NCBI GenBank assembly: GCA_002269645.1
Contig: NIVC01003602.1
Location: 24,598-88,597, forward strand
DNA from: Macrostomum lignano
Lineage: Eukaryota
Direction: 5' to 3'
Length of the DNA: 64,000 nucleotides
Position numbers and translations under genes: made by a program. The first letter of the stretch is position 1; each line of letters begins with the position of its first letter. The notes below the pieces were generated by a model. That model worked only from the letters and a program-made list of their open reading frames with translations. It was not told the origin of the DNA and did not search any database. Positions 1 to 64,000 of this stretch are shown piece after piece.

Positions 1-205
1 CTTTTGAGCAGCATCGTGAATAACTTTGAATACAGGAAGACGGGCACGAACCTGTGTAGCGACTGGGGTTAAGTTTCTCTGATCCGACCGGCGAGTAGCT
101 TTTTTATGCTTCAAAAGAGCTTTGGAACTATCGTGCCTCATCAGAGAGACTGGGAACTAAAGGCAGTTCATATCTACCTCGTCTGCTTTCAGACTGACTA
201 TACTA

Positions 206-282
206 ATGCAGGAATAGAATGGATTGCTAATCTAGCCAATGCATGGTTGCAGGAATAGAATGGATTGCTAATCTAGTCAATA
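206..282. repeat. ~2 copies of a 41-bp repeat, inverted relative to the same family at 61387-61759
   Basis: GCAGGAATAGAATGGATTGCTAATCTAG(C/T)CAAT is the reverse complement of the unit AGCAATCCATTCTATTCCTGCATCCATGCATTGGCTAGATT at 61.4-61.8 kb. Confidence 0.85.
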
Positions 283-469
283 CAGATTGATTGGTTTAAT
301 TATTTTGATGTTTTAAAGCTACGTTTAGCGTCGTACACAGTTTAGCCAGTGCATTGTGGAAAAAATAAGTAGAACTTTGGTTGCAAGAGAAGACTAAACT
401 AAACCGCCGAGCTCACCCCAGGCTGATACTCTCCCATTCGCCGTTCATCGACCGGCTGTCGAGGACCAG

Positions 470-2290
470 CCTTGGTGGTGTGCCGTACCGTGAGGCCGGT
501 GGTGTTGTACACGGAGGTGTTGTAGGCCGAGCTAATATATCGAAGCTTCCTGTCCTAGTCCTGCTAGTTCTCCGACACCGTCGTTGCCAGCATATCGCCT
601 AGAGTCCGATTGTCTCGTTCGATGAAGCCGTTTCCGCTCTAATAAACAGGCGACGTGCGGGTCTTCTCAACGCCCAGCGTTCTTCTTCTCAACACCACGT
701 CGATTGCTGTTAAAACTCTCGTCTTCATTCACTTGGAGGAGGTGTCAGGCATGTTCAGGATGTAAGAATTGCCATCAGTCGTGCACGGCAGCGGCTTTTC
801 CGTGTCAATCTGCACCAGCTGCTCCGGCGCCTTCTGTATGGCCTGGTCGGATTCTTCTTAGCTAGACAGGTAGCACAGCTGGCCACCTAAAAGTAGTTCT
901 CTACGTCCCGCCGCATACCGGGCCATCAGCAGTGCTCCATCAGTCTCGCTGGCGTCCTATCGATGCCGAGATGTCCACTCTGGTTGCATGAGTGAGCCTG
1001 GTGCAGAAGGTGGGAATGACTGACCGGCCACAGACCTTCAGGACCCCGCCGAACTCACTGCAGCTTCGTCAAGCAGCTCACGAACCTGCGCTGCCCAACC
1101 CTCAGACTGACTGTCGATCTCTTCGGCCAGTACCTGGAACGCCTTGCTAAGTAGCGGATCTTCCAGTCGCTCCTCGCCGTCACCCCACCGAGGCTGCATC
1201 CGAGTGCCGGCCACCCCGCCCACCCGGCCCAGCGCATCCGGCACTACGTTGTCTATGCCACGCCGTTAGAACAGATTGAAGGAGAACTGCTGCAGAGTCG
1301 ACAACCACCACGCCAGCCAGCCCTCCGGGTCCTTCGTCGCCAACAGACCCTGCAGAGGCTTATGGTCCAAATAGACCGTGAATTTCGGGACACTCAGCAG
1401 GTACGTCCTGGAGTGCTTCAGACTCCAGACCATTGAGAGCAGCTCCCGGTCGCCTTGTTGAGGGTACGAGAGGCAAACGCCACCGGCAGCTCGGCATCTC
1501 CCTGCAGCTGGCTGAGCACAGCACCGAACTCAAACTGGCTGCTGTCGCAACCGAGCACGAACTGCTTGGTGAAATCCGGTAATCTTAGCACCGAGGCCGT
1601 CGTCAGGTTGTTTTTAAGCTCATTGAACGCCCACTCGCAGTTGCTGTTTCAGGCGAAGTCCCTCAATTTCAGGCTGAAATCATGCAGGACCCTTGTAGGC
1701 TGGCTGAAGCTTTTGATGAAACGGCGGTAGAAACCCAGCATACCGAGAAACCGCTTCACCTCCTCCTCTATCGTTGAACTAAGCATGATGCGAATCACCT
1801 CAAACTTGCCAGAGTCAGGTGCATCATGCTGATCAGGTATCCCAGGTACAGCACCGATTTTCGCTTTGTTCAGTTTGAGTCCCACGCTTCTCAAGCGTCG
1901 AAAAACATGATGGACCAAGCCTCAACAAGTACTCGTCGAACGTACCGCTGATGACCACCAGGAGAACATCGACTCCCATGACAGACTAGACATGACCAGC
2001 TCCATAAGCCACAGAAACGTTGCACATTCCGAAGCCCATCTTGCAGAACTACATCAGGCCGCGGTTCGAATAGAACGCAGTCTTGAACCGGTCCTCTTGC
2101 GCCACCTCCATCTGATGGTAGCACTGTCGACAGTCAATGGTGGAGAACCAGGAGTATCCGAACAGCGCGTCCTTGATCGTGCAGACATTCAGCTGTCGCT
2201 AGTCCTTGCAGAGTCGGTTGTCGCTGTTCTTCTTGAGCACCAGCAGCAGGTTCGATGATGCCGCTGTCCAGCATCTGACCGATTTTCTTG
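470..2290 (-). mobile_element. Degenerate Ty3/Gypsy LTR-retrotransposon pol fragment (RT - RNase H - integrase) with stops, frameshifts and deletions
   Basis: Minus-strand translation gives RT motifs (SNLLLVLKKNSDNRLCKD*RQLN; FSTIDCRQCYHQMEVAQEDRFKTAF; FRRLRSVGLKLNKAK), connection/RNase H (EVKRFLGMLGFYRRFIK; LRLPDFTKQFVLGCDSS; PVAFASR; FTVYLDHKPL) and integrase (EQLVQIDTEKPLPCTTDGNSYIL; NGFIERDNRTLGDML; AYNTSVYNTTG). Order RT-RH-IN is Gypsy-type. YxDD motif not found; no LTR pair identified. Confidence 0.9.
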
Positions 2291-3460
2291 TCCACCTAGT
2301 CCCGCCCTGACAGAGGCAGTCGGCCCTGGCTAGGCCTTCAAATATAGTTAAATGATGAAAGCGATGTGTGTGGCCTCCATCATAGACATGCAGTGGCCCC
2401 TGCGCACACTAGAGATCATGCGCCAGACTACAGTAATGTTTGCATTTGCACTACTACGAGTAGTACGCATATATATGGTTTGGATTGCTAAAAATAAAAC
2501 AAGTTATAACAGAGAATGCCTGCATAAGGACAGAACCGCTTCCCTGCTGTTGCTGGAGTGCTGTCCGAGTTATCGACATTGGCGAAAGTTAGAATTTTTA
2601 GCTTCAGGAAAAAGCAAGAAAAGGGAGTCGATGCTCTGATTGCGACTCGGCCCTTCCACCGGGCTCTGCCGCATCCCGACCGTCTCGCGATCATGACCGG
2701 ATGTGCAAAAACGTGCATCATAAAGAATGTACGAGCGCGTATTCTGAAGATTCTCAGATTTTATCTACTTACTAATCGATTCAAAGCAGCTTATTTTTTG
2801 CTGACAAGTGTTTTATGGGTACGTTTTATTTATTGTAGAAAGGCCTGAAAGGCACACGTTGAGAATAGGCCTGTGATAGTCGAATTTGGAGACTATAGAT
2901 CGGTGAGAGTAGACTAATGAGATTAGACCAGTGAGACTAGAGAAGTGAGACTAAACCAGTGAGCTTAGATCTGTAAGAGTCGACCTTTAAGACTATATGG
3001 ATCAGTGAGAATGGACCATTGATGTAATACATGCGAAAGTTGACCTGCGACAGAATACGAGTCGTCCAGCACTTCAACAACTCTCTAACAGATTCGCTTA
3101 AAGATTTCTCTTATTTTTTTACAAAAGAAACACAGACGGTAAAGTCCGTATACGTACCGACATCAAATGTAGCCAGCTCCCTGAGCAATGTTGCCCCTCA
3201 TTTCTACTTTTAAGCGCAATCGGAATACAAGTTCCTTATCAAATCTAGTACGTTGGGCCTGCGACACTGTGAACAGAGTGTTAAGGTGCCACGTGCGGGC
3301 AAAGCTTAGTGATAATGAAGAGCACGTTGTAAAAGGCGGTTTTCAGAGCTCTTGATCTGATAAGACTTAGTCAAATAAATAGAGAGAGTTATGCTTGAAT
3401 TGAGTTCTCAATACTGCAGGGTGTACAGTAGAAGCAGATTAGAGAAAGGCAGGGGCAGGC

Positions 3461-6271
3461 ATGAACGATCCAACAGTCAGCTACGACAATAATCTGGATC
3501 AGGAGTCAATCAGCATGTGAGTGCGTCTCTGTCATTTGCTATATTCTAACTGACTATTAATGCTAACTGATTAAATTTCTAGAAAAAATTCTATACCTGG
3601 AAGTCCTTTTCTTTGCTTAAACTAGCTCGTAATACGGAATACAAAAGTGACAACCGTAAAAGTAACAAAAAATCGATAAGTGTAGCCTCCGATAAATTGG
3701 CCTTCAAAAATTGGCCAAAAACTGAAAATCACTTTCTGGCCAATTAGTTCTTCCAATAAATCGGCCTTAATAAGAACTAAACTTCCTAAAAACAGGCTTC
3801 ATAAAAAACTTCATAAAAAGGACTTTCAAAAATCAGCCCTAAAAATGGCCTTTCATAAAAACCGGCCTTCATAGAAACCGGCCTTCATAAAACGGCCTTC
3901 ATAAAACTGCCTTCAAAACAGAACCTTCATAAAAACCGGCCTTCATAAAAACCGGCCTTCATAAAACTGCCTTCAAAACAGAACCTTCATAAAAACCGGC
4001 CTTCATAAAAACCGGCCTTAATAAAAACCGACCTTCAATAAATCGATATTTTTTCAGCCGCGAGGTCTCTTACGTCGGCATCAATTCGAACTCCACCGCG
4101 TTCAACCAATCCGGCTCCCGACGTCGACAGCAGGGATGCCGTCGTCGCCGGCGCTGCCGACGCTGGTTGGTCGAGATCGGCGACGCTGCTCGCCTGCACG
4201 CACCAGCCGCGGCAGCCGGTCTTCTCGGCATCGGGCCTCAAGTCTCCTGCCTTGTCGCCTGCGGCCGATTGTCGTCGATTGAACTGTCCGCCGCCAGCGT
4301 CTCGCTGCCGCTGCTTGTCGGGCTCTGCTTGGCGCCGGCGCTAACTGCCGGCGCTGTGTCTGGCGCCAGCGCTGGCGCCGTCGCTCTACTCCTGGCCGGC
4401 TGTCTGCTGGCGAACTCGCGCCCGCTGCTGCTGGCGCTGGGCCTGGCGCCCAACCTGGCGCAGATGTCAGCCGACCTGCTGCTGGCGCTCCTGCCTGGCG
4501 CCGTTTTCGCCTGCGGCTTTGCTTGGCTCAGTCGAGCGCGCCGTCTATCTGGCGCCGGCTGCCCGTCGGCGCCGTTGCTATGCTCGTTGCTGGGCAACGC
4601 AGCTTGCATTGGCGCGCTGGTATACGGCTCGGCCGGGTGGGGCCTGCGATACCTGGGCGTCGGGGCCTGCTACTCGGCTGCCCAGGCAGTCGCTTTGATG
4701 TCATTGCTGGCGACAGCCGCGGTGGAGTCGGCGGCTGCCGCACTCGGCGGTCGAATCGGCGCCGGACCGACTTGGATTTGTCGCGGCGGCGGCGGCGGAC
4801 GTCGACAGAGGCGCGTCTGGCTGGGCTTGGCCGCAGGCATTCTGGAAGGCGTCGCATTCGACGCTGCGCCAACGCTGGTTGCCGTGGCGACGGACTCGAC
4901 TGGGGGTCTGGCGGCTGCTCAAGGAGTCGCTTGGCAGGTGGGATGGAGTGACAGATGGCGTGACAGATAGAGTGACGGATGGAGCTTTGGATGGAGTGAG
5001 AGATGGAGTGACAGGTGGAGTGACGGGTGGAGTGACAGATGGAGTGACAGATGGACCTATAGATAGAGTGATGAATCGTGTGATAGATGGAGCTCTGGAT
5101 GGAGCTCTGGATGGAGTGACGGATGGAGTGACGGATGGAGTGACGGATGGAGTGACGGATGAAGTGACGGATGGAGTGACGGATGGAGTGACGGATGGAG
5201 TGACGGATGGAGTGACGGATGGAGTGACGGATGGAGTGACGGATGGAATGACGGATGGAGCTTTGGGTGGAGTGACGGATGGAGTGACAGATGGAGTGAA
5301 AGATTGAGCTATGGATAGAGTGACAGATGGAGCTTTGGATGGAGTGACGGATGGACTACTAATCATGACACTACTAATGGTAGTCTTTTATAAAATCACT
5401 TTCTCAGATGGTCGCCCTAATCCGAGCTGTCGGTCCGCTCGCTTCGTCGACGTCGGTCGGCCTCCGCGTCGCCGGTCAGTTGGATCGGCGCGACGCGCCA
5501 TCCGCTCGGCGCAGCCTTGGCGCCGGGCTCTGCCTCGCCTTTGCTATTGGCGCCGCTGTTGGCGCCACGCCTCTGGCGCTATTCCGCTGGCCACTGGCGC
5601 TCTGGCTCTGCCCCTGCTGGCCGGAGTTGGCGGCCAGGCTACTCGGCATTGCAGCGCCGTTGCCGCTCGCCGAGTCGCTCGCCCTGCCTTGCGCCGCCTC
5701 CCTAGCCGCCGTTGGCCATCCGTCGGTCGCTGCCGGCATCGCCGCCCTCGCCCTGGCCGGCGGCGCCCTGCCGCTGGGATTTCTGCTCGCAATGATCCCC
5801 ACTGCCCGGCTGCAGCTGGGCCCTGCCGGCTGCTGGCTCGGCCTCCTGGCCGGCTCCATTCTCGCCGTCGCGCTGCTCGGCTCGTCGCTTCATCGACTGG
5901 CCTGGCGACTCGGCGGCAGCGGCCTTCCGGACGAAAGTCTGGACGAGGCGGCGGCGCTGCTCGGCCAGTGGCGCGGCGGGCCGCAGGCTTCGCTTCGCCG
6001 AGGCAGCGGCGTCATCCGGGTGGACCTGCTGGCGCCGGGATCCGCCACGGCTACGGCGAGGCCGACCCCGCTGCGGCCCTGCCTGATGGTGCCGTCGGAG
6101 TCGGGTCAATTGTCGGCATCTTCGACAATGTCGTCCCGCTGTCGACAAGTCACCGCCTGCCTGCTGCTGCTGCTGACTGCGGCGGCTGCGGCTGCTCTGC
6201 GACTGCACCAGGCCGACTTTTTGCCGCCGGTGGCCAACTTCAGCCTTCCGCTGCCCGGTGATGGTTGCTAG
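3461..6271 (+). CDS. Diverged MATE (SLC47-like) multidrug/toxin extrusion transporter, ~599 aa, 3 exons
   Basis: Exons 3461-3516, 4058-4937, 5408-6271 join in frame over GT-AG introns (phase 2, then 0). MATE-like segments: EIGDAARLHAP...CGRLSSIELSAASVSL, LLLALG, GILEGVAFD, AAAQGVAWQ|MVAL...VGLRVAGQL, LPLGFLLAM...GCWLGLLAG. Exon 1 is inferred from ATG plus a GTGAGT donor of matching phase. Confidence 0.75.
3840..4038. repeat. ~18-bp degenerate minisatellite (AAAACCGGCCTTCATAA) in MATE intron 1
   Basis: About 10 tandem copies ending just before the 4057 acceptor. Confidence 0.9.
4945..5360. repeat. 12-bp minisatellite (GGAGTGACGGAT) filling MATE intron 2
   Basis: Directly visible; explains the TPSV and DGVT ORFs. 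Confidence 0.95.
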
Positions 6272-6369
6272 GCGACCATCTAGTCGCCATGGTAGCTAGT
6301 GTAAAGTATTAATTTTGATTTCTTTTCGATCGATAAGTAAAATCAAATTTAAATTTGCGCCGAAGAGGG

Positions 6370-6800
<431 letters not shown>

Positions 6801-6819
6801 CACTCTCTCACACGCTCAC

Positions 6820-7120
6820 ACAGGGTGTACAGTCACCTTGACATCTTATCATCAGACATGTGCCATTCGGGGATTTGATTCTCGATCCCATTGGAATAAT
6901 TTGTGTCCTTGAGCAAGACACTTAACTCTACATTGCTTCAGCTCACCCAGCTGTAAAATGGGTGCCAGCATTAGCTGGGGTAATTGAGGGTGTGTGTAGC
7001 GACCCCCCAGTCCTTGGACTGAACAGCCGTACGCAGCCTTCAGATGCGCCGCGCAATAGCTGCGGCTGAGCTGTCGGTAGCACATCTGGCTTAATTGGTG
7101 GAGGTGTAATCAATTATTAT
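6820..7120 (+). mobile_element. SINE-like element with conserved central domain
   Basis: TTGTGTCCTTGAGCAAGACACTTAACTC...CACCCAGCTGTAAAATGGGTGCC resembles the conserved core of widespread metazoan tRNA-derived SINEs; ends in an ATTATTATT tail. Family assignment from memory, not from a search. Confidence 0.6.
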
Positions 7121-7124
7121 TGCT

Positions 7125-7190
7125 ACGGAATCGAACCACGGGTCGTGGAGCTAAAGTCAGACGTGTTGACCGCTGAGCAGCCCAGAGTTT
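7125..7190 (-). mobile_element. tRNA-derived (SINE head-like) sequence, not a convincing tRNA gene
   Basis: Minus strand GCTCAGCGGTCAACACG (A-box-like) ... GGTTCGATTCC (B-box); no clean acceptor stem. A similar piece lies at 7652-7710 (GGCTCGATTCC). Confidence 0.55.
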
Positions 7191-8438
7191 AACAGTGTTC
7201 TTCGGTGTCTAAAACTATAAGCGCGAATTTAAAAGCGATTCAATTTACCGAACGATTTCACTATGGTAACAAAGGACCTTCTGTTGAAAGTCCCACGCAC
7301 AGTTCCAGCTGATATTACAGCATAAAATTCAGCTCAGAAAATGGCTCTGAACTATATTAAAAAGGAACATTTTTTTATTGGGGGCAGAGGCGCACTTTAA
7401 GCGACATTGGCACACAACCGGCGAGAGGCATTGCTGCCCATTCCGCCGACTCCCCTGAGCAGGCACACAAGCGCGCGGATACGTACGCAGTCATACGCAC
7501 AGGCACACACTCACACAGGAGTGTACAGCGGTCCTAGCTTTATTTATCGTGAGGCATGTACACTTCACTGCGCCTTGGGGGGTTGGCTCTCAAGGGCGTT
7601 AATTGCACGAGCAGAGCCAAGCCGAGATTCCAATTCAGCCCCAAATTAATGTGACTGCACTTGGAATCGAGCCTGGGCCGCTGGCACATCAGAGCCCCGT
7701 GGTTGAGCACTGTATTAAATTAGATTATTATGATTATAATACAATTATAATAAATTATATTGCATTTAATTTGAGACTGAATATCCTGCACAGCGGAATT
7801 TTATGTACTTCTTTGTTTAAACAAAATCAAATTCCTAATCTGTAATTTAATGTAAATCCGGTAGTTTTTTACGCATTTTTCTGCGCTATTAGCTACTAAA
7901 ATAAAAAAGTAGCATAATAAGCGACATCTTTAGATTTTTTCATTATTATAGTGAAAGCTTAGTCACTCGTGAGAAAGTAATTGCGCGTGTATATTTTTAA
8001 TTTAATAAAAAATCAGACAATAAAGCATTGCAAACTCTATCTGAGCAACTGAAAAACAATTGCAAAACAAAATTGCGCACACGACATCAAAATATTCATT
8101 ATACGCTACTTGATACTACGTAGCCAGTAGTGTAGACAGTTCACGGCAAGCTGAAACAAAAAAATATCAAAACTGGCTCGGTGAGAGAGAGAGAGGGCCC
8201 GTAAGATTTGATCGATTTTTTTAAACAAAAGACGCATTGCTTGCGGTGCAAGGCGGCGAGGCAAGAAGAAAAGCAACAGAAGAAAAAATGTGTTGTGAGC
8301 AAACAAAAGTACTAATAGTATGGTATGCTACTATAGAACGTAAAATCCAAATTAAAAACAACATATCTCTTCACAAAGAAGTTTCGTATCATCTCGAAGT
8401 CTATAAGTAATTCTGCTTCCAGGTTTTCATTTTGTGGT

Positions 8439-12931
<4,493 letters not shown>

Positions 12932-15900
12932 GGCAACGACCGGGTGGCGCGGTTCTTCACTGAAATCGGCAAAGGACCATTATATTGTAAAGTAATTCAC
13001 GATATATGTATATTTCATGCATATCTTATAGCAAATATTTATTTGAACTATATCACTTAATAGCTATTTTATAATTATCACAGTGATATTATAACTATTT
13101 TAGTGATAGTTCATCTACAGACACTGAAAATCTCTTCTTGTATCAAAACTGAAGAACCATCAGGCATATGTGCATCTAACCAGTTCTCTTCAAAAGTTTG
13201 AAGTTGTGTGCTAAATAAGAATCTCACAAAGAAGAAGTTATCGTTCCTGTAAAATGTATTGTAGTATCTACCAATTTCATTTAAAAATAAAGTCGACATT
13301 CATTAGTTCAAATCATATATATTATTACATAAAAATCTTAAAGCAACAGAACAGAATGTCCACACTCCTTAATTCAATTATATTTTTTATATGATGATAT
13401 TAGAGATTGGAGATTAATATTTAGTGAATAAGTTTCAGAAATAACTTTATATATTTCTGCTTCGGAGAAGATACACATATCGGAGAAAATGCAAAACGTA
13501 ATACAGATAGTATTATAGTATTGATAATCATCACAATAAAATTTTCAGCTATTTTGAATCCTTAATTATTTCCTTGATATCTATCCATTGCTATGGCTGT
13601 GCTACCTGCCAAGAAAAAGCTTAAAACTAAAAAAGTCATATATGAATATATAAAATAGTACGAGTATATAGTTCCCGTCCCGTTATTTTGCTACTTTAGT
13701 TGAATATAGAACCCATTCAAGAATTCCATCTTATAAAATCGAAGTCATTTTTGTACTCAGAAATCGATCGCATCCGGTCGCAATGCAACTAACAACCAAA
13801 TAAAATATTTTGTTTAATAAAGAAAACAAAAAGAAAACTAACGAAAGTCGCAATTTATGCTTTTACTTTTTTTGCAGCATTGTAACTCGCAGACTGTTTT
13901 TTGGCTTTGTTTTACTCGTAATATACTAAAGCCCGTTGAATATGTTTCAAACTACGAAGTCATACACAGCTCAGCTCAGCGCAAGTAAGTCGTTCAAAAT
14001 TTTAAAAGTTTCAGCTTTCATCCAATAAAAAGTTTTCTTTCATCCATCTTTTCACTGCAAAGCCACTTTGAAATTTTTTTCCATGCTTTGAAATATCAAA
14101 TAGTATTTTTTACTAATAAACGAATACTCAAATGACGTTTATGCTTAAAGAGCGTATTAAATCGATATTAATATTATTATTATTATTATTATTATCATTA
14201 TTATTATTAAATCGAATTACATTCAATGGCGTAGTCACTTTCAGAATCTTGTGGGATATCGGTTTGAGACCATGAAATCACTTGTAAAGGATAAATACTC
14301 AGAAAATACTCGATTTATGAAACACAGCTTGGACACAATTCTGATCGAATTGACGACTCTCTGTATTTGCAGAAAATAAATTTAAGTTGAATTTAAATTG
14401 AATGAAGCGCGCAGAAATTTTAAATCAGCAGGTAGAAGTTTTGCAGGTGTGTTCAGTGTAATAAAAAGAAGACCAATGCAAATGCCGCAAGCGGACGCGC
14501 GTGCTTGCGCAAAGGCGACAGGATTAATTTGATACAAGGGTATTGGGGAAAGCGCGGCGCGCCACCGCAAGACGCGAAAGCAACTTGCGATGCATCTGAA
14601 TTGCGATTTGGATCTGGCTGCAGGCCGCCGCCCGCCAGCTACATTGGGGCAATATGAGATTTGCTGGAATCCCAGACGACCCATTTGAACTGCGTGTTTC
14701 GGGGGTGGCGGCCGGTTGCTTTTTTTGCAACGGCTGGCAGTGGCGGCGCGCGCAAAAAGAGCCTGAAGGAGCGAACGGTAGAGCTGGGAGCGGAAACGGC
14801 CCTCGGGGGAGGGGAGGGGGGTGGTAGGGGGAATTGCGGGTTGGCATGCGAAGCCTTGGAATCAGAGTTCCTCAGACAGCTTCCTTTCCTAATTTCCCCG
14901 AGCCTCGCTCGCAGCGCGCGCCGCACCATCTTATTCCTTAGCTGCTGCTGCTGCATGGGCTGTAGGGCTCTTGCCCTAGGGCTCTAGGGCCGCCGCCGCC
15001 GCCGCTGCCGCCACCCGGCCAGCCCCACCCCCTGCCCCTACACTTTCAGCGCGCTGCGTGTCCCCGGGTCCCATTCCGCGCATCCCCCCCCCCTGGCCGG
15101 CTGTCCGTCTCTCCCACCCCTTCCACCCCCTAAACCAAGCCAAGACTTCAAATTGTTTGGCCGTGCGGCGCTGCCGCGGCGACTCGCGGCTGTGCCGGCC
15201 GGCCGGCCGCATCTATTTGACGAGCAACGCGCGGAGCCCGGCGGCCCCCCGCGCGGGTAGGTGAAGTGAAGAGGAAACTGCGAAGGCTAGAGAAAAAAAT
15301 AAGCTATAGGCCTATATGACTAGGCTAGCCCAGCTAGGTATATAGCCAGAGCTGGGCATCTCAATGACGCGCGGGCGGCCAGTAAAAAGGGGGTGGATGA
15401 AGTGAGCGAGAGCGCCCCGCAGAGGTGACGACAACGTATAGAATGGAGTGGACAGGCCCCTGGCCAAAGAGAGAAGAGAGACAGACGCAGCGGCTTTAGT
15501 AGCCATTTGCCAAACCCGGATCCACAGCTTAGCTGGGATCGTTTCTCTCCTCTGCACCCGACCTTCCTCCTCCCTCCGGAGGAGGGGGGACGGGCGGGCG
15601 CTCGCGCGTCGTCGTCAGGCCGGCACTCAGGGCTGATCGCGCGCCTCGCCCCGGGCCCGCATCCGTATGCGGCAGCGGGAACAGAATATTAACTAACTAG
15701 CTAATAGCTGCTGCGGGCCTCCAGTCTGTCTACGTGAAGCTTTGGCTCACAGTGAGAGCAGAGAGGCCAGGCCAGGCATTTGGGTTGGGCGGGGCAGAGT
15801 TCGCCGATTAGGGATTTAGGAGCAGCGCCGCTGCTGCCGGCTTGGCTGCTGCCCCGCACTGCTGGCAGCACTGTCAGAGGCTGAGAGCGGGATGGACTTA

Positions 15901-17559
15901 CAGGGAAACAGAGAAAAATGAGACAGTTACCCGAGCGCCGAGTGTCCCTTGTTCAATCACCCGGACCTCCCAGATTTAAAGCGCGAAGGCCCATACAACT
16001 TGTCAGATAGTTTTAACAATCAATCCCAGAAACTTGGGGAGGCGTCCATCTTCACTTCATCTGGATGACTCCACAATTGGAGTTAAGCAATAATCTTTTT
16101 AGTCAGTGGAGGGCAGCGTCATGGGGGCAGCGAGTGAAAGGGGCGCTCGGCCCCGACGGGATGTGGAAGGACTGGGAAGGAGGCGACGGGCAAGGCGGGC
16201 CCAGCAGTCGCAATTTTTGTTGTTGGAGATGTGGCGCGCACATCTGGCATCCAGGAGTTTCGCTCCATGCGGCATCCCCCTTCTGCCGCCCCCTCCCTCC
16301 CCAGGAGCTCCAAGCCGGGCAAACAAGTAGGGACCCGCCGCCGGGCCCCCAATCCATCCCTCTCCAATCCCTCAATCTCGAAGCATATTCGCTCGCTCGA
16401 TTGCGCAATCAGCGCTTGGTTGCGGCGGGCGGGCGGGCGGGCGGCCCCCGTCAGAGCTGAGCCGTGCAGACCGAATCGAAGCTGCTGGAGACCCATTGCG
16501 CAGATTGGCTTGGCTTGGCTCCTTTCTCTCTTCAGGGCTATTATCGGCGGGCAAAGCGGGGGCGCGGGAACGACAGTCGGAGCGGAACAAAGCCCCCCTG
16601 CCCCCCGGTTTTTCTCTCTTAGGCAGGGGCAGCTCGCGGCCCGCAACCCGCCCCCCCCCCCTGTCGCCAGCTGTGGGATTTTCAGAGAGGAGGAAATGGG
16701 AATCGCGGGGAGGAGCGAAGCCGAGCCCAGAGCCAGGAGAAAGAGAGACGCCTGGGACCCGGGGGCGCGCGGCGGTAACCCAATCTTCCTCCTCTCGCTT
16801 CTCCTCCCCCCGCCCTCTGTTTCTTCCTCATTTCCCAAAGCCCCTTTTCATCGCTCGCCTCGCGCGATCCCGGCAGTTGGCAGCCAGCCTGGGCCTGTCT
16901 CTCCTCTCCTTCCCCTTCCCCCTTCATCCGCGCGCTCCATTTCCCGCGGGCCATTTCGCGCGCTGGCCCCGCCATGGAAGAAGCGATGGACCTTACTAAA
17001 CTGCTCCCCTTTGCCTGCTCCGGGTGCTCCCGCTCCTCTGCTTCATGGCAATCCCCTGGCAATGACCGGCACTGCCAATGAGAACAAAGACTGAGGAAAT
17101 AGCGGCGGTGTTGCTTTTTGCCTTTGCTTTTTTCGTTTTCGCTCTTTGATTTTGGAATTTCTTTTTCTTCACTTTTTGTTTATTCTTCTGTGGATATTAA
17201 ACACGGTATTGTGAGGGAGTTCATCTCAGTTTATAAAAATAAAAATTCTCACGAACTCTACCGAAAAATCATATTTTTGACCAGATGTTTGCTGTCTGCT
17301 GGGGTCTCCCCTATTGTGTTGCTTGCGTTTGCGGAAATGGCACCGCTTCTTATGCATTTATACATGCATAAAGCGCATATTGACATTTGTAACAAAGCTA
17401 CCGGCGCACAATTGAATTTGAACCCCCAAGTAAAACAAACTTCTTAGTTTGCACGATGACCCTCTTCTTTTGGTGCGAAATCAAAACAGAAAGTTCTGAC
17501 GGCCTGTCAGGTACTCAGTTCACTTGATGATGAACTAAGAACTTACTCAATTTCGAGTT

Positions 17560-18225
17560 TTGAGTACCGTTTTGAGTGAATGCAATGCACATATAAATCA
17601 GTCAAGTGCAAATATTGTTGAATCAAGTGCAGACATGAGTGAATGCAGAGATGAGTGAATTCAATGCAGGGATAATTGAATTCAATGATGAGTGAATCCA
17701 ATGTAGAGATGAGTGAATTCCAAGCATAGATGAATAAATCCAATGCAAATATGAGTGAATCCAATGCAGGGATGAGTGAATCCCATGCATAGATACGTGA
17801 ATTCCATGCAAAGATGAGTGAATCCCATGCAGATATGAGTGAATCCCATGCAAAATTGAGTGAATCCCAGCAAAGATGAGTGAATCCCAGAAAATATGTG
17901 AATCCATGCAAAGATGAGTGAATCCCATGAAAATATGAGTGAATCCATGCAAAGATGAGTGAATCCATGCAGATGAGTGAATCCATGCAGATGAGTGAAT
18001 CCCATGCAAAGATGAGTGAATCCAGCAGATGAGTGAATCCATGCAAAGATGAGTGAATCCCATGAAAATATGAGTGAATCCCATGCAAAGATGAGTGAAT
18101 CCAATGCAGATATGAGTGAATCCCATGCAAAGATGAGTGAATCCCAGGCAAAGATGAGTGAATCCCAGGCAAAGATGAGTGAATTCCATGCAAAGATGAG
18201 TGAACGCAGAATTAAGTGAATAAAA
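17560..18225. repeat. ~21-bp minisatellite (GATGAGTGAATCCCATGCAAA)
   Basis: About 30 variable copies; explains three overlapping repetitive ORFs. Confidence 0.93.
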
Positions 18226-18863
18226 AACAAGTTTATTACACTTGTCTTAGGCGATAATATTCATGAATTTATCCTGAAATGCTGGATTAATTTTTTATTT
18301 TGTACAGAAAGAGATGCCATAATGAATAAGAGTAAAATAATGCATTGTTTTGCTTAAAACTGATTAAAGCATTGAAGCAATTCACAGGCAATCACGCGTG
18401 AATTGTGATTAAAATAGCATGTTTTGACCGGGATATGCCAAATAAAAAGCAGCAATTGAATTTGACTGCAATTATTATCAGACAGAATGCTAATGTACAC
18501 GAATTTTGAGAAGTTCAAAATTTACAACTGACAGACACAGATAACAGCGATAGGGATAGTTTGAGAACAAAGGATTTCACATAAATGCTACAAGTGACGA
18601 GAAACTATGCTACAAACAGAGATTTAGAAACTGTTTAAATTATTTACATAAATATCGATATTTGTTAATAAGTAGCAACACTTGGAACGAAATTTGACAA
18701 CAACAATTTAATTGAAGCTTGAATGTCAAAGATATTGTACTAATAGAGACTTAAGGGATTAAAGATTTGCCATTTACAAGAAATCGATTGCTATTGAATC
18801 CTTTCTAATCTGTGTACAACATAGCAATTTGCCGTAGGTTCGGTCATCAGGTACAAAAAGCAG

Positions 18864-21315
18864 TCAATTTCTAGCATTACTGTTTGCTTGCAGCAAGGTA
18901 CGGCATCGGTTCTGCAGTTTGTTAATCCTCTCAAATACTTTAACAGCTGGGCCCAGTTTCAGGCCGAGACCTGCGAGCACGTCCATTCGCTTCATCAGCA
19001 TCAGAGAGGCGCCATCGATCTCTTGATCGACAAATGCCTGAGCAGCCAGAGGGAAGCCTTCGATAGGAGCCAGGATTTCACTTGGGCGATGGTCCACTTG
19101 CTGGCGTCGAATGGATTCGGGTCGTCTAGAAATACAGGCGACTTCCTGCTGGAGTTGGGAGAGACAAATCAAGCGAATGAAATTAGCTTTTTACCATAGA
19201 AGTTTGAATTAGAAAACTAGATTTAATGGTCTATCTAGTTGGAAGCTTTTACCATAGACACTGGCTAGTTAAGGTGGTTTTACCGCTACCAGGCATTGGC
19301 TAGCTGGGGTGGAGTTTTACCATAGACACTAGCTGACTAACGTCTAGCTGGGGTGGGATTTTACCATAGACACTGGCTGATTAACGTCTAGCTGGGGTGG
19401 GGTTTTACCATAGACCACTGGCAGACTAACGACTAGTTGGGGTGGAGGTTTACCATAGACACTGGCTAGTTAAGGTGATTTTACCATAGACTGGCTAGTT
19501 GGGTGGAATTTTACCATAGACACTGGCTGACTAACGTCTAGTTGGGGTGGGGTTTTACCATAGACATTGGCTGACAAGTCAGAGTCTTTGCAATATAGAC
19601 TGTTGCATAAATTTAGATTTAGGCCCACGGTTTCTACCAAGCGCGTCACTCACCTATTCACCGATCCGTCATCCTCGATCTTCTGACAGGCTGAGCAAAT
19701 CCACTTGGCCTCGCTAGCCGGCTTCTCCGGTATCTTCGGCCGGTGGCAGCTGACGTGGTAGCCCTTGTCGCAGGCGTCACAGATAAGCATCAGCTCCGCG
19801 TCGCCTGGATCGAGGCAGACGCAGCAGGTCTTGCACTCGGAGCACTGCCAAGGCGACTGGCGGGCTCGAGAGGCCAGCTCAACTGAGTAGAGCATGCAGC
19901 TAGGATGGGCCCGGTGGCTGCAGTCGCGGCAGGTTAGCAACTGCTCAGGGACGCCCATTCGATTAGCTCGGCCAGAGGACAAGCAAAAATCGCAGAGTTC
20001 ATCGTCAGACTGCTGCTGATTAAGCTCTTGCTCAATCTCCTGCTCAGAGTCTTCCTGATGTTGCTGCTGCTGCTGCTGGGAACGCTCTTCCAGAGAAGCA
20101 GCAGATGCTTTGGATTGTTTTCGAGTTTTCTCTTTGTTGTGCTTTGACTTGGTCGTAGCCGGCGATTCACTTGGTTGACTTTGGCGTCGCTCCTTCTGCT
20201 CGGTTGGATTTGGCGATCCGGCGGTCGCCGGCTTCTCAGCGACTACGGCGGAAGCGGCGGCTACTGCTGGGGATGCTGAGTCCCTGGCAACGCCTTTGAC
20301 TCGCGAGATGACCACGGTTGGAATTGGTGGTAGGGCCTGCTGCGGTTGCTTAGTGACAGACGAAGGCTGCGATGTCGGAGAGTGCTCAGCAGACTGAGCC
20401 GCTGGCGTGGCCGTAGTGTCTGCCACAGAGACAGACGTGATGCAGTAAGCAGGTGGCGCAGTTTCACTATTAGAGGAGCAATTACTTGAGCTGGAACTCG
20501 CGGTGGAGGCTGGCTGCCGCTGCTGCTGCTGAGGCAAGCAATGGCCAACTGACAAGTCCAGCGGTTCGCACAGGTCCGACTGAGCTGGCTCGCTTGGTCT
20601 CGGCCGCTTAGCCTGGGGCGGGTGAAGCTGCTGCGACTGCTGCTGCTTGTTGCTGTTGCTTGTCTGCTGCTGCTTGTTGTTGCTGCTGCTGCTGCTGCTC
20701 TCCTTGCGCTTTTTGAGCGCCTCCTTATCGCGACGCTTCGATCCGTCCGGGTCGAGAGTGTACCGGCCGGTGGAGACGCGGCACAGTCCGCCAGTGGACG
20801 CCTCGCGTTCGAGCGCCATCTCCAGAGTTTCGCCCTGCAGAGGCTCCGCGCCTGGCGCCGAATCCTCTTCTTCAGACGTCGCCGACGGCAGGCAGCGCAG
20901 ACGATCGGCCACGTCCTGAACGGTGAAGCCGGAGGCGAGCACGTCGGGCTGATCGCTGGCCAGGCTGCCGACTGCGGCCAACAGGCGACGACTGGTGGCG
21001 CTGCTGTTCAACACGCTGCTGATGAGGGAGCCGCGGCGCCATTTTGAAGCATTCCGGTAGGACACGGAGCCTTTGTACTCGACCTTCAGCACCGAGCCGT
21101 CGTCAACTAGACGCTCGAGCAGCTGTACAATGGCCTCCCGTTGGAGACCGTGATGCCGCGTCACCATCGAACAGATCCGATCAATATCTGGCCGGGCCTT
21201 CCGCTCGCGCAGTTTGTCAATGATGGTCAGGATCATTGTGCGGATCGGCTCATCGCCGAGAGCAGCCGCTGCAGCCGCGGCGGCTGCTGCTGCTGCGGCG
21301 GCTTTTTCCGCGGAA

Positions 21316-21351
<36 letters not shown>

Positions 21352-21665
21352 GACGGTGGCGGAGAAGACATCGTTGTGGACGTGACAATGGCGGCTGCGT
21401 GTCCGGGCAGCTGCTGAGCGGCGGCCAGATTGTCCGGACGCTGTTGAACTAGCCGATCAACCGAGTGTCCGATGGAGGACTTGACCGGTGCCGGTGCATG
21501 ACAGATGTTGTTGTTCTCGCCTAGGCTGGCACTGGTATTATTATTAATGGCAGCCTTTGCACCGCCGTGGTGATGATGGAGCTGATGGTGATAGCTAGCC
21601 ACCACCTGCTGCGACGACAGGAAGCCAGGCGGGATGGCCGTCTGCACTGGCAGAGCGCGGGCCAT
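18864..21665 (-). CDS. Chromatin reader: SAMD1/KAT6-type winged helix + second WH/H15-like region + double PHD finger + SAM domain, ~765 aa
   Basis: WH: [29 protein letters not shown]...[15 protein letters not shown] (~21040-21255). DPF: CDFC...LLTCRDC...HPSCM...[12 protein letters not shown]...[15 protein letters not shown]...WICSAC (~19685-20000). SAM: [11 protein letters not shown] / [21 protein letters not shown]...[10 protein letters not shown]. Exons 21665-19654 and 19148-18864 (phase 2); one base missing near 19060. The start codon is uncertain because upstream exons are possible. Confidence 0.85.
19190..19575. repeat. ~41-bp intronic minisatellite (TTTTACCATAGACACTGGCTGACTAACGTCTAGCTGGGGTGGG)
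   Basis: About 9 degenerate copies between the two exons of the SAM gene. Confidence 0.88.
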
Positions 21666-24600
21666 TTGTTCTTTCCGTCTTTTTGAGAACTTTCTTTTAG
21701 GAAGCAAATTGGCTGGTATACACAACCAGACGGGCAAAAGGGAAGCAAGCTTCTTGGTGGGAGATATTTGCGACGCGCAACGCAGTCTGGGTACCGCTGC
21801 TGAGGAGAGCGACAACTTAAAAGCGCGACTGAGTGGGGGGGGTGGAGGAGAGAGAGGAAGGCAGGGCCTCCGGGAAGCAAACAGGGCTTTGTGCGAGAGG
21901 AGGAAAAAAGAGAAAAAAGCCCGACGGAATTGAGGGGGCAGACAGGGCCTTTTTTCTAGTTAAGGCAGGCAGGCAAGGCTTTATTCCGCGGATCGCGGGC
22001 GGGCGCGCTAAACTCGGGCCGGGCCGTCCGTCTTCTCTTCTTTCTGCTTGGTGGCGGGCCGCGTCGGTGCCTCCCTGCGCATAAATAGGGGCCCACCGCC
22101 ACCCCCCACAGCCCCAAGCCTAAGAGAATGAGGGGTCGGAACTGGAAGCGAAGAACTGGGGGGGGGGGGGGGCGGGTGACGCGCTCACTCGGTCCAGATC
22201 GCCCCCGCCGCTCTCCAGTCCGGCCGCCAACCCCGCCTCCCCAAACCAAAGCGGCCTCAGCCAGTGAAACGAGAGGAGAGCCCGCCGCCGCGCCGGGCCG
22301 CTCTCCAGAGCCTGTTTCGCGGGCCTTTGCCACCTTCCCACTCACCCCCCCCCCACACGCAGCAGACTAAGGCCAAGGCCCGGTCCGCTTTTGCCCGGCG
22401 GCGGCGGAGGAGTGGGGCAGGGGTTGGGCCGCGGGTTTATGGCCCTGGGGCGCGCTGGGCCGTGCCGCTGACGCGGTCTTGGCTTCTATGCTTCGCTTCG
22501 CCTCCTCTCCTAGTTCTCCCGCGCTCCTGGGGCCGTGGAGCCGCCCCGCCGCCTGCAGCCCCTCAAGGCCAAAGCCGAAAAAAACTGGAAGAGAGCGCAG
22601 CGCGCTCAGCGTCACCGCCAGCCAGAGCCAGACAGAATGCTCCGGAAGAGAGCTCTCTTTCAAATCCCGCCCCAATGCGAAATAAGTCAAACAGGGATGG
22701 TGCGGCCTTGAAGACAAAATAGACTTCTGATGATTGCCTAAAAATTAATAAGCTCCCCAGATTTCCTACTGATAAAAGTGGCACAGACAGACGAGTCATT
22801 GACAGGCTGAAATCCCCGGGATTTTTCCGGGGATCGAATTCTTAAACTGGACTCTACACAAGACGCCGCTTACTCTACAGCTCTCGCGGCACCACCCCTG
22901 CAACCGAAAGAAGGACCTCCGTCGATGCTCGATGCAGCCGGTCAGTCATCCACCCGAAACCCCTCTGTCTCTCTCACTCACTGCGCCAGACACTCGTTCG
23001 TCCTAATGAATTCTCCACTGCGCCGGCTCCTATCCTCGTGCGTCAGCCCCCGCCTTGCCCGCGTTGCCTGTCTCTCGGTTGCCCTTGCCTGCCCGCCTCT
23101 CCCACCTCTTCTTTGCTCTTTCTCTTCAGTGTCGCGGCTGCTGCGGCCGCTGGCCTCGCCTGCCTAGACGCGCGCTCAACCCGGTTCTTCCTTCCTCTTC
23201 CTCTCTCTTTCTCTTTCTCTCAGCCGGCAGGCGGCCCAGCCATCGAGGGGGGGGGGGAGTTGAGCTAAGTAGCCCGAGAGCCTATATAGGTATAAGGTGG
23301 ATAGGCGGGCCGTCCCCCGCCCCACCTTTTTCTCTCTTTTTTCTTGCCAGCCATGAGCCTCAAATCCGCCGATGCGAGTCGCCGCAAGGCCGCCCCCCCC
23401 CCTGGGGTCTATTCATCTTTTCCCCTATATATCTATCTATATTGCTCATCCCTTATACCTGTATAGATTCCTCATTTTTTTCCACATCCTGCCAGCAGGA
23501 GCAGAATCTGAGCTGAGCCGAGCCTATAGCTATAGCTAGTCCCTAGTCCGCGCCACTTCCCCGTTTCCTCACCCCTCTCTATCCTCCCCCCTCCCCCTCG
23601 TCGATTCTTGATCCCCATTTTCCCAACCGCGAGCGCGCGGGTGCGAACGGAGCGCTCACGGGGATCAAGAGGCGAGGCGGGAAATCGTTCCTATAGAAAA
23701 GTTGCAAATCTCTCATCCTAGTCCTCTACCTGCCGCCTTCCACCCACCTAATCATTCGAACAATCTGCATCCTGTTCTGTTTCTGCTCCGTTTATAAGGA
23801 ATTGGGAAAGTAAATAAGGCTTCATTGCAGCAAAGGCTATTTGGTTATGCGTGTCTCTACTCCATATGCGTTATGGAGATCTCTCACTTAGATCTCTGAG
23901 ATGAGACTAGCTTAGCTAATAGAAAGAAGATTCCATTTCGTCAAACATGTGGCATGAAGACCCGGAAACTGACTGACTGGCTGTCTGCTTTTCTTTTATG
24001 TCTGTTTGTCCTGACAGACAGTCAATTGCAGCTCATCTGTGGCTGTGTGTCGCTTCTCAATTTTCAAGGTCAGACATCAAAATTGGGCGCCACTTTGAAG
24101 ACTGAGCGTCATTTTGATGCTTTCGGGTCATTTTGAAGAATAAGCGCCACTTTGATGATGGCGAACACCATTTTGAAGATTAAGTGCTGCCAAAATAGGT
24201 GCATAATGTCACTTGGATGATTGAGCGCCAAAATCGACACAGTGGCGCAACTTTACTATACTGATTGGGCGCCAAGATTGGAGCCTAAAGTGGGGTGCCC
24301 GATAGACCAAAGGCAACCCCCCTCGGGCCATCACGGCCCCAACACATGGCATCCAAAGTTCCCAACCTAACTAACTAAGCTGCTCCGCCTTAATTTCGGG
24401 TTTGTTGAATGGCAGCGGGGCGGTCAGGAGAGAGGAGTGGCGGAGAAGAGGAGGGGAGGGGAAAGAGCGAGAGAGCGAGGGCGCGCGCAAGTGGCGCTTA
24501 GATTGCGCTGCTGGGCCTAGGGGAGTTGAGGGGAAGAGACTGCTTCTTCATGATGGCTGCTATGGGAAATGGCCACATGCGTGTGGGGCCCCCAGTTGGG

Positions 24601-25044
24601 CTGGGTCTGCCTCCCTTCTTCTTCCGTTCCTCGCAGTTTTAGGGGGTTAAGTAAGTCCCATCATACTCAACTCCGTTTAGTCCTGGCCTTGGGCGCAGCT
24701 GCATATGAGCGCTCCTTCTTCAGTGCTTTTCCGGCCCAGTGACTGCCGCTGCGAGGGGTGAGATGGGGGGTGGGGGTTGGGTTCGGACTGCAGGGTTGGG
24801 GAGGAAGAGGAGGCGCTGTGGTGGGAGAATTAGCGCTCGCCCGCGCCCGCAGAAAGACTCCCGAGTTGTGACGGGAGCAGGTTGGGTCTGGGTGATTGAG
24901 AGAGACTGGCTCGCTCACTGCTGTGTTGACTCTTGGCTGTCATCTTAGACGCGCGCAACTCCTGCTCGTCAGACTGGACAGACTCTGGCTCATTCATTTT
25001 CCTCATTTCATTCTCCATGCCGTTGCTTAGTTAGCATTCGAGGG

Positions 25045-26252
25045 GCCGGAATGAGTGTTTGGGAGAGCTGGAACTGGAATGAGTGTTTGGGAGAGATGGA
25101 ATAAGTGTTTGGGAGAGATGGAATGAGTGTTTAGGAGAGATGGAATAAGTGTTTGGGAGAGATGGAATGAGTGTTTAGGAGAGATGGAATAAGTGTATGG
25201 GAGAGATGGAATAAGTGTTTAGGAGAGATGGTATGAGTGTTTGGGAGAGATGGAACTGGAATAAGTGTTTGGGAGAGATGGAATAAGTGTTTGGGAGAGA
25301 TGGAATGAGTGTTTAGGAGAGATGGAATAAGTGTTTGGGAGAGATGGAATGAGTGTTTAGGAGAGATGGAATAAGTGTTTGGGAGAGATGGAATAAGTGT
25401 TTAGGAGAGATGGTATGAGTGTTTGGGAGAGATGGAACTGGAATAAGTGTTTGGGAGAGATGGAATAAGTGTTTAGGAGAGATGGAATGAGTGTTTAGGA
25501 GAGATGGAATGAGTGTTTGGGAGAGATGGAATAAGTGTTTGGGAGAGATGGAATAAGTGTTTAGGAGAGATGGAATGAGTGGGAGAGATGGAATAAGTGT
25601 TTAGGAGAGATGGAATGAGTGTTTAGGAGAGATGGAATGAGTGTTTGGGAGAGATGGAATGAGTGTTTGGGTGAGCTGGAATAAGTGTTTAGGAGAGATG
25701 GAATGAGTGTTTAGGAGAGTTGGAATGAGTGTTTAGGACAGTTGGAATGAGTGTTTAGGACAGTTGGAATGAGTGTTTAGGAGAGCTGGAATGAGTGTTT
25801 AGGAGAGTTGGAATGAGTGTTTAGGAGAGTTGGAATGAGTGTTTAGGACAGTTGGAATGAGTGTTTAGGAGAGCTGGAATGAGTGTTTGAGTGAGCTGGA
25901 AAGAGTGTTTAGGAGAGCTGGAATGAGTGTTTAGGAGAGTTGGAATGAGTGTTTAGGACAGTTGGAATTAGTGTTTAGGAGAGCTGGAATGAGTGTTTGA
26001 GTGAGCTGGAATGAGTGTTTAGGAGAGCTGGAATGAGGGTTTAGGAGAGATGGAATGAGTGTTTGAGTGAGCTGGAATGAGTGTTTAGGAGAGCTGGAAT
26101 GAGGGTTTAGGAGAGATGGAATGAGTGTTTGAGTGAGCTGGAATGAGTGTTTAGGAGAGATGGAATGAGTGTTTGAGTGAGCTGGAATGAGTGTTTATGA
26201 GAGCTGGAATGAGTGTTTAGGAGAGATGGAATGGGTGTTTGAGTGAGCTGTG
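25045..26252. repeat. ~22-bp minisatellite (GGAATGAGTGTTTAGGAGAGAT)
   Basis: More than 50 copies with a gradient of variants. Confidence 0.95.
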
Positions 26253-26994
26253 ATAAATTTTCTCAGTTGGAAAAAGTCAAGAAATTCTTATCTAAAAATG
26301 TTTACGAGACTCGTATATTGTTCAAGCTGATTGAAAAACTTGCAAAAACCCGGACGCTCAAAAATGGCTTGTTGAATTTGAGCTCATTTTATTATGAGTA
26401 TTGCATTGCGGATTAGCACTCGGGCATCGTGCGTCTCGCAACTGCCACCTTCGACCATCTCCCCTCAAAACCCCTGGAGGGTCCTGTCAGTCTGAACACC
26501 CCCCGCGCGGCCACTTGAAAGCGTGAAGAGGAGGATCTGGTCAAAGCGCGCGATGTGACACAACGACGTTGATGACTCAACGAAAGAGAGAGAAAGAGAG
26601 AGAGAGAGAGAAAGCGAGCGAATTTCCCGCTGGCGAGGGCGGCCACTCGTCACCTGCATCGGGTTTGGCTTGTCTCGCGCGGTCCTGACATGCCAAGACC
26701 AGCTGGGCTGGGGGGGGGGGCTTGCCCTTAAACCTCTATCTAAGCCTGAGGCTTATCCACTCAGTTTATTTTGCTTTCATTCATACTTATTATATGCAGA
26801 CAGTATGGGCGCAAAATGAGTGCCCAAGCTGGCTGTTAAAGTGAACTGAAAGCGAAAGTTATAATTAACTGACTCCGGTTGCGTTTAAAACAGATCGATC
26901 GCTTTCTTTCCGACAGGGTACATCGTATTATTCAGGCAGGTTTGCTAACTCGGCGCCTTCCATAAATAACATTTGGCAACCGTGCACTAATCAG

Positions 26995-27478
26995 TAGCGC
27001 TCTTGATAACAACCTGAGGCGCCATTGATAACAACCTGAGGCGCCATTGATAACAACCTGAAGCGCCATTGATAACAACCTGAGGCGCCATTGATAACAA
27101 CCTGAGGCGATATTGATAACCACCTGCGGTGCCATTGATAACAACCTGAGGCGCCATTGATAACAACCTGAGGCGCCATTGATAACAACCTGAGGCGCCA
27201 TTGATAACAACCTGAAGCGCCATTGATAACAACCTGAGGCGCCATTGATAACAACCTGAGGCGATATTGATAACCACCTGCGGTGCCATTGATAACAACC
27301 TGAGGCGCCATTGATAACAACCTGAGGCGCCATTGATAACAACTTGAGGCGCCATTGATAACAACCTGAGGCGCCATTGATAACAACCTGAGGCGCCATT
27401 GATAACAACCTGAGGCGCCATTGATAACAACCTGAGGCGCCATTGATAACAACTTGAGGCGCCATTGATAACAACAAC
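26995..27478. repeat. 22-bp minisatellite (GAGGCGCCATTGATAACAACCT)
   Basis: About 22 copies; the ORF period of 22 aa equals 3 units. Confidence 0.96.
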
Positions 27479-27754
27479 TCAGTACTCTGCAGCTATCATA
27501 ACTTGAGCTCTGATCTTAAGCGAGCTTATCTCACTAGCAAATCAAACGATTTTTGAAAAGTTTCTTCTAGCTAGACTACTCGTAGGAATGCCATTTTTCC
27601 CCATTCACCCGTTTGGGACTTGACCCCCGGAATCCGCCCCATTTAGTTCTCAAACCCCGGGTTTTTCCCGTCGCTGGGTTTTGACCACCGGAATTCATTC
27701 CCACTGGGTCTTGACCACTGGAATCTGCCTCTGAAAAGTCTGACATGACAGGAA

Positions 27755-27780
27755 AGAGATAGAAAGAGGTAGAGAGAGAG

Positions 27781-27873
<93 letters not shown>

Positions 27874-27901
27874 GAGAGAGGGATAGAGAGAGAGAGAGAG
27901 C

Positions 27902-27995
<94 letters not shown>

Positions 27996-28022
27996 GGATA
28001 GAGAGAGAGAGAGAGAGCGAGG

Positions 28023-28055
<33 letters not shown>

Positions 28056-28084
28056 GGATAGAGAGAGAGAGAGAGAGAGCGAGG

Positions 28085-28174
<90 letters not shown>

Positions 28175-28195
28175 GGGAGTGAGAGAGAGAGGGGA
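27755..28195. repeat. (AG)n microsatellite; a second short tract at 28824-28890
   Basis: Directly visible. Confidence 0.97.
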
Positions 28196-28821
28196 CAAAG
28201 CTTCAATTGGCTTCGATGGGGGCGCATAGCAAAGGAGAATGAGCTGGAGGAGAAGAAAGACGAGGGGAAAAAGAGCGAACGAAGGGTTGAAGTTGAGACT
28301 GGAAGCGGGCAGGCTCAGAGATTAGCCTCAAGTATTTGGGGTTGATTTCGGGTGTCCCAGGGGTGCCGTCTGTTATCCCCAAGCCGGACCACACCGCCTT
28401 TTGCCCCCGCCCTGGGTCCATCAGCGCAACTAAGCAACCATGCACCTACCTAACCTTCCCACCCAATTCCGCTCCCCGATTTCTTCCCCAGTTCCCCAAT
28501 CTCTTTCTCCGCTATCTGCCTTTCCTTCTTGTCATAACGTGTGTCGGACACGTTACAGCAGTCGCGCGCTTTCAGTCCAGTCTCCGAGTCGAGCGCGAGG
28601 TTCCGTCATCATCATCTCTTTCAAATCCCTTCCTCGTTTTCTGTCCTGTCATTTATGTTTTGATTGCGCCCCAAGTCTTTATTTTTTAATGTCCCCATCT
28701 CCTCCCCTCTCAAGTTCACAGAAATTAGAAAGCCGAAAGCAGAAAGAAGAAGAAAGCGGCGGCCTCACAAAGCAGTAACAGGCGCTGCAGCAGCAGCAGC
28801 GGAGGTGACGCGAAGCGCAAT

Positions 28822-28892
<71 letters not shown>

Positions 28893-31800
28893 GGTCGCGC
28901 TTCACAACCCGACTAGCCCAGCCATAGAGAAGGGTTGAGGATGCGTGTGGGCCCCGCAAGGCTGGGTGGGAATCGGGAAAGGCGGCTAGGGTTTGGGGTG
29001 GCGGATTTAGCCTCTCGGATTCCCGCACCGGTGGCTGCGGCAGCAGACGGGAGGTGACGGGGGAAGGGGGGGGGGTTGGAGCTGCGCGGCGCGGGCCAAG
29101 CAAGCAGGCAGGCAGGCAGGCAGGCAGGCGGGCAGGCCGTCAGAATTAATGGGCCGATCGAGCAGTTGCGGACGCGGCGGCGGCGGACCCAAGCGAGAGA
29201 AAAAAAAGCGAGAGGGACAAGTCGGGGCCGTTGGGGGCGGGGACTGGGATAGGCAGGGCAGGCTGACTGCCTGGCTGGCGGCCGAGGCGAAGGGCCGGGC
29301 AGCGGGGCGGGAATTTGGCGCGCCATCGAGATTAGAGCGAAAGACGGCTTGAGGCTTAGGGGAGGGCAGATTGGGATTCTGGCCTGGCAGGAGAGCGCAG
29401 CGTCTGCACCCCCCCCCCTGTGCGCCTTATCCACCGACCCGACGGGCCACCCACTCCAGATCCCCTTCAACTGCCCCCGGCCCTGAGGGCTCCCACACAA
29501 AGCAGCCTCTCCTCCCGAGTCCCGCCCCACCCAGAAAGATTTTGACGCGACCGCGCATAATTTGCGACTGGCTGACTTTGCGACTGGCAGAGAAAGAGAG
29601 AAATGACTTCTCGAAGCGGCGTTGGAGAACTGAGCGCCAAATTGTCGGTCAAGTCTCATTGGTGGTGATGGAACCCCGTTTCAATTTGACAAGCTCATGG
29701 CCTTTTCTCGCCTTAGCAAATCATTTATTGGTAAATTTCGAACGATTCTCCAGCGAGACGATCTGTGGTGACGTGTTCAAGTTTAATAGGCTGGCAACGC
29801 GCTTCGAGTGTTTTTTTTGGGTGTATTAATTTAACTTCTGCTTACACACGGTGGCCTCCGAGTCCCAGAGCAGTGAGGAGGCCTGGAGACGGTGGGGTAG
29901 GGGGAAGATCAGATCAGGCCCAGCGGGGGATGAGGGAGGATGGGATTGAGAGCGGATCTCCAAGGCCAGTGGGTCGAGTGTCTGCCTGTGTGGCGGGAGG
30001 GTTGGCGGCAGCAGCTGCTGCATGCGGGCTTCCGAGCGGGCGCGGCCGACTCTGCGGGGAGCAGCTGCGAAGCCCCGGCCACCGGCCCGACCTCTCGCAG
30101 TCGCTGAAGCAGCAAAGCATGGCAAAACCGGCAGTGACTGACTGACTGGCTGTAGGGGAAGGGGGCTGGCTAGATGGATTGGCGGCTCGAGTCCGTTGGC
30201 CACTCGCTGCGCAGAAACGAGCGCTCGCGACTGGCGCGCACACACCACAAGCAATGGTTTGCTTTAGCTCTAGCTAATCCCGCAGCCCGGCCGCGCTTCT
30301 GGCTCAATTCATTCATTCAACCTGTGATGTGGCGAGTGGCGAGCGAGCTAGCATGAGTGTGTGTGTGCGTGTGTGTGAGCGAGCGCCTGTGTCTGGCAGG
30401 CAGCCCTGCTAAGCCCCCACGGCAGACGCAGAAGAAAGAAAGAAGGAAATAAACGGAAGGCAAGGCGGGACGCCGGAGAACAAGAAACGGCCGGAGCCGC
30501 GAGCTCTGGAGAGAGAGAGAGAGGATGACGCAGTCCCTCAGTCTGTCCTGCAGCTCCCTGCCCCAGCCTCCGCCTCATCACTAATTTATGGCAGCGGGTC
30601 TCAACGCGCTCAGCGACTCGAACAGAGAGAGAGAGAGATCTAGAGGGGGAGAGAGAGGGCGGAAACTCAATCAATCCCGCCTCTGCCGCCGCTACTGAAG
30701 TCAGCGCGCAATCTTCTGACTTCCTCGCTCTCTTTTTCCCCTTTCATTGTTCCCAAATCTTTGCATGTCTGTTGGTTACTCTGTTTCTGGCAGAGAGAGA
30801 GAGAAATGTGTAAAAGCGATCGGATTTAGCAAAATGCCTAGTGTGAATCGCTCTCACTTGCAATATAGGAGAGGATTGAACGGCCAGAATTTACTCAGAG
30901 TAAGGCAAGCCCCAGGTTAAAGAGGAAAGGAGACACGCAAGCAGCTGCGCTTTGGTTTCGGCCTGCCCAATCTGCTCTCCTTAGTAGCTAAGCTATCCCT
31001 TCCTCTTCCGCACCAAGTAGCGCGCGCGCGTGGCCGCGGCCGGTCGCATCCCAGCGAGTCTCTGCAGCCTCCTTCCTCATCTAAAACATGCCCCCAATCT
31101 GCGCTCCCCCCGAGCGCTTTGTAAATCCCCTCTGCGTCTCAGCTCAGAGGAGAGAAGGCTTGAGGACGAACCCGTTGTTGGGCCAGGAGAAGTCTTCCTC
31201 TTCGTTCCTTATATTTTTTATCCCGCGGCAGCGGCAACGGCAGCGGCGGCGGCTGCGGCCACGGCGGGGTCGGCATGCGGGCCAGAGTCTCTTCTTCTCC
31301 ATCATCTCGCCAGGGGGCGGGTGGATGGATGGGCCCCGCTTGCATATAGCCAGGGGTGACGGTTGCGGCGAAAGTAGGGACGGGGAGAAAAGAGAAGAGC
31401 ACAAGAGAGAAGGCATGGAGCGAGAGAGCCAGAGGGAGGAGGCAGGCAGGCAGGCAGCGAGGCAATTTTCAAGGAAGTGGAAGCGCGCCGAAAGACAGAC
31501 AGGCCGCGAAAGGGGGCGGGCGGGCGGCAGGGGAAACGCGACAGGACAGCAGCGGCAGCGGCAGCAGCAGTCGGTGAGAGGGGCAGGCGGGCAAGCAAGC
31601 AAAAGTAAAGAGAGCGCCAGTGCCGTGAGGCATGCAGCACAGCTGGAGGCAGGATATAGGAGCAATTGACCCGCGCAGACGCAATAGGGACTGGGGGGCT
31701 GCGAGAGCGCATCGCATGCGGCCGAGAGGAGGCCGACCACTTCTTCTGCAAGGCCAAGTGGATTCTTTAGGGCGCGCGAGCGGGCGGGAGAGCGAGAGAG

Positions 31801-32025
31801 GAAGAGGAGAGGAGAGTGGCAGGAGACAGTCGCCCCCCCCCCGCTTCGGTGTGTGAGCACTCCGCTCTATGCCTATGCCTACTGTCTGCGTGTGCCGTGT
31901 GCTCTGCCGTTTGATGACGTCGTTCAAAAATTGCAGAAACCCATTATTATTGAAATTTTTACTTTGATTTTTGTAAACCAGCGAATGTCTGTGCTATCAG
32001 TTACTTTCCTTTTTTAGTAGTATAG

Positions 32026-32795
32026 ACCAGTTCATTGATAGATTGATAACCTCACCAGTTCATTGATAGATTGATAACCTCACCAGTTCATTGATAGATT
32101 GATAACCTCACCAGTTCATTGATAGATTGATAACCTCACCAGTTCATTGATAGATTGATAACCTCACCAGTTCATTGATAAATTGATAACCTCACCAGTT
32201 CATTGATAGATTGATAACCTCACCAGTTCATTGATAGATTGATAACCTCACCAGTTCATTGATAGATTGATAACCTAACCGGTTCATTAATAGGTTGATA
32301 ACCTAATCAGTTCATTGATAGATTGATAACCTCACCAGTTCATTGATAGATTGATAACCTCACCAGTTCATTGATAGATTTATAACCTCACCAGTTCATT
32401 GATAGATTGATAACCTAACCGGTTCATTAATAGGTTGATAACCTAAACAGTTCATTGATAGATTGATAACCTAAACAGTTCATTGATAGATTGATAACCT
32501 AAACAGTTCATTGATAGATTTATAACCTAAACAGTTCATTGATAGATTGATAACCTAACCGGTTCATTAATAGGTTGATAACCTAAACAGTTCATTGATA
32601 GATTGATAACCTAAACAGTTCATTGATAGATTGATAACCTAAACAGTTCATTGATAGATTTATAACCTAAACAGTTCATTGATAGATTGATAACCTAAAC
32701 AGTTCATTGATAGATTGATAACCTCACCAGTTCATTGATAGATTTATAACCTCACCAGTTCATTGATAGATTGATAACCTCATCAGTTCATTGAT
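32026..32795. repeat. 28-bp minisatellite (CCAGTTCATTGATAGATTGATAACCTCA)
   Basis: About 27 copies. Confidence 0.96.
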
Positions 32796-33184
32796 TAACT
32801 GGCACAAGTGTTCGCTGCCAAGCTAAAAAACAGGTAAAAACGAGACTAAAAACGATTTCACAGCAAAATTTCGAATTATATTCGAAGATAACAATAAAAA
32901 AACATTAAACACATAATTTTGTATAATAATAAGGATACACAGTTTTAAATAATAGGAACGAGTTTCGAGAAATATTCATATTTAATTTAGCCATAAAATT
33001 CTGCAAAACAAATGAAGTTAAGATACAAGACCATGGCATGGCACATAGCAAAAATGGAACAACAATAATGTAAGTTACAATAATAAATGTATATATAATT
33101 CAAAAACATGATAAATACAGAAAATGGCGCTTAGTACAAAGTGACATTCTGGGTGTTACTTTTGTTACTGAAGAAAGTGCATTA

Positions 33185-33447
33185 TCTACCGCCACTGCCA
33201 GCTCACACCTGAGCCCTCTGTGGCGCCACTGCCAGCCCACACCTGTGCTTTCCTGTGGCGCCACTGCCAGCCCACACCTGAGCCCTCTGTGGCGCCACTG
33301 CCAGCGCACACCTGAGCTTTCCTGTGGCGCCACTGCCAGCTCACACCTGAGCCCTCTGTGGCGCCACTGCCAGCCCACACCTGTGCCCTCTGTGGCGCCA
33401 CTGCCAGCCCACACCTGAGCCCTCTGTGGCGCCACTGCCAGCCCACC
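33185..33447. repeat. 34-bp minisatellite with GTGGCGCCAC palindrome
   Basis: About 7-8 copies. Confidence 0.93.
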
Positions 33448-33988
33448 TGCCTCTAAGCTAAAATCTGAGAGCATTAGCTTGCAGATAAGATCAAATCTAA
33501 TTAACGCACAGCCGCGCACCTGATACAAGCCATCTGTCCCAGGCTCCAACTGGGAATTATGGTACCACCCCCAACACTCCTAACCCTTCACACTTTTTAT
33601 TACTTAAGCCAGACGGAACCAGCAGCACAGATTTAATTTCACACACAACCGCTGCGTCCCACAAGGAAACCGCGGAAATCAAAAACCTGGAGATTTAAAC
33701 TATTCCGGAAACCCCTATTTTTGAGACAGGAGCAGGCCTAGTGGCTGATATGGTGTGGCTGTTTCATAATACCTAAACATCGCTTAAAAGCTTCAAACAT
33801 CCAGTTTCATAACACCCAGGTAAGATGCAAAGAAGAGATTTGGTCAATTGCAAAGAAAGCATTGCAGACGGGGCACATTGAACTGTTTATTGCTGGTTCA
33901 GTCTTACAATGCTTTTACAACTGAAGAAGCAAAGGACGCCAGTTCGCGTTTGACCCCTGCTTCGACTGTTTTTCCTCATACGCTCATA

Positions 33989-34196
33989 TCACAAGAACGG
34001 ATTGTGATTCGACAGCTGCGGAGGTGCCGGCTGCGGCGACGCAATGAACGGATTGTTGGAAGCTGAAATTGTTGCGCAAAATCAAAGCACGCTATATATA
34101 CTACTGGCGATTTGATAGTAGTCTGTTAATATTAGTAGGATATATATACATGTACGCAAAAATATTTGGATTGATTAGTTAGTTAGTTAGTCAGTC

Positions 34197-34234
<38 letters not shown>

Positions 34235-34235
34235 C

Positions 34236-34270
<35 letters not shown>

Positions 34271-34271
34271 C

Positions 34272-34318
<47 letters not shown>

Positions 34319-34481
34319 CTAGTTAGTTAGTTAGTAAGTTAGTTAGTTAGTTAGTTAGCTAGTTAGTTAGTTAGTTAGTTAGTTAGCTAGTTAGTTAGTT
34401 AGTTAGTTTGTTAGTTAGTTAGTTAGTTAGCTAGTTAGTTAGTTAGTTAGTTAGCTAGTTAGTTAGTTAGTTAGTTAGTTT

Positions 34482-34562
<81 letters not shown>

Positions 34563-34729
34563 CTAGTTAGTTAGTTTGTTAGTTAGTTAGTTAGTTAGTT
34601 AGCTAGTTAGTTAGTTAGTTAGCTAGTTAGTTAGTTAGTTAGTTTGTTTGTTAGTTAGTTAGCTAGTTAGCTAGTTAGCTAGTTAGTTAGTTAGTTAGTT
34701 AGCTAGTTAGTTAGTTAGTTAGTTAGTTT

Positions 34730-34766
<37 letters not shown>

Positions 34767-34787
34767 CTAGTTAGCTAGTTAGTTAGC

Positions 34788-34834
<47 letters not shown>

Positions 34835-34979
34835 CTAGTTAGCTAGTTAGTTAGTTAGATAGTTAGTTAGCTAGTTAGTTAGTTAGTTAGTTAGATAGTT
34901 AGTTAGTTAGTTAGTTAGCTAGCTAGTTAGCTAGTTAGCTAGTTAGTTATTTAGTTAGTTAGTTAGCTAGTTAGTTAGC

Positions 34980-35010
<31 letters not shown>

Positions 35011-35087
35011 CTAGTTAGCTAGTTAGTTAGTTAGTTAGTTAGCTAGTTAGTTATTTAGTTAGTTAGTTAGTTTGTTAGTTAGTTAGC

Positions 35088-35134
<47 letters not shown>

Positions 35135-35135
35135 C

Positions 35136-35198
<63 letters not shown>

Positions 35199-35293
35199 CT
35201 AGTTAGTTAGTTAGTTAGTTTGTTAGTTAGTTAGTTAGTTAGCTAGTTAGTTAGTTAGTTAGTTAGCTAGTTAGTTAGTTAGTTAGTTTGTTT

Positions 35294-35378
<85 letters not shown>

Positions 35379-35549
35379 CTAGTTAGTTAGTTAGTTTGTT
35401 TGTTAGTTAGTTAGTTAGTTAGCTAGTTAGTTAGTTAGTTAGCTAGTTAGTTAGTTAGTTAGTTTGTTTGTTAGTTAGTTAGCTAGTTAGCTAGTTAGCT
35501 AGTTAGTTAGTTAGTTAGTTAGCTAGTTAGTTAGTTAGTTAGTTAGTTT

Positions 35550-35590
<41 letters not shown>

Positions 35591-35611
35591 CTAGTTAGCT
35601 AGTTAGTTAGC

Positions 35612-35658
<47 letters not shown>

Positions 35659-35803
35659 CTAGTTAGCTAGTTAGTTAGTTAGATAGTTAGTTAGCTAGTT
35701 AGTTAGTTAGTTAGTTAGATAGTTAGTTAGTTAGTTAGTTAGCTAGCTAGTTAGCTAGTTAGCTAGTTAGTTATTTAGTTAGTTAGTTAGCTAGTTAGTT
35801 AGC

Positions 35804-35834
<31 letters not shown>

Positions 35835-36803
35835 CTAGTTAGCTAGTTAGTTAGTTAGTTAGTTAGCTAGTTAGTTAGTTAGTTAGTTAGTTAGTTTGTT
35901 AGTTAGTTAGCTAGTTAGTTAGTTAGATAGTTAGTTAGCTAGTTAGTTAGTTAGTTAGTTAGTTAGATAGTTAGTTAGCTAGTTAGATAGCTAGCTAGCA
36001 GTCATGCCGATTCCACTGACTCTGGCCTGAGCACGCACAGAAGGTTGGCCGCTTTCTCATCGTCGTCAGCATGTACACTCTGTAGGGGGCTTGGCCCTCA
36101 TAGGCTGAGATGGCACGACAAGCTACCAGGCCCATGCTCAGTAAGAGTCGCAAATGAATGAGCCCGCTCGCGGAATCGAACCAGGGGACCAAAGCTCCAG
36201 AGCTCCAATGCTTGAAATTCGTGCAGGTGAAAAACGATGGGCCGGGGGAGGGGGGCTTGGCGAAATGTTTGACAGCGGCGGCGGGGCTCGAGGGGAAATG
36301 ATGAACTGGGATGGAGGGATGATAGAATGAAAAAACAGCGCGGGACCGAATCGAGCCCTTGTTGGATTGGGGGAGCAAAATCCTGACAGGCTCGACCCGT
36401 GTGGCCAAGGGAAAAGTAGATAGGGACTGGGGACGCGCGCGGGATATTTCCCTCTGCCTCCTCCCCGCCGCCCAAGACTCGCACAGCGAGTTGAGCCGGT
36501 CTGGTCATTGATCAAATTGATCCCCCCGGGATAGCGGTCGAGGGAGAAGAGTCGGGGGATCGATGCTGGCTAACTTTTTTAGTCCGAATCTGGTTTGGTA
36601 GGCTCGCGGCATCAGAGCAGAATTTCTCAGTCAGCCAGTTTGACCATTAAAAAGTCTGGACCGCTGTACAACGATCCTGTATCCGTGCGGTTCCGTGTGG
36701 TCTGCGCGCTCAGGCGTCAGCGGAATGAGCCTGACTGCTTGCCTCCTAGCTGACTGCTGGTGTACTGACGCCTTGATTGCGTCAGTGCTCACAGCACCAA
36801 AAG

Positions 36804-36852
<49 letters not shown>

Positions 36853-36987
36853 TAACTAACTAACTAACTAACTTAACTAACTAACTAACTAACTAACTGA
36901 CTGACTAACTAACTAACTAATTAACTAACTAACTAACTAACTGACTAACTAACTGACTGACTAACTAACTAACTAACTGACTAACTG

Positions 36988-37058
<71 letters not shown>

Positions 37059-37182
37059 GACTGACTGACTAATTAACTAACTGACTGACTAACTAACTAA
37101 CTGACTAACTGACTAACTAACTGACTGACTGACTGACTAACTGACTAACTAACTAACTTATTTAACTAACAAACTAACTAAT

Positions 37183-37241
<59 letters not shown>

Positions 37242-40200
37242 CTAACTAACTAACTATCTAACTAACTAACTATCTAACTAACTAACTATCTAACTAAAAC
37301 AGAAATGATTATAAATACTTCAGAGACTCAAGCACTAATCTGAGTTGCAAGCAACCAGCAAATCTCACCAATTAAACTAGTTGAAGGCGCATTAACAGCA
37401 AGTCCTGTCGATGCTGCACTGTGTGGTTCACTGGTTACCAATGGAGGCAGGGCAACTGTGGTAGCCCAAGGGTCGCCGAATCCCAGGCCCGCTGAGAAAT
37501 ATAAACAGATAATGTTTCGTATGACAAGTGCATTCTACATATCGGAAACAAAAAAGGCCGTTCACCTATGAAAAATCGACCAACCTTAAACATACTACTT
37601 ACATGTCCCAATTTGCGCACCGAACGGACTCGAGTCCCACGGCTCGAATGAGTCTGCAATTTGAAGACAGAATGGACTAGTGGACAATTCAAATCGTTTA
37701 AGGCATTAAATTATATAAATTATCATAAGGCGATTAAAGCATAATCAATGTCCGCGGCTTTGATAAAAAAATTGGCTCTCTAGACTTTAAGAATACTGGC
37801 GCCACTTTGATGGCACTAGCGCAACTTTGATGACACTGGAGCCACTTTGATGCACTAGCGCCCCTTTTAAGACACTAGCGCCACTTTCGAAGACACTAGT
37901 GCCATTTTTGAAAACACTAGCGCCAATTTTAAGACACTAGCGCCATTTTTGAAGACACTAGCGCCATTTTTAAAGACATTAGCGCCATTTTTGAAGACAC
38001 TAGCGCCATTTTTAAGACATTAGCGCCATTTTTGAAGACATTAGCACCATTTTTGTAAACACTAGCGCCATTTTTTAAGACATTAGCACCATTTTTAAAG
38101 ACACTAGCGCCATTTTTGAAGACACTAGCGCCATTTTTTTAGACATTAGCGCCATTTTTGAAGACACTAGCGCCATTTTTGAAGACACTAGCGCCATTTT
38201 TAAGACATTAGCGCCATTTTTAAAGACATTAGCGCCATTTTTGAAGACACTAGCGCCATTTTTGAAGACACTAGCGCCATTTTTCAGACATTAGCGCCAT
38301 TTTTCAAGACATTAGCGCCATTTTTAAAGACATTAGCGCCATTTTTGAAGACATTAGCACCATTTTTGAAGACACTAGCGCCATTTTTGAAGACACTAGC
38401 GCCATTTTTAAAGACATTAGCACAATTTTTAAGAAACTAGCGCCATTTTTGAAGACACTAGCGCCAGTTTTGAAGACACTAGCGCCATTTTTTGAAGACA
38501 CTATCGCCATTTCTAAGAAACTAGCGCCATTTTTAAAGACACTAGCGCCATTTTTGAAGACATTAGCGCCATTTTTGAAAACACTAGCCACTGAAAATGC
38601 CTAGCAACTCACCAGCGCACAAATCTGGAGGCTCTGGTGGCAATTCAGCGGTGTCGCAGTCAGGTCTGGAAGTGGCACCAACATTAGAGGCTGAGCCGAT
38701 GCCCTCGAAGGCTGATGCTGACCAAGGATCTGGCGCGTTGGCTGGCGCGGCCGAGAGCGACACGTCGATTTGGCTCAGGTAGTCCACCTGGTTAATTGAC
38801 ATTTTAATAAGCGAGACATGCTACTTATTAGTAATATTAATTTAACGAAGTTTTTAGTAAATAACACAAAAAACATGTTTACACACATTGAAATGTGTTA
38901 GAAAAGTCTACAAGTAACTTAAACGCGCCCTAGACGCTAAAAGTTGCGCTTCATTAGCCCTACAATAAGCGAGCAAAACTAGTGAGAAAAAATGGCAACC
39001 ATATAATAAAACCATAAGCTTACATCTTGCTGCTGCTGTTTTGTGTTGGAATTTTCGCCTCTTTCGCGTCTCTGAAATAATTTACCAAAGAAATTTATTC
39101 TATATTAAGCCAAATTAAAGTCACTCTGATTAAACAAATTCACACAGGCGACAATTAATTGAAAACAGCAAATCATGAACAAAATATTGACAATATGAAT
39201 TATAACACCCTGAAATAGACAAGACATGCGTACAAGTGATACAGAAATTCAGATTATTATATCCAATACAAAATTTGTTGTACAGAATAACATCTACAAC
39301 TTGCATGCAAGTGGCAGGAGTCTTATCAATAAATTATCCAGTGCAAATTTTCAGTGCAGCAACCAACAGTGAAAAATGCTTTATGCAGGATGACAATTGC
39401 GAAATCCGGAAACAGTCTTCAATACTGCTGGAGTAAGTTAGGAGATAGCAAGTGGTGTGGAGAGGCAGGGAGTGAGGTGGCTGAGGGGATGGGTGGGGAG
39501 GGGCAGGGAGTGAGGTGGCTGCGGGGATGGGTGTGGAGGGGTAGGAGTGAGGTGGCTGAGGGGATGGGCGGGGAGGGGCAGGGAGTGAGGTGGCTGCGGG
39601 GATGGGTCTAGAGGAGTAGGAGTGAGGTGGCTGCGGGGATGGGTATGGAGGGGCAGGGAGTGAGGTGGCTGCGGGGATGGGTATGGAGGGGCAGGGAGTG
39701 AGGTGGCTGCGGGGATGGGTGTGGAGGGGTAGGAGTGAGGTGGCTGCGGGGATGGGTGTGGAGGGGTAGGAGTGAGGTGGCTGCGGGGATGGGTGGGGAG
39801 GGGCAGGAGTGAGGTGGCTGCAAGGATGGGTGGGGAGGGGCAGGGAGTAAGGTGGCTGCGGGGATGGGTGGGGAGGGGCAGGAGTGAGGTGGCTGCAGGG
39901 ATGGGTGGGGAGGGGCAGGGAGTGAGGTGGCTGCGGGAATGGGTATGGAGGGGCAGGGAGTGAGGTGGCTGCGGGAATGGGTGGGGAGGGGCATGGAGTG
40001 AGGTGGCTGCAAGGATGGGTGGGGAGGGGCAGGGAGTAAGGTGGCTGCGGGGAAGTGGTGTGGAGAGGCAGGTAGTGAGGTGGCTGTGGGGAAGTGGTAT
40101 GGAGAGGCAGGGAGTGAGGTGGCTTCAGGGTTAGGTGGATCTGTAGCGTACAGTGAATAAAATCCAGTGAAACGGACAAAACTGACACGATACAGACAAT

Positions 40201-41983
40201 AAAATCTTCAATAAAACCTAATTGAAGATGCAAAGCGGTTACTGTATTTCGAATATTTTAAAATCTGAAACTTTTTAAATTGTCTACAGATGTTAAAATT
40301 TGAAAAATGTCAGAACAAAGCAGAGTGTTTAGTGCACTATACACAAGGCAGAGGACTTACTACTCCTGTAGAATTGAGCGGCGGCGGCATGCGAAGTGGC
40401 GCTAAAGTCTAGAAGAATTAAATTCAAATTTTACTGTGCAAAAATATTCTATCGCGCAAATATTAAATAATAGTACTATCAGTAGAGAGGCCATAAAACA
40501 ATAAAACCATTGGAATACAAAAACTGTAAAAAATATAATCATAGACAATAGACAAGTTACAATAACTTCGCACCTGTTCTTCCAGTCTGCTTGCCTCAAG
40601 TACGCTCTGTAGTCGAAGCTCCTCGCGTTGCTGCTCTTCCTGGCGTAAATTGTACTCTTCGCGCGATACTTGCAAAGCTATTTCTAATTCTAAGTCGGCA
40701 TCGATTGCGTCATCTGGAGCGGCAGGCAGAGGCTGCTTTGATTCCGCCTGCGGTGGCTGCTGCGACTGTCGCGGCGGTGAGTACGGAATATCTCGACTGT
40801 CGCCTCGCATTCTATTTTTAGCTTTGATAGCGCTGGCCCGTTCGGATTTTAATCGGTCAGGATCTTCTAAGAGGGCTATTAGCTTTGTAGCTTTGTCGCG
40901 AATGCTCTGAGCCGGATCTCTAGAAAGGACGGACGAATGAAGAATCAAGTTGAGTAGGTGGTTTGGCTGATGTAAAATTGACGTCTTATGGCTAGGCCGG
41001 TGTAGGATAGAGGGTTGCGGACTGGGGCAAGGGAAGGAGTGAGGTGGCTGCAGGATTGAGGGGTTGCAGACTGGGGCAGGGAAGGAGTGAGGTGGCTGTA
41101 GGATTGAGGGGTTGCAGACTGGGGCAGGGAAGGAGTGAGGTGGCTGCAGGAGGGGTTGCGGACTGGGGCAAGGGAAGGAGTGAGGCGGCTGCAGGATTGA
41201 GGGGTTGCAGACTGGGGCAGGGAAGGAGTGAGGTGGCTGCAGGATTGAGGGGTTGCAGACTGGTGCAGGGAAGGAGTGAGGTGGCTGCAGGATTGAGGGG
41301 TTGCAGACTGGTGCAGGGAAGGAGTGAGGTGGCTGCAGGATTGAGGGCTTGTGGACTGGGGCAAGGGAAGGAGTGAGGTGGCTGCAGGATTGAGGGGTTG
41401 CAGACTGGGGCAGGGAAGGAGTGAGGTGGCTGCAGGAGGGGTTGAGGACTGGGGTAAGGGAGTGAGGTGGCTGCAGAATTGAGGGGTTGCGGACTGTGGC
41501 AGGGAAGTTGTGAGGTGTCTACAGGATTGAGGGGTTGCGGCCTGGGGCAGGGAATGGGGTGGCTGCAAGATTGAACCCAATGCAAGAAAATGTATTACAT
41601 GGCGAATAGAGAAGAATTTGCATTAAATATTATTATAATTACCTCTCTTCAGAAGGGTACTCAAAGCTTGTCAGCAGCCGAAGTGTAGAAACATTTTCTC
41701 GGCACTGCCAGGCAACCTTCTCGCTGCCAGTCTTCACTAGATACTCCATCAGTACAAGGCCTTTGCAGACATGACGCCAATGCTTGGCTTTGTCTGCTAG
41801 GCGCTTCCACAGCATGGACATGATCTCAGAAAATGCTTGACTATTATAAGTCATATCTGATATTTCTGACATGAGAGCACCAGAGGGACCCCAAGGGTCA
41901 TTTGAGGTGGCTTTGCGCACCTTCACCTGGGCATCAGAGTAGTTATGCACAACATTCTTTAGGTTGCGTCGCAGGGTAGTCAT
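33989..41983 (-). CDS. EPN: Epsin (ENTH domain, UIM, DPW motifs, terminal NPF motifs), ~401 aa, 8 exons
   Basis: ENTH: MTTLRRNLKNVVHNYSDAQVKVRKATSNDPWGP...WKRL...WRHVCKGLVLMEYLVKTGSE. UIM: DADLELEIALQVSREE. DPW/EPW motifs; C-terminal NNPFI...HNPFL*. Exons 41983-41643, 40919-40574, 40408-40361, 39071-39024, 38787-38613, 37653-37603, 37491-37369, 34062-33989 are phase-compatible and sum to 1206 nt. Confidence 0.9.
34170..35998. repeat. (GTTA)n microsatellite, ~1.8 kb, with GCTA/GTTT/GATA variants
   Basis: Directly visible, in the last epsin intron. Confidence 0.98.
35998..36220 (-). mobile_element. tRNA-derived SINE-like element whose 3' end runs into the (TAAC)n tract
   Basis: B-box GGTTCGATTCC on the minus strand (36172-36182), ~170-bp body, then the microsatellite tail. 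Confidence 0.6.
36804..37297. repeat. (TAAC)n microsatellite, inverted relative to 34170-35998
   Basis: Directly visible. Confidence 0.97.
37790..38590. repeat. 21-bp minisatellite (GACACTAGCGCCATTTTTGAA) in an epsin intron
   Basis: About 37 copies. Confidence 0.96.
39450..40135. repeat. ~38-bp G-rich minisatellite (GGGAGTGAGGTGGCTGCGGGGATGGGTGGGGAGGGGCA)
   Basis: About 18 copies in an epsin intron. Confidence 0.94.
41000..41575. repeat. 48-bp G-rich minisatellite sharing the core GGAGTGAGGTGGCTGC
   Basis: About 12 copies in epsin intron 1. Confidence 0.94.
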
Positions 41984-42440
41984 AGCATTTATTTTACTAT
42001 GTCCACTAATCACTTATACTAAAAATGTGAAGACATCAATGAAGTTAGTATGAAATATATTGATTCACTTTGGTTTCATTATCTTCATAAAAGTTTAAAT
42101 ATTAGAGATTTTTTATGCAGGACTTTAATATCTTTCAAAAAAGTACTGCTTAAAACATTGCTACTATTGAAATTAAAGGATATTTCTATGAATAGAGGAT
42201 ATCTAACAAGTTTATAGATATTATATTTATTTAACATGTAGGTATATCTAGAGAGCAAATAAAAACTATTATATAAAGTACAAAATATAAAATAAATTTA
42301 AAACAAAGCTATATAAAATTTGATAATACAAGTGTTCAAAAAATTGACTATGTTTTATTCTAATAATGCTGGTAGAGTCGCTCGCTTGGCGAGAAGAATA
42401 CATAGAAAGCTTAATATCAACATTTGAATATGATTGCAAT

Positions 42441-42498
42441 TTCTAACAACTTCAACGCGTTTCGCACGCCATGGTGCATCATCAGGATTTTATTAGAA
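42441..42498 (-). ncRNA. Type I minimal hammerhead ribozyme with intact core
   Basis: Minus strand: TTCTAATAAAATC-CTGATGA-T-GCAC catggc GTGC-GAAAC-GC-GTT-GAAGTTGTTAGAA. Stem I 11 of 13 positions paired, stem II 4 bp, palindromic ACGCGT stem III, cleavage triplet GUU. Confidence 0.8.
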
Positions 42499-42988
42499 CG
42501 ATTTGAGAAATTGAGATTGAAAGCGATTGATTAAATATTGGTTTTTGCAACGTACACAGGTAAGGAGGGTAAGATTGAAAACAATTGATTACAACTTGGC
42601 TTTAACAACATACATAGGTAAAGTAGGTAGGAGAGAGAATTATAGATTGAGATTGAAAGTTAAACCAAATGTACACAATTCTTGTCCAGTGGTCAAAAGG
42701 CAGAATCAGGGGCGGTAGCTAGCTTAAGTAATTGAACATCAAGCTAAGTGTACACAGCGTGCACAACTGTGTCACTCACTGTTCAGAAAACGCGGAGAAC
42801 GTGACCTGTACCACTATGTTGTAATTGGGTGTTGAGATTCGGGGTCTGAGCTTTCGGGGTCTGAATAACCTATGTATGTTGTTAAAGCCAAGTTGTAATC
42901 AATTGTTTTCAATCTTACCTTCCTTACCTGTGTACATTGCAAAAACCAATATTTAATCAATCACTTTCAATCTCAATTTCTCAAATCG

Positions 42989-43046
42989 TTCTAATAAAAT
43001 CCTGACAATGCACCATGGCGTGGGAAACGCGTTGAAGTTGTTAGAA
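42989..43046 (+). ncRNA. Second hammerhead copy with core mutations (probably inactive)
   Basis: Same frame of sequence but CTGACAA replaces CTGATGA and GTGG replaces GTGC at the base of stem II. Confidence 0.65.
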
Positions 43047-45042
43047 ATTGCAATCATATTCAAATGTTGATATTAAGCTTTCTATTTATTCTAATAATAA
43101 CTTTGTCATTAAAATATTCTAGATTTAAAAAAATATTAGTTGGCTATACTATTGTTAATAAAGAATAATATTGAACCATTATTTAAACAGTTTATTTATA
43201 GCCCTCTAAACTCATCCCTAGTTAGGTCTAATGATTGATAGTACATTATTTTCTTAGCCTTATTTCTAATTTAAATAACTTATCTAAACTAACCAAAATA
43301 TAAAGTAAAAAGGACATTGCATTGCTAAGTAAGAAAATATAAACCTAACAAATTAAATTATTTTTTAGATAAGTAAAAGTACTAATACAATTAGTACTAG
43401 CTTAGGTGAGAGGCAAAAGAGGCTATAGCCCCTAAATGACTATTGTTCAAAGCTTTCCAAGGGATGACTATTATATCTTCTAGTATTAGCATTTTTGTGA
43501 AATTTTAGCATAATGTTGTTCTAATTCTAAAAATTTTCTAGGGGGTGACCACCTAATAAATATCCCCCTTCCTAATTAAAGGTACTGCATTATCATTAAA
43601 TATATAAATTCCCATTTAAAAATACTGATCAAATAATTAAGTTTAATTAGATACCTAAGTATGCCAATGCTTTAGTGTCTATAGCAAAATAAAAGAGAAC
43701 TATTTAATACAACTTGACCCTTGCTTATAATAGGATTTAGAATATTTAGGGCTCAAGTAATGTAGGTGTAGGCGTGTAGCTTGCTTGGAAAATAGTAAAT
43801 AAATAAAAGTAATAATAATTAACATAAAGAAAAGAACTATATTAAGGTTTCCATTGCCTATCTATTTTGTCCACAATTTTTATAATAGATAAAATGCATT
43901 AGCATTTGGCATGGTTGGGTATCTAATCAAATTCAATTAAATATTAAACTCAAATTGGTATTAAAACTTAATTATTTTAAATATTCAGGGTAATTAAAAA
44001 TAGGCATAACAGCATTAGCAAAACACTATAAACAATACATAGACATATGATACTCTATAGTCTATAGAATACTATACTTATACTATTCATACACATTATT
44101 TTAAAAAATTGAATAGCTTTATAGAATTTAATCTATCAGTATTGCCTATATTTTTCCAAGATAACACCAATAAGAATAATAAATATATTTACTTGCAATT
44201 GCATATTTCATTATACTTGCCTATGATATCTGACACCCCATGGGGCAGTAAAACTCCCTAGTAAAATTTACCCTCCATCTGTCAGCCAAAAAGGCTACAC
44301 AGTCCCCTAAACCCCTCCCTACCAGTCCCTAAAATACATGGACTGAATACATGAACACCTCTGGATACACAATCACCCCAGGTAAGACTTTGGCACCCCC
44401 AAAATGAAAACCTGGATATAACGGTGATGTTTTCAGGAAACACCTAGATATTCTAAGCTAATACAATTAATACATATGCCTATGGCTCTCCTTGTACTTT
44501 TTAAGCCTCCGCCAGTATTATAAGCGTATAAAAGTTCAAAGTAATAGGCAATAGCATATAGTTAGGTTATAGTAAAAATAGTTAAATTACTACTATTTTA
44601 CTATTTTAGTACTATTTTACTACCAAAATAGTAAAAAAAAGTTTTGGTTGGGATAAATGCAACTGTGAAAAAAAACAATTGAATAAAAATTCTGATGACA
44701 AAAAAATAAGAATGTTCGATCAGTTAAACTTCTGAAAATTTTAGTCACGCGGGACTCAGCTGAGTAAAGCGAATGCATTACTGCGTGAATGAAATATGAA
44801 CTATATTTAGCATTAAAACAGCCTTTTCCTTCAAGCTTCGCTTAGCTTTGTCGATAGTTTTTATTTTTCTTTAATTTTATGAGAATGAAATTGTTATATC
44901 GTTTGATTTCTAACCAACCAACGACGACTCTAAAAGTTTTGATTTGCAATAGTTTGAATAATTTTTTAACTGTAACTTATTCAAACAATTGAAACTTGTT
45001 CATCATAAGTCTTGATACAATCTTCCATCCCGTCTAGCGAGA

Positions 45043-46031
45043 ATGGAATCACAAACAGGTACACGTACGTATTTTTATCCAGAAATCGAATCTATATTAC
45101 TTGATTATTTAACCATTTGGAAGCCAAAGGGCTGCACTGCAGGCCATACCAAAACGGCCCAAAAGCCCAGAGATTCAAAAATATCTATAGCATCAAAAAC
45201 CATATCCCCAGTCACTAACGCAACTGCCCAGAATGGCCACTGTATGACCCAGTATGCAGGCCATGACTAATTTAAAGAAGTGGGCACCAAGTGGTTAAGG
45301 TCTAATGATTTCTTACAAAACTTAAGCAAGAAGTGCCTATTCCTTCAGAGTCGTAATCACCATTTTATACCGGGCCGGGTTGGGAGTCGAATTGGCCGAT
45401 TGGGTCACATACGTCATTGGAGGGGTTACACATAGGGCTTGTGAGACAAAATTGGTTGCGCAGTGTAATTTTTGCTTAGTGGCCCGAATTGTGGAATCCC
45501 TGGAATGTAAATGATTTACAGATCAAGTAGCCCTGTGTATTTCAACAGTCGTCTAAAAATTGAAACTTCTCTTTTTCAGAACAACCGGAGGAGCAAAAGG
45601 AAGCCCGCGTGCTAACAGAAACAAGCCTACTCAATCTTGGCAAAGCTGTGAAGCAAGGTGACATGAAGTTGTACATGCTGCTCAATATTCCCACTGTAGA
45701 GATCGTCCGTCAGAAGGTTCGAAACGAGGAATTTAAGATGCCAGAGTACGGTGAGTAAAAAAGCGAGATAATAAAAACACAGATTCTAGATTAAACTACA
45801 TTTTGTAGCCAATACTTATTAAAACAATAATTGTTGTGAAACTACACAGGAGCCGCTCAAAAGCTTCTACTCTATTGGAAGAAGATGCGCAAGGGCGCAA
45901 AAGAGAATGACATCATCCGGGACCTGGACAATGCTCTGCGGGAGTCCGGCCAGGAAGAAATTGCCGACATTGTCAGCGATAGAAACAGAATCGATCAGGA
46001 GATCGTACCCGAGCTGTTCGTATCTGCTTGA
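45043..46031 (+). CDS. Small stand-alone death-domain-like protein, 122 aa, 3 exons (absent from the ORF track)
   Basis: Exons 45043-45058, 45580-45750, 45850-46031 (phase 1, 1; 369 nt): MESQTEQPEEQKEARVLTETSLLNLGKAVKQGDMKLYMLLNIPTVEIVRQKVRNEEFKMPEYGAAQKLLLYWKKMRKGAKENDIIRDLDNALRESGQEEIADIVSDRNRIDQEIVPELFVSA*. The LL..W and L..AL...G..EIA pattern is death-fold-like. Exon 1 is the least certain. Confidence 0.72.
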
Positions 46032-46635
46032 GCTGAGCTCCCTTTCAGTCTTCGATTTTGTGCCAGAAAACGACAATTCACCATTTTTATGATCAACTAA
46101 ACTAACAAAGTTGTTTTTGCCAAGCGGACGACATGATGTGCGGCCTGCTTTAATTCGATTTTGGCTCGATTCAGGCATAAAAAATTCATTCAGCCAAAAA
46201 TCGAAATTCGATCCCAACAGCCACCAGAGGCGCAGCTTTAGTACTAAGCTAACTAGTATATGCAAATCGAATCTTTATGAGGCTTGTAAAGTTATATTCG
46301 AGCAGCCAACAACGTTTTTTATAACTGAATTCCATTCCGGATTCGTACTTTTTGCTGGCGTGATATTATTACTAGTATTAATTTCTAAGGTGCTACCGCC
46401 AACCCACTTTATTGGTTTCTATTGTAGTAGAGCCTTGCGGAAGATCTTTATGCCAGTATGACGCTGAAACAATCTAAACACTGTCCAAAATATATTGAAT
46501 AATTTATTGCTCGTTCATTCTTTCAAGGAAAATTTTTTTTTATAAAATTTATCGTTCTTCGTTCCGTGTTTGTGGATGCCACAGTGTCATATAATAGCTC
46601 GTAGTTCCTCATGAAGTATATTAATTCCGGAAATT

Positions 46636-57356
<10,721 letters not shown>

Positions 57357-57589
57357 TGTCTGTTGCTGATGCTGCCAATTTTTCTGCTAGCCGAAGCTCT
57401 GGCTGAATATTTCTATCGAAATCGACCGCGGGCTGCCATTGGCCAATGCTGAAACTCCCTCAACAGCTTGGATCTTAGAGGGTTTATTTGCTACTAATAG
57501 TAGGACTACTAGAAAGTTTATTTCGAGGAAATTAAAATACTTAAAAGGCAGATCTTTTATTATGATTAGCACACGCACCTTCTTTCAAT

Positions 57590-58045
57590 AGAATCTTCTT
57601 TGGAATTTCTCCCCAATGAAAATCTTCCCTATGATATCTCACCTTGAGAAATTTTCTTCAGAATCTCTCAGAGGATTCTTCTAAGAATTCCTTCTTATTA
57701 TCTTCCCGATAATCTACCGTTGGAAATCCCCCCTAGGAACCCTGCGAATCTCCTTAGGGAATCTCCCTTGAGAGTCTCCCTTTGAGAATCTCCCCTTGAG
57801 AGTCTCCCCTTGAGAGTCTCTCCTTGAGAGTCTCCCCTTGAGAGTCTCCCCATGAGAGTCTCCCCATGAGAATCTCCCCTTGAGAGTCTCCCCATGAGAG
57901 TCTCCCCATGCGAATCTCCCCATGAGAGTCTCCCTTTGAGAATCTCCCCTTAAGAGTCTCCCCATGAGAATCTCTCCTTGAGAGTCTCCCTTTGAGAATC
58001 TTCCCTTGAGAATCTCCCCTTGAGAGTCGCCTCGAGAACCTTCCC
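57590..58045. repeat. 14-bp minisatellite (GAGAGTCTCCCCTT)
   Basis: Degenerate tandem copies. Confidence 0.88.
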
Positions 58046-58599
58046 GAGAATCTGTGAGACCCTTCTAACCAGAAACTACCCCCCCTCTGAGTTCTGCCAC
58101 CCACTTGAAGCAGTGTGCAAACCAATTCAGAATATCACGCTGGGAGCATCTTTGAGCATCTTTGAGAATTAAATATCCCCCATATCGATGTCCAAGCGCA
58201 TTCTTTTGTGTTCTACTCAATTTCTCTGTTTACTCATCATTTTTTCTCTAGCCTTGAAACCCTGCAGAGCCATCTGCCTCAGCTGTCCGCTCGATAGAGC
58301 CCCGGTCTAGCGGGCTCGATGAAGCTTGAAGCCAGCCTTCCTCATCATCATTTTCCAGCTTCTCCTCTTTCGTTCGTTTCACCTTTTCGTTCGATTTTTC
58401 CTTTGTCCAACTGCACTACTTTTGTAAGGCTGCTTTTCATTGCCCAGTCACTACTGCATAGGCAGCCCCTCATTTTGCGAAAGCTCTTCCCTCAATGCTC
58501 CAATCCTTATTAACTCGGCTGTTAGCATGGAGATCCCCAAACTGGAATCTGGAGCGGCAGTGCTTCCTAAAGGCATCATTTTATACACAATTTACCGAG

Positions 58600-59560
58600 A
58601 CCTAAATTTCGCTGGACCTAAATTTCGCTGGACCTAAATTTCACTGCACCTAAATATCACTGCACCTAAATTTCATTAGACCTAAATTTCTCTGGACCTA
58701 AATTTCACTGCACCTAAATTTCACTGGACCTAAATTTCATTAGACCTAAATTTCTCAGGACCTAAATTTCACTGCACCTAAATTTCACTGCACCTAAATT
58801 TCTCAGGACCTAAATTTCACTGCACCTAAATTTCACAGGACCTAAATTTCACTGCACCTAAATTTCACTGCACCTAAATTTCACTGCACCTAAATTTCAC
58901 TGCACCTAAATTTCACTGCACCTAAATTTCACTGCACCTAAATTTCACTGCACCTAAATTTCACTGCACCTAAATTTCACTGCACCTAAATTTCACTGCA
59001 CCTAAATTTCACTGCACCTAAATTTCACTGCACCTAAATTTCACTGCACCTAAATTTCACTGCACCTAAATTTCACTGCACCTAAATTTCACTGCACCTA
59101 AATTTCACTGCACCTAAATTTCTCAGGACCTAAATTTCACTGCACCTAAATTTCTCAGGACCTAAATTTCACTGCACCTAAATTTCACTGCACCTAAATT
59201 TCACTGGACCTAAATTTCATTAGACCTGAATTTCTCAGGACCTAAATTTCACTGGACCTAAATTTCATTAGACCTAAATTTCTCAGGACCTAAATTTCAC
59301 TGCACCTAAATTTCACTGCACCTAAATTTCTCAGGACCTAAATTTTACTGCACCTAATTTTCTCAGGACCTAAATTTCACTAGACATAAATTTCACACTA
59401 GACCTAAATTCACTGGACCTAAATTTCACTAAACCTAACGTTTACTAGACCTAAATTTCATTGGACCTAAATTTATCTGGACCTAAGTTTCACTAGACCT
59501 AAATTTCATTGGACCTAATTTTCTCTGGACCTAAGTTTCACACAAGACTTAAATTTCACT
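58600..59560. repeat. 16-bp minisatellite (CACCTAAATTTCACTG)
   Basis: About 60 copies with a homogeneous centre. Confidence 0.96.
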
Positions 59561-60124
59561 AGGTTCGTCAACTGTTTTCTTCCAGTCCAAGTTCTGGTTC
59601 AAGGACTCCCTGGCTAAGGTGAAAGGGTTGCTTGTCAGCAGAGGCAGGTGCAGCTGAAGCGAAATGAGACCCAAGGAAGGTTGGACAAGTTATTTTTTAG
59701 AAAAAATGTTGAGTCCCACTCATCGACCGAACTTCTCCCTCTAAATTTCTCCCTGCCTTCTCTTCCGCAATTCACCAGCTGACCGCATTGTCCTGACCAA
59801 TCTGAGCGTGTGGCCAATTCAAATTCCACTCGGGATTCGATTCAAGAATTGCTGTAACACTGGCGCTCAGTGTCCGGTGCCGCCCTCATTGTAGGACTCT
59901 TCAAAACTCGTTCTGGAGGCTGTGATTTCTCCGCCTTGTGTATAAAAACTTCGACTGAATATAGACTGAATCAAACGTTGCGATGGAAATGCTTTGAATG
60001 AAAAAAATAAACTTTAGCTAGAGCTTACGACTGAATAAGCAATTTTGTAAATATCTTGATAATCAATTCGTTTATTTTTGTTCAGTAGACCGTGTGATTT
60101 GCACTTTTAAATTGGCCCTATCAA

Positions 60125-60735
60125 TTGGCGCCCTGGCGCCCCTGGAGCCCTGGCGCCCCTGGAGCCCTGGCGCCCCTGGAGCCCTGGCGCCCCTGGAGCC
60201 CTGGCGCCCCTGGAGCCCTGGCGCCCCTGGAGCCCTGGCGCCCCTGGAGCCCTGGCGCCCCTGGAGCCCTGGCGCCCCTGGAGCCCTGGCGCCCCTGGAG
60301 CCCTGGCGCCCCTGGAGCCCTGGCGCCCCTGGAGCCCTGGCGCCCCTGGAGCCCTGGCGCCCCTGGAGCCCTGGCGCCCCTGGAGCCCTGGCGCCCCTGG
60401 AGCCCTGGCGCCCCTGGAGCCCTGGCGCCCCTGGAGCCCTGGCGCCCCTGGAGCCCTGGCGCCCCTGGAGCCCTGGCGCCCCTGGAGCCCTGGCGCCCCT
60501 GGAGCCCTGGCGCCCCTGGAGCCCTGGCGCCCCTGGAGCCCTGGCGCCCCTGGAGCCCTGGCGCCCCTGGAGCCCTGGCGCCCCTGGAGCCCTGGCGCCC
60601 CTGGAGCCCTGGAGCCCCTGGAGCCCTGGCGCCCCTGGAGCCCTGGCGCCCTGGAGCCCTGGCGCCCTGGAGCCCTGGCGCCCCTGGAGCCCTGGTGCCC
60701 CTGGAGCCCTGGCGCCCTGGAGCCCTGGCGCCTGT
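60125..60735. repeat. 17-bp GC-rich minisatellite (GCCCTGGCGCCCCTGGA)
   Basis: About 36 near-identical copies. Confidence 0.97.
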
Positions 60736-61386
60736 CGGTGCCTCAAGAAAAAAGACCGGCAATGAACAACAGTAGTAAAGCAAGTACAGCACAGGTTCAA
60801 TGCTGTGCTGCCAGTCTAGCTTACAATCAGAATGGATTGGAGTAGATGAGAAAAAAGTCAGTACAAACAACGCGCACATGCACAATTAGTCCAATGCAAT
60901 GGTAATCTACTCGTACGAGTATAAATGACTATTGGAGATTTTAAAAAAACATACGCGGCAGATTCTTGCTGCAAATTGCTAATTGCAAATTGCGATAGTA
61001 GCGAGGAGATACAGTTTATGCATTTAGCCGGCTCAATACACGTAGGTGCGCCTGTTCACAGCTCGGGGAGAACTGTTGGGTTGAGAAGTGCTGCTCATTG
61101 AATCCCATTGATCCGCAGACTGCGTGACCCCCATTAGCAGTTTCTATGCGCAAGGAATCGCACAGAGTGGTCATGAAATTGAGGACTGAGTGAACTGGAT
61201 GAATTTTACATTTACACGGCAAATTCACATTTCTACTCAAATATTCATGGGTAGCAGTTCAGAGCGCGCTTAACCCTGCGTTGAGAAGTAAAACTACTCC
61301 TAAATGTTTGAACAAAATTGGAAGCATGGAAGTGAAACCGTTAGCTCTGATCACACCATCCTTGGATTTATCTTAACCTCTCTTTA

Positions 61387-61759
61387 GCAATCCATTCTAT
61401 CCTGCATCCGTGTATTGGCTAGATTAGCAATCCATTCTATTCCTGCATCCGTGTATTGGCTAGATTAGCAATCCATTCTATTCCTGCATCCATGCATTGG
61501 CTAGATTAGCAATCCATTCTATTCCTGCACCCATGCATTGGCTAGATTAGCAATCCATTCTATTCCTGCACCCATGCATTGGCTAGATTAGCAATCCATT
61601 CTATTCCTGCATCCATGCATTGGATAGATTAGCAATCCATTCTATTCCTGCACCCATGCATTGGCTAGATTAGCAATCCATTCTATTCCTGCATCCGTGT
61701 ATTGGCTAGATTAGCAATCCATTCTATTCCTGCATCCATGTATTGGCTAGATTAGCAAT
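61387..61759. repeat. 41-bp minisatellite, ~9 copies
   Basis: Same family as 206-282. Confidence 0.95.
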
Positions 61760-63715
61760 CCCGCCGTCACGCGCATCCGCCGCGTGCCGGTTGCTGGCGA
61801 TGGCCGTGAGCTCAACCGACTCCCGCTCGGCTCCTCCGTCAAAGCCAGTCGCTGGGGCGTCCACTTGGCAGAGCAGCGGGCCGGCTGTTGCCTCGAAGCT
61901 GCCCTCATAGTCTTGAGGAGCCTCAGCTGGCAGCGAGGCCCGTCCCACCGTCGGGTGGAGGCGGCGCGGCGCGCGGCTCTTCATCGTTTGCGACGCTGGG
62001 CTTTGAAATCCAACTGGGGCGGAGACGACTTCGCGAGGGCTGCGGCGGAGGCGGTGGAGGCGGCGCTTTCGTTTGATGCTTTCTCGAATTTGCTGTTCCG
62101 ATTCAGACTGCCCGAGTGGTGTCGTGCCGACTGATGGCAGGTTCAGGATCTGGCGTTGGGTTCGCAGAGGGGCTTCTGAAGTGCAAAATAAATGTTAGCT
62201 GTGTTATCGAAATGACTTGATAATTATTGTACTGAAAGGGTTAGCGGCAGATCAAAGGGGAAGAAACAGTGGCGGTAGATCAAAGGGAACAGAGAGTGAC
62301 GGTAGATCAAAGGAGAACAGAGAGTGGCGGTAGATCAAAGGAAACAGAGAGTGGCGGTAGATCAAAGGGAACAGAGAGTGGCGGTAGATCAAAGGGAAAC
62401 AGAGAGTGGCGGTAGATCAAAGGGAACAGAGAGTGGCGTAGATCAAAGGGGAACAGAGAGTGACGGTAGATCAAAGGGGAACAGAGAGTGGCGGTAGATC
62501 AAAGGGGAACAGAGAGTGGCGGTAGATCAAGGAGAACAGAGAGTGACGGTAGATCAAAGGGAACAGAGAGTGGCGGTAGATCAAAGGGGAACAGAGAGTG
62601 GCGGTAGATCAAAGGGAACAGAGAGTGACGGTAGATCAAAGGGGAACAGAGAGTGGCGGTAGATCAAAGGAGAACAGAGAGTGGCGGTAGATCAAAGGGA
62701 AACAGAGAGTGGCGGTAGATCAAAGGGAAACAGAGAGTGGCGGTAGATCAAAGGGAAACAGAGAGTGGCGGCTTCTCCGACGCCCCTCTCCGAGCAGCTC
62801 AGCTTATAGTCGTAGTCGTCGTCAATATCCAATTCGCGTTTTTGAGCGCAAATTTTTGCCAGAGCGAACGCCAACGCAATCGGCACGGCGCCAAAAGGCT
62901 AGCCAGGGGAAATTTCTAGACAGCCAGGAGCTGTGAGTCGGGTGCAGCAGATTCGACCGGTTGGAGCTGCCGACACCGCCAAGCCAGAATGGGCCGTCCG
63001 GGCACTTGTTCGGCTCTTCGAACAGGTCGAAGCAGTCAGCACGGAGGCTGCAGCTTCCCGGAGCTACGCAGAGTCCACCATCGTCGCTGCCACCGTCATC
63101 CTTGACCTTCTTCTGGCACCAGACGTTGCCGTACCGTTCGCAGAACAGCCGCCGGCTTGTGTAGTTGAACTGTTCATCGAATCTGGCATAGCGAGACACC
63201 GTGATATTGACTGGCGGCCCCGGCGGGCTGCTCTCCACCCAGAACAGCCGGCATACCTGTAGCGCAGCTGGAATTCAGTTGGAACTGTCTTCGCTTTGCT
63301 GGTAACCCTGTGGTGCTTGTCATTGTCAACTATGCCCGGGCTCATGTCCTGCTTCTCCATGGAGACGACCACGAGTTCCTGACCGGGCGACAGCTTCGTG
63401 ACTCGGATTCGCAGGTACCAGAACCGGATGCCAACGAGGGTCGCGAATCAGCTCGCCAAACGAACCACCGGAGTTGAGCAGAGTCTGTAGCCGGAACCGC
63501 CAGATGCAGCTGTGGTCAGCTTCAGGGATCCGTCAACGGATAGCGGAGTCTCGTCCGCGTGCTGGCAGCTGGGGTGGTCCGTGCTGTACAGGGTGTACAC
63601 CAGCCTGTGGTGCCTCGGCGTACCGTAGATCGAAGCGGAGACGTCGGGCACGAGACTGAGCACCAGGACTGACAGCAGAGACAGCAAGCAGCAGCATCGC
63701 TTGGCTCTTCTATCC
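61724..63715 (-). CDS. Probable type I membrane protein (signal peptide, CUB-like region, Cys-rich LDLa-like module, TM helix, cytoplasmic tail) with several reading-frame lesions; possibly a pseudogene
   Basis: Signal-like DRRAKRCCCLLSLLSVLVLSLVPDVSA after an acceptor near 63716; Cys module CQKK...LCVAPGSCSLRADCFDLFEEPNKC; TM FPWLAFGAVPIALAFALAKIC if one T is removed at 62893-62896; open tail frame ~62170-61724. In-frame TGA at 63448-63450 and a frame change near 63255. Domain names are pattern-based only; the first coding exon was not found. Confidence 0.5.
62250..62770. repeat. ~28-bp minisatellite (GAACAGAGAGTGGCGGTAGATCAAAGGG)
   Basis: About 18 copies interrupting the membrane-protein gene. 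Confidence 0.94.
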
Positions 63716-64000
63716 TGCGCACAATTGAAAATTTTTTTTTAATTCCTTAATTTTCATATTAAAAGTTAAATTAAATTACAAATTACTTTTGGCACCCTGG
63801 CGCAAAGCCTGTCCATCGCGCTGACTCTGAGCCTTTTTAGCTACTAGAAAGTGCAATAACTACCGCTCAAAAATGGAGTCCGACACGTTTCTTTGATAAA
63901 AAAGTACATCTGCTGTCCCTTTAAGATTTGGCAGTATCGGTACGCTTAAAAGATAAAGAACGCATTGACAAGAGTGCGGTCTGGTGAATGGAGATAAAAG

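What the first reader, a model, noticed from the sequence alone, without database searches (positions are those of the whole stretch)
42395..43092. Outward-facing pair of hammerhead ribozymes (one intact, one mutated) between two divergent genes
Seen: a 225-bp inverted repeat in which each arm carries a type I hammerhead with a palindromic ACGCGT stem III. The copy on the minus strand has an intact CUGAUGA/GAAAC core and GUU site, and lies ~460 bp upstream of the epsin ATG on epsin's sense strand. The plus-strand copy facing the death-domain gene has CUGACAA and a broken stem II base pair. Known: minimal hammerheads with palindromic stem III typify Penelope-like element pseudo-LTRs, cleave best as dimers, and PLE insertions can leave inverted pLTRs. 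Inference: the intact copy may be retained and could cleave an epsin 5' intron or outron (a plausible acceptor lies near 42020), or be masked by the inverted arm as a dsRNA switch.
Basis: partly seen in the sequence, partly recalled or inferred. Interest (0 to 1): 0.75.

Follow-up and report, generated by a model that had tools for sequence, protein, structure and literature searches.

The report
Dead Penelope-like retrotransposon with hammerhead motifs
The inverted repeat with two hammerhead ribozyme motifs upstream of the epsin gene is real, but it has the standard shape of a truncated, decaying Penelope-like retrotransposon insertion, and nothing suggests the host uses it.

Summary
There is a 225-nt inverted repeat (42395-42619 / 42868-43092, 97% complementary). 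Each arm carries an outward-facing type-I minimal hammerhead with a loop-less palindromic ACGCGU helix III. The left copy (minus strand) has an intact core. The right copy has G8->A and C11.1->G.

The structure matches a Penelope-like element (PLE) insertion on four points:
- two 5'-truncated 3' ends joined head to head;
- a 14-bp target-site duplication (0 of 2000 random flank pairs reach 14 nt);
- a 27-nt extension ("tail") at one end only;
- the published marks of PLE minimal hammerheads (an extra nucleotide after A9, a G10.1-C11.1 pair, a palindromic helix III).

Contigs from environmental metagenomes show the same layout many times. Outward-facing pairs are the commonest close arrangement there, and some carry one-sided tails, duplications and nearby GIY-YIG reading frames.

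Four of the seven differences between the arms lie at CpG sites. UG versus CA in the core fits decay of an ancestral CG on opposite strands, so the "intact versus mutated" contrast is what neutral decay would give.

A lone copy cannot form helix III. An epsin-sense read-through RNA would fold into a 225-bp hairpin. The idea of host co-option has no support, though without RNA data or orthologous loci it is not excluded. Rfam's hammerhead models miss this whole class.

The parts
42354..42367 (.). Left copy of the 14-bp target-site duplication, TTTATTCTAATAAT
   Evidence: Exact 14-nt direct repeat with 43085-43098. None of 2000 random pairs of AT-rich flank segments reach 14 nt; the longest was 12.
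42368..42394 (-). 27-nt extension ('tail') present only at this end. On the minus strand it reads UCUCGCCAAGCGAGCGACUCUACCAGC. It is G+C-rich and contains a 5-bp hairpin.
   Evidence: It lies between the duplication and the arm and has no counterpart at the right end. PLE insertions often carry a 30-40-bp tail at one end only (PMC8557442), explained by two reverse-transcription start sites (PMC11167929). Comparator loci L030 and L067 show 36- and 30-nt one-sided extensions between the arm and the duplication.
42395..42619 (-). Left arm: the 3' portion of the longer, minus-sense PLE-derived copy
   Evidence: Inverted repeat I1, 225 nt, 97% complementary; alignment.
42441..42498 (-). Minimal type-I hammerhead with an intact core. 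CUGAUGA 42485-42479, extra U 42478, helix II 42477-42464, GAAA 42463-42460, ACGCGU palindrome, U17 at 42454.
   Evidence: Read directly from the sequence. Only descriptor hit in the window. Model R1 gives 28.3 bits, E=7.9e-6. The minimum-energy structure of two copies is a double hammerhead with an intermolecular helix III, -31.1 kcal/mol against 2 x -12.0 for separate monomers.
42514..42660 (-). About 2.5 tandem units of 58 nt inside the element. They continue past the end of the left arm.
   Evidence: Direct repeats D1 and D8. The motif CUUUCAAUCUCAAU recurs at 42646-42660, just inside the left arm but not inside the right arm. This suggests the centre belongs to the minus-sense copy (inference).
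42620..42867 (-). Unique centre of 248 nt. It is inferred to be the further 5' part of the longer minus-sense copy, up to the head-to-head junction with the shorter copy.
   Evidence: No reading frame in any of the six frames. No tRNA. Only noise-level Rfam hits. 43% G+C against 33% in the arms.
42868..43092 (+). Right arm: the shorter, plus-sense inverted copy without a tail. Its last 8 nt overlap the target-site duplication.
   Evidence: At least 4 of the 7 arm differences are derived on this side: CG->CA at two arm CpG sites, CG->CA in the hammerhead core, and loss of the conserved C11.1.
42989..43046 (+). Degenerate hammerhead: core CUGACAA (A8 at 43007) and G at 43023 in place of C11.1
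   Evidence: Read from the sequence. Model R1 gives 11.8 bits, E=0.65, which is noise level. It fails the descriptor.
43085..43098 (.). Right copy of the 14-bp target-site duplication
41639..41983 (-). Neighbouring first coding exon of an epsin-like gene (ENTH domain). This is context, not part of the element.
   Evidence: Pfam ENTH 1.5e-37. The closest homologues are ENTH proteins at up to 70% identity over most of the query.

Best explanation
This is an inactive remnant of one insertion made by Penelope-like element (PLE) machinery, with no function for the host.

Shown by the sequence:
- Two 5'-truncated copies of the same 3'-terminal PLE sequence lie head to head, with their 3' ends pointing outward.
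- One copy is about 500 nt on the minus strand (42867->42368) and carries a 27-nt tail. The other is about 217-225 nt on the plus strand (42868->43084/43092) and has no tail.
- The whole unit is bracketed by a 14-bp target-site duplication.

Inferred, following the published model: the GIY-YIG endonuclease cut both target strands with a 14-bp stagger. Each 3'-OH then primed reverse transcription near the 3' end of the element's RNA, at the outer start site on one side (leaving the tail) and at the inner start site on the other. The two incomplete cDNAs were then joined.

The hammerheads are cargo of the element's terminal repeat. In an active element they are thought to work as dimers on tandem or multimeric transcripts. 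Here each strand has a single sense copy, helix III cannot close within one molecule, and read-through RNA would form a 225-bp duplex. The left copy is therefore predicted to be inert in cis, and the right copy is dead (G8->A, C11.1->G).

The differences between the copies fit CpG deamination. An ancestral CUGACGA would give CUGAUGA on the left, where N7 is free to vary, and CUGACAA on the right, where G8 is lost.
For: - Inverted repeat and its boundaries.
- Target-site duplication: 14 nt, 0 of 2000 null pairs as long.
- One-sided 27-nt extension. It matches the 'tail' described in PMC8557442 and explained in PMC11167929, which also reports cleavage and extension of both DNA strands.
- PMC4209133 also reports dual minimal hammerheads 100-700 bp apart on opposite strands.
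- Comparators: the pattern CUGANGA-N-G...C-GAAACGCGU-H retrieved 120 metagenome loci. Of 121 matches, 47 have a helix II of at least 4 bp, against about 5% expected by chance. Helices I and II covary.
- The model built from those comparators finds the left copy at E=7.9e-6.
- Among adjacent model hits no more than 1 kb apart in those loci, 24 pairs face outward, 9 face inward and 12 are on the same strand.
- The outward pairs sit in inverted-repeat arms of 100-175 nt. L030 and L067 add duplications of 11 and 15 nt plus one-sided tails of 36 and 30 nt, and the tail sequence recurs between loci.
- GIY-YIG reading frames lie next to such hammerheads in L013 and L031.
- Neutral decay: 4 of 7 arm differences are at CpG sites, and CpG observed/expected is 0.53-0.72 in the window.
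- Folding: read-through RNA -418 kcal/mol as a hairpin; hammerhead fold of a monomer -9.7 against a minimum of -12.0; the minimum-energy dimer is a double hammerhead.
Against: - There is no PLE reverse transcriptase or endonuclease coding sequence in the element or elsewhere in the window. The PLE assignment therefore rests on insertion anatomy and the ribozyme class.
- The source genome and its relatives are not in the searchable collections. Copy number, family consensus and orthologous empty sites could not be checked, so the ancestral CG in the core is an inference.
- The tail is 27 nt, slightly under the published 30-40 bp.
- The last 8 nt of the right arm overlap the duplication, so the exact boundary is ambiguous.
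- Helix I is longer (11 pairs with an internal loop) and helix II shorter (4-5 bp) than in the Schistosoma consensus.
- My comparator pattern was derived from this motif, so the model score is partly circular for the core and helix III. Helices I and II and the spacing are independent.
- No expression data exist, so host use cannot be strictly excluded.
Confidence: 0.85

Rival explanations
1. One reading: the intact left hammerhead has been retained by the host. It would cleave an epsin 5' intron or outron, or the inverted arm would mask it as a dsRNA switch.
For: - The left core is intact and lies on the epsin sense strand, 470 nt upstream of the ATG.
- An acceptor-like UUUUUAG lies near 42020.
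- The dimer fold is thermodynamically feasible.
- Host-retained hammerheads exist elsewhere, for example intronic and 3'-UTR cases cited in PMC4209133.
Against: - Intactness is expected by chance. About 3.5 substitutions per 225-nt arm give roughly 0.5-0.8 probability that no disabling hit falls in a 15-40-nt critical set (arithmetic).
- The left copy probably also mutated, C7->U at a CpG.
- A monomer cannot form helix III, and there is no second sense copy in the window.
- In a read-through RNA the antisense arm is made first, and a 225-bp duplex of -418 kcal/mol outcompetes a fold of about -10 kcal/mol.
- Such motifs cleave poorly in vitro (PMC4209133).
- The arrangement is the generic PLE insertion shape, so the design needs no functional explanation.
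Confidence: 0.03
2. The source was not an autonomous PLE. It was a non-autonomous pLTR-derived element (related to animal non-LTR retrozymes or SINE-like hammerhead elements) mobilised in trans by PLE machinery.
For: - No coding sequence lies within the 500 nt retained.
- Internal 58-nt tandem repeats are present.
- Retrozymes are reported to derive from PLE pLTRs (bioRxiv 10.64898/2026.07.22.740005, abstract only; PMC7229834, abstract only).
Against: - There are no tandem direct hammerhead-bearing units here, which is the defining retrozyme layout.
- A 500-nt 5'-truncated piece of a 3-4-kb PLE would also lack coding sequence.
- The two cases cannot be told apart without the family consensus.
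Confidence: 0.2
3. The relic has a by-product activity. When transcribed across, the 225-bp inverted repeat forms a long hairpin RNA that feeds small-RNA or editing pathways. Alternatively, the outward-facing pLTR ends carry residual PLE promoter activity toward the two flanking genes.
For: - A near-perfect hairpin is predicted.
- PLE promoters lie in the repeat / 5'-UTR region (PMC8557442, citing Schostak 2008).
- Both arms point toward the flanking genes.
Against: - There are no expression or small-RNA data.
- Only the 3'-most 225-500 nt are retained, and it is unknown whether a promoter lies within them.
- The sequence is decaying at CpG sites like neutral DNA.
Confidence: 0.08
4. It is a foldback or MITE-type DNA transposon whose terminal inverted repeats contain hammerhead-like strings by chance.
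For: Long terminal inverted repeats flanked by a direct duplication.
Against: - The ends are asymmetric because of the 27-nt one-sided extension.
- A 14-bp duplication is longer than those of DNA transposon superfamilies (established knowledge).
- The hammerhead match is far beyond chance.
- The same layout in comparators is linked to GIY-YIG reading frames.
Confidence: 0.02

Closest known systems
Minimal hammerhead ribozymes of Penelope-like elements (Cervera & de la Pena 2014, PMC4209133)
   Same: - Type-I topology and the CUGANGA / GAAA / UH core.
- An unpaired nucleotide between A9 and G10.1.
- A G10.1-C11.1 pair.
- A short palindromic helix III without a loop, so activity is expected only as a dimer.
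- Occurrence as pairs on opposite strands 100-700 bp apart.
   Different: - Helix II is 4-5 bp, against 6-8 bp in the Schistosoma and Drosophila families.
- Helix I is long (2 + 9 bp around a 2x2 internal loop), against 4-5 bp.
- The cleavage triplet is GUU.
- Activity is untested.
PLE insertion architecture: pseudo-LTRs with an inverted 5'-truncated copy and a one-sided tail (Craig et al. 2021, PMC8557442; Frangieh et al. 2024, PMC11167929)
   Same: - Inverted 5'-truncated copies.
- An extension at one end only.
- A target-site duplication.
- The hammerhead near the 3' end of the repeat.
   Different: - No full-length copy or reading frame lies between or beside the arms; only about 725 bp remain.
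- The tail is 27 nt rather than 30-40 bp.
Outward-facing hammerhead pairs in environmental eukaryotic contigs
   Same: - Inverted-repeat arms of 59-175 nt carrying outward minimal hammerheads with ACGCGU.
- Duplications of 11-15 nt and one-sided tails of 30-36 nt in L030 and L067.
   Different: - There is no sequence similarity beyond the ribozyme.
- Their helix I is the short CUCC/GGAG type.
- They come from other organisms. The contig names suggest termite-gut and coral samples, but this was not verified.
Animal non-LTR retrozymes (PMC7229834; bioRxiv 10.64898/2026.07.22.740005)
   Same: - Type-I hammerheads that act as dimers.
- Short non-coding repeats related to PLE pLTRs.
   Different: Retrozymes are head-to-tail tandem arrays that yield circular RNAs. 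Here the two copies are inverted and there is one hammerhead per strand.
Host-retained hammerheads (amniote intronic HH9/HH10; rodent Clec2 3'-UTR ribozyme), cited in PMC4209133; the details are from my own knowledge
   Same: A hammerhead on the sense strand of a host gene's non-coding region.
   Different: Those have stable helices that fold within one transcript and are conserved across species. Here helix III cannot close and conservation cannot be tested.

Membership tests
Hammerhead ribozyme | Conserved catalytic core: C3 U4 G5 A6 N7 G8 A9 ... G12 A13 A14 ... A15.1-U16.1, H17 | tested here: met
   The left copy has every core position. The right copy fails, with A at position 8 (43007).
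Hammerhead ribozyme | Three helices around the core | tested here: inconclusive
   Helix I has 11 of 13 positions paired and helix II has 4-5 bp. Helix III (ACGCGU) has no loop and can form only between two molecules. The minimum-energy dimer is a double hammerhead.
Hammerhead ribozyme | Match to the curated Rfam hammerhead models | tested here: not met
   No hit at the gathering threshold or at E<=10. The same models miss all 20 best comparator minimal hammerheads, so the test cannot detect this class.
Hammerhead ribozyme | Site-specific self-cleavage | not testable with these tools
   This needs in vitro transcription of monomer and dimer constructs.
PLE minimal hammerhead (PMC4209133) | [quoted passage not shown] | tested here: met
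   U at 42478 on the left and at 43009 on the right.
PLE minimal hammerhead (PMC4209133) | Conserved G10.1-C11.1 pair | tested here: met
   G42477-C42464 on the left. On the right the pair is broken (G at 43023).
PLE minimal hammerhead (PMC4209133) | Palindromic positions 15.2-16.2 / loop 3 | tested here: met
   ACGCGU in both copies. The 25 aligned comparators share it by construction of the search pattern.
PLE minimal hammerhead (PMC4209133) | Similarity in sequence and structure to independent members of the class | tested here: met
   Model R1, built from 25 metagenome hammerheads, scores the left copy 28.3 bits, E=7.9e-6 over 64 kb on both strands. Caveat: the pattern that collected the comparators was derived from this motif.
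Penelope-like element insertion | Reverse transcriptase plus GIY-YIG endonuclease reading frame | tested here: not met
   The element has no reading frame. tblastn with comparator PLE reading frames finds nothing in the window. This fits extreme 5' truncation but leaves the assignment indirect.
Penelope-like element insertion | Terminal repeats that may be inverted, formed by an adjacent 5'-truncated copy | tested here: met
   Head-to-head arms of 225 nt with their 3' ends outward. The same layout dominates in the comparators.
Penelope-like element insertion | Extension ('tail', 30-40 bp) at one end only | tested here: met
   27 nt at 42368-42394, at the left end only. This is slightly shorter than the published range.
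Penelope-like element insertion | Target-site duplication | tested here: met
   14 bp; 0 of 2000 null pairs are as long.
Penelope-like element insertion | Multicopy family in the host genome, including full-length members | not testable with these tools
   The source genome is not in the searchable collections. Exact-pattern scans of the metagenome and viral collections found no same-family copy.
Animal non-LTR retrozyme | Head-to-tail tandem units, each with a hammerhead | tested here: not met
   There are only two copies and they are inverted. The window has no further hammerhead above noise.
Host-domesticated hammerhead | Conservation at orthologous loci, and presence inside a host transcript | not testable with these tools
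   No orthologous sequence is available: the best epsin and DNAI2 protein hits over most of the query are about 70% identical. There are no RNA data.

The most novel reading that the evidence does not exclude
The outward-facing pLTR remnant next to epsin has been taken over by the host. Either transcripts start in, or run through, the left arm and are trimmed by the intact hammerhead acting in trans as a dimer. Or the 225-bp hairpin acts as a dsRNA or small-RNA element tuning the two flanking genes. Either case would be a PLE-derived ribozyme or hairpin domesticated as a 5' regulatory device.
Probability: 0.03. Interest if true: 0.7.

Novelty: new member of a known kind. Interest (0 to 1): 0.15.

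Why it matters
The main value is for annotation. This 745-bp stretch (42354-43098) should be masked as a PLE relic, and it explains an eye-catching ribozyme pair without invoking regulation.

It is also a clean natural example of the insertion footprint predicted by the in vitro work on PLEs: both target strands primed, two start sites, and a tail on one side only.

Two practical lessons follow:
- Rfam's hammerhead models do not see loop-less PLE minimal hammerheads, so a negative Rfam scan is not evidence against them.
- 'One intact, one mutated' in a young inverted pair should be weighed against CpG decay before selection is inferred.

Tried and rejected
- Rfam scans (whole window at gathering; 901 nt and 91 nt at E<=10) gave no hammerhead hit. 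I rejected this as evidence once Rfam also missed 20 clear comparator motifs.
- Exact-pattern scans for same-family copies in the metagenome and viral collections found none.
- Identifying the organism through the epsin and DNAI2 exons failed. The best hits over most of the query were about 70% identical, with lancelet, fish and flatworm proteins on top, so no orthologous locus could be fetched.
- BLAST of the element against the 120 comparator loci matched only the ribozyme's 3' half.
- No coding potential in the centre, no tRNA or SINE-like head, and no PLE reading frame elsewhere in the window.
- The death-domain label of the right-hand gene was not confirmed.
- I considered and rejected a chance motif, a MITE or foldback element (asymmetric ends, 14-bp duplication) and a retrozyme array (no tandem units).
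- The weak model hit at 18810-18858 lacks GAAA and is not counted.
Full report
**What is there**

The window holds a 225-nt inverted repeat, 42395-42619 against 42868-43092. It is 97% complementary (7 mismatches) with 248 nt between the arms. The 64-kb window has no other copy.

On the minus strand the left arm reads 5'-UUCUAAUAAAAUC CUGAUGA U GCAC-CAUGGC-GUGC GAAA CGCG U U GAAGUUGUUAGAA-3' (42498->42441). This is a type-I hammerhead layout:
- helix I is open-ended, with 11 of 13 positions paired around a 2x2 internal loop;
- the core is complete;
- one unpaired U follows A9;
- helix II has 4-5 bp and starts with G10.1-C11.1;
- helix III is the loop-less palindrome ACGCGU;
- the cleavage triplet is GUU.

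The right arm carries the same motif on the plus strand (42989-43046), with CUGACAA (A8 at 43007) and G in place of C11.1 (43023).

The epsin-like ENTH exon (ATG at 41983, minus strand) is confirmed. The death-domain label of the right-hand gene is not.

**Is it more than chance?**

I wrote a descriptor from the published minimal-hammerhead features. It finds only the left copy in the window. Block-wise dinucleotide shuffles give 0.077 hits per 64 kb with helix I ignored, and 0 in 300 shuffles when helix I is required.

Rfam gives no hammerhead hit at any threshold. Rfam also misses the 20 cleanest comparator motifs, so its models do not cover this loop-less class.

**What kind of hammerhead is it?**

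[quoted passage not shown] They also note pairs of motifs 100-700 bp apart on opposite strands. The left copy meets the three features that can be checked on a single sequence.

To obtain independent members, I scanned the metagenome collection with CTGANGANG-N6-24-CGAAACGCGTH.
- Of 121 matches in 120 loci, 47 have a helix II of at least 4 bp, where about 5% would be expected by chance. They sit in low-G+C, eukaryote-like contigs.
- Twenty-five of them align cleanly, and helices I and II show many double changes. This subset was chosen for pairing, so the enrichment among raw hits is the unbiased figure.
- A covariance model built from them finds the left copy at 28.3 bits, E=7.9e-6. The right copy scores only 11.8 bits, E=0.65.
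- The core and helix III parts of that score are circular, because the pattern came from this motif. The helices and the spacing are not.

**What kind of element is it?**

Three footprints point to PLE machinery.

1. A 14-nt exact direct repeat, TTTATTCTAATAAT, brackets the unit (42354-42367 and 43085-43098). None of 2000 random pairs of local AT-rich segments reach 14 nt.
2. A 27-nt G+C-rich extension (42368-42394) lies between the left duplication copy and the left arm. It has no counterpart on the right. PLE insertions "often" carry an inverted 5'-truncated copy and a 30-40-bp tail "present only at one end" (PMC8557442). The tail corresponds to the sequence between two internal reverse-transcription start sites, and the enzyme cleaves and extends both DNA strands in vitro (PMC11167929).
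3. The hammerheads face outward. Both arms are therefore 3' ends, and the truncated 5' ends meet in the middle.

The 58-nt internal repeat continues past the left arm only. The 248-nt centre therefore most likely belongs to the minus-sense copy. That makes this copy about 500 nt with a tail, and the plus-sense copy about 220 nt without one.

**Do other genomes show the same shape?**

Running the model over 100 comparator loci gave 132 hits. Among adjacent hits no more than 1 kb apart:

| Arrangement | Pairs |
|---|---|
| Outward-facing | 24 |
| Inward-facing | 9 |
| Same strand | 12 |

The median gap for outward pairs is 148 nt. The outward pairs lie in inverted-repeat arms of 100-175 nt.
- L030 has an 11-nt duplication and a 36-nt extension on one side.
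- L067 has a 15-nt duplication and a 30-nt extension on the other side.
- The extension sequence recurs at L069 and L076.
- GIY-YIG reading frames sit beside such hammerheads in L013 and L031.

The window's element is thus a typical example of a widespread structure.

**Why is one copy intact and one mutated?**

Four of the seven differences between the arms lie at CpG sites. Two arm sites read CG on the left and CA on the right. The core reads UG on the left and CA on the right. An ancestral CUGACGA, which is a legal core because N7 is free, would give exactly these two states by deamination on opposite strands. CpG is depleted in this genome, with observed/expected 0.53-0.72.

With about 3.5 substitutions per arm, one copy escaping a disabling hit is the expected outcome. 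Three of the seven differences fall inside the hammerhead, so the motif has not been spared.

**Could it work here?**

For a monomer, the hammerhead fold (-9.7 kcal/mol) is less stable than an alternative fold that sequesters the core (-12.0), and helix III cannot close. Two sense molecules do fold into a double hammerhead with an intermolecular helix III (-31.1 kcal/mol). This fits the published dimer idea. However, each strand of this locus has only one sense copy.

An epsin-sense read-through RNA makes the antisense arm first. It is predicted to form a 225-bp duplex (-418 kcal/mol, z = -37). Published assays found low activity for such motifs (PMC4209133). They also found no need for the hammerhead in PLE insertion in vitro, and no RNA-seq reads ending at its presumptive cleavage site (PMC11167929).

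**Verdict and limits**

This is a known kind of object, a decaying PLE-type insertion with its ribozyme cargo, in a genome I could not identify. The best protein matches over most of the query are about 70% identical.

There is no PLE coding sequence in the window, and no copy census or orthologue comparison was possible. The PLE assignment rests on anatomy and ribozyme class. I cannot tell whether the source was an autonomous PLE or a non-autonomous pLTR-derived element. Host co-option remains formally possible but unsupported.

Noticed in passing
window 18810-18858 (-) and 18450-18473: A weak hit to my minimal-hammerhead model (13.2 bits, E=0.25). It has CUGAUGA and a 5-bp helix I, but CAAA where GAAA should be. 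About 350 nt away, 20 of 24 nt match arm positions 42418-42441. This could be an older, decayed relic of a related element, or chance.
   Followed up: partly
L030 511-837; L067 540-933; L069 3273-3672; L076 1998-2352; L010 10548-11059; L038 5769-6080: Environmental eukaryotic contigs carry the same outward-facing hammerhead pairs in inverted-repeat arms. L030 and L067 show duplications of 11 and 15 nt with one-sided extensions of 36 and 30 nt. A shared extension sequence (..GGACCGTGCATCATTGTGATA..) recurs between loci.
   Followed up: partly
L031 10-900 (+) with a hammerhead at 1052-1096 (+); L013 564-1280 (-): GIY-YIG-type endonuclease reading frames next to minimal hammerheads. In L031 the frame ends about 160 nt upstream of the ribozyme on the same strand, which is the expected PLE 3' layout.
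   Followed up: partly
Rfam release 15 against L003-L099 (20 loci): None of the 20 strongest loop-less minimal hammerheads reaches any Rfam hammerhead model's threshold. The inverted pair in L038 is instead matched weakly as a plant microRNA precursor (MIR2606, 51.7 bits, below its gathering score), because it forms a hairpin.
   Followed up: yes
window 38000-38588, 39454-40139, 41004-41554, 47253-48803: Large minisatellite arrays (periods 21/125, 38/75, 48/141 and 7/14/278 nt). Three lie on the epsin side of the element, apparently within the epsin gene region, and one lies near the 3' end of the Cys-loop receptor gene. They produce long spurious low-complexity reading frames.
   Followed up: no
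window 6387-6909, 11250-11800, 54250-54600: Long (CAGA)n/(GTCT)n microsatellites, one of them abutting a dynein intermediate-chain exon.
   Followed up: no
window 10698-12979 (-); 46639-47109 (-) and 50631-51197 (-): Other genes in the window: DNAI2-like axonemal dynein intermediate chain (WD40), and a Cys-loop ligand-gated ion channel (Neur_chan_LBD 1.5e-25). The receptor's last exon ends about 600 bp from the exon-like reading frames of the right-hand gene.
   Followed up: partly
window 45564-45755 (+) and 45840-46028 (+): Exon-like reading frames of the gene to the right of the element.
   Followed up: partly
window 43634-43667 / 43906-43939: A second, short inverted repeat (34 nt, 82%) in the same AT-rich intergenic stretch. 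It may be another small transposon relic.
   Followed up: no
window 1652-1921 (-): A reading-frame fragment with an LTR-retrotransposon-like reverse transcriptase / connection motif (..FLGMLGFYRRFIKSF..). Pfam gives no hit at E<=0.001.
   Followed up: no
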